Made by a program: the position numbers and the translations under genes. A DNA stretch of 64,000 nucleotides from contig NZ_JBNGZE010000002.1 in NCBI RefSeq assembly GCF_052049855.1, positions 211,798 to 275,797 of the forward strand, written 5' to 3'. This stretch comes from Candidatus Pelagibacter sp. (lineage in GTDB: Bacteria > Pseudomonadota > Alphaproteobacteria > Pelagibacterales > Pelagibacteraceae). Shown piece by piece: positions 1 through 64,000 of the stretch (within the stretch, counting starts at the first letter, position 1; every line of letters begins with the position of its first letter). A model generated the notes under the pieces. That model was given only the letters and a program-made list of their open reading frames with translations. It searched no databases and was not told the origin of the DNA.

Positions 1-180
1 TTAAACAAATATTCAAAAAATTATCTAAATCATTTGTTCAATACTAATGAAATATTAGCTTCAATGCTATTGACGCTTCATAATATTAATTTTTATCAAG
101 AATTAATGTCAAAAATTAGAAAAAATATTAATTCTGGCACATTTGATGATTTTCATAATAAATACATAGATAAGTTGTAG
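1..180 (+). CDS. tgt: Queuine tRNA-ribosyltransferase, C-terminal fragment (runs off left edge)
   Basis: Frame 1 reads LNKYSKNYLNHLFNTNEILASMLLTLHNINFYQELMSKIRKNINSGTF..., matching the TGT C-terminal YSxxYLxHL...HN..FY..LM..IR pattern; TAG at 178-180. Confidence 0.85.
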   Translation, partial: LNKYSKNYLNHLFNTNEILASMLLTLHNINFYQELMSKIRKNINSGTFDDFHNKYIDKL

Positions 181-334
181 TTAGAGCAACTGTGCCATTT
201 TGTATGAATAATCATGTCAAATTCCTTAATTAAATAACCTTAATTGATCAAAACTTTTAAATTCAACGAATTGAAAAATAAAAATTTATCTGTATACACA
301 CAATATTCATTTAAAAAAAATGAATCAATTTTGT

Positions 335-410
<76 letters not shown>

Positions 411-419
411 TCAATTGAA

Positions 420-1247
420 TTAGCTAATTTCAATTGGTGGGTAATCTAAAATTACTCCACCCATCTTTTCGTTTAAATCTTTAATTCTATTGTCAGATGA
501 TGGATGTGTACTCATAAATTCAGGTGGTTCTTTACCTTTATTAAGTTCTTTCATTCTTTCCCAAATCTTTACAGTTTCTCTAATATCATAACCTGATAAT
601 GATGAAAAAATCATTCCTAAATAATCAGCTTCACTTTCTTGTTTTCTATTGAAAGGATTTAATAATCCTAGTTGTGTAATCAATCCAACTGTATTTATCC
701 CAGTTGTTCTATTAACTTGCGATAGTTTTCCTCCACTAAAAATATCTATTAGTTGTGTTCCTGTATTTACCAATGTGGCTCTACTTGCTCTTTCAACCGA
801 ATGTTTTGCTACAGCATGAGCAATTTCGTGCCCCATAACTGCAGCTAAACCATCAGTATTTTTTGTTGCTTCAAGAATACCAGTGTACACAGCTATTTTG
901 CCACCTGGCATACACCAAGCATTTCTAACTTTTTTACGATCAATTAGAATATATTCCCATTCGAAGTTAATTGTTGGGTCTTCAATTCCTGCTCTATAAA
1001 AATACTCCGAAATTGAGTTTTCCATTTTTTTTCCGATCTCTTTGATTTCATTTAAAGTTTTTGTGTCATCACTCATTTTTTCTTTTTCTTTTATTTTTTC
1101 ATATATAGCAGCTGCTTGAGCATTAAGTTTTGCTTCAGAGACAATTTTTAATTGTTTTCTCTCGGTAATAGGAGCAGTGGTACAAGAAGATAGTAATAAA
1201 GTTCCACATCCACAACCCATATAAGATAAGAATTTTCTTCTATTCAT
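420..1247 (-). CDS. M48 family zinc metallopeptidase (BepA/Oma1-like), predicted Tat lipoprotein
   Basis: HEIAH zincin motif, NAWCMPGG, ESEAD, STHP; N-terminal RRKFL and lipobox LSSC. Confidence 0.9.
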   Translation of the reverse strand: MNRRKFLSYMGCGCGTLLLSSCTTAPITERKQLKIVSEAKLNAQAAAIYEKIKEKEKMSDDTKTLNEIKEIGKKMENSISEYFYRAGIEDPTINFEWEYILIDRKKVRNAWCMPGGKIAVYTGILEATKNTDGLAAVMGHEIAHAVAKHSVERASRATLVNTGTQLIDIFSGGKLSQVNRTTGINTVGLITQLGLLNPFNRKQESEADYLGMIFSSLSGYDIRETVKIWERMKELNKGKEPPEFMSTHPSSDNRIKDLNEKMGGVILDYPPIEIS

Positions 1248-1359
1248 AACTATAAAATTTGATAATAGTAGTTTAACATGAATCTTAACAATAAAATATT
1301 AATAGTATTATTTATTATTTCAATATTGTTTGTTATTTACGCTAGTTACAGTTAATTTT

Positions 1360-1977
1360 ATGGCTAAAAAAAGTACTAAAAAATCTTTATCTTTAACTCT
1401 TAGAAACTATTTTATCGCTGGTGTTGTTGTTTTAATACCAATAGGTTTTACTTTATATTTAACTAAAATTTTAATAGGGATATCTTCAAATTTAATTCCC
1501 AAGAACATTAATCCAAATAGTTATTTACCCTTCAATATTCCTGGCGTTGAAATTGTAATTTCAATTTTACTAATTACTATCGTAGGTGGACTGTCCTTAT
1601 CATTTTTTGGAAGAAGAATTCTAAAATTAATTGATGATTTGTTTAAAAGAATTCCTTTTTTAAGAACCGTTTATTCAGCAATTGTTCAAATGACTGAAAC
1701 CTTTTCAAAAAAAGATGACGGCAAAAAGAGTGTTGTTTTAATTGAATATCCCAGAAAAGGAGTTTGGGCTGTTGGATTTGCTACAAAAGAAAATAAAGGA
1801 GAGATGGCAGAAAAAACAGGGAAAAATTTAATCAATGTTTTTGTGCCAACGACACCAAACCCAACTAGTGGTTTTTTATTAATGTTCCCAGTAGAAGATA
1901 TTATATATTTAAATATGTCTTTTGAAGAAGCTTCTAAATTTATTGTATCAGCGGGCACCTCAACAAAAAAATCTTAA
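1360..1977 (+). CDS. DUF502 family membrane protein
   Basis: RNYFIAG, EYPRKG, VFVPTTPNPTSGFL motifs. ATG at 1360 preferred over TTG at 1330. Confidence 0.85.
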   Translation: MAKKSTKKSLSLTLRNYFIAGVVVLIPIGFTLYLTKILIGISSNLIPKNINPNSYLPFNIPGVEIVISILLITIVGGLSLSFFGRRILKLIDDLFKRIPFLRTVYSAIVQMTETFSKKDDGKKSVVLIEYPRKGVWAVGFATKENKGEMAEKTGKNLINVFVPTTPNPTSGFLLMFPVEDIIYLNMSFEEASKFIVSAGTSTKKS

Positions 1978-4031
1978 GCGATATCGTTTATTATATCAGC
2001 CCTATCATATAATTTTATTAAAGGTTTAAATTTTCCTATATCTTCATTGCATTTTTCTATTCTTTTCATTTCCTTTTCAGCTAAATTGAAAAGATCACTA
2101 TTATGAATTGGATCCGCTAGTTTAAAATTTTTAATTCCACTTTGCTTAAAACCTAAGATATCTCCAAAACCTCTTAATTTCATATCCTCTTCAGATATTA
2201 AAAAACCATCATTTGAGTCTTTTAAAATTTTAATTCTTTTTTTTGCGTTATCACTTAAATTAGATTTAAACATAAGAATACAAGTGGACTCTTTCTCACC
2301 ACGACCAACTCTACCCCTTAATTGATGAAGCTGAGAAAGTCCAAATTTATTTGCATTCTCTATTACTATTACGTTGGCATTAGGAAAATCAATTCCAACT
2401 TCAATTATTGTTGTTGAAACTAAAATTTTAAATTTTTTATTTAAAAAATCATTAAGAATTATATTTTTTTCCTCTAAATCTGTTTTGCCGTGTAGCAAAG
2501 AAACCTGGTTTGGGAATAGTTTTTTTAATAATTTAAATTTCATTACAGCAGAAGTGTGGTCTAGTTTTTTTGACTCTTCAATTAAGGGACATACCCAAAA
2601 AATTTGGTTACCTAATTTAATTTGTTTATCCACAAATTTTAAAACATCATCAATTTTTGCTTCTAATTTACTATAAGTTTTTATTAATTTTCTATTTTTA
2701 GGTTTTTCACGAATTATAGAAATATCCATATCACCGTAAATTGTCATTGTTAATGTTCTAGGTATTGGTGTTGCTGTCATTAAAAGAACATCACAATCTA
2801 CTCCACCTTTATCGGACAACTTTTTTCTCTGGTTTACACCAAATTTATGCTGCTCATCTATTATTATTAATCCTAATTTTCTAAAGATAACTTTTTTTTG
2901 AAAAATTGCATGTGTCCCAAAAATTATATCAATTTTATTAATTTCCAAATTTTTAAGTATTTCTTTTTTTTTCTTGTATTCAGACTTTCCTGAAATTAAT
3001 TCTAAATTAATATTTTTAGGAAATATTTTTTTTGCTAAATTAAAATGTTGTCTTGCAAGAATTTCCGTAGGTGCCATAATTGCAACTTGGAAACCAGAGT
3101 TTATAGTGTTTAGTGCAGCTAATAGAGAGACTATTGTTTTTCCACTACCCACATCTCCTTGTAAGAGTCTGAACATTTTGTTTGATGAGCTTAAATCTTT
3201 GTTTATTTCATCCAATGCATTTTTCTGATCATTTGTAAGCTTAAAATCTAAATTTTTAATTAATGAATTTTGTTCATTTGAATTGATTATTTTATTTTTT
3301 TTTTTAATTTTTTTTATTTTTTTTCTTATTTCTGAATTAACTAAAAATGTCGAAAATATTTCATCATAAGCGAGCCTTTGATAAAAATTTGATCTATAGT
3401 TCCCAATATTTTCAGGTTTATGTAATTCTTTAATTGATTTGTTCCAACTTATATTCTGAAAATTTAACATAACATTTTTAGAGTGCCACTCTTTGAAATC
3501 TGGTAAATTAGCAATAATTTGATTTAAAATTTTATTATATATTTTTTCAGATATACCATCAGTTAAAGAGTACTTACTATGAACTTGTTTAATTAATGTA
3601 GAGTCCTCTGATATGTATTTAGGATTTGTAATTTGGTATTTATTTCTAAAATGTCCTATTTTTCCACTTACGGTTATTTCTTTTCCTAATGGTAGTATTT
3701 TTTTTATATATCCTTCATAACTATTAAAAAAAATACAATCTATTTCGCCTGTTTCATCAGTACATAAAACTCTGTTAGGTAATTTCCTTATATGCGGGAA
3801 GTAATATTTTTGTGGTATAATGGTTACCGTTTGTATTTCACCAATTTTTAAATCTTTTATTTTTGATGATAAGCTTCTATCTGTAAAAGATTTTGGAAGT
3901 TTCCACAATAAATCAAACAAATTATTAATATTTTTCTTCTTTAATAAATTTTTTGTTTTAGTTCCTACACCCTTTAAAGAACTTAAGTCTGACAATAAAT
4001 ATTGATAATTTGTTTTATTATTCACTAACAA
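1974..4031 (-). CDS. recG: ATP-dependent DNA helicase RecG
   Basis: RLLQGDVGSGKT, DEQH box, MTATPIPRTL, QLHQLRGRVGRG; N-terminal wedge/OB region. Confidence 0.97.
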   Translation of the reverse strand: MLVNNKTNYQYLLSDLSSLKGVGTKTKNLLKKKNINNLFDLLWKLPKSFTDRSLSSKIKDLKIGEIQTVTIIPQKYYFPHIRKLPNRVLCTDETGEIDCIFFNSYEGYIKKILPLGKEITVSGKIGHFRNKYQITNPKYISEDSTLIKQVHSKYSLTDGISEKIYNKILNQIIANLPDFKEWHSKNVMLNFQNISWNKSIKELHKPENIGNYRSNFYQRLAYDEIFSTFLVNSEIRKKIKKIKKKNKIINSNEQNSLIKNLDFKLTNDQKNALDEINKDLSSSNKMFRLLQGDVGSGKTIVSLLAALNTINSGFQVAIMAPTEILARQHFNLAKKIFPKNINLELISGKSEYKKKKEILKNLEINKIDIIFGTHAIFQKKVIFRKLGLIIIDEQHKFGVNQRKKLSDKGGVDCDVLLMTATPIPRTLTMTIYGDMDISIIREKPKNRKLIKTYSKLEAKIDDVLKFVDKQIKLGNQIFWVCPLIEESKKLDHTSAVMKFKLLKKLFPNQVSLLHGKTDLEEKNIILNDFLNKKFKILVSTTIIEVGIDFPNANVIVIENANKFGLSQLHQLRGRVGRGEKESTCILMFKSNLSDNAKKRIKILKDSNDGFLISEEDMKLRGFGDILGFKQSGIKNFKLADPIHNSDLFNLAEKEMKRIEKCNEDIGKFKPLIKLYDRADIINDIA

Positions 4032-4050
4032 CTAATATATTCTAATTATT

Positions 4051-4314
4051 ATGATCAATATAGATGAATTAAAAAAAAAAATTATTTATCGATCAAATTA
4101 TAGGGGCACAAAAGAAATGGATAATCTTTTAGGTGCATTTACAAAAAAATATATAAATAATTTAAATGAAAATGATCTTATTGATTTAGAAAAATTACTG
4201 AATATTGATGACACTAATTTATATAATTTTTATAATGGTTTTAAAACTGATTTTGAATTTGAAAATAATAATATCAATTTATTATATAAAAATTTTGATT
4301 ATTCACAAAAATGA
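4051..4314 (+). CDS. sdhE: Succinate dehydrogenase flavinylation factor (SdhE/Sdh5)
   Basis: YRSNYRGTKEMD matches the RGxxE motif; 87 aa; divergent from recG. Confidence 0.85.
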   Translation: MINIDELKKKIIYRSNYRGTKEMDNLLGAFTKKYINNLNENDLIDLEKLLNIDDTNLYNFYNGFKTDFEFENNNINLLYKNFDYSQK

Positions 4315-4404
4315 TGGCGGAGAGACTGGGATTCGAACCCAGGAAAGAGTTGCCCCTTTGCCGGTTTTCAAGACCGGTGCTTTCAACCGCTCAGCCATCT
4401 CTCC
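4315..4404 (-). tRNA. tRNA-Ser(UGA)
   Basis: Reverse complement GGAGAGATGG...CCGGT-CTTGAAA-ACCGG, long variable arm, ends TCTCTCCGCCA; 90 nt. Confidence 0.97.
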
Positions 4405-4490
4405 GTTAGCAAGTTTTTATAATTATAATTATTTAATTCAACCATAAAATAGTCTAATAGACTTATTAATTAAAAGCACCACGGTTTCCT

Positions 4491-5369
4491 ATGAACAAAG
4501 AATTTAACAAAGGCTTATTACTTGCTGGGTTTGGATCTTTTTGGTGGGGGTTTTTTGGTGTAATTTATTTTAAATATATAGCTTATATTGGCCATATTGA
4601 ATTAGTTGTTCATAGATGCTTATGGACAGCCTTTACTTTAATTCTGACTACCTTTTTTTTCTCTAAATGGAATATTTTTTTTAAAATTGTAAAAAATAAA
4701 TCAAATTTATTTTATTTATTTATCTCAGGTTTTTTAATTTTTATAAATTGGGGTGTGTGGATTTATGCTATAGCTACAAATAGAATTATAGATGCCAGTT
4801 TTGGTTATTTTATTATGCCCATTTTAAGCGTAATGCTTGGTTATATTTTTTTTAAAGAGAAACTTAATAAAAAAAGAGTCTTTTCAATTCTGTTAGTTAT
4901 TCTATCTATCGTTTTTTTAATAATTATAAGCATTAAATCATTACCTTGGGTTGGTTTAATTGTTGCTTTAAGTTGGGGGTTTTACAATCTAGTTAGAAAA
5001 AAAATTAATGTTGATACTGATGTAGGTCTTCTTATAGAGAGTTTATTTATTTTGCCATTTGCAATGTTAGCTTTTTATTTTATAGCAAGCAAAGGATATA
5101 ATGATTTTCAATTGTCTGATCCACCAATGATGCTATTTATTTATCTTGCTGGACCTATGACTGTCATACCTTTATTTTTATATGTTAGAGGAGTTGAACT
5201 CTGTGGTTTAGGACCGACTGGCATGATATTTTATATTACTCCTACTTTTCAGTTTTTATTAGGTTTTTTTTATTACAACGAGCCTTTTTCAATAACAAAA
5301 TTAGTTAGTTTTATTTTTATTTGGATTGCTGTAATTATATATTTGAAGGATTTACATGAAACTAGTTAA
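4491..5369 (+). CDS. rarD: RarD-type EamA/DMT transporter
   Basis: About 10 TM segments; INWGVWIYA, DASFGYFIMP, FYITPTFQFLLG typical of RarD. Confidence 0.85.
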   Translation: MNKEFNKGLLLAGFGSFWWGFFGVIYFKYIAYIGHIELVVHRCLWTAFTLILTTFFFSKWNIFFKIVKNKSNLFYLFISGFLIFINWGVWIYAIATNRIIDASFGYFIMPILSVMLGYIFFKEKLNKKRVFSILLVILSIVFLIIISIKSLPWVGLIVALSWGFYNLVRKKINVDTDVGLLIESLFILPFAMLAFYFIASKGYNDFQLSDPPMMLFIYLAGPMTVIPLFLYVRGVELCGLGPTGMIFYITPTFQFLLGFFYYNEPFSITKLVSFIFIWIAVIIYLKDLHETS

Positions 5370-6357
5370 TTTTTTTTTATTTTTTATTTTTATTTCTATT
5401 AATTATTCATTTGCTGATATCAATAAAGAATTTGAAAATTGGAAATTAAATTTTAAAAAAATAGCTTTAGAAAACAATATTTCAGAAAAAACATTTGATA
5501 GAGTTATGTCCGATACTAAATTTTTATCAGATGTAATAAAATATGACAGGTTTCAACCTGAATTTTACGAAGATACTAAAACTTATATTTCAAAAAGAAC
5601 ATCTTCAAAAAAAGTCTCGTTAGGAAAAAAATTCTATGAAAAAAATTCTACTTTAATAAATACTGTTGAAAACGAATTTAATATAGAAAGAGAGTTACTG
5701 TTAGCTTTAATGGGAATAGAAACTAATTTTGGGACGTATGTTGGTAAAATGGATATTTTGTCCTCTTTGGCAACTTTAAGTTTTGATAAAAGAAGATCAG
5801 AATTTTTTACAAATGAATTATTGACACTTTTACGATTAATAGAAAATGAACAAATAGATTATAAAACGTTATATGGATCTTGGGCTGGTGCTTTTGGTTT
5901 TTTTCAATTTATGCCATCAACAATGAAAAATTATGCAATAGACCATGATGGAAACGGATATATAGATTTAAAAAATAATAATGATGCTTATGCTTCAGCA
6001 TCAAACTATTTAAATCAAATAGGTTGGAAAAGTGAGAAACCTTGTTTTTATAAAATTGATTTATCAGAGAATATACCAAGTAAATATTTGAACATTTCTG
6101 CAAAAAAACTTCATGATAAAAAAAAATTAAAATATTTTAGAAAATTTATACAAAATAATGATCAAATAGACAAAAAGTACAACGCTTATAAGGTTGCTAT
6201 TATAACACCAGATAAAGATATTATACCTGATGCCGAAACTTTAAATCCAGCTTATGTCGTATTTGATAACTATGAGATAATATTAAAATGGAATAGATCA
6301 TTGCGATTTGCTTTAGCCGTTTGTACATTAAAAGATAAATTTAAAAATGAACTTTAA
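5356..6357 (+). CDS. mltB: Lytic murein transglycosylase, MltB/SLT_2 family
   Basis: Signal peptide; GIETNFG catalytic Glu; GSWAGAFGFFQFMPS; EF-hand-like DHDGNGYID; WNRS. Confidence 0.9.
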   Translation: MKLVNFFLFFIFISINYSFADINKEFENWKLNFKKIALENNISEKTFDRVMSDTKFLSDVIKYDRFQPEFYEDTKTYISKRTSSKKVSLGKKFYEKNSTLINTVENEFNIERELLLALMGIETNFGTYVGKMDILSSLATLSFDKRRSEFFTNELLTLLRLIENEQIDYKTLYGSWAGAFGFFQFMPSTMKNYAIDHDGNGYIDLKNNNDAYASASNYLNQIGWKSEKPCFYKIDLSENIPSKYLNISAKKLHDKKKLKYFRKFIQNNDQIDKKYNAYKVAIITPDKDIIPDAETLNPAYVVFDNYEIILKWNRSLRFALAVCTLKDKFKNEL

Positions 6358-7108
6358 AAAACTCATATTAATCATTTCTATATTTTTTTTGTCTGCATGT
6401 AATCAATTTGATCAAGAAAATAAAAACTTAGTTTATATTACTGATCAAAAGTATAGTAATACTGGATTTACTTTAATTTATGATAATGAATTAAAAAAAG
6501 AAAAAAAAATATCAAAAAAAATAGATAATAGATCTCTTTTAATTTTCCATAATAAAATTAAAAAAAATTCATTTGTTAAAATTACAAATCCTGTAAATGA
6601 TAAGTCAATCATAGCTGAAGTAATCTCTAATAATGTTAATTTCTCATCTTTTTATAACTCTGTAATTACAAAACGAATTGCTGAGGAGCTATCACTTGAC
6701 CCCAAAGAACCTTATATTGATCTTGCTTTAATCTCAAAAAGTTCAACATTTGTAGCTAAAAAAGCAAAGACTTTTGATGAAGAGAAAAGTGTAGCTGAAA
6801 AAGCTCCTGTTGACGGAATTACAATAGATAATCTGGGTGAAGAAAAAAACAAAGAAATCAAAATAAAAAAACACAAATTTTTATATTCAATAAAGATCGC
6901 AGATTTTTATTACAGAGACTCGGCAGAAAATATGGTTGATAGAATAAAAGATGAGACAAATATAAAAAAACCTATAATTAAGAAATTATCTAAAACCAAA
7001 TATAGGGTATTATTGGGTCCATTTAATGATATAAAAAAACTAGAAAAATCATTTAATGAAATAAAAGTGTTAAATTTTGAAAATATAGAGATATTAAAAG
7101 ATGTTTAG
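6347..7108 (+). CDS. RlpA-like lipoprotein with C-terminal SPOR domain; DPBB domain appears degenerate
   Basis: Lipobox FLSAC; VKITNPVNDKSI resembles the RlpA VxVTNxxNGxSV; C-terminal YRVLLGPF SPOR motif; mltB-rlpA-dac synteny. Confidence 0.75.
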   Translation: MNFKKLILIISIFFLSACNQFDQENKNLVYITDQKYSNTGFTLIYDNELKKEKKISKKIDNRSLLIFHNKIKKNSFVKITNPVNDKSIIAEVISNNVNFSSFYNSVITKRIAEELSLDPKEPYIDLALISKSSTFVAKKAKTFDEEKSVAEKAPVDGITIDNLGEEKNKEIKIKKHKFLYSIKIADFYYRDSAENMVDRIKDETNIKKPIIKKLSKTKYRVLLGPFNDIKKLEKSFNEIKVLNFENIEILKDV

Positions 7109-8252
7109 AATTTTATTAATTGTAATTTTTTTTAGTTTTTCATTAGTAAATTTTTCAAAAGCTAATTTTGATGTAAAAGCAAGAACTGCAATATTACAAG
7201 ATTATCATTCTGGTGAAATTCTCTATGAAAAAGAGCCAGATATTTCAATTTATCCGGCCTCTATGACAAAAATAATGACAGCAATTATTGCTTTTGATCT
7301 AATAAAATCAGGTGATCTTAGTTTAGATGAAAAATTTATAATATCAGAGAGAGCCTGGAGATTATCTACATCCGGATACTCATCGATGTTTATAATGGTA
7401 GGTGATCAGGTTTCTGTAGAAAATTTATTAAGAGGTATTATTGTTGCCTCTGGAAATGATGCTTGTATTGCATTAGCTGAAGGCATAGCAGGCACTGAAG
7501 AAGAATTTGCAATTTTAATGACTGCTAAAGCAAAAGAACTAGGGATGGATAATACAAATTTTTCTAATTCATCAGGAATAAATGACCCTGATAATTACTC
7601 AACTGTTAGAGATATTTTAAAAATGTCTAGGTATTTAATTAAAGAACATCCTGAATTTTACAAAATGTTTGCTGAAAAAGAATTTACGTGGGATAGAACA
7701 GGAGGTGATCCAATAACACAGGGAAATAGAAATCCTTTACTTTATAAAAATCTTGGAGCAGATGGAATAAAAACTGGTTATTTAGCAGTTGAAAAATATT
7801 CTTTAGCATCATCAATAGATAGAAATGGCAGAAGATTAATAGCTGTGGGAAGTGGCTTTAAATCAAAAAACTCCAGATCTAGAGAAAGCACAAAATTACT
7901 TACATTTGGTCTTACCAATTATGATCTCGTTGAAATAGCTATAGCGAATAAACCATTACATAAAATTGACGTTTGGTTAGGAAAAGAGAACAGTGTTGAA
8001 GCATATACAAAGGAGGATATTTATAAAACAATCAAAAAAGCGAAAAAAAAACTTTTAAAAGTTGCTGTTAAGTATGATGGACCAGTCGAAGCACCAATTA
8101 AAAAAGATCAAAAAATAGCCACTTTAAGAGTTGTTTATGATCAAGAACTTGTTGGTGAGTATGATCTACTTTCATCGAAAGAAATTAAAAAAGTTAATTT
8201 TTTTACAAGATTAATAAAATCAATAAATTATCTAATTTGGGGTGATGTCTAA
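7101..8252 (+). CDS. dacA: D-Ala-D-Ala carboxypeptidase (peptidase S11, PBP5/6-like)
   Basis: SxxK (ASMTK), SxN (SGN) and KTG motifs; PBP5 C-terminal domain. Confidence 0.92.
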   Translation: MFRILLIVIFFSFSLVNFSKANFDVKARTAILQDYHSGEILYEKEPDISIYPASMTKIMTAIIAFDLIKSGDLSLDEKFIISERAWRLSTSGYSSMFIMVGDQVSVENLLRGIIVASGNDACIALAEGIAGTEEEFAILMTAKAKELGMDNTNFSNSSGINDPDNYSTVRDILKMSRYLIKEHPEFYKMFAEKEFTWDRTGGDPITQGNRNPLLYKNLGADGIKTGYLAVEKYSLASSIDRNGRRLIAVGSGFKSKNSRSRESTKLLTFGLTNYDLVEIAIANKPLHKIDVWLGKENSVEAYTKEDIYKTIKKAKKKLLKVAVKYDGPVEAPIKKDQKIATLRVVYDQELVGEYDLLSSKEIKKVNFFTRLIKSINYLIWGDV

Positions 8253-8859
8253 AAAACCCATCATTGTTTTTGAGGGTATAGAGGGCAGTGGTAAGAGCCA
8301 TCATATTAATAAAGTTTCAAACTTTTTAGATAAAAAAAAAATAAAATATATAAAAATAAGAGAACCAGGAGGTAGCTTAAATTCTGAAAAAATAAGAAGA
8401 TTAATTTTAAGTAGGAAATCTAATTTTAATATTAATACTGATTTACTTTTATATTTAGCAGCCCGGAGTGAAAATATAAATCTTATAAAAAAATCATATA
8501 AGAAAAAAATTATTTTGATTGATAGATTCGTAGACTCAACTATTGCATATCAGCATTATGGTATGGGTATCGATTTAAAAATTATAAAAATAATAAATAA
8601 ATTTCTATTAAAAAAAATTAAAGTCAATTTTACTTTTCTTAATGTTGTAAATAAAAAAAATCTATTTCAAAGATTAAAAAAAAGGAAATCATTAAATAGA
8701 TATGATCAATTCGATATGAATTTTTATAATAAAGTTCAAAAAGGTTTTTTAAAATTAGTAAAACTAAATAAAAAATCTTACAAAATAATAGATTCTAATT
8801 TAGATATAAAAAAAAATGAATATTTAATAATAAATCAAATTAAAAAATTAATAAAATGA
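8245..8859 (+). CDS. tmk: Thymidylate kinase
   Basis: FEGIEGSGKS P-loop, REPGG, DRF..STIAYQ. Confidence 0.95.
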   Translation: MSKKPIIVFEGIEGSGKSHHINKVSNFLDKKKIKYIKIREPGGSLNSEKIRRLILSRKSNFNINTDLLLYLAARSENINLIKKSYKKKIILIDRFVDSTIAYQHYGMGIDLKIIKIINKFLLKKIKVNFTFLNVVNKKNLFQRLKKRKSLNRYDQFDMNFYNKVQKGFLKLVKLNKKSYKIIDSNLDIKKNEYLIINQIKKLIK

Positions 8860-9785
8860 ATTTAAATCCCTTAACTCAAATAAATTTATTTGAGCATAAA
8901 AAAATTTTTAATCAATTAACCAAATTATCTAAAAACGATACTTTGCCTAATAAAATTCTTTTATCTGGTGAAAAAGGTATTGGCAAATCAACTTTAGCAT
9001 ATCATTTAATCAATTTTGTATTGTCGGAAAACGAAGAACATCCCTATGATTATAAAAATAATAAAATTAATCCAGATAATAAGTCATACAAACTTATGCT
9101 AAATAAATCTAACCCAAATTTTTACTTAATTGATGTCTTAGAGGAAAAGAAAAATATTGATATAAATCAAATTAGGGAATTAATAACAAATCTAAACAAA
9201 TCCTCATTTAATAAAAAAAAAAGATTTGTTTTAATTGATAATATCGAATTATTAAACTTAAATTCTATTAATGCTTTGTTGAAAATTTTAGAGGAACCTA
9301 ATGAAAATATAAATTTTATTTTAATAAACAACAACAAAAGAGTGTTACCAACTCTTAAATCCAGATGTTTAAATTTTAAAGTTTTTTTAACAAAAGATCA
9401 GTCTATTAGAATTTGTAATCAATTATTAGAAAATGACATGAATACTATCATCAATAATAAGTTATTTGATTATTATGCAACACCTGGAAAATTATTTAAA
9501 TTAATTAAGTTATCTGAGGAATATGATTTGGATATTGTTAATTTTGATTTAAATTCAACTCTAAAAACTCTAATTAAAAATAAAATTTATAAAAAAGATA
9601 AATCAATTATTGAAATTATTTATTCCTTTATTGAACTTTATTTTAGAAACAATATATCTATTAAAAATATAAGTTTACTAAAGTCATACCATTATTTTTT
9701 AGGAAAAATTAATAATACTAGAACTTATAATTTAGATGAGGAAACATTATTTATGGAATTTGAGGATAAAATACTAAATGGATAA
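8856..9785 (+). CDS. holB: DNA polymerase III delta-prime subunit
   Basis: GEKGIGKS, NALLKILEEP, LPTLKSRC; tmk-holB-metG synteny. Confidence 0.9.
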   Translation: MNLNPLTQINLFEHKKIFNQLTKLSKNDTLPNKILLSGEKGIGKSTLAYHLINFVLSENEEHPYDYKNNKINPDNKSYKLMLNKSNPNFYLIDVLEEKKNIDINQIRELITNLNKSSFNKKKRFVLIDNIELLNLNSINALLKILEEPNENINFILINNNKRVLPTLKSRCLNFKVFLTKDQSIRICNQLLENDMNTIINNKLFDYYATPGKLFKLIKLSEEYDLDIVNFDLNSTLKTLIKNKIYKKDKSIIEIIYSFIELYFRNNISIKNISLLKSYHYFLGKINNTRTYNLDEETLFMEFEDKILNG

Positions 9786-11319
9786 AACTTTTTATATTAC
9801 AACGCCTATATACTACCCATCAGCCAAGCCTCATATGGGTCATGCATATTCAAGTATTATCTCAGATTTTTTTGCGAGATTTAAAAAAATTGACGATTAT
9901 CAGGTTCATTTTCTTACTGGTACAGACGAACATGGATTAAAAATTCAAAGATCTGCGGAAAAGGCAGGGAAGGAACCTTTAGTATTTTGTGATCAAATTA
10001 GTCAAACCTTTAGAGATCTCTCCAATACTTTGAATTTATCAAATACTGATTTTATTAGAACTACAGAAGCTAGACATAAAAAAACAGTTCAACATCTTTG
10101 GAATGAACTTGAGAAAAATGATGACATATATTTATCAAACTATTCTGGATGGTATTCAGTATCTGATGAAGCCTTTTATAACGAAGACGAAATTGAGGAA
10201 TTTGATGGAATTAAAATTGCAATATCCTCAAAATCTCCTGTTGAATGGATTGAAGAAGAATCTTATTTTTTTAGACTTTCAAAGTGGGAAAAACCGTTAT
10301 TAGACTATTACGAAGCAAATCCAGATTTTATTGCTCCATTATCTAGGAAAAATGAAGTTATTAGTTTTGTAAAAAGTGGTCTTAAAGATCTTTCTGTAAG
10401 TAGAAAAAGTTTTTCATGGGGCATACCTGTTCCAAATAATAAAAACCACGTTATATATGTATGGCTCGATGCTTTAACAAATTATTTAAGTGCATTAAAC
10501 TATCCTAATACAAATGATGATTTATTTAAAAAATTTTGGCCAGCCTCAATACATTTAATTGGAAAAGATATACTCAGATTTCATGCTGTTTATTGGCCTG
10601 CCTTTTTATTAGCAGCAAAAATTGATTTACCAAAAAGAGTTTACGGACATGGATGGATACTATCAGGGGAAGAAAAAATGTCTAAATCTAAAGGGAATAT
10701 TCTTGATCCACTTGAAATAATTAAAGAGTATGGTCTAGATCCTTTAAGATACTACTTAATCAAAGAAGTTTCTTTTGGGAATGATGGAAATATATCTCAA
10801 GAAAGACTAGAAGATTGTATTAATAGTGATCTAGCTAACAATTTTGGAAATTTATGTCAGCGTGTTACCGCTTTTGCAATAAAAAATTGTAATGGAAAAA
10901 TTCCATTAGAAGTAAAATTTCATGATCAAGATTTAATGATACTAAATAAATATAAAGATAATTTAGATAATATTAGGTCGGAAATTGACAATCAAAATAT
11001 TAATTATTACATTGATTATATTGTAAATTCACTTTTTGAAGCTAATAAATATTTTAATGATCAAGAACCTTGGAAAAAAAAAGACAATATAATTAGATTA
11101 AATACTATTGTTTACACTACTTTAGAAATTGTAAGAAAAATAAGTTTTTTACTATATCCAATTATTCCTGAATCTTCTTTAAAGGCATTAAAGATCTTTG
11201 ACATTGAAGAAAAAAACATAAAATTAGACTCAGTTTCAAATAATGAGTATTTAACAAAAGGTAATAATATTCATAAAATAGACATACTTTTTAAAAAAAT
11301 AGAGAAAAACAATGATTGA
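9778..11319 (+). CDS. metG: Methionine-tRNA ligase (short form, no C-terminal EMAP domain)
   Basis: HMGH (HIGH), GTDEHG, KMSKS, YVWLDAL. Confidence 0.97.
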   Translation: MDKTFYITTPIYYPSAKPHMGHAYSSIISDFFARFKKIDDYQVHFLTGTDEHGLKIQRSAEKAGKEPLVFCDQISQTFRDLSNTLNLSNTDFIRTTEARHKKTVQHLWNELEKNDDIYLSNYSGWYSVSDEAFYNEDEIEEFDGIKIAISSKSPVEWIEEESYFFRLSKWEKPLLDYYEANPDFIAPLSRKNEVISFVKSGLKDLSVSRKSFSWGIPVPNNKNHVIYVWLDALTNYLSALNYPNTNDDLFKKFWPASIHLIGKDILRFHAVYWPAFLLAAKIDLPKRVYGHGWILSGEEKMSKSKGNILDPLEIIKEYGLDPLRYYLIKEVSFGNDGNISQERLEDCINSDLANNFGNLCQRVTAFAIKNCNGKIPLEVKFHDQDLMILNKYKDNLDNIRSEIDNQNINYYIDYIVNSLFEANKYFNDQEPWKKKDNIIRLNTIVYTTLEIVRKISFLLYPIIPESSLKALKIFDIEEKNIKLDSVSNNEYLTKGNNIHKIDILFKKIEKNND

Positions 11320-12079
11320 TTCACACTGTCATCTAGATCATGAACCATTATTAAGCGATTTAGCTAATGTAATACAAAGATCAAAAGAAGTTGGTATACA
11401 AAAATTACTTACTATCTCAACTTCTTTTGAAAGTTTTTCTAGAGTAAAAGATTTAATTAATAAAGATGATATGATTTATGGCACTATTGGAATTCATCCT
11501 CATGAAAGCTCCACAGATATTATCACTTCAAAACAGATCATTGAAAGTCTCAATGAAAACTCAAAAATTATTGGAATTGGAGAAACTGGATTAGATTTTT
11601 ATTATAATAACAGTGAAAAAGACAAGCAGATAGCAAGTTTTAAAGAACATATAGATGCATCCATAAAAACCAATATTCCATTAATTGTTCATTCAAGAGA
11701 TGCAGAAAAAGAAACTTTTGAGATTTTAAATGAATATAAAAATGAAAACCTTAAAATTTTGATGCATTGTTTTACTGGGTCTAAAGAATTCTCGGAAAAA
11801 CTAATGACTTTAAATTCATTCTTTTCAGCAAGTGGCATAATTACTTTTAAAAATTCATTAGATTTACAACATACGTTCAAATCTATTCCTATGGATAATA
11901 TCTTAATTGAGACAGATAGTCCTTTTTTAGCACCCGTTCCTAAAAGAGGAAAAAAAAATGAACCATCATTCATTGATTATACTGCTGCAAAATTAGCTGA
12001 AATTAAAAATATATCCAAAGAAAATCTTATCAAAAAAACCACAGATAATTTTAATAAACTATTTTTTAATTGTAATTAA
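11312..12079 (+). CDS. tatD: TatD family hydrolase
   Basis: DSHCH, IGETGLD, VHSR, HCF, ETDSPFLAP. Confidence 0.93.
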   Translation: MIDSHCHLDHEPLLSDLANVIQRSKEVGIQKLLTISTSFESFSRVKDLINKDDMIYGTIGIHPHESSTDIITSKQIIESLNENSKIIGIGETGLDFYYNNSEKDKQIASFKEHIDASIKTNIPLIVHSRDAEKETFEILNEYKNENLKILMHCFTGSKEFSEKLMTLNSFFSASGIITFKNSLDLQHTFKSIPMDNILIETDSPFLAPVPKRGKKNEPSFIDYTAAKLAEIKNISKENLIKKTTDNFNKLFFNCN

Positions 12080-12849
12080 TGCAATTTATTATTTTAGGCT
12101 GCGGCAGTTCAATGGGTGTACCAAGACCAGATGGTTTTTTTGGAAACTGTGATCCTAAAAATAAAAAAAATTATAGAACAAGATGTTCAGCTTTAATAAA
12201 AACTACAGATGAAAATATTCTCATAGATACATCTCCTGATCTACGTCAACAACTTTTAAGACATAAAATAAAAAAAATTAATAAAGTGTTATATTCACAC
12301 ATGCATGGTGATCAAACTCATGGAATAAATGATCTGAGATCTTTTTATATAAACAGCAGAAAACAACTTGATGTTTATGCTGATAAATATACTTCTAAAT
12401 ATCTTAATTCTACATTTTCTTATATATTTAAAAGCTATTCAAAAGAATATCCTGCAACCCTTAAACTTAATAAATTGCCAAAAAGAATATTTGCAAAAAA
12501 TAATAATAAAAATATTAGTATTCAATCAATTATGGTTGATCATGGTAAGGTTAAATCAAATTGTTTTATTGTTAATAAAAAATTGGCTTATATAAGTGAT
12601 GTAAGTAAAATTTATAGCAAAGATCATAAGTATTTTAAAAATCTAAAATATTTAGTCATTGATTGCTTGTGGTACAATTTTCATCCTTCACACTTTAATT
12701 TAGAGTCTTCACTAGCTATAATTAAAAAATTCAAACCCAAAAAAGCTATTCTCACAAATTTATCCCCAGTTTTAGATTATAAAGTGCTTAAAAAAATGCT
12801 GCCAAAAAATGTTGTTCCAGCATATGATGGATTAAGTATAAATTTATAA
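12079..12849 (+). CDS. Metallo-beta-lactamase-fold hydrolase (PhnP-like)
   Basis: LGCGSSMGVP, IDTSPDLRQQ, HMHGDQTHGINDLR, AYDG; follows tatD. Confidence 0.85.
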   Translation: MQFIILGCGSSMGVPRPDGFFGNCDPKNKKNYRTRCSALIKTTDENILIDTSPDLRQQLLRHKIKKINKVLYSHMHGDQTHGINDLRSFYINSRKQLDVYADKYTSKYLNSTFSYIFKSYSKEYPATLKLNKLPKRIFAKNNNKNISIQSIMVDHGKVKSNCFIVNKKLAYISDVSKIYSKDHKYFKNLKYLVIDCLWYNFHPSHFNLESSLAIIKKFKPKKAILTNLSPVLDYKVLKKMLPKNVVPAYDGLSINL

Positions 12850-13386
12850 AATATCTTCTATAATTTTAATTAACTTTTTTGACATAGGTTTGGTCATGGA
12901 TGCAAATGTATCTTCTATTTTGCCTTCTTTGTTAATTAAAATTTTATGAAAATTCCACTTTGGAACTGCTGATTTTCCGTGATTTTCTTTTGCCCATTTG
13001 AAAATTTCATGAGCATTTTTACCTTTAACTTCCGTTATAGTTGCTAATGGAAAGTTAATATTAAAATTTACTTCACAAAATTCTTTTACATCTGCATTAC
13101 TATTTTTTTCTTGATTAAATGAATTAGATGGAACACCAATGACAATTAAACCTTTTTCTTTATACAAGTCCCACAATTCTTGTAATTCTTCATATTGTTT
13201 AGTGAATCCACAATAACTTGCTGTATTAACAACTAAAATAACTTTATTTTTGTAATCTTTAAAATTAATTATTTCACCAGTTATACTCTCTATACTGAAA
13301 TCATAAATTTTTTTTTCGTAGTTTGCAGTTGCTGAGGTTTTAAAAAAAAACATAACTATAGATAATAGAAATATTAATTTTTTCAT
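12844..13386 (-). CDS. Glutathione peroxidase family protein (Cys type) with signal peptide
   Basis: VVNTASYCGFT, PSNSFNQE, WNFHKILI. Confidence 0.92.
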   Translation of the reverse strand: MKKLIFLLSIVMFFFKTSATANYEKKIYDFSIESITGEIINFKDYKNKVILVVNTASYCGFTKQYEELQELWDLYKEKGLIVIGVPSNSFNQEKNSNADVKEFCEVNFNINFPLATITEVKGKNAHEIFKWAKENHGKSAVPKWNFHKILINKEGKIEDTFASMTKPMSKKLIKIIEDIL

Positions 13387-14564
13387 TTATTTGGTTTATT
13401 TGGCGTTAGTAAAATTAAAAAATAACCAAATAATGTTGATAATAACGATCCAGTTAATACCCCAATTTTTACACCATCCATATATTGCATGTTTTCAACA
13501 AAAGCTAAATTTCCAACAAATAAACTCATTGTAAAACCAATCCCAGTAAGTACACCCACACCATAAAAATTATACCAACTTGTATCGTTTGGCATTTGGG
13601 CTACTTTTAATTTTATTGATATATAAGAAAATATAAATACTCCAAGTTGTTTACCTAGAAACAGTCCAAGTACAATGCCTAAAGGAACTTTATCCATTAA
13701 TGAAGCAAATGATAAACCATCTAAAGATACTCCGGCATTTGCAAATGCAAATAACGGCATTATCCCAAAAGCAACATACGGACTAATTGCATGTTCTATT
13801 TTTATCAATAAAGAAAAATCTTTTTCTTTTTTTCTATGAGGAATTGTCATTGCTAATAGAACTCCCGCAATAGTAGCGTGTATTCCAGAGTTATGTGTAA
13901 AATCCCATAGGAAAAGACCTACAACCAAGTAAGGTAGAAACTTTTTAATATTAAATTTGTTAATTAATAATAAAATAATAAATGCTAATAACATTAATGT
14001 TAAATATTTAATACTCAGATCTCCAGAGTAGAATAGGGCAATAATTACTATTGCTCCTAAATCATCAATTATAGCTAATGCAGTTAAGAATACTTTTAAA
14101 GATAAAGGAACTCTTTTGCCTAATAAAGATAAAACTCCTAAAGAAAAAGCGATATCAGTAGCTGATGGAATTGCCCACCCATTTAATGTTTCACTATCCC
14201 CAAAATTTATGAAAACATAAAATAATGCAGGAACCAACATACCTCCTACTGCACCTATGATTGGTAAAAGAGCTTGTTTAATATTGGAAAGCTCCCCTTG
14301 TAAAAATTCTCTTTTAATTTCTAACGTAACAAAGAAAAAGAAAATTGCCATTAAGGCATCATTGATCCAGTGCAATACTGATAATTTTAATCCAAAATTA
14401 TTAATACCTATAAATAAATACTTATTTAGAGTAGCAAAATAAAAATCCGCTAGTCCAGAATTGCTTATAAATAAAGCAATTATTGCAGCAAACAACAATA
14501 CAAGTCCACTCGCAGCCTCTAATTTAAAAAACCATTTAAAAGGCTTAGATATATAATTAATCAT
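13383..14564 (-). CDS. nhaA: Na+/H+ antiporter NhaA
   Basis: WINDALMA, ATDIAF, AIIDD, GIGFTMSLF. Confidence 0.95.
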   Translation of the reverse strand: MINYISKPFKWFFKLEAASGLVLLFAAIIALFISNSGLADFYFATLNKYLFIGINNFGLKLSVLHWINDALMAIFFFFVTLEIKREFLQGELSNIKQALLPIIGAVGGMLVPALFYVFINFGDSETLNGWAIPSATDIAFSLGVLSLLGKRVPLSLKVFLTALAIIDDLGAIVIIALFYSGDLSIKYLTLMLLAFIILLLINKFNIKKFLPYLVVGLFLWDFTHNSGIHATIAGVLLAMTIPHRKKEKDFSLLIKIEHAISPYVAFGIMPLFAFANAGVSLDGLSFASLMDKVPLGIVLGLFLGKQLGVFIFSYISIKLKVAQMPNDTSWYNFYGVGVLTGIGFTMSLFVGNLAFVENMQYMDGVKIGVLTGSLLSTLFGYFLILLTPNKPNK

Positions 14565-14570
14565 AAAAAA

Positions 14571-15068
14571 TTAAATAAGGTCTATAATAAATAGTTTAAT
14601 ATCTTGCAATGTTTCAAAAAGGTTAAATAGTATAATTTCTAATCCAGGAAACACATTATTAAGTGGAGTTTTTAGAGTATCTAGCAACAAAATTAATGCT
14701 ACAAAAGATATAATAAATACTATTAAATAAGAAAAAAACTTACTTCCTTTATTTTCTGTTTTTTTAGGTGTGGACGTATTTTTTTGTTTTTCAAAATTTT
14801 TTTCTTTTTTTTTGTTATTTATTTCAGTTTTAATTATTTCCTCTGAGTGTTGTCTCTCCTCTAATTTATAATTTATATTTTCGGCTTTTCTTTCAATGTC
14901 TTCACTTATAATTTCCTGTTTCAGCTCTAGTGCTTCATTTTTTTTTTCTTGGATATTATAAAACCAAATATGATTACATGATCCACATTGCAAATCTCTA
15001 CCTTCATCTGGTATTAAAGAATTATCAATTTTGAATTGCTTGTTACAATTTGGACATGTAATTATCAT
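14571..15068 (-). CDS. MJ0042-type zinc-ribbon protein with charged linker and C-terminal TM helix
   Basis: MIITCPNC...F...LQCGSCNHIW; Lys/Glu-rich linker; hydrophobic segment FFSYLIVFIISFVALILLL. Confidence 0.75.
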   Translation of the reverse strand: MIITCPNCNKQFKIDNSLIPDEGRDLQCGSCNHIWFYNIQEKKNEALELKQEIISEDIERKAENINYKLEERQHSEEIIKTEINNKKKEKNFEKQKNTSTPKKTENKGSKFFSYLIVFIISFVALILLLDTLKTPLNNVFPGLEIILFNLFETLQDIKLFIIDLI

Positions 15069-15162
15069 GCTTCGTTATATAACAGATTTTAATCAAATTT
15101 CTTTTAATTTTGGCTTCTTTATACATTGAAATTATCAATAACTGCTGTATTAGTACTCGGAT

Positions 15163-15239
<77 letters not shown>

Positions 15240-15245
15240 TCATTT

Positions 15246-15527
15246 ATGAAAAAAGCTATTATTTACATTCCAAATAAAAATCCAATGCAATCTGGATTAG
15301 CAAAAAATAATAAATGGATTTTAGAATTTAAAACAAAAGATCCAACAAAAAATCCTTTGATGGGTTGGGAAAGCTCATCAGATACATATACAGAATTAAG
15401 ACTTGAATTTTCAACTAAGGAATTAGCTATTAATTATGCAAAAAAAAATAAAATCGATTTTGAATTACTTCAACCAAGACAAAGAAAAACAGTAAAGAAA
15501 TCTTACGCAGATAATTTTTTAAAATAG
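15246..15527 (+). CDS. Complex I accessory subunit, NDUFS4-like
   Basis: KNPMQSG, W.LEF, NPLMGW.SS.D, YADNF. Confidence 0.88.
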   Translation: MKKAIIYIPNKNPMQSGLAKNNKWILEFKTKDPTKNPLMGWESSSDTYTELRLEFSTKELAINYAKKNKIDFELLQPRQRKTVKKSYADNFLK

Positions 15528-15530
15528 ACA

Positions 15531-16523
15531 ATGTTTAGATTTTTCACTCAAAAGATTTGGTTTCTTTGGTCATGGATTGGTTCAGCTGTTATTTTATCAT
15601 CACTCTGGATACAAGTTAAAATAGATGTAAAGATAAATGAATGGTTTGGTGAATTTTATGATATGATACAAAAAGCACTAGGAGCTCCAAACTCAATTAC
15701 TATAGAAGAGTATTGGGCAAGTTTATTATCTTTTATCACTTTAGCTGCAATGTATGTAGGTGTAGCTGTTATAGTAAGTTTTTTTACTTCGCATTATTTA
15801 TTCAGATGGAGAACTGCTATGGTTGAATGGTATCATAGTGTCTATGATAAAGCACGAAAAATAGAAGGAGCCGCACAAAGAGTTCAAGAAGATACGATTA
15901 AATTTTCTAGAATAATGGAGTCTCTTGGTACAAGTTTAATTGAAGCTTTAATGATACTTGTTGAATTTATGCCTATCTTATTTGGTTTAAGTGTGGGTAT
16001 ACCAATATTCTTTTTTGGTGATTGGGATTATGGATTAATTGTAGGTGCATTAATTTGGTCAATTGGAGGTACAATTTTTTTAATTTTACTTGGTTTAATC
16101 CTTAGATTAGTTGGAGTTGAATATGATCTCCAAAAAAAAGAGGCAGCTTATAGAAAAATACTTGTAATTGCAGAAGATGACGGGACAGTAAGACCTAAAA
16201 CTATTGAAGAATTATTTGATGGAGTGAGAAATATTCATTTCTTAAGTTATGCACGTTATTTATATTTTAATATTGGTAGGATAGCTTATTTACAAGCCAA
16301 TGTTCTTTCGGCTTATGTTTTTCTAGCACCTGCTATCGTGGCTGGTGCAGTAACTCTTGGAGTAATGCAGCAAATAATAAGAGCTTTTGGAAGGGTAGAG
16401 GGTTCTATGCAATATATTTTAAAAGCTTGGCCAACTATCATTGAACTTGCAAGTGTATATAAGCGTTTAAGAGAATTTGAGTCTAAAATCAATCAAGAAG
16501 ATTTAATTGATGAAAAAGCTTAA
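15531..16523 (+). CDS. SbmA/BacA-like peptide transporter
   Basis: INEWFGEFYDMIQKAL, FRWRTAM, IEGAAQRVQEDT, ELASVYKRLREFE. Confidence 0.85.
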   Translation: MFRFFTQKIWFLWSWIGSAVILSSLWIQVKIDVKINEWFGEFYDMIQKALGAPNSITIEEYWASLLSFITLAAMYVGVAVIVSFFTSHYLFRWRTAMVEWYHSVYDKARKIEGAAQRVQEDTIKFSRIMESLGTSLIEALMILVEFMPILFGLSVGIPIFFFGDWDYGLIVGALIWSIGGTIFLILLGLILRLVGVEYDLQKKEAAYRKILVIAEDDGTVRPKTIEELFDGVRNIHFLSYARYLYFNIGRIAYLQANVLSAYVFLAPAIVAGAVTLGVMQQIIRAFGRVEGSMQYILKAWPTIIELASVYKRLREFESKINQEDLIDEKA

Positions 16524-17470
16524 TGCCAATTGAAAAGAAATTTATTGATAAATTTGTAAATGTTACCTCAAAAGCAGCTTTAGCATCCTCATTTTTTATT
16601 GGAAAAAAAGATAAAATTGCTGCTGATAAAGCTGCTGTAGACTCCATGAGAAGTGAATTAAATAAAATTAATATTCAGGGAGAAATAGTAATAGGTGAGG
16701 GTGAACTAGACGAGGCTCCAATGTTGTACATCGGAGAAAGAGTTGGAAATAATAAAAATGGCCCAGAATTTGACATAGCTGTTGACCCTTTAGAAGGAAC
16801 TAATTTTGTAGCTAATAATTTACCTGGTGCTTTGTCTGTAATAGCAATTGCTGAAAAAAATAATTTATTTAAAGCTCCTGAAACCTATATGGAAAAAATC
16901 TCTACTAGAGTTAATGATAAAAATGTTATTGATTTGGATTTTTCAGTAAAGCAAAATATTTCCAATTTAAGTGATTATTTAAATAAGAATCCAGAAAATT
17001 TAACTGCGTGTATTCTTAATAGGCCAAGGCATAAAGAAATTATAGATGAATTGAATAAATTAAAAGTTAATCTAAAATTAATTACTGATGGAGATGTTTC
17101 GGGAGCATTATTGGTTGCAGAAAAAAAATATAATGTAGATATCTTTTTAGGTATTGGAGGTGGACCAGAAGGTGTTCTTTCTGCTGCTGCTTTAGATTCC
17201 TATAATTGTAATTTTCAAGGAAGATTTTTGTTTAAAACTGATGAAGATAAAATACGGGCAAAAAAAATGGGAATAGATGATTTAACAAAAAAATATGAAT
17301 TGAATGAAATAGTGACCGGTGATTCTATTTTTTGTGCAACGGGTATAACTTCTGGAGATTTAGTTAAAGGGGTAGAAATACAAGGCGACGAATTCATATC
17401 AGAGACATTAGTGACACATAAATCCTCAGGTATTAAAAAAGTAATAAAACTTAAACAAAATTCAAAATGA
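16523..17470 (+). CDS. glpX: Fructose-1,6-bisphosphatase class II
   Basis: ADKAAVDSMR, IGEGELDEAPML, DIAVDPLEGT, DGDV, GGGPEGV. Confidence 0.95.
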   Translation: MPIEKKFIDKFVNVTSKAALASSFFIGKKDKIAADKAAVDSMRSELNKINIQGEIVIGEGELDEAPMLYIGERVGNNKNGPEFDIAVDPLEGTNFVANNLPGALSVIAIAEKNNLFKAPETYMEKISTRVNDKNVIDLDFSVKQNISNLSDYLNKNPENLTACILNRPRHKEIIDELNKLKVNLKLITDGDVSGALLVAEKKYNVDIFLGIGGGPEGVLSAAALDSYNCNFQGRFLFKTDEDKIRAKKMGIDDLTKKYELNEIVTGDSIFCATGITSGDLVKGVEIQGDEFISETLVTHKSSGIKKVIKLKQNSK

Positions 17471-17514
17471 TATACTTGATTAATGATTGTTTTTACAATA
17501 AAAAGCAGCAATTT

Positions 17515-17589
17515 GGTCCCTTCGTCTATCGGTTAGGACACGTGGTTTTCATCCTCGAAAGAGGGGTTCGATTCCCCTAGGGACCGCCA
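17515..17589 (+). tRNA. tRNA-Glu(UUC)
   Basis: GGTCCCT acceptor; loop TTTTCAT; T-arm AGGGG-TTCGATT-CCCCT; CCA end; one T-T mismatch in the anticodon stem. Confidence 0.93.
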
Positions 17590-17607
17590 TAATTCAAATA
17601 AGCTCTT

Positions 17608-17868
17608 ATGGTTTATTACGTATATTTAATCAAAACTTTAGAAAGCTATCCAACCAAAACATATGTAGGATACACTAATAATTTAAATATGAGGCTGCAA
17701 AAACATAATTCAAATTTAGGAGCTAAATCTACCAAAGGTTATGAATGGGAATATATTTATAAAAAAAAATTTTATTCAAAATCAAAAGCACTTTCATTTG
17801 AATATAAACTAAAAAAAGATAGAAAAGAAAGATTGAGATTATTATATGAATTTAAAAAAAAATCTTAA
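17608..17868 (+). CDS. Small GIY-YIG nuclease family protein (YhbQ/Slx1-like)
   Basis: YYVYLI...TYVGYT...RLQKHN...GAK.T...A..FE; 86 aa. Confidence 0.88.
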   Translation: MVYYVYLIKTLESYPTKTYVGYTNNLNMRLQKHNSNLGAKSTKGYEWEYIYKKKFYSKSKALSFEYKLKKDRKERLRLLYEFKKKS

Positions 17869-19963
17869 TATAGCTACTATTTTACCTTATAAAGAAAATT
17901 ATACATACGATAAAGCATCTGCTGCATCATTGTGGGTTTCAGAATTTTTTAAAAAATCTAAATACAAAAAAAATAATATTATTTATGGTCACACAAAATC
18001 AAAAAAATATTTAAGTAAAAATTATAAAAACATAAGTTTAAAAAATTTAAAATCCAAATTAAAAAGTACTACAAACGAATATGCAGTAAAATTAACAAAA
18101 GAACTAATTAATAACAATTTTGATATTGTAGAAATTCATAATAGACCACAATTACTCTTTAAATTAAAAAACAAAATTAAAAGTAAATTTATTTTTTACT
18201 TTCATAATGATCCACTATCAATGAAGGGATCAAAAACTATAAAAGAAAGATTAAAAATATTAGAAACTGTCGAAAAAATAATATTTGTTAGCGAATGGGT
18301 TAGAGAAAGATTTTTCCATGATATAGATCAAAAATTACAAACTAAAACTGAAGTAGTTTATCCAAGTGTAAATAAACAAAAAAAAATAAAAAAAGAAAAA
18401 AACATAATTTTTGTAGGAAGATTAAATTACTCTAAAGGTTATGATATTTTTAAAGAAGCTGTATTAAATATATTAGACAAATTTCCTAAATGGAAAGCTT
18501 ATTCATTAGGCGATGAGGATAGAAGAAATATTTATATTAATCATCCAAGACATAAAGAGCTTGGATTTGTTAATCATAAAAAAACATTGAATATTTTAAA
18601 CAAATCAGAAATAGCAGTAGTACCATCTAGATGGGAAGAACCATTTGGCAGAACATCATTAGAAGCTACATCTAGAGGTTGCGCTACAATAATAAGTAAT
18701 AGGGGGGGGTTAAAAGAAACTACTGATAGTGCAATTACTTTAAAAGATCTAAATTCAAAGGAACTTTATGATGAGATTAAAAAAATAATTATTAATAAAA
18801 AAAAAAGAAAATTATTACAATCTTTAGGTAGAAAAAATATTAAACACAAAATAAGTGAAAACACAAAGCTTATTGATCAAATTCGAGAAAGTTGTGTTCC
18901 CTTTTTTAATGTTAATTTAATTAAAAAGAAATTAAAAATAATTAATTTATATAATCAAGGTCAGAAACTTAATCACAGACTCTATAATATCTCTTTAGGC
19001 AAGAAATTTACTAATGGATTTGTTAGAAACGGTCATGATGTTTTAGAGATTAGTGATAGAGATTATCTAAGGAACAATAAGTCTTTTAGTTTAATTCCAA
19101 ATAAAAATAATTTTCAAAAGTTTTTAATAGACACTTTTAAAAACTATAATCCAGATATAATTTTTTTTGGACATACAAGGAATATTGAAATAAGCACATT
19201 AAATGAATTTAAATCAATAAATAAAAATCTTATTATATCTCAATGGAATGAAGATCCTGTTATGCCTAGTCTAAATTATTCACTTAAAAATATTTCAAAT
19301 ATTAAAATGTATTCTGACATAGTTGATCATAATTTTATAACCACTGATCCGTCAATTTTTAATAACAAAATTTCTAGAAAGAATTTTAACTTTTTTTTTA
19401 TTCCTGTAGATAAAAATATTGAGAGTTTTGATGTATTTAATATGAAGCCTAAAAAAGATTTATTTTATGCAATGAGTCATGGAGTTAACAGAGCTACACT
19501 TAAAGAGGGTGTCGAAGATGAAAGAATAAATTTTCTTGATAAACTAGTTAAAAAAATTCCTAATATAAAATATGATTTTTATGGATTTTCAAACAAACAA
19601 CCAATATGGGGCAATGACTTTAACAATGCGTTAATTAATTCAAAAATGGGCTTAAACTTAAGTAGAGGCAAACCAACCAAATATTATTCTAGCAATAGAA
19701 TTGCTTCGATAATGGGAAATGGATTACTTACATTTATTGATGAGAAGGTTCAAATGAAAGATTTTTTTAATAAAAATGAAATTATTTTTTATAAAAATAT
19801 TAACGATTTAGCAGATAAAATTAAATTTTATGCAAAAAATGATAGAATTAGGGTCAAAATTGCTCGTAATGGTAAAAAAAAATACTTTAAGCTTTTTAAT
19901 GAAACTAAAATTTCAAAATATTTTATAGATATATCCTTAGGTAATAAAGTATCTTTATTATAA
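17846..19963 (+). CDS. Fused two-module glycosyltransferase (N-terminal GT4-like, C-terminal CgeB/Glyco_trans_1_2-like)
   Basis: FVGRLNYSKG and VVPSRWEEPFGRTSLEA (GT4); second module with SKMGLNLSR...SNRI...IMGNG. Confidence 0.8.
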   Translation: MNLKKNLNIATILPYKENYTYDKASAASLWVSEFFKKSKYKKNNIIYGHTKSKKYLSKNYKNISLKNLKSKLKSTTNEYAVKLTKELINNNFDIVEIHNRPQLLFKLKNKIKSKFIFYFHNDPLSMKGSKTIKERLKILETVEKIIFVSEWVRERFFHDIDQKLQTKTEVVYPSVNKQKKIKKEKNIIFVGRLNYSKGYDIFKEAVLNILDKFPKWKAYSLGDEDRRNIYINHPRHKELGFVNHKKTLNILNKSEIAVVPSRWEEPFGRTSLEATSRGCATIISNRGGLKETTDSAITLKDLNSKELYDEIKKIIINKKKRKLLQSLGRKNIKHKISENTKLIDQIRESCVPFFNVNLIKKKLKIINLYNQGQKLNHRLYNISLGKKFTNGFVRNGHDVLEISDRDYLRNNKSFSLIPNKNNFQKFLIDTFKNYNPDIIFFGHTRNIEISTLNEFKSINKNLIISQWNEDPVMPSLNYSLKNISNIKMYSDIVDHNFITTDPSIFNNKISRKNFNFFFIPVDKNIESFDVFNMKPKKDLFYAMSHGVNRATLKEGVEDERINFLDKLVKKIPNIKYDFYGFSNKQPIWGNDFNNALINSKMGLNLSRGKPTKYYSSNRIASIMGNGLLTFIDEKVQMKDFFNKNEIIFYKNINDLADKIKFYAKNDRIRVKIARNGKKKYFKLFNETKISKYFIDISLGNKVSLL

Positions 19964-20911
19964 TTTTACTTTATTCAATGCATTATTTTTAAATATATTT
20001 GCCTCTTTAATATACCTTCTTACCATTTGGGTAGTTTTGTGACCCGTCATAGCCATTATACTTCTTTCATCAGCACCAGAATCTGCTGCTACTGTTGCAA
20101 AACCAGATCTTAAACTATGACCTGAAAAATTTTTATTTTCTATACCTGCCGAGTTTAAATATTCTTTAATTAACAAAACAACAGATTGATCAGTTAATCT
20201 TTTATTCGTTAATGACAAACCTTTAGAAAATCTTCTGAAAATTGGTCCAGACTTAATTTTAGAAATTTTTAACCATTTTTCGAGATTTGAAACAGGGCAA
20301 TAAATTTTATTCGTGAGGAAGGGCAGTCCTTTAACCATTCCCTCACCAAATTGGTCAGTTTTTGATCTTTTAATCCTAATTTTAAGACCTTCAGGAAAAA
20401 ATTCCAAATCCTCATAATCGATTGAAATGAGTTCTGATCTTCTAAAACCTCCCCCAAATCCAATTAAGATTAGTGATTTGTCTCTTAATTTTTTTATTTC
20501 TTCAGTTTTTTTTTCATTTATTACATTAATAATTGATTTTAAATGACTAATTAAAATAGGTTTTTTGCCGTTCTGAATGCTCCCTTTCACTCTTCTTATT
20601 CCCATTAAATTCTCAACGATGATTGGATGTTTGGTATCTAGATAATGGCCTTTTAGCTTATGAACCACACTAATTGAAACTAGTCTTCTTCTCAAAGTAC
20701 TTATTTTTGAATTTTTAGAGAGATGGGTAATGTATAATGAAACAATTTTTGGTTCAGTTGGTAAAGAATTTAAGCCATGTTTTGTACAAAATGCTCCAAA
20801 ATCTTTAAAATCAGATTTATACGCTCTTAGTGTATTATTCGACTTGGAATTTTTTAGGTTATTTAGAGTTGCTTCATGTAGAGATTTTAAGTCTGTTGTT
20901 AGCTCAGTCAT
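19958..20911 (-). CDS. Tyrosine recombinase, Cre-like
   Basis: N-terminal SAM-like domain (NTLRAYKSDF, STLRRRL); catalytic R (GFRRSEL), K (RSKTDQ), HxxR (GHSLRSG), H (TGHK), Y (MVRRY). Confidence 0.92.
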   Translation of the reverse strand: MTELTTDLKSLHEATLNNLKNSKSNNTLRAYKSDFKDFGAFCTKHGLNSLPTEPKIVSLYITHLSKNSKISTLRRRLVSISVVHKLKGHYLDTKHPIIVENLMGIRRVKGSIQNGKKPILISHLKSIINVINEKKTEEIKKLRDKSLILIGFGGGFRRSELISIDYEDLEFFPEGLKIRIKRSKTDQFGEGMVKGLPFLTNKIYCPVSNLEKWLKISKIKSGPIFRRFSKGLSLTNKRLTDQSVVLLIKEYLNSAGIENKNFSGHSLRSGFATVAADSGADERSIMAMTGHKTTQMVRRYIKEANIFKNNALNKVKL

Positions 20912-20913
20912 AT

Positions 20914-20950
20914 TATTACTATTGATAACATTTAATTATCATTACTAATA
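20914..20950. repeat. Imperfect inverted repeat, 15-7-15; candidate recombination or binding site
   Basis: TATTACTATTGATAA-CATTTAA-TTATCATTACTAATA; arms complementary at 13 of 15 positions. The repeat is observed; the function is inferred. Confidence 0.7.
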
Positions 20951-20973
20951 TATCAAGTATTTTATAATGTCAA
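20945..20973 (-). promoter_or_regulatory. Possible sigma70 promoter for the recombinase
   Basis: Minus strand TTGACA (20973-20968), 17 nt, then weak -10 TATTAG (20950-20945), inside the right repeat arm. Confidence 0.35.
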
Positions 20974-21028
20974 ATAAAATAATTTATAAACTTAAAGGAC
21001 AATTAATGACATTGTGTGGACAATAAGT

Positions 21029-21217
21029 ATGAAATATTATTTAAATATGGGCATAGACGGAGTAATTGAACCGATATATTTCTTAATAACATCTTTTGGT
21101 TTTGCAATATTAAGCTTTATTAATTATAGAAAATCTGGAAAAACTCTTGAAACTATTTATCTTTCGATTTTAACTGTTTTCTTTATAGTCTGCTTCATTA
21201 TTTTAAATTTTTATTGA
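21029..21217 (+). CDS. Small hypothetical two-TM membrane protein
   Basis: Two hydrophobic stretches separated by RKSGK; GGA 8 nt before ATG 21029; stop overlaps the next start. Confidence 0.55.
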   Translation: MKYYLNMGIDGVIEPIYFLITSFGFAILSFINYRKSGKTLETIYLSILTVFFIVCFIILNFY

Positions 21218-21486
21218 TGAAAGGGACTAAATTTCAATTAAAAGTCTGGAATTACCTTAAAACTATACCAAAAGGCACTGTTAAAACCTACAAACAGGTA
21301 GCAATAGGTATAAAAAGCCCTAAATCAGCGCGTGCCGTAGCTAATGCATGTGGAAAAAACCCTTATGCCCCCAAAATACCCTGTCATAGAGTAATTCGGT
21401 CCGATGGAGGCCTTGGTGGATACTCAGGGAGAGGTGGAATTAAGACAAAACTGCGCTTATTGAGATCTGAAAAAGTTAATATTTAG
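21217..21486 (+). CDS. ogt: Minimal O6-alkylguanine-DNA alkyltransferase (C-terminal domain only)
   Basis: IPKG.V.TY, ARAVANAC, IPCHRV with active-site Cys, GGY.G...K..LL..E; about 89 aa. Confidence 0.88.
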   Translation: MKGTKFQLKVWNYLKTIPKGTVKTYKQVAIGIKSPKSARAVANACGKNPYAPKIPCHRVIRSDGGLGGYSGRGGIKTKLRLLRSEKVNI

Positions 21487-21999
21487 TGGCTTTTTTTGCA
21501 TATTTTATGATCAAAAACATTAGTAAAATCAACGTTTTTTCAATATTTAAGCTTAATTTAATATGAATAGTAATATTCACCCTTCAGTTGCACTATATAT
21601 CGAGATATAACAAAATAAAGCACCTCTATGGCTGTTTAAAACATATATTCTATAACTGCATTGCTCTATTTTTTAATGATACCAGGGCTAAATTTAGTGT
21701 CAAATATCATTGAATTTTTAAAAATTTTTGTTTCCCTACCCACTTATTAAATTAAGAATTTTGAATTCAGTGTTTAATTGAGTAATAAAACCATTGGTAT
21801 TAAACACTTTTAAGTATTAAGGTTTATTTTCTTTATTAATATTGCTATTTTTGCCTTTATCTATTTAAAATAACAGTTATTAATTGGTTGATTTGTATTT
21901 ATTTATCTATATATAAAACATAAAAAACATAACAATTACAATAATTTATATATGTATATTAATGTATTAAATTAAATATTAGTAACTATTTATTTACTA

Positions 22000-22851
22000 T
22001 TAATTAGAACGAGTATGTAAGTATTCTCTTCTAGAAATGTACAGACCACTTAGAACAATGATAAATAAACCTAAATAAGTCCAGTTATCAGGCAATTCAT
22101 GAAAGAAATAGTAACTAATTAGTATATTGGTAATTATCTCTGTATAGCCCAAAGGAGCTAATTTAGAGGCATCAGCGTATTTTAGTGATAATATGAGGAA
22201 AAGATGCGCTACAGACGCTATAAGGCCGATTAAGGCCATTAAAATCCACTGATTTGAAGTAGGATTGACCCAAACTGAGGGCATAAACAAACTAATTATA
22301 ATTGTTCCTATTAAACCCGATAGTAAAAGGGTTAAAAGAGGATTATCAGAGGTACTGAGCTTCCTCGTGATAATAAGATAAAATCCATAACAAATTCCAT
22401 TACCTAAGGCAGCCATCGTTGCTAAATTAAGTTCTATAAAACCAGGTCTGATTACAATTAAAGTTCCAATAAATCCTAATGATACAGCAGTCCATCTCTT
22501 CACCCCTACTTTCTCATTTAAAAAAAATGGAGATAAAGCTGTAACACAAATTGGAGCAACAAAAGCTAAGGTTAAGGCTTTAGGAAGGGAAATTTCCGAT
22601 ATTGCATAAAAGAACAAATAAGTAGAAAAAACAAAAATTAATCCTCTAATTAATTGAAGGGCTGGTTTTTTCGTCCAAACTAATGAATGCCTATAAAAGA
22701 TAAGCATTAGGGATAATGTAAAGACTACAGTAAAAAAATATCTTGCCCATGTTATCTGTAAAACATCCATAGATGAGCTTAAATATTTAGCAAAAGCATC
22801 CATTACAGGAACAATCATCCAAGCAGATGCATTTAAAATTATAGCCTTCAT
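22000..22851 (-). CDS. EamA/DMT family transporter
   Basis: Two EamA repeats; MDAFAKYL, FLNEKVG..RW, ASKLAPLGY. Confidence 0.88.
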   Translation of the reverse strand: MKAIILNASAWMIVPVMDAFAKYLSSSMDVLQITWARYFFTVVFTLSLMLIFYRHSLVWTKKPALQLIRGLIFVFSTYLFFYAISEISLPKALTLAFVAPICVTALSPFFLNEKVGVKRWTAVSLGFIGTLIVIRPGFIELNLATMAALGNGICYGFYLIITRKLSTSDNPLLTLLLSGLIGTIIISLFMPSVWVNPTSNQWILMALIGLIASVAHLFLILSLKYADASKLAPLGYTEIITNILISYYFFHELPDNWTYLGLFIIVLSGLYISRREYLHTRSN

Positions 22852-22867
22852 AAAAGAAGGATATCTC

Positions 22868-23767
22868 TTAATAGAAGTATTTTAAAGCAAAGAATAATGT
22901 AATTGGAATAGTGAATAAGGAGATGATTGTAGATACTACTATTGTGCTAGATATATTATCTACAATTTCTTTTGGAGAATACATGTGAGCAATCAAATAA
23001 CACAAGATTGCACTAGGCATACAAGACTGAATTAACAAAACACCAGCTGGTATACCAGATAGATTAAAAAATTTAATTACAGCAAACCCTATAATAGGAC
23101 CTAAGATTACTCTGCCAAAAGAAGTTATTAATGCATCTTTAAAAGAAAATACTTTCATTTGTGTAAGAGCAACACCTAGCGACATAAGGATCATTACAAT
23201 CATTCCATAAGCTAAAAGCATTACAGTATTTAATACAAATTGAGGAAATGGAATTTCAAAATACAAAAAGAGTACTGTTATTAAAATTGCATAAAATGAT
23301 GGACTTTTTAATATTGTTTTAAAATCAAAGGCTCTTTTTGCTAAAAAAATATTTAAAGTAAAGTGGAGCAAAACAATAAGAGATGAAATTGCAGCTGCTA
23401 TACCCATTCCTAATTCACCATAGGCAAATAAACAAATCGGAATACCCATATTTCCTGTATTTGGTAAGATAAAAGTTGGTAATTCACGAATATAATCTTT
23501 CTTCATAAGAACAAGAAAAATTAATCCTACAACCCCAAATAATGTTAATAAGATAATTGCGTAACCAAAATATTCACTAAATAACTCAAAAGTTACTCCA
23601 CCTGCAGTGATAGCAAAAATAACAAGAGCTGGAGTTCCAAAATTACCAGCGTATGTAGTTATAAATGATGTATCAAAATTGGGATTTTTTTTTCCCAAAT
23701 GATATCCAAGTCCTACTATTAGGAATACTGGAAATAAAACTTCAAAAAGCTTTAAATATATTTCCAT
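22868..23767 (-). CDS. AEC (Mem_trans) family transporter
   Basis: PNTGNMGIP, QSCMPSA; about 10 TM segments. Confidence 0.85.
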   Translation of the reverse strand: MEIYLKLFEVLFPVFLIVGLGYHLGKKNPNFDTSFITTYAGNFGTPALVIFAITAGGVTFELFSEYFGYAIILLTLFGVVGLIFLVLMKKDYIRELPTFILPNTGNMGIPICLFAYGELGMGIAAAISSLIVLLHFTLNIFLAKRAFDFKTILKSPSFYAILITVLFLYFEIPFPQFVLNTVMLLAYGMIVMILMSLGVALTQMKVFSFKDALITSFGRVILGPIIGFAVIKFFNLSGIPAGVLLIQSCMPSAILCYLIAHMYSPKEIVDNISSTIVVSTIISLFTIPITLFFALKYFY

Positions 23768-25059
23768 TAACCAAGCAATCTTATTAATGTTGGTGTTTTT
23801 AAAATATTTTTATTTTTTTTGAAAATAGACAAACTATTATGAATATTAATATCAGTTGTTTTATGCGTAATAATAACAATTGTTGCTTTATTATTTTTTT
23901 TATCAGGTGTCTGTATTAGCCTTTTAACTGAAATTTTATATTTTGCTAAACGATTAGTTATTTCAGATAATACACCAGGCTTATCTTTTACCTCAAATCT
24001 CAAATATAACGAGTTTACATAATTATTTACATTATATGGTTTTAAAGATTTAAGCTTAGAAACACTAACACCAAAAGGTTTTTTTATATTTCCACGCAAA
24101 ATTGATAATAAATCAGAAAGTAATGATGAAGAAGTAGGACCTGGTCCAGCTCCCTCCCCTTGTAAAACAATTTCTCCAACAGGTTTACCTTGAAGAATAA
24201 CTGCATTCATTACACCGTTCACATTACCAATATAAGATTTTTTACTAACTAAACATGGATGGACGGTTTCAAAAAGATGGTTATTCTTTAACTCTGAAAT
24301 ACCTAGTAGTTTTATTCTTAAATCTAATTGATTTGCAATTTTAATATCTTTTAATTCAATTTTTTCTATTCCTTCCATTAAACATTTATGTTTAGAAATT
24401 TTACTATTAAAGGCTAATGCAGACAAAATTCTTACTTTGGCAAATGCATCAAAACCATTTAAATCTAATTTTGGATTACCAGGTTCGGCATAACCAAGAA
24501 TCTGTGCTTTTTTTAAAACGTCTGCAAAATTTTCATCTGAATTTTCCATTTCGGATAGTATGTAATTTGAAGTACCATTCAAAATTCCATATACTTTTGA
24601 TATTTTGTTTGTTGCCAATCCTTCTTTAATAGATCTTAATATTGGAATACCACCAGCAACTGATGCCTCAAATTCCAAATTAACTTTATTTTTTTCTGCA
24701 ATTTTTGCTAACTCATTGCCATGTTTTGAGATTAAAGCTTTATTGGGTGTAATAACATGGATTTTACTTTTTAAAGCAGTTTCGACAACTTTTTTAGAAA
24801 TACCATCTGATAAACCTATGGCTTCAAATAATATATCAATATTATTTTTCTTAAAAATTTCTAAAGGATTTTTGTAAAATATTTTTTTATTAACTTTGAA
24901 TTTTCGTTTTTTGTTAACACTTCTTGCAGAAACAGCCACCACATTAATTTTCTTACCTGTTTTAAGCTCAATATCTTTTTTTTTTGTATTAAGTTCATTT
25001 AGCAAATAATTGCCAACCTGACCAAGTCCTACTACTGCAATATTAATTAATTTACTCAT
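23767..25059 (-). CDS. hom: Homoserine dehydrogenase with C-terminal ACT domain
   Basis: GLGQVG, FEASVAGGIP, GILNGT, GAGPGPT, DKPGVL. Confidence 0.95.
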   Translation of the reverse strand: MSKLINIAVVGLGQVGNYLLNELNTKKKDIELKTGKKINVVAVSARSVNKKRKFKVNKKIFYKNPLEIFKKNNIDILFEAIGLSDGISKKVVETALKSKIHVITPNKALISKHGNELAKIAEKNKVNLEFEASVAGGIPILRSIKEGLATNKISKVYGILNGTSNYILSEMENSDENFADVLKKAQILGYAEPGNPKLDLNGFDAFAKVRILSALAFNSKISKHKCLMEGIEKIELKDIKIANQLDLRIKLLGISELKNNHLFETVHPCLVSKKSYIGNVNGVMNAVILQGKPVGEIVLQGEGAGPGPTSSSLLSDLLSILRGNIKKPFGVSVSKLKSLKPYNVNNYVNSLYLRFEVKDKPGVLSEITNRLAKYKISVKRLIQTPDKKNNKATIVIITHKTTDINIHNSLSIFKKNKNILKTPTLIRLLG

Positions 25060-25283
25060 TTGCTTATATCTGGATATTTACTTTTTTTTGTATAGTCATC
25101 TATATAAATCTCATACTCCTCTAATGTCATTGATGTTATATCGTCTGACTTTTTTAATATCTGATTTAATTTTTTTTGATTAGTTTTATTTTCGATAGAA
25201 TTTTCTGTCCAATATTGAGAATCTTTGTTTAATGAACAATTTGCCAATATTAAAGAATAAAAAATTATTATAAATTTTCTCAT
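25056..25283 (-). CDS. Small hypothetical lipoprotein
   Basis: Signal peptide with lipobox LANC; overlaps both neighbours by 4 nt. Confidence 0.65.
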   Translation of the reverse strand: MRKFIIIFYSLILANCSLNKDSQYWTENSIENKTNQKKLNQILKKSDDITSMTLEEYEIYIDDYTKKSKYPDISK

Positions 25284-26302
25284 TTTAATCCAATCGTTTC
25301 AGAAAAATTAAATTTATTATTCAGATTTTGTATAGCTTGACCTGCTCCACCTTTAATCAAATTATCAATAGCAGATAAAATGATTATTTTATTGCTGTAT
25401 TTAGATTTGCAAACTGAAATATAACAATTATTAGTATTTATTACATTATTGGTGCTTAACAATGTGCCAGACTTTAATATTTTTACAAAACTTTCATTTT
25501 TATAAAAACTATTTAATGTTTTTAATACTTTAATTTGTGAAATATTATTTTCTAAATCAACATATATAGTACTAAGAATACCTCTAAACATTGGTGATAA
25601 GTGAGGAGTAAAATTAAATTGAAATTTTTTCTTAGTAAATTTTCTTAACATTTGATCTATTTCAGAATTGTGACGATGAAAACCGACACCGTAAGCACTC
25701 AAAGACTGATATAGATTTTTATTTTTATATTTTTTATGAACTCCTCTACCAGCACCTGAGTATCCAGATTTTGAATCAATTATAATATTATTAAATTTAA
25801 TTAAATTTTTTTTAAATAAAGGAAATAGAGGAAGCAATATTGATGTTGGATAACATCCTGGACATGAAATAATATTATATTTTTTAATCTCTTTTCTATT
25901 AATTTCAGGAAGTAAATAAATACTTTTTTTTATTAAATTAGTTGCTCGATGTTTTTGTTTATACCACTTTAAATAATCTGAAGCTTTTTCTAATCTAAAA
26001 TCTGCAGCAAGATCTATTAAAGTATGATTTTTGCTTAAATGTTTAGATATATCCTGTGCTTCCCCATTTGGAAGTGCTGTAAAAATAACATGAACGTCTT
26101 TTAATAATTTTTTATTAAATTTTATAATTTTTGGTAATTTATATTTAGATAAAGATTTATCGTAAAATTTGACGTGTTTACCCACAGAAGAGTTTCCGCA
26201 AAGGTATTTAATATTAATATATTTGTGTCTAACTAATAATTTAATTAATTGAACACCAATATATCCAGTTGATCCAGCAACTAATGCGTTTAGCTTAGAC
26301 AT
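25280..26302 (-). CDS. argC: N-acetyl-gamma-glutamyl-phosphate reductase
   Basis: GSTGYIG, CPGCYPT, SGYSGAGR, HRHNSEI, DNLIKGGAGQA. Confidence 0.95.
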   Translation of the reverse strand: MSKLNALVAGSTGYIGVQLIKLLVRHKYINIKYLCGNSSVGKHVKFYDKSLSKYKLPKIIKFNKKLLKDVHVIFTALPNGEAQDISKHLSKNHTLIDLAADFRLEKASDYLKWYKQKHRATNLIKKSIYLLPEINRKEIKKYNIISCPGCYPTSILLPLFPLFKKNLIKFNNIIIDSKSGYSGAGRGVHKKYKNKNLYQSLSAYGVGFHRHNSEIDQMLRKFTKKKFQFNFTPHLSPMFRGILSTIYVDLENNISQIKVLKTLNSFYKNESFVKILKSGTLLSTNNVINTNNCYISVCKSKYSNKIIILSAIDNLIKGGAGQAIQNLNNKFNFSETIGLK

Positions 26303-26335
26303 TTTTTATTATAACAGTTAAAAATTAAAAAAAAA

Positions 26336-26773
26336 TTATCTTTTAGAGAATTGGAAGCTTCTTCTAGCTTTTCTTCTACCAGGTTTTTTTCTTTCAACTG
26401 CCCTTGAGTCTCTGGTGGTAAGTTTCTCTGTTTTTAAGGTGGCTTTTAGATTTTCATCAAATAATACTAAAGCTTTTGAAATACCGTGAACCATAGCCCC
26501 TGCTTGGCCTGTAGGTCCTCCTCCTTTTACACTACATCTTACATCATAATTAGTAGCCTGATTAATAATCTCAAAAGGTCTTGTAATTTGCATTTTATGA
26601 GTTTCGTCAGCAAAATAATCACTAAATAATTTACCATTTACATAAATTTTGCCTGAACCTTTTTTTAACCAAACTTTTGCGATTGATGTTTTTCTTCTAC
26701 CAGTTGCGTATTTACTATCTTTAAAATCTAATTTTAATTTTGGAGATTTTGATGCTGATTGAGTATTTTCCAT
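26336..26773 (-). CDS. rpsI: 30S ribosomal protein S9
   Basis: ATGRRK, GGGPTGQAGA, ERKKPG, FSKR. Confidence 0.97.
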   Translation of the reverse strand: MENTQSASKSPKLKLDFKDSKYATGRRKTSIAKVWLKKGSGKIYVNGKLFSDYFADETHKMQITRPFEIINQATNYDVRCSVKGGGPTGQAGAMVHGISKALVLFDENLKATLKTEKLTTRDSRAVERKKPGRRKARRSFQFSKR

Positions 26774-26774
26774 C

Positions 26775-27233
26775 TTAGTTTCTAGCTATATTTTTACTAT
26801 TTAATTTATCTAACTCTATTATAGTTGGATTTTGTGCTGAATGCGGGTGATCATTTCCTGCATAAATTTTTAATTTTGTTAATTGTTTTCTACCTAATAC
26901 TCCACCAGGTAACATTCTTTTAACTGCCATTTTTAAAGTTTCTCCAGGTTTTTTTTCATGAAGTTTCTCAGGTGTTGTAACTTTAATTCCACCTGGATGA
27001 CCAGTGTGTCTGTAATATTTTTTATCTTGAAATTTTTTTCCAGTAAATTTTGCTTGTTCAATATTTTTAACAACAACAAAGTCACCATCATCCATATGAG
27101 GTGTGTATGTAGTTTTGTTTTTACCTCTTATGATATTGGAAACAACAGTTGCTAATCTTCCAACTACTGCATTTTTCGCATCTATTTCATACCAAGATGA
27201 AGCTAATTGGTCTTTTTTAGTGAATTTTGTCAT
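26775..27233 (-). CDS. rplM: 50S ribosomal protein L13
   Basis: W..IDA...GRLA, YTPHMDDGD, YYRHTGHPGG, MLP. Confidence 0.97.
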   Translation of the reverse strand: MTKFTKKDQLASSWYEIDAKNAVVGRLATVVSNIIRGKNKTTYTPHMDDGDFVVVKNIEQAKFTGKKFQDKKYYRHTGHPGGIKVTTPEKLHEKKPGETLKMAVKRMLPGGVLGRKQLTKLKIYAGNDHPHSAQNPTIIELDKLNSKNIARN

Positions 27234-27313
27234 TGTGCGAGGATTAATACTATTAATAATTACAAAGTCAATTTTATATTTAGCTTGAATTATGTAGCTT
27301 ATATGCTAAAAAA

Positions 27314-27360
27314 TACCTGCCGATTTGATCCTATTGCGGGCTTATAACTGCTAAAAAGGA
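27314..27360 (+). ncRNA. SAM-II-like riboswitch aptamer
   Basis: GCC-GATTTGA-TCCTA-TTGC-GGGC...GCTAAAAA-GGA carries the SAM-II GAUUU, UUGC and GCUAAA elements; TCCT/AGGA pseudoknot pairing; P1 is only about 3 bp. Confidence 0.6.
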
Positions 27361-27386
27361 AATTTCATAAAATTAATAAAATCGGT

Positions 27387-27443
27387 AGGCATTTGAACTG
27401 TATTGTGCGCCTAACATAATGTTAAAGCACTAAAAAAGGAGTA
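27387..27443 (+). ncRNA. SAM-V riboswitch aptamer overlapping the metY ribosome-binding site
   Basis: AGGC-ATTTGAACTG-TATTGTGC-GCCT...AAAGCACTAAAAAAGGAG; P1 AGGC/GCCT; GTGC/GCAC pairing; AAGGAG Shine-Dalgarno just before ATG 27446. Confidence 0.88.
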
Positions 27444-27445
27444 AA

Positions 27446-28774
27446 ATGACAAAAAAAAGAAATAACCCTGAAACTATTGCAATACATGGTGGTGACTATA
27501 GGAGTGATCCAGCTACGAACGCTGTAGCAGTTCCTATTTATAGAACAACATCATACCAATTTAACAACACAGATCACGCTGCTAACCTTTTCGCTCTTAA
27601 AGAATTTGGTAACATTTATACTCGTATAATGAACCCTACAAATGATGTCCTGGAAAAAAGGGTTGCTGCTCTTGAAGGAGGTCTGTCATGTGTAACTGTA
27701 TCTTCAGGTCAAACTGCTTCAACGTTTGCTGTATTAAATGTAGCCCAAGCTGGTGATAATATAGTGAGCTCAACCGATCTTTATGGTGGAACAGTATCTT
27801 TATTCACACATACACTTAGCAAACTTGGGATAGAGATAAGATATGCAGATCCAAGTAATCCTGAAAATTTTGAAAAGTTAATAGATGATAAAACTAGAGC
27901 TTTTTATGGTGAGACCTTACCAAATCCATATTTAAGGGTATTTCCAATAAAGGAAGTTTCTGACATTGGAAGAAAATATAACATACCACTAATAATTGAT
28001 AATACAGCTGCACCAGTAATATGCAGACCGATTGAACATGGAGCTGCAGTAGTAATTCACTCACTTACAAAATATGTAGGCGGACATGGTACAGCGGTTG
28101 CAGGAAGTATAGTTGATAGTGGTAACTTTGATTGGACCGCAGATCCCATAAGACAACCTTTATTTAATGAACCAGATGCAAGTTATGGTGGTGTTGTTTG
28201 GGGAAAAGCTGTACCGGAATTAACTGGTGCTAATGTCCCCTTCGCGGTTAGAGCAAGAGTTTGTTTATTGAGAGATTTGGGGTCTGCTCTAGCTCCAGAT
28301 AATGCTTTTGCAATAATTCAAGGACTTGAAACAGTTGCCTTAAGAATGAGACAACATTGCGCTAATGCTGAGTATGTAGTTGATTTCCTAAAAAAACATA
28401 AAGAAGTAACAAAAGTTATTTATTCTACCGAACACGATAAACCTATTGCTGATAGAGCAAAAAAATATCTCAAAGGTGGAAATGGACCTATGATTGGTAT
28501 CGAACTTAAAGGTGGAATTGAGGCTGGTAAAAAATTTATTGAGTCTTTAAAGATGTTCTATCACGTAGCTAATATTGGTGATGCTAGAAGTTTAGCAATT
28601 CATCCAGCAAGTACAACTCATAGTCAATTAAATGAGAAAGAATTAGCTGCATCAGGTGTTACACAAAGTTATGTAAGACTTTGTATAGGTATTGAACACA
28701 TTGATGATATTATTGAGGATCTTGATCAAGCATTAAATAAATCTTCAAAAGGTAATTTAAAAGCTGTAAGCTAA
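27446..28774 (+). CDS. metY: O-acetylhomoserine aminocarboxypropyltransferase
   Basis: IYTRIMNPT, SSGQ, HSLTKYVGGHG (PLP Lys), ANIGDARSL, HPASTTH. Confidence 0.93.
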   Translation: MTKKRNNPETIAIHGGDYRSDPATNAVAVPIYRTTSYQFNNTDHAANLFALKEFGNIYTRIMNPTNDVLEKRVAALEGGLSCVTVSSGQTASTFAVLNVAQAGDNIVSSTDLYGGTVSLFTHTLSKLGIEIRYADPSNPENFEKLIDDKTRAFYGETLPNPYLRVFPIKEVSDIGRKYNIPLIIDNTAAPVICRPIEHGAAVVIHSLTKYVGGHGTAVAGSIVDSGNFDWTADPIRQPLFNEPDASYGGVVWGKAVPELTGANVPFAVRARVCLLRDLGSALAPDNAFAIIQGLETVALRMRQHCANAEYVVDFLKKHKEVTKVIYSTEHDKPIADRAKKYLKGGNGPMIGIELKGGIEAGKKFIESLKMFYHVANIGDARSLAIHPASTTHSQLNEKELAASGVTQSYVRLCIGIEHIDDIIEDLDQALNKSSKGNLKAVS

Positions 28775-28802
28775 TTTAAGTTTTAATGTCTAAAAATAGA
28801 AA

Positions 28803-29828
28803 CTAATAATTAGGCTCCTTATATTTTACAATATAAAGAAAATACAAAGTTGAAAGTATTATTAAAATAGAATTTATCTGGTGTAGAGATGCATAAATCA
28901 TTTTTACTCCAGATAAAATTGTAAGAACTCCCAAAACAATTTGAAACAATATAGAAATACCAATAATGAAGATTGGAATTCTTAAATTTATATTTCCATT
29001 TTTTAAAACAAAATAAAGTATGTAAAAATATATTATAACAATTAAATATGCTAAATTTCTATGTATAAATTGAACAAGTGATTGATCATCAAATACTGTG
29101 AGATTAAACAAATCATTGATTACGCTGTCATCCGGGAAATATGATGAGCCCATTAAAGGCCAAGTATTATAAATTTTTCCTGCATCCATCCCAGACACAA
29201 ATGCTCCAATTATTAATTGTAAAAATAATAATAAAAGAAAAAATTTAATTGGGTTTAATTGAATATTAATATGATTAATTTTTATATCAGTTAGATTTAA
29301 ATATTTCCAAAAAACTATAGACAAAATTATAAAAGCTGTAACCAAGTGTAGTGATAACCTATAATGACTAACATCAATTCTATCAATTAATCCACTTGAT
29401 ACCATGTACCATCCAATAAATCCTTGAAAACACACTAAGAAAAAAATAATTGAATATTCCTTTAAAATCCAAAAACCATTTTTAATTGTAAAATAGATCA
29501 TTGGAAAAAGAACAGTTAAACCAATTAATCTCCCCAATTGACGATGCGCCCATTCCCACCAAAAAATAATTTTAAATTCATTTAAAGTCATATTAAAATT
29601 TTGCTCTTTAAATTCAGGTATTGTTTTATAAAGATCAAAATATTCTATCCATTTATCATTTGTTAAAGGGGGTAATGAACCAATAAAAAGTTCCCAACTA
29701 GTAATAGATAATCCAGAGTCTGTTAATCTAGTTAGACCCCCTACTAAAATAATAAGCACGATCATCACTAATAAAGTGATCATCCATATTTTTAATTGAG
29801 AATTTAAAGAATAATTCTGACTGTACAT
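28803..29828 (-). CDS. ctaA: Heme A synthase (COX15/CtaA)
   Basis: VGGLTRLTDSGLSITSW, EWAHRQLGR, GWYMVSSG, QFIHR, LHQ. Confidence 0.93.
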   Translation of the reverse strand: MYSQNYSLNSQLKIWMITLLVMIVLIILVGGLTRLTDSGLSITSWELFIGSLPPLTNDKWIEYFDLYKTIPEFKEQNFNMTLNEFKIIFWWEWAHRQLGRLIGLTVLFPMIYFTIKNGFWILKEYSIIFFLVCFQGFIGWYMVSSGLIDRIDVSHYRLSLHLVTAFIILSIVFWKYLNLTDIKINHINIQLNPIKFFLLLLFLQLIIGAFVSGMDAGKIYNTWPLMGSSYFPDDSVINDLFNLTVFDDQSLVQFIHRNLAYLIVIIYFYILYFVLKNGNINLRIPIFIIGISILFQIVLGVLTILSGVKMIYASLHQINSILIILSTLYFLYIVKYKEPNY

Positions 29829-29871
29829 GATTAAATAAATATAATAATTATTAATTAAACCAATAAATTAA

Positions 29872-30162
29872 ATGTCGCCTAAAAACAAAAAAAAATTAAA
29901 AATAATAAGAAACAAACTAGATAAGTTAGATAATAAGTTGTTATTATTGATTAGATATAGAACAAATCTTGTAAAAGAAGTTTTAAAGCTTAAAGAATTT
30001 AAAAGGGAAATAGTTGATAAAAAGCGTATAAATTTTATACTTAAAAAAATTCACTCAAAATCAAAAAAACTAAAAATTGATCCCAAAATTACTAATCGGA
30101 TATGGAAAAATATGATTTTGTCATATATCGATTTTGAAAAGAGAAACTTTAAAAAAAAGTAA
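29872..30162 (+). CDS. Stand-alone chorismate mutase (AroQ/CM_2)
   Basis: IRNKLDKLD..LL.LI..R...V..V..LK...IVD..R pattern; 96 aa. Confidence 0.8.
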   Translation: MSPKNKKKLKIIRNKLDKLDNKLLLLIRYRTNLVKEVLKLKEFKREIVDKKRINFILKKIHSKSKKLKIDPKITNRIWKNMILSYIDFEKRNFKKK

Positions 30163-30354
30163 TTACTTACTATGAGGTGGAAGCTTCTTTTCTACAAACA
30201 TTTCATGTTTTCTTGTATCTGGATTATATTTTTTTGCTGAAAGTTTTACTTTAGCTTTTTCACCTCCAGCTGGTTTTTTAACATAATAAAAATAGGGACT
30301 ATCTGGTTTCGCCTCAGGAACCATTCTTACTTTAACGTGTGTCTTTTTTGCCAT
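30163..30354 (-). CDS. rpmG: 50S ribosomal protein L33
   Basis: MAKK..VKVRM, YYVKK, KKYNPDTRKHEMFVEKK. Confidence 0.9.
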   Translation of the reverse strand: MAKKTHVKVRMVPEAKPDSPYFYYVKKPAGGEKAKVKLSAKKYNPDTRKHEMFVEKKLPPHSK

Positions 30355-30715
30355 TTTTTAATTCTTTTAATTTATTTGAAATTTTTATTAACTTATTTCT
30401 TAAATTTTCTGTTCTTATAGATTTATCTGCAATTTCGTCAAGCTTTAAAGAATCTTCATTATTTAAGATTTTTTTTACCCCGTTTATTGTCATACCTTGT
30501 TCTTTAAGTAAAAATTTAATTTTTTTTAAAAGATTTATTGTTTTCTCATCATAATATCTTCTATTGGAATTTAATATTTTTGGTTTAATTTGTTTAAATT
30601 GAGTTTCCCAAAATCTAATGACATGTGTTGGTAAAGCTCCTTTATCATTTGATTTAAAATTTAATATTTTAGCAACTTCACCAATTGTTTTATAAGCAGT
30701 ATCTGATTTATCCAT
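30332..30715 (-). CDS. MerR-family transcriptional regulator
   Basis: AYKTIGEVA, HVIRFWETQF, RRYY, MTINGVKK; follows ihfA. Start set at ATG 30715. Confidence 0.88.
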   Translation of the reverse strand: MDKSDTAYKTIGEVAKILNFKSNDKGALPTHVIRFWETQFKQIKPKILNSNRRYYDEKTINLLKKIKFLLKEQGMTINGVKKILNNEDSLKLDEIADKSIRTENLRNKLIKISNKLKELKNGKKDTR

Positions 30716-31007
30716 TATCCTTAAAATTAATAAAATCTTTAAATTCTTTTGATGGTTTAAATAAAACGACATCTCTACTTGAAATAACTTTTGTTTCTTT
30801 TGTCTTAGGATTTCTTCCAATCCTAGATTTTTTTTGTCTTATAGAAAAAGTTCCAAATTTAGACAATTTTAATTTTTTTTCCTCTTTAATATTAGATACA
30901 ATTGTTGATAAAAAATCTTCAATTAAATTTTCAGATATTTGTTTAGAAAAACCAAGCTGCATATAAACCAAATTAACTAAGTCTTTTTTAGTTAAATTAA
31001 TTCTCAT
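30708..31007 (-). CDS. ihfA: Integration host factor alpha
   Basis: LTKKDL, KLSKFGTF, RIGRNPKT, VLFKPS. Confidence 0.9.
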   Translation of the reverse strand: MRINLTKKDLVNLVYMQLGFSKQISENLIEDFLSTIVSNIKEEKKLKLSKFGTFSIRQKKSRIGRNPKTKETKVISSRDVVLFKPSKEFKDFINFKDNG

Positions 31008-31008
31008 A

Positions 31009-32010
31009 TTAAATATTTTGCTTGATCTTTTCTATCAAATTACCTTTAACAATTCTATGACAAACATCTAGCGAGTTTGAAAAACCAATATAATCAGTTC
31101 CTCCATGACTTTTAACAACTGGAGAGTCTAATCCAATAAATATTGCACCATTATACAATCTTGGATCTAGTCTTTTCTTAAATTTCTTTAAATTTGATAT
31201 ATTTAAGAAGGATGAAATTTTACCCAATAGTGTGCCGGTCATAGCGTTCTTTAATTCACTTGTTATAAAATTTGCTGTACCTTCTGCAGTTTTTAACGCA
31301 ACATTTCCTGTAAAACCATCTGAAACTATTACATTTACATCTCCATCCATAAGATGATTACCTTCGATGTATCCTGCAAAATTATAATTATCTGATTTTT
31401 TTTCATTTAATAGCTGGTAAGTTTCTTTGATTGTCTCATTTCCTTTTAATTCTTCTGAACCAATATTTAATAATGCTACGTTTGGTTTGTCATTTGGATA
31501 AAGCGATGTATATAAAGAAGTACCCATTATTGAAAAGTCTAGTAGATTTTTTGAACTACACTCGATATTTGCACCTAAATCTAATACCACACTCATTCCT
31601 TTTTTATTTGGCCATAATGCAGACAAAGCAGGTTTATCTATATTTTCGATCATTTTTAAATTTAATTTTGAGACAACTAATAATGCGCCTGTATTACCAG
31701 CTGATATTACTATATCAGCTTCCTTATTCTTAACACTTTGAATAGCAAGCCACATACTTGTATCCTTACCTCTTTTGGCTCCTTCTAGAGGACTATCGGT
31801 ACTTTCAATTTTTTTTTCTGTATGAATTATTTCAAAAAATTTACTTGAGATTTTTCCATTAATTAATGGATCTATTTTATTTTTATCTCCAAATATTTTA
31901 AAAAAATTATTTTTATTTGAAGAATTGTTAAAAATAATCCCGTCTATTATTTTTTTTGGTGAACCATCACCACCCATTGCATCCACTGCAATTTTTATCA
32001 TATCTGACAT
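31009..32010 (-). CDS. plsX: Phosphate acyltransferase PlsX
   Basis: IAVDAMGGD, SAGNTGAL, LDLGAN, DGFTGNVALKTAEG, VKSHG. Confidence 0.96.
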   Translation of the reverse strand: MSDMIKIAVDAMGGDGSPKKIIDGIIFNNSSNKNNFFKIFGDKNKIDPLINGKISSKFFEIIHTEKKIESTDSPLEGAKRGKDTSMWLAIQSVKNKEADIVISAGNTGALLVVSKLNLKMIENIDKPALSALWPNKKGMSVVLDLGANIECSSKNLLDFSIMGTSLYTSLYPNDKPNVALLNIGSEELKGNETIKETYQLLNEKKSDNYNFAGYIEGNHLMDGDVNVIVSDGFTGNVALKTAEGTANFITSELKNAMTGTLLGKISSFLNISNLKKFKKRLDPRLYNGAIFIGLDSPVVKSHGGTDYIGFSNSLDVCHRIVKGNLIEKIKQNI

Positions 32011-32029
32011 TTTAATAGATTATACTATA

Positions 32030-32212
32030 CTATTCTTTTGGGTCTAAAACTTGTCTTCCCTTATACATGCCTGTTTTAAGGTCTAGATGATGAGAAAGCC
32101 TATATTCACCAGATTTTTTATCCTCAACTATATTTTTAGTTGAAAATTTCATTGTCTGAGCCCTTCTCATTCCAGTTCTGGATGGGGTTTGTTTTCGTTT
32201 TGGTACTGCCAT
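32030..32212 (-). CDS. rpmF: 50S ribosomal protein L32
   Basis: [20 protein letters not shown]. Confidence 0.95.
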
Positions 32213-32214
32213 AA

Positions 32215-32682
32215 TTATGCGTTACTTACACTTTTTAAATAAGAATTCAAAGTTTTTTTTGATAAATTTGAGTTAAATTCCTCAAAATAATCTAGCAAAT
32301 CATCAATATTTTGGAAATCATTCAAAAAAAGTGAAAATTTTTTAATTTTTTCTAATCTTGAAAGACTGTCCCAGAAGTGAATTTCAGAAACCATTGAGTG
32401 AAATAAATTTATGTAGTCTTTCATTTTTTTGTTTATTGATTGATCTCCATATCCAATTTCTCTAATACTTAATTCTAATTGTCTAAAGTTAAAATCATAA
32501 ATTTCTTGTAAGACTTTCTTATTTTCCTCGTTTTTGAAATTTTTTAAAAAAAAAGAAAAATGTAATAAAAACAATGTTAAACGATCAGAAAAACTATCCT
32601 CTCTACCAAGATTCTTGTATAGATCTTTATTTCTAGTGAAATTAATTAAATTGTTATAAATATGTATATATTTATTATTCAT
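32215..32682 (-). CDS. Ubiquinol-cytochrome c chaperone (Cbp3-like)
   Basis: DSFSDR..L..LH, LREIGYGD.SI.KKMK; divergent from bamE. Confidence 0.82.
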
Positions 32683-33166
32683 GTTTAAGATATTATATAT
32701 AATTATTTTCTCAATAATAGTTGCAAATTGCTCTTTTAAACCAGTTGTAAAACATCATGGTGTTCCATTTTTAGAAAAGAAACAAACTTCTCTCGTTGTA
32801 AACGTAAGTAACAAAAATGATATTAAAGAAATCCTAGGTTTGCCATCAACTAAAAGTAAATTTGACAACGATGTGTGGATATATATTGAGAGAAAACAAA
32901 CACAATCAAATATTAAAAATTTAGGAAAAATGAAAATTTTTCAAAATAACGTCTTGGTTTTAGAATTAGACAATTATGGCATTTTAAAAAAGAAAAAGTT
33001 CTATAACAAAGATGACATGGAAAATATCAAAATAGTTAGCAATACAACGGAAGCAGGTTTTAGAAAAAATTCATTTATTTATGACTTCATGTCAAGTATG
33101 AGACAAAAGATTAATGACCCTCTTGGTCAGAGGGCCAAAAAACGTAAACAAATTAACCAGCAATAA
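32681..33166 (+). CDS. bamE: Outer membrane protein assembly lipoprotein BamE
   Basis: Lipobox VANC; ILGLPST, WIYI. Confidence 0.85.
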
Positions 33167-35258
33167 CAGCTAGTAGTAAAAGAGCTACAATATTTGTTAT
33201 TTTAATCATTGGGTTTACTGCTGGGCCAGCTGTGTCTTTATAAGGATCTCCAACAGTATCACCTGTAACGGCTGCTTTATGTGCCTCAGAACCTTTTCCA
33301 CCATGATTACCATCTTCTATATACTTTTTAGCATTATCCCAGGCACCACCACCTGCAGTCATTGATACTGCAACAAACAAACCTGTGATAATAACACCAA
33401 GTAACATTGCACCAACTGCAGCTAGGGCAGCAACTTGTCCACCAATAGATAGAATTATAAAATATAAAACAACAGGAGATAAAACTGGTAATAGTGATGG
33501 TATAATCATTTCCTTAATAGCAGCTACAGTAAGTAAATCTACTAATTTTGCATAATCAGGTTTTTGTTTTCTTTTCATAATACCAGGGAATTTTTTAAAT
33601 TGTCTTCTTACTTCAACAACGACTGCACCACCGGCTCTTCCAACAGCTTGCATTCCCATGGAGCCAAAAAGATAAGGTAACATCCCACCAATTAATAAAC
33701 CAACTACTACGTAAGGGTTAGATAAATCAAAGGTCACTACAATACCTTCTAATGCGGATCCTGCCTCTTTTGAAAAATGCTTGATGTCCTCAGTGTATGC
33801 AGCGAATAAAACTAAAGCACCTAATCCAGCAGAACCAATTGCATAGCCTTTTGTAACGGCTTTTGTAGTATTTCCTACTGCATCTAAAGCATCAGTTGTT
33901 TTTCTAACTTTTTTATCAAGATTAGACATTTCAGCAATACCACCAGCATTATCAGTTACAGGTCCGTATGCATCTAAAGCAACAACCATACCTGCTAAAG
34001 CAAGCATTGTAGTAACAGCAATAGCAATACCAAAAAGTCCTGCAATTGAGTTTGTAATAAGAATACCAGCAACAATTATCAAAGCAGGAATAGCAGTTGC
34101 TTCCATTGAAACTGCTAATCCTTGAATCACGTTAGTACCATGTCCAGTTGTTGATGATAATGCAACAGATTTAACAGGTCTATAACTTGTTCCAGTATAG
34201 TATTCAGTTATCCAGATCAATAATCCAGTTATAACTAACCCTATAACACCACAATAATATAAATCCATTCCATTAAAAGTTTTATCATTTACTGTAAATT
34301 CATTTGTAAAACCAATTACGTGATCTGTAACTGGCCATAATATTACTAATGAAGCTACTGCAGAAACAACAAATCCTTTATACAAGGCGTTCATAACATT
34401 ATTACTTCTACCAAGTTTAACAAAAAATGTTCCAACAATTGATGTTAGTAAGCATGCTGCACCAATAGATAAAGGGTAAATCATCATATTAAGATCACCA
34501 ACAAAGAAAATTGAAGACAAAACCATTGTTGCAACAATTGTAACAGCATAAGTTTCAAATAAATCTGCAGCCATACCTGCACAATCTCCTACGTTATCTC
34601 CAACGTTATCTGCGATTACAGCAGGGTTTCTAGGATCATCTTCAGGTATTCCCGCTTCAACTTTTCCAACTAAATCGGCACCAACATCAGCACCTTTTGT
34701 AAAAATTCCCCCACCTAATCTTGCAAAAATTGAGATTAATGATGCACCAAAACCTAATGCAACTAAAGCATTTACAATTTCTCTTTCATCTACATTAGAC
34801 TTTAATAAAATATAATAATAAACTGCTATAGATAATAATGCTAAACCAGCAACCAACATTCCAGTAACAGCACCAGATTTAAATGCAACAGAAAGACCTT
34901 GGGCTAAGCCTTTTCTTGATGCTTCCGCTGTCCTTACGTTTGCCTCTACAGAAACTAACATTCCCACATAGCCCGCAATACCTGACAAAGCAGCACCTAT
35001 TAAATAACCCAGACCTACTAGAGGACTAAATGCAATACTTACGATTACTAAAACTACAGCACCAACAATAGCTATAGTTTTGTATTGTCTTGCCAAATAT
35101 GCTTTTGCACCAATTTGAATTGCAGCTGCAATATCTTGCATTTTTGCATTTCCTGCACTTGAATTTAGAATATTTTTACCAGTTAAAAATCCATAAACGA
35201 TAGATAATAAACCAGCTCCGATTGTGTATAATAGTATTGTTTCAACTGTTCCGCTCAT
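33153..35258 (-). CDS. hppA: Membrane-bound H+-translocating pyrophosphatase, K+-independent signature
   Basis: [30 protein letters not shown] (Lys form), [11 protein letters not shown]. Start set at ATG 35258. Confidence 0.95.
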
Positions 35259-35335
35259 ATTAACCTTAAGTTGTTGGTTGTTAAATTTTAAGCCCGCACA
35301 ATACAAAAAAAGATAGAAAAGACAACGATTAACTT

Positions 35336-36295
35336 CTAAAACTGATGAATATAACCTTTAGATTTAGCTTGTATTTGCTTGCCTTTTTCATCAAATATCA
35401 ATGATCTGTCCTTACCAGATATAATTTTTCCAATTTTAGTTATTTTAATTCCAGTTGTTTTAGAAGCGTGTTGAATGATTCTAGCTTTATTAACATCTGC
35501 AGTAAATAAAACTTGATAATCATCTCCGTTAGAAATTAGATTAATTTTATTTAATCTTTGTTTTTTAATTAAATTACTCAGTTTTTTAGAAACAGGGATT
35601 TTGTTTTCGAATAAGTGAAAAGATAAAGTTTGTCTATTTATCATTTTTAACAAATCATCAATTAATCCATCTGAAACATCAATCGAACTATTAGCAAATT
35701 TTAATAAATATTTTGATAAATTTATAGGTAAGTTTGGTTTATAATATTTGTCTACGAAGAATAATTTATCTTTATTTTTAATTTTAGCTTTATTACTTAA
35801 TACTTTTAATCCGAAATAGCTATCACCCAAATTTCCAGTAACATAAATATCATCATTTAATTTAGCTTTATTACGATAAATTATTTTATTCGAATATCCC
35901 ATTGATATAATTGTAAAACTTAGTTTATTTGAAAAAGTTGTATCTCCACCACATAAATCAATATTAAATTTATTTTGTTCTGATTTAAGTGACTTTGAAA
36001 TTTTATATAAATTTTTTTTTGTAAATGTTTTTTTATTACCAGAACCAGAAATAAAATAAAACTTTGGTTTTACACCTTTGCAAATTAAATCAGAAATTGA
36101 TGACCTTAATATTTTTTTAATTACTAAATCTGGGTATTTAAAATCAATAAAATGAGTACCAATATTATATGTGTCAACAGATATTACAACACCTCTTTTT
36201 TTATCAAAAAACACATCGTCATTAAGATTAAGAGCAAATTTATTTTTTTTAGCTAATTTAAAAAAATAATTATTTATTAAATCAAATTCATACAT
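35336..36295 (-). CDS. thiL: Thiamine-monophosphate kinase
   Basis: [29 protein letters not shown]. Confidence 0.92.
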
Positions 36296-36692
36296 TGTTA
36301 GATCTTAATTTTTTTCCAACATTATCTAATAAAGCATTAAGGTATTTTGTTTGTGAGTCTTCAAGAAAAAAATTAGATGAATTTAAATATTCTTTAATGA
36401 TTATATTTATAGATAAATTTGGTTTGTACATAAATTCATAAGTTGCTGCTTTTAAAATTGTTTGAAAAACTTTATCTAATTTTTCAAATACAAATTCATC
36501 ACCTAATTTATTATTTAATTCATCTAAAATAAGATCGTTTCTTTCTATCGTTCCTAAAACGATATCTTTAATAAATTTTTTAAATCTGTGTTTTGGAAAA
36601 TTTAAATCATCATCTTCATTATAAAATTTCCCATATAATTTCTGGATAATTATAACTCTAGGGTTATTTTTTGGGTTATAATGAGTTCTCAT
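36288..36692 (-). CDS. nusB: Transcription antitermination factor NusB
   Basis: R...IQ.LY, IL..ATYE, IIKEY, LNALLD; ribH-nusB-thiL synteny. Confidence 0.88.
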   Translation of the reverse strand: MRTHYNPKNNPRVIIIQKLYGKFYNEDDDLNFPKHRFKKFIKDIVLGTIERNDLILDELNNKLGDEFVFEKLDKVFQTILKAATYEFMYKPNLSINIIIKEYLNSSNFFLEDSQTKYLNALLDNVGKKLRSNNV

Positions 36693-37081
36693 TTTTGAGA
36701 CAAAACTGAAATCACAGCTTCTGCAGCTTCAGCACCCTTTTTCCTTCTAGCTCTTGCTTGAGCCATATTTAGACAGGTAATTATTCCATTTCCAATAGGT
36801 TTTTTACTATCTATAGATAATTTCATTATGGCATCTGTTGAAGCTTGAGAAATAAAATCAAAGTGTGGAGTTTGACCTTTAATTACACATCCTAAAGCTA
36901 AAAAACCATCAAATTTTTTTAAATTTTTGGAGATTGTAACTGGAATTTCAAAAGCACCTGGTACTTTAATAATTTTTATTATATTTTTTTTTGGAATTAT
37001 TTTTAAAGCACTGTTTATTAAGCCATCAGCAACATCTTTATAATAATCTGCTACAACAATTAAGTATTTTTTTTTCATCAA
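36689..37081 (-). CDS. ribH: 6,7-dimethyl-8-ribityllumazine synthase
   Basis: VPGAFEIP, ALGCVIKGQTPHFD. Confidence 0.95.
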   Translation of the reverse strand: MMKKKYLIVVADYYKDVADGLINSALKIIPKKNIIKIIKVPGAFEIPVTISKNLKKFDGFLALGCVIKGQTPHFDFISQASTDAIMKLSIDSKKPIGNGIITCLNMAQARARRKKGAEAAEAVISVLSQK

Positions 37082-38178
37082 ATTAATTCCTGTTTTGTAA
37101 TTTTTATACCATAACCGTCAAGACCAATAACTTTTTTTGGTGATTTAGTGATTAATATCATATTTTTAATTTTTAAGTCTTTAATAATTTGAGCTCCAAT
37201 ACCATAATTTCTTATTAACTTATCATTTCCCTTTTTATAAAAGTCTTTGTTTTTATAATCTTTTAAAGTCTGAGTTACTGATTTTAAATTCGAGTCTTTA
37301 ATAAAAACTAAAACACAATTTTGATATTTTTTAAAATAATTTAAAGTCTTGTTAAATGAATTTGGTAGTGATTGATTTATTAGATAGTTTTGGACAACAT
37401 TAGATGAAATTACTCTTACTCTTGGAGTAATACCTTTTTTTATTTTACCTTTTATTAATGCAAAATGCTCTGAACCATCTAAAAGATTCTCATAAATTCT
37501 AATATTGTATTTTTGTTTTTTTACATCAATCTTGCTTTGTTTTTTAAGTTTAATAAGTTTTTCTTTTTTAAGTCTATATGCGATCAGATCTTCTATCTTT
37601 CCAATTTTTAATTTATGTTTTTTTGCAAAATTGAATAAATCCTGGCCTTTAGCCATAGTTCCATCTTCATTCATAATTTCACAAATTACAGCAGAGTTAT
37701 TTTTTTTTGCTAATTTAGATATATCAACTGAAGCTTCAGTGTGCCCTGCTCTAACAAGCACTCCGCCATCTTTGGCTATAATTGGAAAAACGTGACCAGG
37801 GGAAACAATTTCATTTTTATTTGCTTTTTTTTTAGAAGCAATTTTAATTGTTCTAGCTCTATCTTTAGCAGATATACCTGTAGTTATCCCTTTTTTTGCT
37901 TCAATAGAAATTGTAAAGGCCGTTTTGTTTCTTGATTGATTTACTGGAGACATTAAAGATAAATTTAATCTTTTTGCTTGAAGGGTATCGAGTGCTAAAC
38001 AAATTAAACCTCGTCCATATTTCGCCATGAAGTTAATATTCTTTGCATTCGAGTCTGATGTAGAAATAACTAAATCTCCCTCATTTTCTCTTTTTTCATC
38101 ATCAACTAAAATAAACATACCCCCTTTTTTGGCTACACTTATAATTGACTCTATTGATGCAAAATTATTTTTTCCCAT
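37078..38178 (-). CDS. ribB: DHBP synthase fused to a degenerate GTP cyclohydrolase II-like domain
   Basis: DDEKRENEGD, PGHVFP, RAGHTEA; C-terminal domain keeps RNYGIGAQI but lacks the Zn ligands. Confidence 0.9.
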   Translation of the reverse strand: MGKNNFASIESIISVAKKGGMFILVDDEKRENEGDLVISTSDSNAKNINFMAKYGRGLICLALDTLQAKRLNLSLMSPVNQSRNKTAFTISIEAKKGITTGISAKDRARTIKIASKKKANKNEIVSPGHVFPIIAKDGGVLVRAGHTEASVDISKLAKKNNSAVICEIMNEDGTMAKGQDLFNFAKKHKLKIGKIEDLIAYRLKKEKLIKLKKQSKIDVKKQKYNIRIYENLLDGSEHFALIKGKIKKGITPRVRVISSNVVQNYLINQSLPNSFNKTLNYFKKYQNCVLVFIKDSNLKSVTQTLKDYKNKDFYKKGNDKLIRNYGIGAQIIKDLKIKNMILITKSPKKVIGLDGYGIKITKQELI

Positions 38179-38758
38179 GAAAATAATTCCTAACGTATTT
38201 AGACAAGATATCTATCTCTATGTTAACTAAACTAGATTTTTTTAAATTTGATAAATTCGTTTCTTTGTAGGTATGAGGAATTATCCATATCTGAAAACCT
38301 TTTTTAGTAACTTTTGAAATTGTTAGGGAAATCCCATTTACACAAATCGATGCTTTTTCTATTAAGTGTTTTCTCTCCTTTTTAGGTAAATCAAAGTCGA
38401 AAAGAAATGATTTATCTATTTTTTTAATATTTAATACTTTACCTACAGTATCAACATGACCTTGACAAATATGCCCTGAGATTTTTGTCCCATATTTTAA
38501 AGGTAATTCTAAATTTATTTTATCTCTTATTTTTAAAAATTTAAATTTTGAACGAATTATTGTTTCTTTAGATAGATAAAATTCCATAATTTTTGATCTA
38601 TATGATATTAAAGTTAAGCAAACTCCATCACATGCAACTGACAAGCCTATATCTTTTTTTGAGACTCTAAGATTGCTTTTTAAAAAAATATTAAGACCTT
38701 TGGGTCTTTTAATAATTTTAGTTATAATACCTTGGTTGTAAATTATTCCGTTAAACAT
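38165..38758 (-). CDS. ribE: Riboflavin synthase (alpha)
   Basis: MFNGII, DGVCLT, GHICQGHVD, NGISLT, IPHT, VNIEID. Confidence 0.94.
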   Translation of the reverse strand: MFNGIIYNQGIITKIIKRPKGLNIFLKSNLRVSKKDIGLSVACDGVCLTLISYRSKIMEFYLSKETIIRSKFKFLKIRDKINLELPLKYGTKISGHICQGHVDTVGKVLNIKKIDKSFLFDFDLPKKERKHLIEKASICVNGISLTISKVTKKGFQIWIIPHTYKETNLSNLKKSSLVNIEIDILSKYVRNYFHGKK

Positions 38759-38763
38759 AATTT

Positions 38764-39867
38764 CTATCTATATAGTGTTATTCTGTCTTTTCGCAAATTC
38801 AGATTTAAATTAATCTTTGTTTGATACTTTTGATTTAATCTGTTCAGACCACTAAATTTTAAATATTCTGAGCTTTTAGAAAGATTTTTAGGACTTTTGA
38901 ATAAATAAAATTTATTAAAATTTTTGTTTTTGAGCAGAGAATTGGTTAGTTCATTTCCACCCTCTATCAATAAATTCCTGCAGCCAAAATTATATAGCTT
39001 TTTCAAAATTTTTCTCATATCAAATCTGTTGTTACTATCTACTTTAGATTTAACAAGAATAATTCCTTTTCTTTTAAATTTAGAAATTTTTGATTTATCA
39101 GCTTTGTTATAAAATATTAAAGTATTTTTGTTATTAGAAGATTTTATTATATAGCTGTTTGTTTTAGTCTTTAAATTATTATCTAAAATAATTCTTTTAG
39201 GAGAAAAATTTTTCAAACCCTTTAAACGACAATTTAATCTTGGATTATCTTTGTTTAGTGTTTTGTATGTAATCATCAAACTATCGTTTTGATATCTCAA
39301 AAGATGTGAAAACATATCTGAATAAATATTTGTAATTTTTTTTTGATACTTAGTGTAAATAATATTGTTTTTTGAAATAGCTATTTTGCCAGTAACATAA
39401 GGTAATTTTTTCTTTCTATTAAAAAAATAAGGAGAATAAAAGTTTTCGATTTTATTTTTTAACAAACCTTTTTTTACAATTATTTTTTTTGAATTTAAAA
39501 TTTTAAAACTTTTATTACTTACTCTTTTGTCTATATCCGTAACAGAATATATGACTTCAGAAATTTTTGATTTAATTATTAAATCAGTGCATGGTGGCGT
39601 TAATCCATGATGACAGCATGGTTCTAGAGTAACATACATTTTTGAGTCTTTTAAATCTTCAAAACAATTTTTAATTGCATTAGACTCTGCATGTGGTCTT
39701 CCATTAAATGAAGTTTGACCTATAGAAATTATTTTATCATTTTTAACAATTACACATCCAACCGAAGGATTTGATCCAGTGAGACCGTGACGAGATCTAG
39801 CCAGATCTAAGGCTATCTCCATGTAAGATTTGTCTTTTAATGTAAATTTATGTTTTTTTGTAGACAT
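38764..39867 (-). CDS. ribD: Bifunctional riboflavin deaminase/reductase
   Basis: NPSVGC, HAE, TLEPCCH..TPPC; reductase [12 protein letters not shown]. Start set at ATG 39867. Confidence 0.92.
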
Positions 39868-40306
39868 TAAGTTTGTCCACGAATTGCACAAAATCTTTTT
39901 CTTCTCTAAAGTTTCTATAAACTGATGCAAACCTTACGTAACCAACAGGATCTAAATCCTTTAAACCATCCATAACCATTGTTCCAATTGTATTAGTAGA
40001 TATTTCACTTTGACCAATTTCCTCTAATGATCTTGAGATCTGACTTATAAATTTTTCTATGGTTTCGGTGTCTATAGGTCTTTTCTTTAAGGCAATATAA
40101 ATAGATTTTGATAGTTTATCTCTATCGAATACAGATTTTCTGCCATTTTTTTTAACTACCATTAATTCTCTATATTGAACTCTTTCAAAAGTTGTGAAAC
40201 GAGCTCCACAAGTACAAAGTCTTCTTCTTCTTATAGCAGTACCATCTTCTGTTGGTCTAGAGTCGACAACTGAGGTCTCCCCTTTTTTACATATTGAGCA
40301 AATCAT
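39848..40306 (-). CDS. nrdR: Transcriptional repressor NrdR
   Basis: VVDSRP, IRRRR.C, RFTTFE, ATP cone, YVRFASVY. Confidence 0.95.
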
Positions 40307-40309
40307 TTA

Positions 40310-41617
40310 CTAAAGGTTCTTATATATCGGAAATGACGAAGTTAAAGAAATAACTTCATTTTTTACTTCTTCTTCTATTTTGCTATTATCTGACGGATTT
40401 TCAGATAAACCTTTTAAAGTTTTTGTGATTAATTCTCCTACAGTTTTAAATTCGCTTAGTCCAAAACCTCTTGTAGTAGCTGCTTGAGTACCTAATCGAA
40501 TGCCTGAGGTAATCATAGGTTTTTCTGTATCAAAAGGAATACCATTTTTATTGCACGTAATATTTGCTCTAGATAAACTTTCTGCTGCAAGATTACCTTT
40601 TACATTATAAGGCCTTAAATCTACCAACATCAAATGAGTATCTGTTCCATCAGAATAAATTTTAAACCCATTATTTTTTAAAGTTTCTGCAAGCATCTTA
40701 GCATTTGCTAAAACAGATTTAATATAATTTTGAAATTCTGGCTGTAATGCCTCTAAAAATCCAGCAGCTTTAGCTGCAATAATATGCATTAAAGGTCCAC
40801 CCTGATAACCAGGAAAAACTGCTGTATTAAATTTTTTAGCAAGATCTTCATGATTAGTTAAAATTATACCACCTCTTGCACTTCTAAAAACTTTGTGTGT
40901 CGTTGATGTAACAACATGTGCATAGTCACAAGGATTAGGATAACCTTTACCTGCAACTAAACCAGAGAAGTGTGCCATATCAACCATTAAATATGCTCCG
41001 ACTTTATCTGCTATTTCTCTAAATCTCTTAAAATCAATTACTCTAGAATATGCACTTCCACCCGCAATTATGAGTTTAGGTTTATGTTCTAAAGCAAGTT
41101 TTTCAACATTATCATAGTCAATTAATTCTGACTCTTTATCAACATCATATCCTATTGCATTGAACCATTTACCAGACATTGAAATTTTTAATCCATGTGT
41201 AATATGACCACCTGAATTTAAACTCATACCCATAAATGTATCCCCTGGGCTTAATAAAGCTAAAAATACTGCGCCATTTGCTTGAGCCCCTGAATGTGGT
41301 TGCGCGTTTGCAAATTTACAATTAAATAATTTTTTTAATCTTTCAATTGCAAGATTTTCTGCAACATCAACATGCTCACAACCATTGTAATATCTTTTAC
41401 CAGGATACCCTTCTGCATACTTATTGGTTAAAACTGAACCTTGTGCTTCTAATACTGCTTGAGAAACTATATTTTCAGAAGCGATTAGTTCTATATGTTG
41501 CTGTTGTCTGATTAATTCATCTTTGATAGCCTTATAAAGCTCTGGATCTTTTACTGACAAACTGTCTTCAAAGAAGCTTTTATAACTATCGTTTAAATAA
41601 TTTTTTTCACTAGACAT
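40310..41617 (-). CDS. glyA: Serine hydroxymethyltransferase
   Basis: [32 protein letters not shown]. Confidence 0.97.
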
Positions 41618-41619
41618 AA

Positions 41620-42045
41620 TTATATTTTTTTAACTCTTTTTAGGTGTCTACCACCATCAAATTTAGTATTTAAAAAAACACCTACAAACTTTAAAGCATT
41701 TTTTTTAGATATCAATCTTGAACCTAATGTAATGATGTTTGCATCATTATGCAATCTGGATAATTTTGTTGATTTTAGATTAAAACATTGCGCTGCACGC
41801 ACATTTTTATGCTTATTTGCCGCAATATTCATACCAGTCCCGGAACCACATACTAAAATACCTACATTTCTCTTATTAAGTTTTATTTTTTTTGCAACTT
41901 TATGTGCATAGTCAGGATAATCAACACTACTATTATCTTTTGGACCAAGGTCCTCAAATTTTACTTTTTTATTTTTTAAATAAACTTTGATTGACTCTTT
42001 TAATTTAAATCCAGCGTGATCAGATGAAATAAATATTTTTTTCAA
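41620..42045 (-). CDS. rpiB: Ribose-5-phosphate isomerase B
   Basis: SDHAG, DYPDYA, CGSGTG, ANK, HNDAN, GGRH. Confidence 0.94.
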
Positions 42046-42046
42046 A

Positions 42047-42685
42047 TTAATTAAATTTGTAATCTAAAACACAAGCAACTAAATGTATTCTATTCTCCTC
42101 ACCACCATTAAATGCATTGTGATACTTCGTGTTATTTGTGACCCATACTGACCCATCCGCAGGCATGTGCTTTGCAACATTATCAATAACCATGATACAG
42201 CCAGGGTTAGTAATTATAGGAATATGTAATCTTGGCTCAGGATCTCTATGCCAACTCAAAGTTGATCTTGGTTCTTTTAAAAGAATTCTAACTCTTCCTA
42301 ATTTATATTTAGATGACAGAGTATCATATACTTCTTTAAAGTAAGTATTTTCATAATCTTTTATAAATTCCGAATATTGTGATTCATCAAGAGACTCATC
42401 TCTAACTACTTCTTTCCCTGATTTATCAGGTTTTGTCCAATATACTCCTCTAGCCTTGTTACCTTTGATTGAGTTTGGATCACCAGGTATTTGGGTTAAT
42501 GATATAGCTCCAAAGTGAGTTACACCAGCATCTTCAAATTTTTTAATCTTAACTATTTGATGATAAGCTTCTTGCAACTTTTCAATATCAAACTTAATTT
42601 CTTGTTTCTGAAAATCGCTAAAGTCTAATACTCTATCTTCTTTTTTAATATTTAAGTCTATTACTTTTGAATTTTCTATCGTCAT
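42047..42685 (-). CDS. 2OG-Fe(II) oxygenase with Asp/Asn beta-hydroxylase-like domain
   Basis: LSWHRD (HxD), RLHIPIITN, HNAFNGG, RIHLV. Confidence 0.75.
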   Translation of the reverse strand: MTIENSKVIDLNIKKEDRVLDFSDFQKQEIKFDIEKLQEAYHQIVKIKKFEDAGVTHFGAISLTQIPGDPNSIKGNKARGVYWTKPDKSGKEVVRDESLDESQYSEFIKDYENTYFKEVYDTLSSKYKLGRVRILLKEPRSTLSWHRDPEPRLHIPIITNPGCIMVIDNVAKHMPADGSVWVTNNTKYHNAFNGGEENRIHLVACVLDYKFN

Positions 42686-42758
42686 CTTGATTGCTTTCTA
42701 CCCTTTTTTTTGTATATGTGTATATTACATTTGTCGCAATTTAAAAGTAAATTAGAAC

Positions 42759-43748
42759 ATGATTATTGGGAAATATCCGAGTCTTAGACTTAGAAGAAAT
42801 AGAAAAGAATCCTGGTCAAGAAGACTGATTCAAGAAAACACCTTAAGTCCAAATGATTTTATATTACCTATTTTTTTAATTGAAGGATCAAATAAACGGC
42901 AAAAGATTTCATCAATGCCAGGTGTATACAGATATACAATTAATCGATTGAGCCAAATAGTGGACAGAGCCATTAAAAAAAAGATACCAATGGTTGCACT
43001 TTTTCCAAAAACCCAAAATGTACATAAAGATGAATTGGGAACAGAATCACTTAATGAAAAAAATTTAGTTTGTAGAGCAATTAAAGAAATTAAAAAAAGA
43101 TACAAAAATCAAATAGGTATAATGTGTGACGTAGCATTAGATCCCTACACATCACATGGTCATGACGGTTTAATTAAATCTAACACTATTCTAAACGACG
43201 AGACTGTAGAGATACTAATTAATCAATCATTACTTCAAGCAGAGATGGGTTGTGATGTAATTGCCCCATCAGATATGATGGATGGCAGAATAGGGAAAAT
43301 AAGAAAGGCTTTGGATAAAAATAAATTCCAAAACGTTCAAATATTATCGTACGCTGCAAAATATGCCTCAAGCTTTTATGGACCTTTTAGAGATGCAATC
43401 GGTTCTATAGGTTCATTAAAAGGAGACAAAAAAACTTATCAGATGGATTATAGAAATTCTGATGAAGCTTTAAGAGAAGTTGCACTAGATATTAAAGAAG
43501 GAGCAGATATGGTAATGGTTAAACCAGGTATGCCCTACTTAGACATAATAAAATCAATAAAAGAAAAATTTAAATTACCTGTATTTGCCTATCAAGTGTC
43601 AGGAGAATACAGCTTAATTGAAACAGCTATAGCGAAAAAATTAATTAATAAAGATGCTATATATGAAAGTTTAGTTGCTTTTAAGAGAGCTGGTGCCAAT
43701 GCTATAGTAAGTTATTACGCTGATAGAATTGATAAAATAATAAGATAG
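42759..43748 (+). CDS. hemB: Porphobilinogen synthase
   Basis: DVALDPYTSHGHDG, SDMMDG, YAAKYASSFYGPFRDA, MVKP. Confidence 0.97.
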   Translation: MIIGKYPSLRLRRNRKESWSRRLIQENTLSPNDFILPIFLIEGSNKRQKISSMPGVYRYTINRLSQIVDRAIKKKIPMVALFPKTQNVHKDELGTESLNEKNLVCRAIKEIKKRYKNQIGIMCDVALDPYTSHGHDGLIKSNTILNDETVEILINQSLLQAEMGCDVIAPSDMMDGRIGKIRKALDKNKFQNVQILSYAAKYASSFYGPFRDAIGSIGSLKGDKKTYQMDYRNSDEALREVALDIKEGADMVMVKPGMPYLDIIKSIKEKFKLPVFAYQVSGEYSLIETAIAKKLINKDAIYESLVAFKRAGANAIVSYYADRIDKIIR

Positions 43749-44429
43749 TTATTTTAATGTATTTAAAAATAGTAATCTGCTATTAGGATAATTTAAATTA
43801 TTTGGTTTTAATATAGTTTTATCCAAATAATCACCTACTAATTTCAAACCGCTCAGCAAAGTGCCGAGATCATTTACTTCTATATCTTTTTCAATTAAAA
43901 AATTAGGTACATATTTTTTTTCATTTAAAGAACTAGCGAAATATACAGTTTTGTTACCTTCCAAATCTTTTTCAACTAAATTTTCAAGTGCTAAGTCATA
44001 TCCTAAAATTTTAAGTAACTCCAATTCCCAAAAAACATATTTTTTTAACCAATCTTTTTCTTTTAGAATTAAAAATAAATTTTGAATTATAAAATAAACT
44101 TTATCATTAGATTGAGACTCTGCTGTTAGTATTTTAATCAAATTCATTGCAGAAGTAATACAAGAAAGCTTTTGTTTATGGTTAAAGTATAATGGTGTAT
44201 ATGCATTTAAAATCTCTATTTTAAAATAACCTATTCGGTTTTCATTTTTAGAATTATAATTAACATGAAGTTTATTGCCAACTTGAAGATAGTTTTTAAT
44301 TTTTTTTGAAGTACCACCAAATATAATTCCTGATATCTTTCCTTTATTTTTAGTAAATAATTCTACAATTAATGAATTTTCATTATATCTTGTTTTACTT
44401 ATTAAAAATCCTTCGTCCGACCAATTCAT
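43749..44429 (-). CDS. recO: DNA repair protein RecO
   Basis: W.DEG..I....Y.E...IV..FT...G; FWELELL..LGY. Confidence 0.85.
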   Translation of the reverse strand: MNWSDEGFLISKTRYNENSLIVELFTKNKGKISGIIFGGTSKKIKNYLQVGNKLHVNYNSKNENRIGYFKIEILNAYTPLYFNHKQKLSCITSAMNLIKILTAESQSNDKVYFIIQNLFLILKEKDWLKKYVFWELELLKILGYDLALENLVEKDLEGNKTVYFASSLNEKKYVPNFLIEKDIEVNDLGTLLSGLKLVGDYLDKTILKPNNLNYPNSRLLFLNTLK

Positions 44430-45094
44430 TTTTTATTTATTATTTTTAAACATTCTATTGCTGCATTTTGTTCAGCCACTTTCTTTGATTTTCCAGAAGC
44501 TATAAAATATTTTGTATTGGGCAATTTTACTCCAACTTTGAATATAGGTTTGTGTCTTGGACCAGTATTTGAAATTAATTTATATGTAGGTAGTTTTTTA
44601 AATTTTTTTAAAGTTAGTTCCTGTAACTTTGTTTTTGCATCTATTTCTGTAACTACACTTCTTTCAATGTGATCTTTCCATAAGTTTAAAATTGTTTTTT
44701 CAACAAATGTAAAACCTTTATCAAGATAAATAGCACCAATTAATGCTTCACAACTATCAGATATAATTTTGTCCTCAATTTTTATTTTTTTATTGTTGGG
44801 ATTAAATGTTTTAATATAACTAGTTAAATTAATTTTTTTTGCTATATCCAGACACGTTTTCTTATTAACTAACGATGCAAATTTTTTATCAAGAATACCT
44901 TCTTTTTCACCTGGATAAATTTCTAAAAGTTTTTTTGCTATCACTAAACCAAGAACTCTATCACCCAGAAACTCTATCTTTTCATTATTTTCAGTTGGGT
45001 TAAAACTTTTATGAGTAAGAGCTTGGATAAGAAGATCTTTATTTTTAAATTTTATATCAATTTTTCTTTCTAAACTCTGATAGTTAATTTTCAT
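44426..45094 (-). CDS. rnc: Ribonuclease III
   Basis: ALTHKS, NEKIEFLGDRVLG, EALIGAIYLD, dsRBD. Confidence 0.96.
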   Translation of the reverse strand: MKINYQSLERKIDIKFKNKDLLIQALTHKSFNPTENNEKIEFLGDRVLGLVIAKKLLEIYPGEKEGILDKKFASLVNKKTCLDIAKKINLTSYIKTFNPNNKKIKIEDKIISDSCEALIGAIYLDKGFTFVEKTILNLWKDHIERSVVTEIDAKTKLQELTLKKFKKLPTYKLISNTGPRHKPIFKVGVKLPNTKYFIASGKSKKVAEQNAAIECLKIINKK

Positions 45095-45831
45095 TAATTA
45101 ATTTTATTAAAAGTTCTATTAAATCTTATTGACTTATGCCATTTCCAAAATTCAATAAAACTTCCTATTCTTTTATCTGAGGAGAAAAATATAAATTGAG
45201 CTTTTCCAACTAAATTATTTTTATGCACATATCCAACACTTGTCAAGTACCTGCTATCTTTAGAACAATCTCTGTTGTCACCTAAAAAGAAATAATGATC
45301 TTTTGGTACAGTGAATATATCTGAATTTTGATAAGTAAAATCTTTTAAATAAACAGTATGAAATTTTTTACCATTTGAAAGTTTTTCCTCAAATCTATAA
45401 ACATCAATACTTTTGTTTCCACAGAAAATAGAAGTTTTGTTTTGAATTTTGGATTTAAGAATTTCAGAATTATTTAAATATAAATTAGAGTCGATAAACT
45501 GAATTTTATCACCAGGCAGACCAATTAATCTTTTAATGTAGTCTGTTCTATTATCTGCAGGCGTTTTAAACACGATCACATCACCCCTTTCTGGACTACT
45601 AAACATAATTCTTTTGTTTAAAACTGGGGGGCTAAAAGGAAATGAATGCTTACTATATCCATATGTATATTTAGTTACAAACAATCTATCACCCACTAAC
45701 AAAGTAGGTTCCATGGATGATGATGGTATATAAAATGGTTGTATTAAAAATGATCTAATAATAACTGCAATTATGAATGCATAAATTAATGTTTTTATAT
45801 TTTCTGAAAAAAAATTTTTATCTAATTTCAT
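45094..45831 (-). CDS. lepB: Signal peptidase I
   Basis: IPSSSMEPTL, YIKRLIGLPGD, GDNRD.S.DSR. Confidence 0.96.
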   Translation of the reverse strand: MKLDKNFFSENIKTLIYAFIIAVIIRSFLIQPFYIPSSSMEPTLLVGDRLFVTKYTYGYSKHSFPFSPPVLNKRIMFSSPERGDVIVFKTPADNRTDYIKRLIGLPGDKIQFIDSNLYLNNSEILKSKIQNKTSIFCGNKSIDVYRFEEKLSNGKKFHTVYLKDFTYQNSDIFTVPKDHYFFLGDNRDCSKDSRYLTSVGYVHKNNLVGKAQFIFFSSDKRIGSFIEFWKWHKSIRFNRTFNKIN

Positions 45832-46214
45832 GAAGTTTGAATAATTGCAAATGCAGTTGAATATTTTTTTTCATCCGAAATTGATAGAAAACATTTATAA
45901 TTTTTGATTTTAAAGTTCTTTTGAATGATTTTTGTAATTTTTTTATTTTTAACATAATAAGGCTTTCCCATTTTATCATTAACAACTTCTATATCTTTAA
46001 AATTTAAATTCATACGAAAACCTGTGCCAAGAGCTTTAGAAAATGCCTCTTTTGCAGCAAATCTCTTCGAAAAAAAAGCTACTTTATTGTCTGAAACATT
46101 AGACTGTTTCAATTCTTTAAATGAATAAATTCTTTTTTTAAATAAAGGATTTTTAATAGATTTTTGAATTCTTTTATTTTCAACAATATCAACACCAATA
46201 CCAAGAATTTTCAT
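45828..46214 (-). CDS. acpS: Holo-ACP synthase
   Basis: GIGVDIV, RFAAKEAFSKALGTG, SISD. Confidence 0.95.
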   Translation of the reverse strand: MKILGIGVDIVENKRIQKSIKNPLFKKRIYSFKELKQSNVSDNKVAFFSKRFAAKEAFSKALGTGFRMNLNFKDIEVVNDKMGKPYYVKNKKITKIIQKNFKIKNYKCFLSISDEKKYSTAFAIIQTS

Positions 46215-46934
46215 TTATTTTTTTATAATTTTTTTTAAGTTTTTTATTACTTTTGAAAGTCCATCAAATATTGACTCCCCAATTATAAAATGTCCAATGT
46301 TATACTCCTCAATATATATAATTTTTGTTAACATTTTGGTTGTTTTATAGTCTAGACCATGACCAGCATGAACTTCTATATTTAAACTTGATGCTAATTT
46401 TGCACTTTTTTTAATTCTGTTTAATTCACTAAGATAACTTTTTTTTGATTTAACTAGGTTTGCTAGTTTTCCAGTATGTATTTCAATACAATCAGCATTT
46501 AATTTTTTAGCAAGTCTAATGTCATTTGGAGCGGGGTTAATGAATAAACTTGTTCTTATCTTTGCTTTTTTAAATTTTTTAATTATTTTCTCTAATTTAT
46601 TAAGATTGTTTTTTATATTTAAACCTCCCTCAGTAGTAATTTCTTTTCTATTTTCTGGAACTAAACAAATAAAATTTGGTTTTATCTTAAGTGCTTTATT
46701 GACAATTTCTTTGTTCATAGAAATTTCAAGGTTTACAAGCACATTTTTTAAACTACATATTTTTTTTGCGTCAATATCATTTATATGTCTTCTATCTTCT
46801 CTTAAATGAATTGTTACAGAATCAGCTCCATAACTAATAACTTTTTTAGCTGCGTATAATGGATCTGGATGTTTCTCTCCACGGGCGTTTCGTAAAGTTG
46901 CAATATGATCTATATTTACACCTAACCTTTTCAC
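46215..46934 (-). CDS. pdxJ: Pyridoxine 5'-phosphate synthase
   Basis: LGVNIDHIATLRNAR, HLREDRRH, HAGHGL, NIGH. Confidence 0.96.
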   Translation of the reverse strand: MKRLGVNIDHIATLRNARGEKHPDPLYAAKKVISYGADSVTIHLREDRRHINDIDAKKICSLKNVLVNLEISMNKEIVNKALKIKPNFICLVPENRKEITTEGGLNIKNNLNKLEKIIKKFKKAKIRTSLFINPAPNDIRLAKKLNADCIEIHTGKLANLVKSKKSYLSELNRIKKSAKLASSLNIEVHAGHGLDYKTTKMLTKIIYIEEYNIGHFIIGESIFDGLSKVIKNLKKIIKK

Positions 46935-47518
46935 TTGATAAATCTGCTTCCTGGGGTTGTTATTGATATAGTTTTTAGTTCTGGTGGTAATTTATTTGCT
47001 TTAAAAGTTGGAACATCAATTTTTAAATGAGATGTTATTCCTGTTTTTATTTTTAAAGATTGTTTAGTCGATCGATCAATTATAGATGCAAATCCAATTA
47101 ATTTTGCTTTTGATTTTTTAATCAATTTAACACACTCTAAACTTGATTTTCCAGTAGTGATTACATCTTCTATAATTAATACTCTTGCACCTTTTTTAAT
47201 ATTAAAACCTCTTCTAAGAGTAAATTTGCCGTTTACCCTTTCGCAAAAAATTGTTTCTTTTTTAAGCAATTTTCCTATTTCATAACCAATAATTACTCCT
47301 CCCATTGCAGGAGCTAATATTAAATCAAATTTTTTAAATTTTTTTCTAATTTTATTTGCTAAAGACTTACAAATTTTATCAGCTAAATTGGGGAAACTTA
47401 AAAGTTTTGCACATTGTATATATTTTGAAGAATGTAGACCTGAAGATAAAACAAAATGACCTTCTAATAATGCATTAGTTTTTTTTAAAATATTTAAGGA
47501 TTTTTTGTGTGAAAGCAT
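46931..47518 (-). CDS. pyrE: Orotate phosphoribosyltransferase
   Basis: GHFVLSSGLHS, IIEDVITTG PRPP motif. Confidence 0.94.
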   Translation of the reverse strand: MLSHKKSLNILKKTNALLEGHFVLSSGLHSSKYIQCAKLLSFPNLADKICKSLANKIRKKFKKFDLILAPAMGGVIIGYEIGKLLKKETIFCERVNGKFTLRRGFNIKKGARVLIIEDVITTGKSSLECVKLIKKSKAKLIGFASIIDRSTKQSLKIKTGITSHLKIDVPTFKANKLPPELKTISITTPGSRFIK

Positions 47519-49220
47519 TTCTTTTTTCTTCGTGTCTGATTATCTTAAATTTTATACTCTTTTGTTTTAGCTCTGCAATAAAATTAGTAAAATTCTTTAA
47601 GTTTCTTATGATTAATTTAAATTTAAAATTTATATAATTGGGATTTTTACCAACCATTTCTAAACTAGATATATTTAATTTATGACTTCCAATGAGTGAG
47701 CTTATATCTCCTAATTGTCCAGGCTTATCAGGTAATGACATCCATAAGGTAGTATTATATTTTTTTGTTTTTTCCTCTTTTTGCTCTCCTTTATCATGCC
47801 AATATCTTCTTATAGCAGCTCTTGCTTTACCTGTTTTAGTTGTTGGTATCCAGTGAAGTGACGGAGAATTATTTTTAGATGTTATAATATTTACACGATC
47901 GCCATTTCTTAAAATGGTTTGTAACTCATTTTTGTTTCCATTAATTTCACAACCAACTGCTGAATTACCAATTTTAGTATGAACGGCATATGCAAAATCG
48001 ATAGCTGTAGCGTCTTTAGGTAATTTTATTACTGAACCTTTGGGCGTGAAACAAAATACATTTTCTTGAAACATTTGCAGTTTAGTATACTCATATGAGT
48101 CTTCAGGATTTTCATTTTTTTCTATAATCTCAACAAGATCTTTTAACCAATCGTACTCCTTCCAGCTTAAAGAATTAAATTTTTCTGAAGATTTATACTG
48201 CCAATGAGATGCAATACCTCTTTCTGCAAATTCATGCATTTCATGGGTTCTAATTTGAATTTCTATTGGTTTTTTATTTGAACCAATTACAGAAGTATGA
48301 ATAGATTTGTAACCATTAATTTTTGGGGACGAAATATAATCTTTAAATTTTCCTGGTATACAATTCCATTTTTTGTGAAAAATACCGAGAGTTTTGTAAC
48401 AATCGTCTTCGTTGTTCAAAATTATTCTAAATCCAATAATGTCTGTTATTTGTTCAAGTGAAACTCTTTTTTTTTGTACTTTTCTCCAAATTGAAAAAGG
48501 GGTTTTTTCTCTACCATGAATCTCTGCATTGATTTCATTATCATTCAGAATTTCACTTAACTCATACGATTGTTCCTCAAATAAATCTTTTTTATCTAGC
48601 TTTATTTCATCAAGTCTTTTTTTTATTAGTTTTCTCGCATCGTTATTTAAAATTTCAAAAGACAAATCTTCAAGTTCGTCTCTTATTCTGTGCATTCCCA
48701 TTCTATCTGCTAAGGGAGCATAAATTTCCATGGTTTCTTGAGCTATCCTCTTTCTTTTGTCTTCCTTTGTAATAGCTTTAATGGTTCTCATATTATGTAG
48801 TCGATCAGCAATTTTAACTAACAGAACCCTAATGTCTTTAGATGTTGCTAAAATTAATTTTCTAAAATTTTCTACTTTAGAATTTGCTCCAGCTGAATTT
48901 TCAAATGCTGAAATTTTTGTGACACCATCAACTAAATCTGCAACTTCATCCCCAAATTCTTGTTTGATTGTTTCGTAAGTTGCAAAAGTATCTTCTATAG
49001 TGTCATGCAGTAGACCTGTTGTAATTGTAGCGCTATCTAATTTCAATTCAGTTAAAATATTTGCAACCTCAATTGGGTGAACTGAATAAGGGTCACCCGA
49101 AGCTCTTTTTTGACTCTTATGTGCATTTACAGCAAAATTATATGCTTTATCCAATTTTTCTGGATTTAAAAATTTATTATAGTTCTTAACTTTATTTATA
49201 AGTTCATTTGAATTAAGCAT
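47475..49220 (-). CDS. spoT: Bifunctional (p)ppGpp synthetase/hydrolase (RSH), shortened: HD-SYNTH-TGS-ACT
   Basis: LLHDTIEDT, KIADRLHNMRT, KDYI..PK.NGY.SIH, EIQIRT, FTPKG TGS domain, ACT at the end; 581 aa. Confidence 0.92.
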   Translation of the reverse strand: MLNSNELINKVKNYNKFLNPEKLDKAYNFAVNAHKSQKRASGDPYSVHPIEVANILTELKLDSATITTGLLHDTIEDTFATYETIKQEFGDEVADLVDGVTKISAFENSAGANSKVENFRKLILATSKDIRVLLVKIADRLHNMRTIKAITKEDKRKRIAQETMEIYAPLADRMGMHRIRDELEDLSFEILNNDARKLIKKRLDEIKLDKKDLFEEQSYELSEILNDNEINAEIHGREKTPFSIWRKVQKKRVSLEQITDIIGFRIILNNEDDCYKTLGIFHKKWNCIPGKFKDYISSPKINGYKSIHTSVIGSNKKPIEIQIRTHEMHEFAERGIASHWQYKSSEKFNSLSWKEYDWLKDLVEIIEKNENPEDSYEYTKLQMFQENVFCFTPKGSVIKLPKDATAIDFAYAVHTKIGNSAVGCEINGNKNELQTILRNGDRVNIITSKNNSPSLHWIPTTKTGKARAAIRRYWHDKGEQKEEKTKKYNTTLWMSLPDKPGQLGDISSLIGSHKLNISSLEMVGKNPNYINFKFKLIIRNLKNFTNFIAELKQKSIKFKIIRHEEKRNAFTQKILKYFKKN

Positions 49221-49241
49221 AATCGATATTATATCACTAAA

Positions 49242-49760
49242 TCAAATTTGTTTAATAGATCTAATGTCTCGATCAGGAAGTAGAGAAATCAAGGTTTTAA
49301 CATCAATTTGTTTATCAGGATGGATCCAATTCTTTTGGATTTCAAATAATGGAAACAGTACAAAGCTTCTTTTGTGCATCCTTTTGTGAGGCAAATTAAT
49401 TTTAGCATTTTTTTTTGACACAAATTTATTGAAATCAATAATGTCTAAGTCACATATGCGAGGAGCATTTTTTTTTGCTTTTTTTCTACCTAATTGAGTT
49501 TCTACAGTTTTGCATATTTTTAATAGTTCTTGAGGACTGTAATTACATTTTAATTTTAAAATTATATTTAAGAACTTAGGTTTTCGTGGGTCAGGCCAAG
49601 AAGGTGTTTCATAATAACTAGATACAGAGAGAACATCTAAGTTATATTCTGCCAATAAAAATTTTGCTTTTTCTATATTTGTTTTTCTTACTCCTAAATT
49701 TGAACCTATTCCTAAAAAAACAATTTTAGCTTGATTTTCTAATATATCTTGCTTTTTCAC
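49242..49760 (-). CDS. folK: HPPK, dihydropteridine pyrophosphokinase
   Basis: [27 protein letters not shown]. Likely GTG start at 49760 inside the smpB 3' end; exact start uncertain. Confidence 0.9.
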
Positions 49761-50196
49761 GGTTCCAATCTCTATTTTTTTTTGTTGCTCTTTTATCATA
49801 TTGCTTTTTCCCTTTTGCAACTGCTAGTTCTATTTTAGCCTTTCCTTTTTTAAAATACATTTTTGTTGGAACTAACGTGAAACCATCTCTTTGCATTTTA
49901 CCTATTAATTTATTTATTTCTTTTTTAGTAAAAAGCAATTTTCTTTCATCGGTTGGATTATGATTAGAGTAACTGGCTTGCTTGTAGGGAGATATATGTG
50001 AATTAATTAAAACAATTTCACCTCCCTTTTCAACAGCATAAGACTCAGCGATATTCACCTTTCCCTCTCTTACTGATTTAATTTCGGATCCCTTTAAAAC
50101 AATTCCAGCTTCAAGAAGATCTTCAAAAAAATAGTTAAAACTAGCTTTTCTGTTTAAACAAATGATTTTCAAACCAGGATTGGTTTTTTTGTTCAT
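49726..50196 (-). CDS. smpB: SsrA-binding protein
   Basis: [32 protein letters not shown]. Confidence 0.96.
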
Positions 50197-51077
50197 TAAA
50201 TTAACTTAGCAGACTGAAGAGCTTTTTTTACAATTTCTTTTGTTGTGTCTGTTACTTTTACAAGTGGTAGTCTTACATTGTCATCACAAAGTCCTAGAAG
50301 TTTTGCTGCATATTTTACAGGACTAGGATTGCTCTCAACAAACATTGAGTGATGAACTGGTTGTAATATTTTATCTAATCTTTCTGCTTCTTTCATTTCG
50401 TTATCGGTATCTGATTTTGAGAATTTTTGAAAATCTGAACAAAGTTTAGGTGCAATATTAGCTGTTACACTAATAGCTCCTACCCCACCACGTTTATTAA
50501 ATTCAAAAGCATTATCATCATTACCTGTTAATTGAATAAAATCTTTACCCATTTTTTCAAACGTCTGATTAACTCTATCTAAATCACCTGTTGCATCTTT
50601 AACACCAACTATATTTTTTAATTCAAACAGTCTAGCCATGGTCTCCACTGACATATCAATCACAGATCTTCCAGGAATATTATAAATTATAAGTGGAATG
50701 CCACACTTATCATTAATTGCTTTATAATGTTGATACAAACCCTCCTGAGTTGGTTTATTATAATAAGGTGTAACTATCAAAGCTCCGTTAGCCCCTGCTT
50801 TTTCTGCATGAGTGGTTAAAGAAATCGCTTCTTCAGTTGAGTTTGACCCCGTTCCGGCAATTACAGGAATTTTTCCATTACTTTCTTTTATACATAAATC
50901 TATTACTCTTTGGTGCTCATCATGGTTTAAGGTGGGAGATTCACCTGTTGTGCCCGCAGGAACGAGTCCATTGGTACCATTATCAATATGGAAATGGATT
51001 AAATTTATATATGCTTCCTCATCTAAACCATTATTTTTAAATGGTGTAATTAAAGCAACATTTGATCCTTTGAACAT
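50196..51077 (-). CDS. dapA: 4-hydroxy-tetrahydrodipicolinate synthase
   Basis: GTTGES, PYYNKP, YNIPGR, GVKDA. Confidence 0.96.
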
Positions 51078-51120
51078 AAATACTTATAACATAGTTTAAA
51101 GATTCATATACTAAAAGATT

Positions 51121-53346
51121 ATGCTCAAAAAAATATTATTTTTATGTTTCAGTGTATCAATATTAATGTTTTCAAATAATCTTTTTGCTGAAATCAATTC
51201 AATTGTACCCTTAAAAAAACCTATTTTAAGTAAAGAAGAAATTCAAAAGAAAATATCTATAAATATCCTTAAACCTTTAAAGAAACCCTCGAAAACTAAA
51301 GAAGTTAAAATCAAAGAAGTAATTGTTAAAAAGGAGTTGGTTTTAAAAGAAAAAAAATTAAGTTTTAAAATACCGAAGAAAAAGCCAACTTTAGCCGGCA
51401 TTAGCTCAGCAATGAATATAAAAATTTCAAAATATTATAGTAAAAGGGACTTCGGGTTGGCTAAAAAAGCCATTTCAGAAATGCAGAAAAGTAAATGGAC
51501 ATCTGCACTTAAAATAGCAAAAAAAGCAAAAGACAACTCAATTTATAATTTTATAAAATGGAGACATCTTTTAACCTCTGGTAATCAAGCTTCCTTTTAC
51601 GAATATCAAGTTTTTTTAAATAAAAATTCAGATTATCCAAGAATAGACAGAATTAGATATCTTGCTGAACACAAACTATCAACAGAAAGTGTTTCACCAA
51701 AAAAAATAATAAATTGGTTCGGAGTAAAAGATCCATTAAGTGGTTATGGAAAAATGATACTTGGAGAAAGTTACATTTTAGTTGGAGACAAAAACAAGGG
51801 TACAAAACTAATTAAAGAAGGCTGGATAACAGCTGATTTATCAAAAAATGAATTAAAATATTTTAGAAAAAAATTTAAAAAATATTTAAATGCAAATGAC
51901 TATATAAAACGAGCTGATTATTTAGCTTGGAATGGTGATCGTTGGGATTTACAAAGATTAATAAGGTATCTGCCAAAAGATTATGAGCTTTTATATAACG
52001 CAAGACATCTTTTAATGAGTAAGGGCTATGGTGTTGACCAAGCTATAGCCAATGTTCCACAAAAATTTAAGAATGATTCTGGGTTAAACTATGATCGATT
52101 AAAATGGAGAAGAAAAAAGGGACGTGTAGATTCTTCAGCTGAAATCTTATTAAAGATAAGAAATGATAAAGAGTATTTAGTCAGACCTGAAAAATGGTGG
52201 AAAGAAAGAGAAATTATTTCAAGAGCGTTGCTTTATAAAAAAAAATATGAAATTTCTTATAAAATTTCAAGCAATCATGGAATGACCGAAGGGTCTGAAT
52301 ATGCTGCTGCAGAATGGATGAGCGGCTGGATAGCTTTAAGTTTTTTAAACGATCCTTTAACTGCTAAAAATCATTTTAAAAATTTTTATAAAAATGTTAG
52401 TTACCCAATAAGCTTATCTAGAGGTGCTTATTGGCTTGGAAGAGCTTATGAAAAAATAGGTGAAAGAGAACAATCAAATAATTGGTATAGAGAGGCTACT
52501 AAATATTTAACTACGTATTATGGTCAACTAGCTTTTTTAAAAATAAATCCAAATGGAAAGTTTGAGTTAGATAAAGACATGGAAATTGATCCAAAATATA
52601 GGATACAATTTTTTAATAAAGAGCTTGTTAAAATTTCTTATCTTCTGCATGAATTAAAGAAAGACAAATATACAAAACATATTTTAAGGCATTTAGCTAA
52701 GGATAATATATCTAAAGGTAGTGAAGTTTTGGCGGCTGAATTAGCTACAAGTATAAACAGATATGATTTTGCTATTCAGGTTTCAAAAATTGCGTCTTAT
52801 CAAAAAAGATTTCATAATAAATATAATTATCCAATTATAAGCACACCCAAAAATATCAATGGCAGAAAAATTCCTGAAAGCGCTTTAATTCTATCAATAA
52901 TTCGTCAAGAAAGTGAATTTGATTTGGAAGCTAATAGTCACGCTGGTGCAAAAGGATTAATGCAATTGATGCCTTACACAGCAAAATTAGTTTCAAAACA
53001 AGCTAAACTTCCTTATTCAAAATCAAGATTAACCACTGATCCAGAATATAACATTAATTTAGGTTCACATTATATCGCAGGTTTAATTCTACAATATGAT
53101 GGTGCTTACCCTTTTGCAGTGGCTGCTTACAATGCTGGCCCTAATAGAGTCAAGTACTGGAGAAAGATTAATAAAGATCCTCAAAAAAAACAAATTGAAT
53201 ATGTAGATTGGGTTGAATTAATAAAATTTCGAGAAACACGGAATTATGTTCAAAGAGTACTAGAAAATTACAATGTATATAGATACATACTAGAACAAAA
53301 ACCTATCAAAATGGAAAAATTCTTTGATGATAAACCTTTGTATTAA
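51121..53346 (+). CDS. slt: Soluble lytic murein transglycosylase (Slt70-like)
   Basis: Signal peptide; helical superhelix; IRQESEF, GLMQLMP, AAYNAGP, ETRNYVQRV. Confidence 0.92.
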   Translation: MLKKILFLCFSVSILMFSNNLFAEINSIVPLKKPILSKEEIQKKISINILKPLKKPSKTKEVKIKEVIVKKELVLKEKKLSFKIPKKKPTLAGISSAMNIKISKYYSKRDFGLAKKAISEMQKSKWTSALKIAKKAKDNSIYNFIKWRHLLTSGNQASFYEYQVFLNKNSDYPRIDRIRYLAEHKLSTESVSPKKIINWFGVKDPLSGYGKMILGESYILVGDKNKGTKLIKEGWITADLSKNELKYFRKKFKKYLNANDYIKRADYLAWNGDRWDLQRLIRYLPKDYELLYNARHLLMSKGYGVDQAIANVPQKFKNDSGLNYDRLKWRRKKGRVDSSAEILLKIRNDKEYLVRPEKWWKEREIISRALLYKKKYEISYKISSNHGMTEGSEYAAAEWMSGWIALSFLNDPLTAKNHFKNFYKNVSYPISLSRGAYWLGRAYEKIGEREQSNNWYREATKYLTTYYGQLAFLKINPNGKFELDKDMEIDPKYRIQFFNKELVKISYLLHELKKDKYTKHILRHLAKDNISKGSEVLAAELATSINRYDFAIQVSKIASYQKRFHNKYNYPIISTPKNINGRKIPESALILSIIRQESEFDLEANSHAGAKGLMQLMPYTAKLVSKQAKLPYSKSRLTTDPEYNINLGSHYIAGLILQYDGAYPFAVAAYNAGPNRVKYWRKINKDPQKKQIEYVDWVELIKFRETRNYVQRVLENYNVYRYILEQKPIKMEKFFDDKPLY

Positions 53347-53349
53347 ATA

Positions 53350-54837
53350 ATGGAAAATGAGAGGCTCGAAATAGAGAAAATAATTAACGAGGGCATTAAT
53401 CTTTTTGAAAATAATAAGTATGAAGAGTCAATTAAAATTTTTGAAAACTTAAAAGAAAATTCTAAAACAAAAATTATTGGCATTTTCTTTCTTGGCGTTA
53501 TTGAAGTTAAAAGAAAGAATTATACTAAAGCAAAAAAATTTTTTTTTAATGTTTTAGAAATAAACAAAAATCATGAGGACGCTAATTTAAATTTAGGTCT
53601 AGTTTATTTAGAAGAAAAAAATTTTGATGAATCTTTAATTTACTTCAAAAAAGTTTTAATGATCAATAAAAAAAATCTTAATGCTTTATATCATTCAGCT
53701 TTATCATATTTTGCTTTAAGAAAACTTGAGAAGTCTATTAAATACCTAAATTTAAGTATTGAAGTAAATAAAAATTTTGTTCATTCTTATGTAACACTTG
53801 GTCATATTTATTTAAGAATTAAAGAATTTAACAAAGCTCTACTTAATTATAAAAAAGTTTTAGAAATTAATCCAAAACGTATTAAAACTAAATTTAATAT
53901 TGCATGGTGTTATTTTGCTTTATCAGACCTAGAATTAGCCTTTGAGAATTATGAATTTAGAAAAGAAAAAATAACTCCACAAGGAAGACACAAAGAAGTC
54001 TTAGATAAATTCAAATCTATTGAATGGAATGGACAAGATTTAGAAAATAAAACAATTTTAATTATATGTGAACAGGGCTATGGGGATAATATAAATTTTT
54101 TTCGTTATTTATTTTGGCTCGATAAAAAATTTAATGTTAAAATATTTTTTTATGCACATAAAAAACTAGCACATTTGTTTAGAAATACACCTTTTGAAAT
54201 TATTTCAGATTTAAATGATGTAAATAAAATTGATTATCATCAGCATCTTTTAAGTTTGCCTGGCATTTGTTACAAAGAAACAAAAAGCTTCGAAGAAAAT
54301 ATTAATTACATAAATATTAATCAAAAAAATGATATTTATTGGAAAGAAAAATTAAGTGTCTATAAAAAACCTCTTATTGCAATAAATTGGCAAGGTGATC
54401 ATAGATATGGACACGATGACATGCGATCCATACCACTCTCATATTTTAAAAATACTCTAAATAATCGAAATTTTGAATTTATTAGTTTGCAAAAAAACTT
54501 TGGATCTGAACAAATAAAAAAAAATAAATTTGAAAATCTTTTAATTGATTTATCAACTGAAATAGATATTGGAAAAAATGCTTTTGAAGATACAGTATCT
54601 ATATTAAAGAATATGGAGTTAGTAATTACTTCAGATACTGCTATTGCTCACTTAGCAGGTACATTAGACATTAAAACATTTTTGTTACTAAGTTTTAATC
54701 CTGAGTGGCGTTGGTATATTGAATTAACTCATAAATGTTTCTACCCAAAAATAAACATCATTCAACAAAGCAAGTTTAATAACTGGAAAGGTGTTTTTAA
54801 TGAATTAAATAAAAGAATTGAAACAAAAGATTATTAA
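53350..54837 (+). CDS. TPR-repeat protein with C-terminal GT-B/GT9-like domain
   Basis: Several TPR-like repeats, then WNGQDL..KTILIICEQGYGD, SLQK, DLVIT-like ELVITSDT..AHLAG.L, W.W. Confidence 0.78.
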   Translation: MENERLEIEKIINEGINLFENNKYEESIKIFENLKENSKTKIIGIFFLGVIEVKRKNYTKAKKFFFNVLEINKNHEDANLNLGLVYLEEKNFDESLIYFKKVLMINKKNLNALYHSALSYFALRKLEKSIKYLNLSIEVNKNFVHSYVTLGHIYLRIKEFNKALLNYKKVLEINPKRIKTKFNIAWCYFALSDLELAFENYEFRKEKITPQGRHKEVLDKFKSIEWNGQDLENKTILIICEQGYGDNINFFRYLFWLDKKFNVKIFFYAHKKLAHLFRNTPFEIISDLNDVNKIDYHQHLLSLPGICYKETKSFEENINYININQKNDIYWKEKLSVYKKPLIAINWQGDHRYGHDDMRSIPLSYFKNTLNNRNFEFISLQKNFGSEQIKKNKFENLLIDLSTEIDIGKNAFEDTVSILKNMELVITSDTAIAHLAGTLDIKTFLLLSFNPEWRWYIELTHKCFYPKINIIQQSKFNNWKGVFNELNKRIETKDY

Positions 54838-54855
54838 ATTATGAACTATTTTGTA

Positions 54856-54947
54856 TGGCGGAAGAGGAGGGATTCGAACCCTCGGTACAAGTTTCCTCGC
54901 ACGGTCATTTAGCAAACGACTGGTTTAAGCCTCTCACCCACTCTTCC
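54856..54947 (-). tRNA. tRNA-Ser(GCU)
   Basis: Reverse complement GGAAGAG...GTCGT-TTGCTAA-ATGAC, long variable arm, ends CTCTTCCGCCA; 92 nt. Confidence 0.96.
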
Positions 54948-55014
54948 ATATGACATTGTGTATTATGCGATTTTATTGAAAATTCAATATTTATAAAGTA
55001 TTTATTCAATTATT

Positions 55015-56268
55015 ATGAGAAATAAGTACTCAATATTTTCTTTGATAAAAAATGCTTTTTCATATCATGAAAATTGGCAAAGAGCCTGGAAAGATCCTAC
55101 TCCTAAAAAAGAATATGATGCCATTATTGTTGGTGGTGGTGGCCATGGTTTAGCAACAGCCTACTATTTAGCAAAAAAACACAATATGAATAATATTGCC
55201 GTAGTCGAGAAAGGTTGGATTGGTGGAGGAAATACTGGACGTAATACTACAATTATTAGATCAAATTATTTATGGGATGCTAGTGCAGGATTATATGATC
55301 ATGCATTAAAAATTTGGGAAGGTTTATCTCAAGAACTAAACTATAATGTAATGTTTAGTCAAAGAGGTGTAATGAACCTTGCACATAATTTACAAGATGT
55401 TAGAGATTTAAAAAGACGAACACATGCTAATAGATTAAATGGTATTGATGCAGTATACTTGAGCACTGAAGAAATTAAAAAGTTTTGTCCAATAATAAAT
55501 ACATCACCAGATATTAGGTACCCTGTTTTAGGGGGAACTTTACAAAGAAGAGCGGGTACAGCAAGACACGATGCAGTTGCTTGGGGATATGCTAGAGGAG
55601 CTGATGCAATGGGTGTTGATATTATTCAAAATTGTGAAGTTAAAGGAATAAAAAGAAATGGAGATAGTGTTGAGGGAATAGAAACAACAAAAGGTTTTAT
55701 TAAAACTAAAAAAGTTGGTGTTGTTGCAGCTGGTCATTCTAGCGTCATAGCTAATATGGCGGGCCTAAGACTTCCGCTTGAAAGTAAACCTTTACAGGCT
55801 TTAGTTTCTGAACCTGTAAAACCAATTATTGATACAGTTGTAATGTCTAACGCAGTGCATGCTTATGTTAGTCAATCTGACAAAGGGGAATTAGTCATTG
55901 GTGCTGGAACAGACGATTATGTTTCTTATACTCAAAAAGGAAGTCACCAAATAGTTGAAGGAACATTAAATGCAATTTTAGAATTATATCCAATTTTTAG
56001 TAGAATGAGAATGTTAAGACAATGGGGAGGAATAGTAGATATATGTCCTGATGCTAGTCCAATTTTAAGTAAAACTTCAATTAAAGGATTATACTTTAAT
56101 TGTGGTTGGGGTACTGGAGGATTTAAAGCAACTCCTGGATCCGGAGATTTATTTGCACATACTATTGCAAATGATGAACCACACAAACTTAATGCTGCAT
56201 TTAATTTAAATAGATTTGTAAGCGGAGACCTTGTTGATGAACATGGGGCTGCAGCGGTTGCTCATTAA
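55015..56268 (+). CDS. soxB: Heterotetrameric sarcosine oxidase, beta subunit
   Basis: [47 protein letters not shown]. Confidence 0.95.
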
Positions 56269-56543
56269 TGTTTTTAATAAACTGTCCATACTGTGGAGAA
56301 CGAGATCAGCAAGAATTTAAGGCTGGAGGTGAAGCTCATATCGAGAGACCTAAGCAACCAACAGAATTAAGTGATGATGAATGGGCAGAATATTTATTTA
56401 TGAGAAAAAACATTAAAGGTGTTCAATTTGAAAGATGGAACCATGCACATGGTTGTCGTAAATGGTTTAATATGGTTAGAGATACTTCTAACGACGAAAT
56501 AAAAGCAATTTACAAAATGGGTGAAAAACCACCCGCTCAATAA
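56268..56543 (+). CDS. soxD: Sarcosine oxidase, delta subunit
   Basis: CPYCG.R...EF..GGEAH, ERW.H.HGC. Confidence 0.95.
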   Translation: MFLINCPYCGERDQQEFKAGGEAHIERPKQPTELSDDEWAEYLFMRKNIKGVQFERWNHAHGCRKWFNMVRDTSNDEIKAIYKMGEKPPAQ

Positions 56544-56544
56544 A

Positions 56545-59500
56545 ATGAATAAAAAATTAAGAGTAAAATCCAGTGAGTATATTGATGAAACTAATAGAAT
56601 TTCCTTTAAATTTAACGGCAAAACTTACCATGGTTTTAAAGGTGATACATTAGCTTCAGCATTACTTGCAAACGATGTTCATTTAGTTGGAAGAAGTTTT
56701 AAATATCATAGACCAAGAGGAATTATGACTTCAGGTTCAGAGGAACCAAATGCTATAGTTCAAATAAACCCTGGTACCAACAGAACAGAACCAAATGTTA
56801 GAGCAACTGAAGTAGAGATTTATGAAGGTTTGGAGGCATCTAGTCAAAATTGTTGGCCGAGTGTAGAATTTGATATTGGTGGAATAAACAATTTTCTCTC
56901 CCCTTTTTTTCCAGCAGGTTTTTATTACAAAACATTTATGTGGCCTGCAAGTTTTTGGGAAAAATATGAATTTTTCATACGACACTCAGCCGGTTTGGGG
57001 AAATCACCAACATCAAGTGATCCTGACATTTATGACCACCGAAATATTCACTGTGATGTATTGGTTGTAGGTGCAGGTATATCAGGAATATTAGCAGCAA
57101 AAAATGCAGCTAAAAATAATTTTAAAACGTTGTTAGTTGATGAAAAAAATGAACTTGGTGGTTCGACTGTTTATGAAAACAATGAATTTAACAAAATTGA
57201 TAATAAAACTCCTTCTGAATGGTTGAAAAAAGAAATAGAGGAACTTAAAAATATTAAAAATCTTGAAATAAAAACTAGAACAAGTGTAGCTGCTTACCAT
57301 CAATATAATTATCTATTGGCTAAAGAAAATCTAACTGATCATTTAGAAGCAAAAGATAAAACAAATAAAATTAGACAAAGACTTCTTAAAATTAGAGCTA
57401 AGAAGGTTATTTTGGCCACAGGTGCATTAGAAAGACCATTGATATTTAATAATAATGATAGACCAGGAATAATGCTTTCATCTGCTATTAAAAAATACAG
57501 TGAATTTTATGGAGTTGCATGTGGTAGTAAAAATGTATTTTTTACTAATAATGATAGTGCTTATGAAAGTGCTTTGTCATTATATAACAAAGGCATCAAT
57601 GTTGGAGCAATCGTTGATATTAGAGACCAATCTGAAAGTAAAATTGTAAAAAAAATAGAAGAAGCAGGTATTAAAATTTACTGGTCACATACAATTGTTG
57701 ATACAGCTGGATACAAAAGATTAAATAGTGTTTCAATAATGAAACTATCTAATGATGGCACTTCAGTTACTGGAAGTAAAATTTCTATTTCATGTGATTG
57801 CTTAGGAGTTGCTGGTGGTTGGACGCCTGCAGTGCATTTATACACACAATCAGGTAGTAAACTTAATTTTGATGAGGAAAAACAGATTTTCTTACCAAAT
57901 CAAAATACATCCGAACAAATAAGTGTAGGATCTTGTGGTGGAGATTTTAAAATTGATGAAATCATTAAAAATTTAAATCAAAAGCTTAAAGATGGTCTAA
58001 ATATTAAAGAAACGGATTTAGATAAAATTAAAGTTGAAATTGATCAGGAAAATTCAAAAAGAAATATTTGGTTGCTACCTTCTGATAAACCTTTGGGTAA
58101 AACTAAACCATTTGTAGATTATCAAAATGATGCAACCGCTAAAGATATCAAATTGGCATTAAGAGAAGGTTTTAGATCTATCGAACATGTTAAGAGATAC
58201 ACAACTACTGGAATGGGAACTGATCAAGGTAAACTAGGAAATATGCATGCGTTAGGCATAATTGCAGATACAGCAGGCGTTAAAATGGGAGAATTAGGGA
58301 CCACAACTTTTAGACCTCCTTACACACCATTAACGTTTGGAACTATTGTAGGTCGAAATGTAGGAAAGTTTTTTGATATTTTTAGAAGAACACCAATGAA
58401 TGATTGGCATGTTGAAAATAAAGCTGAATTTGAAAATGTCGGTCAATGGAAGAGAGCATGGTACTACCCTATTAACGGAGAAACTATGCATCAGGCAGTT
58501 CAAAGAGAAAGTAAAGCTGCTAGAGAAAGTGCTGGTATATTAGATGCCTCTACTCTCGGTAAAATTGATATTCAAGGAAGTGATGCTTCTGAATTTTTAA
58601 ATAGAGTTTATACAAATGCTTGGTCAAAATTACCTATAGGGAAATGTAGATATGGCCTAATGCTAAATGAGGATGGTATGGTTTATGATGATGGAGTTAC
58701 AACAAGATTAGGTGAAAATCATTATCTTATGACCACAACAACTGGTGGTGCTGCTAATGTTTTAGGTAAACTTGAAGATTATCTTCAAACAGAATGGCCT
58801 GAGCTTGATGTGTATTTAACTTCTGTAACAGATCATTATGCTACGGCGAGTTTATGTGGACCTAATAGTAAAAAAATTGTTAAAAAAATAATTCCCGATT
58901 TAGATTTATCAGATGAAAGCTTTCCTCACATGTCATTCAAAGAAGCTAAAATCGGTAATATTGAATGCAGAATAATGAGAATTAGTTTTACTGGAGAACA
59001 CAGCTACGAAATAAATATTCAAGCAAGCTATGGAAAAGATTTATGGGAAAAGTGTATAGAAGCAGGAAAAGAGTTTAACATTACACCTTATGGAACAGAA
59101 ACAATGCACTTATTAAGAGCAGAAAAAGGTTTTATTATTGTTGGTCAAGATACTGACGGAACAATGACCCCTATCGATCTTCAAATGGATTGGATAGTAA
59201 GCAAGAAGAAATACGATTTCATAGGTAAAAGATCTCTTTATAGGTCTGATACAATAAAAGAAGATAGAAAACAATTGGTGGGATTATTAACAGAAGATCC
59301 AAATGTAATTTTAGAGGAAGGAGCGCAAATCGTTTCTGAGTTAAATCAAAGTCCAGTAGAAATGCTTGGACATGTAACTTCAAGTTATTTCAGTCCCAAC
59401 CTTAACAAATCAATCGCACTTGCAGTAGTTAGAGGTGGAAAAGACATGATGGGAAAACAACTTTATGTGCCAATGGAAAATAAAAATATTAATGTCACTG

Positions 59501-59550
59501 TTGCAAATCCAGTGTTTTACGATGAGAAAAATGAGAGTTTAAATGCTTAA
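56545..59550 (+). CDS. soxA: Sarcosine oxidase, alpha subunit
   Basis: GDTLASALLAN, RSFKYHRPRG, KRYTTTGMG.DQGK, GcvT-like C-terminus. ATG 56545 preferred. Confidence 0.95.
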   Translation: MNKKLRVKSSEYIDETNRISFKFNGKTYHGFKGDTLASALLANDVHLVGRSFKYHRPRGIMTSGSEEPNAIVQINPGTNRTEPNVRATEVEIYEGLEASSQNCWPSVEFDIGGINNFLSPFFPAGFYYKTFMWPASFWEKYEFFIRHSAGLGKSPTSSDPDIYDHRNIHCDVLVVGAGISGILAAKNAAKNNFKTLLVDEKNELGGSTVYENNEFNKIDNKTPSEWLKKEIEELKNIKNLEIKTRTSVAAYHQYNYLLAKENLTDHLEAKDKTNKIRQRLLKIRAKKVILATGALERPLIFNNNDRPGIMLSSAIKKYSEFYGVACGSKNVFFTNNDSAYESALSLYNKGINVGAIVDIRDQSESKIVKKIEEAGIKIYWSHTIVDTAGYKRLNSVSIMKLSNDGTSVTGSKISISCDCLGVAGGWTPAVHLYTQSGSKLNFDEEKQIFLPNQNTSEQISVGSCGGDFKIDEIIKNLNQKLKDGLNIKETDLDKIKVEIDQENSKRNIWLLPSDKPLGKTKPFVDYQNDATAKDIKLALREGFRSIEHVKRYTTTGMGTDQGKLGNMHALGIIADTAGVKMGELGTTTFRPPYTPLTFGTIVGRNVGKFFDIFRRTPMNDWHVENKAEFENVGQWKRAWYYPINGETMHQAVQRESKAARESAGILDASTLGKIDIQGSDASEFLNRVYTNAWSKLPIGKCRYGLMLNEDGMVYDDGVTTRLGENHYLMTTTTGGAANVLGKLEDYLQTEWPELDVYLTSVTDHYATASLCGPNSKKIVKKIIPDLDLSDESFPHMSFKEAKIGNIECRIMRISFTGEHSYEINIQASYGKDLWEKCIEAGKEFNITPYGTETMHLLRAEKGFIIVGQDTDGTMTPIDLQMDWIVSKKKYDFIGKRSLYRSDTIKEDRKQLVGLLTEDPNVILEEGAQIVSELNQSPVEMLGHVTSSYFSPNLNKSIALAVVRGGKDMMGKQLYVPMENKNINVTVANPVFYDEKNESLNA

Positions 59551-60106
59551 TTATAATTCAGTTATCAAAAATGAAATTAATCAAGAAAGTGTTTCAGTAA
59601 AAGAAATCTCTCAAGTAATGAAAATTAATTTAAGAGGTAAAAGAAGAGAATTTTTAAAAAATATTGGTAAAAATCTTAATATGATCCTACCTACAGAGGC
59701 AAACACATCAACAACTAGTGATAAATTAACAGCAATATGGCTTAGCCCAGATGAATGGATGATAGTTTCTAACCAGCTTGTAAGTAAGGACGCCATTAAA
59801 TACGAACTACATGAAATGTTATTTAATAGTATTTCAAAAACAAATTTAGGTGCTGTTACTAATGTAACAGATCAATTTGTTCAATTAGAACTTAAAGGCA
59901 AAAATATTTATGAAATTTTTTCAGCAGGATCTCCTTTTAATTTTAATGAATTTAAGGAAAAGAAAGGATCAACAACTCAGACAGTTTTAAATCATATAGA
60001 TGTGATTATGCACCATAAAGATGAAAATGTTGTAAATCTGTTTGTTAGAAGATCTTTTGCTGAACATCTTTGTTCTTGGATTGAAGATTGTGCTTCAAGA
60101 TTATAA
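59543..60106 (+). CDS. soxG: Sarcosine oxidase, gamma subunit
   Basis: INLRG, WLSPDEW, VRRSFAEHL; last gene of soxBDAG. Confidence 0.9.
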   Translation: MLNYNSVIKNEINQESVSVKEISQVMKINLRGKRREFLKNIGKNLNMILPTEANTSTTSDKLTAIWLSPDEWMIVSNQLVSKDAIKYELHEMLFNSISKTNLGAVTNVTDQFVQLELKGKNIYEIFSAGSPFNFNEFKEKKGSTTQTVLNHIDVIMHHKDENVVNLFVRRSFAEHLCSWIEDCASRL

Positions 60107-60108
60107 AC

Positions 60109-60636
60109 TTATTTTTTTCTTCTAAAGTCCCATGGCATTTCAAATTTACCTTGCCAAAGGCCTTTTTTTTCATTTTTAGCATTAATTTCGTTTGATATAT
60201 ATTTTTTTGAGTATTTTCTATAAGCTACTGCATAACCGTTTGAAACTAGCCAAGAATTCAAGTTTAAATTTCTTTTATAACATTCTCCAATAAATCTTTT
60301 GTATCTATCAACATCCAAAATTTTACAAGTTATTACTTTGTTATTTATTTTTTTTTGTAATTTTTGAGTTGAAATTTTTCCACATGGATAATCTTTAGTA
60401 AAAGTAAAAAAAATTATTGTTAAATATGGTTTTTTACACATTTGCTTGAATTCAGGTGCATCAATTCCATGCAATCTTATTTTTTTTGAATTTATTTTTA
60501 TTGTATCACCATCAATAATTTGAGCATTTCCAGAAATTTCTTTAATCTCTTCAGACCTAACATCTTTATATGTGAGAATAAAAAATATCGAACAGATTAT
60601 AATTAAAATTATCGCTTTTCTTTTTGTAAAAAACAT
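60109..60636 (-). CDS. Thermonuclease (SNase-like) family protein
   Basis: N-terminal TM/signal; DGDTI, IRLHGIDAPE, LVSNGYA, GLW.G.F..PW.FR. Confidence 0.88.
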   Translation of the reverse strand: MFFTKRKAIILIIICSIFFILTYKDVRSEEIKEISGNAQIIDGDTIKINSKKIRLHGIDAPEFKQMCKKPYLTIIFFTFTKDYPCGKISTQKLQKKINNKVITCKILDVDRYKRFIGECYKRNLNLNSWLVSNGYAVAYRKYSKKYISNEINAKNEKKGLWQGKFEMPWDFRRKK

Positions 60637-60648
60637 ATTTAAAAAATA

Positions 60649-61986
60649 TTAAATATTAGCCAATTTGTGTTTAATATAATATTTGACATAAAAAAGTAAC
60701 ATCAATGATATCAGCCATTGAAAGATAGCCCAAATATAAAAAAAAGTTTTAAAATCTGCATTTAAATATTTTGCAATGTAAAAGGATAAAACTGGTACTA
60801 TAACATTTCTGGCAATATTATTAACCATTGCTTTTTCAGATTTTTTTAAAGCCATAAAAAATCCATTTGATAAGAAAAATATTGGATAAGCAGGTAAAAT
60901 AAATGCTGAAATCTTAAGGTACATTGAGCCATGCATAATTACCTCTGGGTTTGAAGAAAAGAATTTAGGAACAATGTCAGCACTTATAAAAATAACTACA
61001 CCAGCAATTAACATTAACAATAGACCGTATTTTATTGAGGTGAAATAGGATTGCTCCACTCTATCGTAATATTTTGCTCCAATATTTTGTGCTATTATAG
61101 AAATTATTGCTGTATTAATTCCTAGTATTGGTAACAAAACTACTTGCTCAATTCTTGTGGCAGATCCATATCCTGCTACAGCATATTCACCAAATAATCC
61201 AACATATGTAAAAACAACTGTTGCGGCAATAGAATATCCTAATATGGCAATTGTAATTGGCATTGATTGAAAAAAAATATTTTTTAAGAAAAAAAATTTA
61301 GCTTTGAAATGGTCTAAAGTTATTTGTTTAATTCTTTGATTATTTAATATTTTTATCAGAATAACTAACAAAGATATAAATTGGGCAATTAAAGTTGCTA
61401 TCCCAATACCAGTTATTCCTAATGGTGGTATAAATAAAAAACCAAAAATAAAAATTGGATTTAAAATAATGTTTAAGAAAAAAGAAAATATTAGAACATT
61501 TCTGTAAGTTTTAGTATCTCCTTCTGCGTGTAAGAATGAATTTAATGCTACTACTAAAATAAATAATATTGTACCTAAAAAAATTACATTTATATATTCG
61601 AGACCAAGAATTGTTACTTCTTGAGAGGAATTCATTAATAAGAATATCTTTTCACCAAAAGTAAATCCTAAAATAGATACAACTATCGAGATTATAATCG
61701 AATAAATGATTACATTTCCAAAATAACTTAAAACATTTTTTTCATTTTTTTCTCCAATACTGCTGCCAATCAATGATGTTCCTGCTACGGTAACTCCTAT
61801 GGATGTCGCAATAATCAAAAAATATATCGGAAAAGACTTGCTCAAAGCAGATAAGGCTTCTGGCGATATTTTTCCCGCATAAAAAGTATCTACGATTGTG
61901 TAAAGTGTTTGGAATAAGGTTCCTACACTTGCTGGTACAGCAAGTTTTCTTACTAATAACGAAACTTCATCTTTTAATAAATTCAT
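60649..61986 (-). CDS. MATE family efflux transporter
   Basis: KLAVP, VDT..AG, GDTK, NIILNPIFIFG, GQ/AQNIGA; about 12 TM segments. Confidence 0.9.
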   Translation of the reverse strand: MNLLKDEVSLLVRKLAVPASVGTLFQTLYTIVDTFYAGKISPEALSALSKSFPIYFLIIATSIGVTVAGTSLIGSSIGEKNEKNVLSYFGNVIIYSIIISIVVSILGFTFGEKIFLLMNSSQEVTILGLEYINVIFLGTILFILVVALNSFLHAEGDTKTYRNVLIFSFFLNIILNPIFIFGFLFIPPLGITGIGIATLIAQFISLLVILIKILNNQRIKQITLDHFKAKFFFLKNIFFQSMPITIAILGYSIAATVVFTYVGLFGEYAVAGYGSATRIEQVVLLPILGINTAIISIIAQNIGAKYYDRVEQSYFTSIKYGLLLMLIAGVVIFISADIVPKFFSSNPEVIMHGSMYLKISAFILPAYPIFFLSNGFFMALKKSEKAMVNNIARNVIVPVLSFYIAKYLNADFKTFFYIWAIFQWLISLMLLFYVKYYIKHKLANI

Positions 61987-62000
61987 TAATTTAAGATCTG

Positions 62001-62906
62001 TTAATACTCTTTTTGAAAGATATGTCTTTTTCCTACTGCTTTAGCAAGATTAATTTGTTTTTGCCTCATCCTAAATCTTGATTTTTGATCATCTGTCAGA
62101 TTGTCGTGACAATTTGGACATGAAACGCCCTCTTCATATTTTTTTGATTTTTTATCCTTACGAGATACTGGCTTCCTACAACCGCTACACATTGAGTAAG
62201 AACCAACTTTTAGACCATGTTTTAAACTAATCCTGTTATCAAAAACAAAGCATTCACCTTTCCATAAACTTTTTTTCTTATTTGTTTTTTTAAGATAATT
62301 TAAAATTCCACCATTTAACTGATAAATGTTATTAAACCCTTTATTCTCCAAATATACAGATGCCTTTTCACAACGAATTCCACCAGTACAAAACATAGCT
62401 ATAGGTTGATTTTTTTTTAATTTTTTTAGATATTTTGGAAAATCTCTAAAGTTATCAACATCAGGATTGATTGCTCCCTTAAATGTTCCAACATCATGCT
62501 CAAATGGTTTTCTCGCATCTATAAGAACAGTATCCTTTTCTTTAATCAGTTTATTCCATTTGATTGGATCTACATGGCTATCCTTTTTCTTTATTCTTTT
62601 TTTTAAAATTAAATTCATAGGAACAACCTCGTTTTTGATTTTCACTTTAGGTTTATGAAATGGTTGGAATAAGCTTTTAGACTTATTGCTGCTGTTAAAT
62701 TCTTTAAAATTAAAAGTTTTTTTTAAATTGTTAATTGTGAATTTAATGTCTGCAGCTTTACCAGAGATAGTTCCGTTTAACCCCTCTTTAGAGATTATTA
62801 TTGTACCTCTAATGTTTTTCTTTTTTAAAGTTTCTAATAAAACTTTTTGATTTTTCTTTAGATAAGAAATTTTGACAAATTTATAAAAACCAACTACTTC
62901 AAACAT
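62001..62906 (-). CDS. trhO: O2-dependent tRNA U34 hydroxylase (rhodanese-domain, YceA type)
   Basis: FYKF, GT..IS.EG.NGT, IDAR..FE..VG.F, MFCTGGIRCEKAS, GGIL.Y, G.CFVFD.R. Confidence 0.88.
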   Translation of the reverse strand: MFEVVGFYKFVKISYLKKNQKVLLETLKKKNIRGTIIISKEGLNGTISGKAADIKFTINNLKKTFNFKEFNSSNKSKSLFQPFHKPKVKIKNEVVPMNLILKKRIKKKDSHVDPIKWNKLIKEKDTVLIDARKPFEHDVGTFKGAINPDVDNFRDFPKYLKKLKKNQPIAMFCTGGIRCEKASVYLENKGFNNIYQLNGGILNYLKKTNKKKSLWKGECFVFDNRISLKHGLKVGSYSMCSGCRKPVSRKDKKSKKYEEGVSCPNCHDNLTDDQKSRFRMRQKQINLAKAVGKRHIFQKEY

Positions 62907-63556
62907 TATAATTTTCTACAAACAGTCATACCATCACCAAGAGGAATTATTAACTTTTCAACTCTTGTATCCTTTGAGATATGACTATTAAACTCTTTAA
63001 TATTTTTAGTAAATTTATCATTATTGTTTTCATTCACAACTTCTCCATACCATAAAACATTATCAATGATTATTAGACCATTTTTGTTCAATAATTGTAA
63101 AGAACGTTCATAGTATTCAATATAATTCATTTTATCAGCATCAATAAAAACTAAATCAAACTTTTCATTTTTAATTTCATCTAAACTTTCTAAAGCAGGT
63201 TTAATTAATGTTTTTATTTTATGATCTTGCTTAGCTTTTTTGAAAAAATCTGTTGCAACTTTATTAGTTTCTTTATTTTTATCTAAAGCAATTATTTTGC
63301 CATCATCTGATAATGCTAAAGCCATAGATAACGTACTTAATCCTGTAAATGTACCTATCTCTAAAATGTTTTTAATATTTGAAATTTTTATAATTAAATG
63401 CAGAAATTGACTTTGTGAAATTGAGATTTGCATTCTTTTGATATCACCAAGAGAAGTGTTGTAATCAATTATTTCTTTTTGGACTGGATGTAAATTAAAT
63501 CCATGACTTAAAATATAATCTTGGAGTTCTTTAGTTATATTAAGGTCTGAACCCAT
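62906..63556 (-). CDS. Class I SAM-dependent O-methyltransferase (CCoAOMT/TrmR-like)
   Basis: MQIS..Q.QFL, LEIGTFTGLS, FIDADK.NY, IDNVLW.G, GDG.T. Confidence 0.88.
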   Translation of the reverse strand: MGSDLNITKELQDYILSHGFNLHPVQKEIIDYNTSLGDIKRMQISISQSQFLHLIIKISNIKNILEIGTFTGLSTLSMALALSDDGKIIALDKNKETNKVATDFFKKAKQDHKIKTLIKPALESLDEIKNEKFDLVFIDADKMNYIEYYERSLQLLNKNGLIIIDNVLWYGEVVNENNNDKFTKNIKEFNSHISKDTRVEKLIIPLGDGMTVCRKL

Positions 63557-63561
63557 AAATT

Positions 63562-63999
63562 CTAAAGTTTTTTCTTTAAAATCTCATTAACTAATTGAGG
63601 ATTTGCTTTTCCACCAGAAACTTTCATTACTTGTCCAACAAAGAAACCAAATAATTTAACTTTACCTGATTTATATTCGGTAGCTTTATCTCTGTTATCA
63701 TCAATAACCTTATCTATCAGCGCCTCAAGTGCTTTTGGATCACTCTCTTGTTTTAAACCTTTTTCTTCAACAATTTTTTTAGGATCCTGGTCGCCTTTCA
63801 TCATTTGTTCAAATACTGTTTTTGCAATTTTTCCTGAAATTGTTCCATCTTTAATCAAATTTATTAACTTTGATAAATTGCCTGCACTTATAGGGCTTTC
63901 AGTTATTTCTAAATTTTTTTCATTTAACGCTGCAAATAATTCACCAATTATCCAATTTGTTGCAAGTTTTACATCAGATTTTTTAATTACATTTTCAAA
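63562..63999 (-). CDS. gatB: Asp/Glu-tRNA amidotransferase subunit B, C-terminal part (runs off right edge)
   Basis: Frame stays open to the window edge: NWIIGEL...ISGKIAK...GFFVGQVMK...GKANP. Confidence 0.93.
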   Translation of the reverse strand, partial: FENVIKKSDVKLATNWIIGELFAALNEKNLEITESPISAGNLSKLINLIKDGTISGKIAKTVFEQMMKGDQDPKKIVEEKGLKQESDPKALEALIDKVIDDNRDKATEYKSGKVKLFGFFVGQVMKVSGGKANPQLVNEILKKKL

Positions 64000-64000
64000 G

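What the first reader, a model, noticed from the sequence alone, without database searches (positions are those of the whole stretch)
19958..20950. Lone Cre-like recombinase with an adjacent lox/dif-like 15-7-15 site: candidate single-recombinase dimer resolution system
Seen: an intact tyrosine recombinase (R-K-HxxR-H-Y) with Cre-like motifs (RSKTDQ, SGHSLRSG) lies among core genes, with no phage, IS or conjugation genes nearby. Two bp upstream of its ATG is TATTACTATTGATAA-CATTTAA-TTATCATTACTAATA, whose arms pair at 13 of 15 positions around an asymmetric 7-bp spacer; the inner edge reads ATAA-N7-TTAT. Known: tyrosine recombinase core sites are inverted arms around 6-8 bp spacers (dif is ATAA-N6-TTAT; loxP is 13-8-13), and streptococcal XerS acts alone on difSL located just upstream of its own gene. 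Inference: this may be an analogous Cre-family chromosome dimer resolution module replacing XerCD/dif. I do not know of this being described for SAR11.
Basis: partly seen in the sequence, partly recalled or inferred. Interest (0 to 1): 0.85.

Follow-up and report, generated by a model that had tools for sequence, protein, structure and literature searches.

The report
SAR11 Cre/lox-type chromosome dimer resolution module
The most abundant ocean bacteria (SAR11, Pelagibacteraceae), long listed as lacking the usual XerCD/dif system for separating joined sister chromosomes, appear to use a single Cre-like recombinase and one lox-like site sitting exactly at the replication terminus, and their phages carry copies of that site.

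Summary
An intact 317-aa tyrosine recombinase (window 19958-20911, minus strand) has a 15-7-15 inverted repeat 2 bp upstream of its ATG.

The repeat alone is unremarkable: the genome holds 29 of equal quality.
- The genome has no XerC/XerD and only one other tyrosine recombinase, a phage-type integrase.
- 129 of 137 good Pelagibacteraceae genomes carry exactly one ortholog. The sister family keeps XerC and XerD.
- The site is single-copy. It was found upstream of the gene in every locus whose 5' end was available (67), with symmetric arm changes that track the two recombinase clades.
- In four genomes from three genera the site lies 1-2 kb from the cumulative GC-skew maximum.
- Relatives sit on at least 1500 plasmids, and three of the four examined have similar lox-like sites.
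- The family profile matches Cre better than XerC/D.
- FtsK with its gamma domain is retained.
- Only Pelagibacter phages carry mimics of the site.

Best reading (about 0.8): a domesticated Cre/lox-type module that resolves chromosome dimers in place of XerCD/dif and probably represses its own promoter.

No biochemistry exists for this module. I found no published description of it.

The parts
19958..20911 (-). Cre-type tyrosine recombinase gene (317 aa; catalytic R157, K184, H265, R268, H291, Y300)
   Evidence: intact ORF, PF00589 and PF02899 matches, invariant catalytic residues; the family profile matches Cre (E 4e-24) better than XerD (1e-15) or XerC (2e-11); one ortholog in 129 of 137 family genomes.
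20914..20928 (.). Site arm proximal to the gene (TATTACTATTGATAA on the plus strand)
   Evidence: the inner GATAA is invariant in 42 distinct site sequences, and positions 6-8 change symmetrically with the other arm.
20929..20935 (.). Asymmetric 7-bp central region (TTAAATG on the gene strand; TTAATTG or TTAATGG in most relatives), the presumed strand-exchange region
   Evidence: among 67 loci the spacer is TTAATTG in 45 and TTAATGG in 14. Cleavage positions are not known.
20936..20950 (.). Site arm distal to the gene (TTATCATTACTAATA on the plus strand); its outer end overlaps the putative -10
20945..20973 (-). Putative sigma-70 promoter of the recombinase gene: -35 TTGACA at 20973..20968 and -10 at about 20952..20945. 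The site therefore covers the start of the transcript and the whole 5' leader.
   Evidence: TTGAC is present at a near-constant distance upstream of the site in most of the aligned loci. Type-B loci have TTGACA-17-TAATAT or TATATT. The consensus scan did not list it in this window because the -10 hexamer or the spacing is off consensus. This part is inferred.

Best explanation
This is a single-recombinase chromosome dimer resolution module of Cre/lox type. It replaced XerCD/dif in Pelagibacteraceae.

Proposed mechanism:
1. Two recombinase monomers bind the two roughly 13-15-bp arms of the single chromosomal site at the replication terminus.
2. When homologous recombination has fused the sister chromosomes into a dimer, the two site copies are brought together at the septum, probably by FtsK translocation.
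3. A tetramer exchanges strands across the 7-bp asymmetric central region and returns two monomers.
4. Because the site covers the promoter-proximal region and the 5' leader of the recombinase gene, binding probably also represses the gene's own transcription.

The module looks like a domesticated plasmid multimer-resolution cassette.

Shown here: the anatomy, conservation, single copy, terminus position, absence of XerCD, and kinship to Cre and to plasmid recombinases that have similar sites.

Inferred: binding, catalysis, FtsK involvement and autoregulation.
For: - The genome is 99.85% complete and holds only two PF00589 genes. The other is a 446-aa phage-type integrase. Nothing reaches the XerC/D cut-offs: this protein scores 78.6 bits against the 329.6-bit XerD cut-off.
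- No dif-like 11-6-11 site was found above the control level.
- In family f1, 129 of 137 genomes at least 90% complete have one ortholog. In sister family f2, 12 of 13 genomes have XerC/D-like hits. In the five f2 genomes tested these are XerD (314-322 bits) and XerC (300-315 bits), and four of those five also have a dif-like ATAATATATATTATGTMAAAT.
- The site is unique in the genome: no other match with up to 9 mismatches in 37 nt. The 17-nt core occurs essentially once per genome, next to the gene, in 183 of 201 family genomes.
- The site was found in 67 loci, 1-3 nt from the ATG in most. GATAA is invariant. Position 8 is A/A in 28 and T/T in 14 distinct sequences, and is symmetric in 42 of 42.
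- In the 11 SAR11 sequences placed in the tree, arm types A and B coincide with the two recombinase subclades, across genus labels.
- Cumulative G-C maximum versus site position: G000 231,669 vs 232,711; G041 771,546 vs 773,633; G088 427,063 vs 426,162; G056 661,169 vs 662,148.
- Gene-strand bias flips at the site.
- In 41 of 42 closed genomes the module lies 0.40-0.50 of the circle away from dnaA.
- Relatives of 35-42% identity occur on at least 1500 plasmids, beside toxin-antitoxin genes in two of the four examined. Three of the four examined have upstream sites such as TAACTTCCGATAA-N8-TTATCGGAAGTTA.
- The experimentally proven SCre/SloxP site shares the TCCGATAA arm (PMC3082901).
- Cre-loxP placed at ter can replace XerCD-dif in E. 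coli, in an FtsK/KOPS-dependent way (PMC2680272).
- FtsK with its gamma domain is retained, at 100 bits.
- Among 50,697 phage records, only Pelagibacter phages carry the site.
Against: - There is no experimental evidence of binding, cleavage or dimer resolution.
- SAR11 genomes are highly syntenic, so the four terminus measurements are not independent placements. G056 has a rearranged replichore, which helps a little.
- No KOPS-like polar motif was detected.
- The distance between the conserved GATA and TATC is one base longer than in loxP or SloxP, so the cleavage geometry is unknown.
- The strong conservation of the spacer within the family could reflect its role as 5' leader or operator rather than strand exchange.
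- Two closed genomes (G084, G113) show the gene split in two frames. If these are real pseudogenes the function is dispensable, although Xer is dispensable in E. coli as well.
Confidence: 0.8

Rival explanations
1. The recombinase and site are kept mainly as a docking (attB) module for exogenous DNA. Phages or other elements that carry a site mimic would integrate there, or be cyclised or resolved by the host enzyme. Dimer resolution would be absent or secondary.
For: About 20 pelagiphage-like contigs, and the isolates HTVC106P, HTVC100P and HTVC035P, carry site mimics, often as an A-type plus B-type pair, between terS and terL. HTVC106P has no tyrosine recombinase of its own. Some contigs match the host site over 34 nt including the spacer.
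Against: - A module that only serves parasites should be lost from the most streamlined free-living genomes. Instead it is near-universal and intact.
- This reading does not explain the exact terminus position or the reciprocal distribution with XerCD.
- No prophage was found next to the site in 69 host loci.
- Elements that exploit Xer elsewhere exploit, rather than define, the dimer-resolution function.
Confidence: 0.1
2. The inverted repeat is only an operator. The recombinase, or another regulator, binds it to control transcription, and the enzyme's recombination target, if it has one, lies elsewhere or is lost.
For: The site lies between the putative -10 and the ATG, where a repressor would act. 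The spacer is conserved more than strand exchange between identical sister sites would require.
Against: - No second site exists in the genome.
- Three plasmid relatives keep similar repeats 70-220 bp upstream of their genes, away from the start codon.
- SCre recombines a site with the same inner arm.
- Phages carry the site without the gene.
- Arm type co-varies with recombinase clade.
- Autoregulation and recombination are compatible, so this is more an addition to the main reading than a rival.
Confidence: 0.05
3. The module is a selfish remnant of an integrated plasmid or mobile element, with no host function, held in place by synteny.
For: The nearest relatives are plasmid-borne.
Against: - The module appears vertically kept across at least nine genus-level groups as an open frame with 50-90% identity.
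- It is single-copy, with no flanking mobile genes.
- It is the only candidate dimer-resolution recombinase in genomes that keep FtsK gamma.
Confidence: 0.03

Closest known systems
Cre/loxP of phage P1, and engineered dif::loxP plus Cre in E. coli
   Same: - One recombinase acts on one site made of perfect or near-perfect 13-15-bp inverted arms around an asymmetric core, and the site lies near the gene.
- The family profile aligns to Cre over 274 columns (E 4e-24).
- The arm of the plasmid relative, TAACTTCCGATAA, resembles the loxP arm ATAACTTCGTATA (loxP sequence recalled from memory).
- Cre-loxP placed in ter resolves E. coli chromosome dimers with the help of FtsK (PMC2680272).
   Different: - Identity to Cre is only about 21-26%.
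- Here the system is chromosomal, at the natural terminus of a free-living bacterium that lacks XerCD.
- The non-palindromic core is 7 bp.
- The site overlaps the gene's own promoter and leader.
SCre/SloxP (Shewanella sp. ANA-3 plasmid 1) and VCre/VloxP
   Same: - They are Cre-type recombinases proven to recombine their 13-8-13 sites without accessory factors.
- SloxM1, CTCGTGTCCGATA-ACTGTAAT-TATCGGACACGAG, shares the TCCGATAA / TTATCGGA inner arms with the SAR11 type-B site (PMC3082901).
   Different: - SCre is 25-27% identical to the SAR11 protein and 31.5% identical to Cre.
- It is plasmid-borne, and SloxP lies about 4.4 kb from the gene.
- The spacing between GATA and TATC is one base shorter.
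XerS/difSL (streptococci, lactococci) and XerH/difH (Helicobacter, Campylobacter)
   Same: - A single recombinase has replaced XerCD.
- The site lies next to the recombinase gene, which suggests acquisition as one module.
- The site sits at the terminus.
   Different: - The protein family differs. The XerS model scores 46.7 bits against a cut-off of 267.
- In the tree the Xer group is separated by a fully supported long branch.
- The arms here are far more symmetric.
XerL/dif of Legionellales (PMC9765430)
   Same: - It is a single-recombinase system that homology searches missed.
- Its dif has long uninterrupted inverted arms.
- It lies close to the GC-skew maximum and is exploited by a mobile element carrying a site mimic.
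   Different: - In Legionella pneumophila xerL and dif are more than 400 kb apart.
- XerL is a larger protein (catalytic Y389).
- I could not compare the sequences directly, because none was available to me.
Plasmid-borne 'site-specific integrase' family (at least 1500 PLSDB plasmids)
   Same: - Identity is 35-42% over the full length.
- The consensus motifs are the same (NTxRAY, SKTDQEG, GHSLRSGFAT, RRYIR).
- Upstream lox-like sites with CGATAA inner arms were found in three of four cases examined.
   Different: - These recombinases sit on plasmids, next to toxin-antitoxin genes in two of the four examined, and presumably resolve plasmid multimers.
- That function is untested as far as I could find.
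- Their spacers are unrelated.

Membership tests
Tyrosine recombinases (PF00589) | Catalytic R-K-H-R-H/W-Y residues and a C-terminal catalytic domain | tested here: met
   PF00589 scores 73.8 bits against a cut-off of 27.1. R157, K184, H265, R268 and Y300 are invariant and H291 is at least 90% conserved.
Cre-type recombinases (Cre, Dre, VCre, SCre and relatives) | Sequence or profile kinship to Cre over both domains that is closer than to the Xer proteins | tested here: met
   hhalign of the family profile against Cre gives probability 99.6, E 4e-24, score 168 and 274 columns. XerD gives E 1e-15 and score 110. XerC gives E 2e-11 and score 83. In the tree Cre falls on this family's side of the 100-supported split, but on a very long branch.
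Cre-type recombinases (Cre, Dre, VCre, SCre and relatives) | Target made of two roughly 13-bp inverted arms around a 6-8-bp asymmetric core, near the gene | tested here: met
   The repeat is 15-7-15 in this window and perfect 10-15-bp arms occur in relatives. The inner arm is shared with SloxP.
Cre-type recombinases (Cre, Dre, VCre, SCre and relatives) | Recombines its site without accessory proteins | not testable with these tools
   This needs in vitro or heterologous recombination assays.
XerC/XerD with dif | Two paralogous recombinases that reach the curated equivalog scores | tested here: not met
   There is one gene only. It scores 78.6 bits against XerD (cut-off 329.6) and 66.3 bits against XerC (cut-off 335.15).
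XerC/XerD with dif | A 28-bp dif (11-6-11) with the conserved XerD arm TTATGTTAAAT | tested here: not met
   The pattern search with 2 mismatches gave 9 hits against 18 control hits, and none was dif-like. Four of five sister-family genomes do have ATAATATATATTATGTMAAAT.
Single-recombinase chromosome dimer resolution systems (functional class: XerS, XerH, XerA, XerL) | A lone recombinase in a genome without XerCD | tested here: met
Single-recombinase chromosome dimer resolution systems (functional class: XerS, XerH, XerA, XerL) | A unique, conserved, non-coding site at the replication terminus (GC-skew inflection) | tested here: met
   The site is unique and conserved. It lies 0.9-2.1 kb from the cumulative skew maximum in four genomes, and gene orientation flips there.
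Single-recombinase chromosome dimer resolution systems (functional class: XerS, XerH, XerA, XerL) | Loss gives a RecA-dependent segregation defect, and the recombinase resolves dimers at the site, usually under FtsK control | not testable with these tools
   Only the presence of FtsK with its gamma domain could be shown. The search for polar KOPS-like motifs was inconclusive.
XerS | NCBIfam equivalog NF003462 | tested here: not met
   46.7 bits against a cut-off of 267, with only the C-terminal half matched.

The most novel reading that the evidence does not exclude
Pelagibacteraceae, and at least one other marine alphaproteobacterial lineage (MarineAlpha5_Bin12), naturally replaced XerCD/dif with a plasmid-derived Cre/lox module at the terminus. 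Pelagiphages that have no integrase of their own, including types regarded as strictly lytic, exploit this host enzyme through paired lox-like sites beside their packaging genes. They would use it to cyclise or resolve their genomes, or to integrate at the terminus. That would be a P1-like strategy with the recombinase outsourced to the host.
Probability: 0.4. Interest if true: 0.9.

Novelty: new variant of a known kind. Interest (0 to 1): 0.82.

Why it matters
- SAR11 is the most abundant group of free-living bacteria. It is the textbook case of genome streamlining, and a 2009 survey cited it as a free-living organism that had lost dif/Xer (PMC2731167). If this module is the dimer-resolution system, the function was replaced rather than lost.
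- It would also be the first natural case of a Cre/lox-type system doing the job of XerCD/dif. That arrangement is known so far only from engineered E. coli.
- It gives a precise marker of the terminus in thousands of SAR11 genomes.
- It offers a compact recombinase and site pair with two natural specificity variants (A and B) that co-vary with the protein.
- It gives a new handle on pelagiphage biology, through host-recombinase hijacking and possible integration outside tRNA genes.
- SAR11 still lacks genetic tools, so a native site-specific recombination system could be useful in practice.

Tried and rejected
- **KOPS-like motifs.** I searched 7- and 8-mers for polarity that flips at the site in three genomes. 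Only general A/purine-rich words were skewed, at about 60%, and no sharp motif appeared. The result is inconclusive.
- **G186.** Two exact site copies looked like an integrated element. They are two contig ends that overlap by 2,069 bp at 99% identity, so this is not an integrated element.
- **Prophage beside the host site.** No phage protein matched any of the 69 host loci.
- **Scan of viral contigs.** The total of 48 hits to the 17-nt core is about what chance gives by my rough estimate. Only the subset with extended arms is meaningful.
- **Fur box.** I considered it from memory of the consensus. TGATAA...TTATCA is present, but the spacing is 7 nt rather than 3, so I rejected it.
- **Promoter scan.** It did not list the TTGACA promoter in this window. 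The promoter call therefore rests on cross-genome conservation alone.
- **Structure prediction.** I did not run it.
- **XerL, XerH and XerS.** I had no sequences for a direct tree. Only HMM scores and literature were used for these.
Full report
**1. What is in the sequence**

The minus-strand ORF at 19958..20911 encodes an uninterrupted 317-aa protein. It has a C-terminal Phage_integrase domain (PF00589, 73.8 bits) and an N-terminal SAM-like domain (PF02899). In an alignment of 39 family members, R157, K184 (in RSKTDQ), H265 and R268 (in GHSLRSG) and Y300 are invariant, and H291 is nearly so. Two bases upstream of the start codon lies TATTACTATTGATAA-CATTTAA-TTATCATTACTAATA (20914-20950), with 13 of 15 arm positions complementary.

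By itself the repeat is not remarkable. This 29%-GC genome has 29 repeats of the form 15-7-15 with at least 13/15 pairing, and one of equal quality lies right beside it.

**2. No XerCD/dif, and a reciprocal distribution**

The window belongs to a 1.305-Mb assembly of 8 contigs that is 99.85% complete. The assembly holds only two tyrosine-recombinase genes: this one, and a 446-aa phage-type integrase about 90 kb away. Neither approaches the XerC/D models. This protein scores 78.6 bits against a XerD cut-off of 329.6. No dif-like site stands out from the control level.

I searched 151 Pelagibacterales genomes of at least 90% completeness.
- In the window's own family, 129 of 137 genomes have exactly one ortholog at 50-90% identity, and no second Xer-like hit.
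- In the sister family, 12 of 13 genomes instead have hits of about 28% identity. In the five tested these are full-length XerD (314-322 bits) and XerC (300-315 bits). Four of those five also have a dif-like ATAATATATATTATGTMAAAT.
- The eight family genomes without the gene are all drafts of 20-70 contigs. They also lack the site and have no XerCD.
- All 42 single-contig genomes have the gene.

**3. The site is conserved, unique and co-varies with the protein**

I found the repeat upstream of the gene in 67 loci, which is every locus whose 5' end was available. In most it lies 1-3 nt from the ATG, while the DNA further upstream differs between genomes.

Two arm types exist:
- Type A: ATTACTAAYGATAA-TTAATTG-TTATCAATAGTAAT.
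- Type B: TTTCCGATAA-TTAATGG-TTATCGGAAA, a perfect palindrome.

Among 42 distinct site sequences, the inner GATAA is invariant. Position 8 is A/A in 28 and T/T in 14, and is symmetric in all 42. Positions 6 and 7 switch together between the two types. In the 11 SAR11 sequences placed in the recombinase tree, the two subclades coincide with site types A and B and cut across genus labels. That pattern is expected if the protein reads the arms.

The site is single-copy in this genome, with no other match at up to 9 mismatches in 37 nt. The 17-nt core occurs essentially once per genome, next to the gene, in 183 of 201 family genomes.

**4. Position at the replication terminus**

On the 635-kb contig, which is not centred on the site, the cumulative G-C curve peaks at 231,669 and a two-segment fit breaks at 231,500. 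The site is at 232,711. The same holds in 400-kb stretches from three other genomes:

| Genome | Note | Skew maximum | Site |
|---|---|---|---|
| G041 | another genus, 51% protein identity | 771,546 | 773,633 |
| G088 | a third genus | 427,063 | 426,162 |
| G056 | dnaA unusually only 194 kb away, patchy left replichore | 661,169 | 662,148 |

Long ORFs are 133 plus to 36 minus in the 200 kb to the left of the site, and 21 plus to 58 minus in the 100 kb to the right. In 41 of 42 closed genomes the module lies 0.40-0.50 of the circle away from dnaA (genome sizes are partly rounded).

SAR11 genomes are syntenic, so these are not independent placements. Even so, a conserved, unique recombinase site within 1-2 kb of the skew switch is the hallmark that was used to recognise dif in other lineages, including XerL/dif in Legionella (PMC9765430).

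**5. What kind of recombinase it is**

A search of cluster representatives found 2,617 clusters at E below 1e-30, mostly proteins of about 320 aa at 35-46% identity. Their sources call them only 'site-specific integrase'.

tblastn finds relatives on at least 1500 plasmids of many phyla. Of the four I examined, two lie beside toxin-antitoxin genes, as in a plasmid maintenance region. Three of the four have a lox-like site upstream:
- Skermanella: TAACTTCCGATAA-CGCCCCCT-TTATCGGAAGTTA.
- Protochlamydia: TCTAACGTTCGATAA-TGTGTTC-TTATCGAACGTTAGA.
- A Rickettsiales plasmid: TAATGTCCGACAA-ATTTAC-TTGTCGGACATTA.

The family profile aligns to P1 Cre better than to the E. coli Xer proteins. Cre gives E 4e-24, score 168 and 274 columns. 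XerD gives E 1e-15 and XerC gives E 2e-11.

In a maximum-likelihood tree the SAR11 proteins form one clade (support 99) inside the plasmid family. A branch with support 100 separates this family from XerC/D. Cre falls on the family's side, on a very long branch.

The experimentally validated SCre/SloxP pair from a Shewanella plasmid has the site CTCGTGTCCGATA-ACTGTAAT-TATCGGACACGAG. Its inner arm is the same as in SAR11 type B (PMC3082901). SCre is 31.5% identical to Cre and 25-27% identical to the SAR11 protein.

The label 'Cre-like' is therefore justified. I would not call this protein a Xer recombinase.

**6. Mechanism**

With a single site per chromosome, the only substrates available are the two copies in a chromosome dimer (or in sister chromosomes) and foreign DNA that carries the site.

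Cre-loxP placed in ter is known to replace XerCD-dif in E. coli. It then depends on FtsK translocation guided by KOPS to form simple synapses (PMC2680272). The SAR11 genome keeps FtsK with a clear gamma domain, at 100 bits. I could not find a polar KOPS-like motif.

A TTGAC(A) -35 element is present at a near-constant distance upstream in most loci. The -10 abuts or overlaps the outer arm, so the site covers the transcription start and the whole leader. Bound recombinase should therefore repress its own gene. This is an inference.

**7. Phages**

Scanning IMG/VR for the 17-nt core gave 48 contigs, about the number I would expect by chance from a rough estimate. About 20 of them are AT-rich contigs that carry the extended site. 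Some match over 34 nt, including the host spacer. None of them encodes the recombinase.

They are fragments of tailed phages related to Pelagibacter phage HTVC106P and to HTVC010P-type pelagiphages. In the contigs whose ORFs I annotated, the site lies between terS and terL. Most contigs have two adjacent sites, one with A-type arms and one with B-type arms.

Among 50,697 phage records, the only matches to the site are in Pelagibacter phages HTVC106P, HTVC100P and HTVC035P. The complete HTVC106P genome has no PF00589 gene. In these isolates the spacers differ from the host spacer. That fits phage-phage recombination, such as cyclisation or multimer resolution as lox does in P1, better than it fits integration. 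The metagenomic contigs with host-identical spacers could integrate.

The literature I found states that all known temperate pelagiphages integrate at tRNA genes (PMC8477408). However this is resolved, the phage copies show that the element is used away from the recombinase gene, which fits a recombination target better than a mere operator.

**8. Novelty**

[quoted passage not shown] Full-text searches on Pelagibacter or SAR11 together with dif, Xer, tyrosine recombinase or dimer resolution found no description of this module. A 2026 preprint merely treats auto-annotated 'XerC and XerD' in Arctic Pelagibacterales as dimer resolvases.

Single-recombinase dimer-resolution systems are a known kind (XerS, XerH, XerA, XerL). 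This one would be a new variant built on a Cre-type enzyme. All conclusions here are computational.

Noticed in passing
L145:4100-4260, L167, L185, L162, L148 (IMG/VR contigs); MN698244.1 (HTVC106P) about 35,380-35,440; MW273924.1 (HTVC100P) about 34,318-34,390; MW273923.1 (HTVC035P) about 35,827-35,900: Pelagiphages carry paired lox-like sites, one with A-type arms and one with B-type arms, next to their terminase genes. The spacers are sometimes identical to the host spacer and sometimes different. HTVC106P has no tyrosine recombinase. This may be host-recombinase hijacking for cyclisation, resolution or integration.
   Followed up: partly
L191:2460-2500 (MAG Alphaproteobacteria bacterium MarineAlpha5_Bin12, PTKS01000003.1): The sister of the SAR11 clade in the tree has the same architecture: a promoter, a perfect 15-7-15 site TATTACTTCCGATAA-CATACAA-TTATCGGAAGTAATA, then the ATG. 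The spacer is unrelated. This is the only full tyrosine recombinase in that 1.5-Mb genome, so the replacement of XerCD may extend beyond Pelagibacteraceae.
   Followed up: partly
Tree; loci L064, L081 (genus g5) and L005, L022, L076 (genus g1): Recombinase subclades and site types A and B do not follow the genus labels. This suggests exchange of the whole module between SAR11 lineages, or two ancient alleles.
   Followed up: no
G084:C1:571219-572134 and G113:C1:595396-596348: In two closed genomes the recombinase gene is split into two overlapping frames. This is either a frameshift pseudogene or a sequencing error. The site is still present.
   Followed up: no
G056:C1, dnaA at 468,224 and module at 662,148: This is the one closed genome in which dnaA lies only about 194 kb (14% of the circle) from the module. 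The skew to the left of the site is patchy. It is probably a large rearrangement or an assembly issue. The site is still at the local skew maximum.
   Followed up: partly
G025:C2:154721, G037:C2:47532, G029:C3:155749, G027:C2:75861: The sister family, which has XerC and XerD, has a conserved dif-like sequence YATAATATATATTATGWMAAAT. I did not check its position relative to GC skew.
   Followed up: no
G000:C2:321,005-322,345 (outside the window; L002:739-2079): This is the only other tyrosine recombinase of the genome, a 446-aa phage or island-type integrase followed by small unknown ORFs. It is probably a small integrated element.
   Followed up: no
window 20951-20988: A second 15-8-15 inverted repeat (87% complementary) lies immediately upstream of the site and overlaps the putative promoter. 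The region is variable in other genomes, so this repeat is probably chance.
   Followed up: no
NC_008573.1 204,006-204,869 and 255,754-256,620: The Shewanella ANA-3 plasmid that encodes SCre also carries two members of the SAR11-like plasmid family (32-34% identity to the SAR11 protein). One plasmid can therefore hold several Cre-type recombinases.
   Followed up: no
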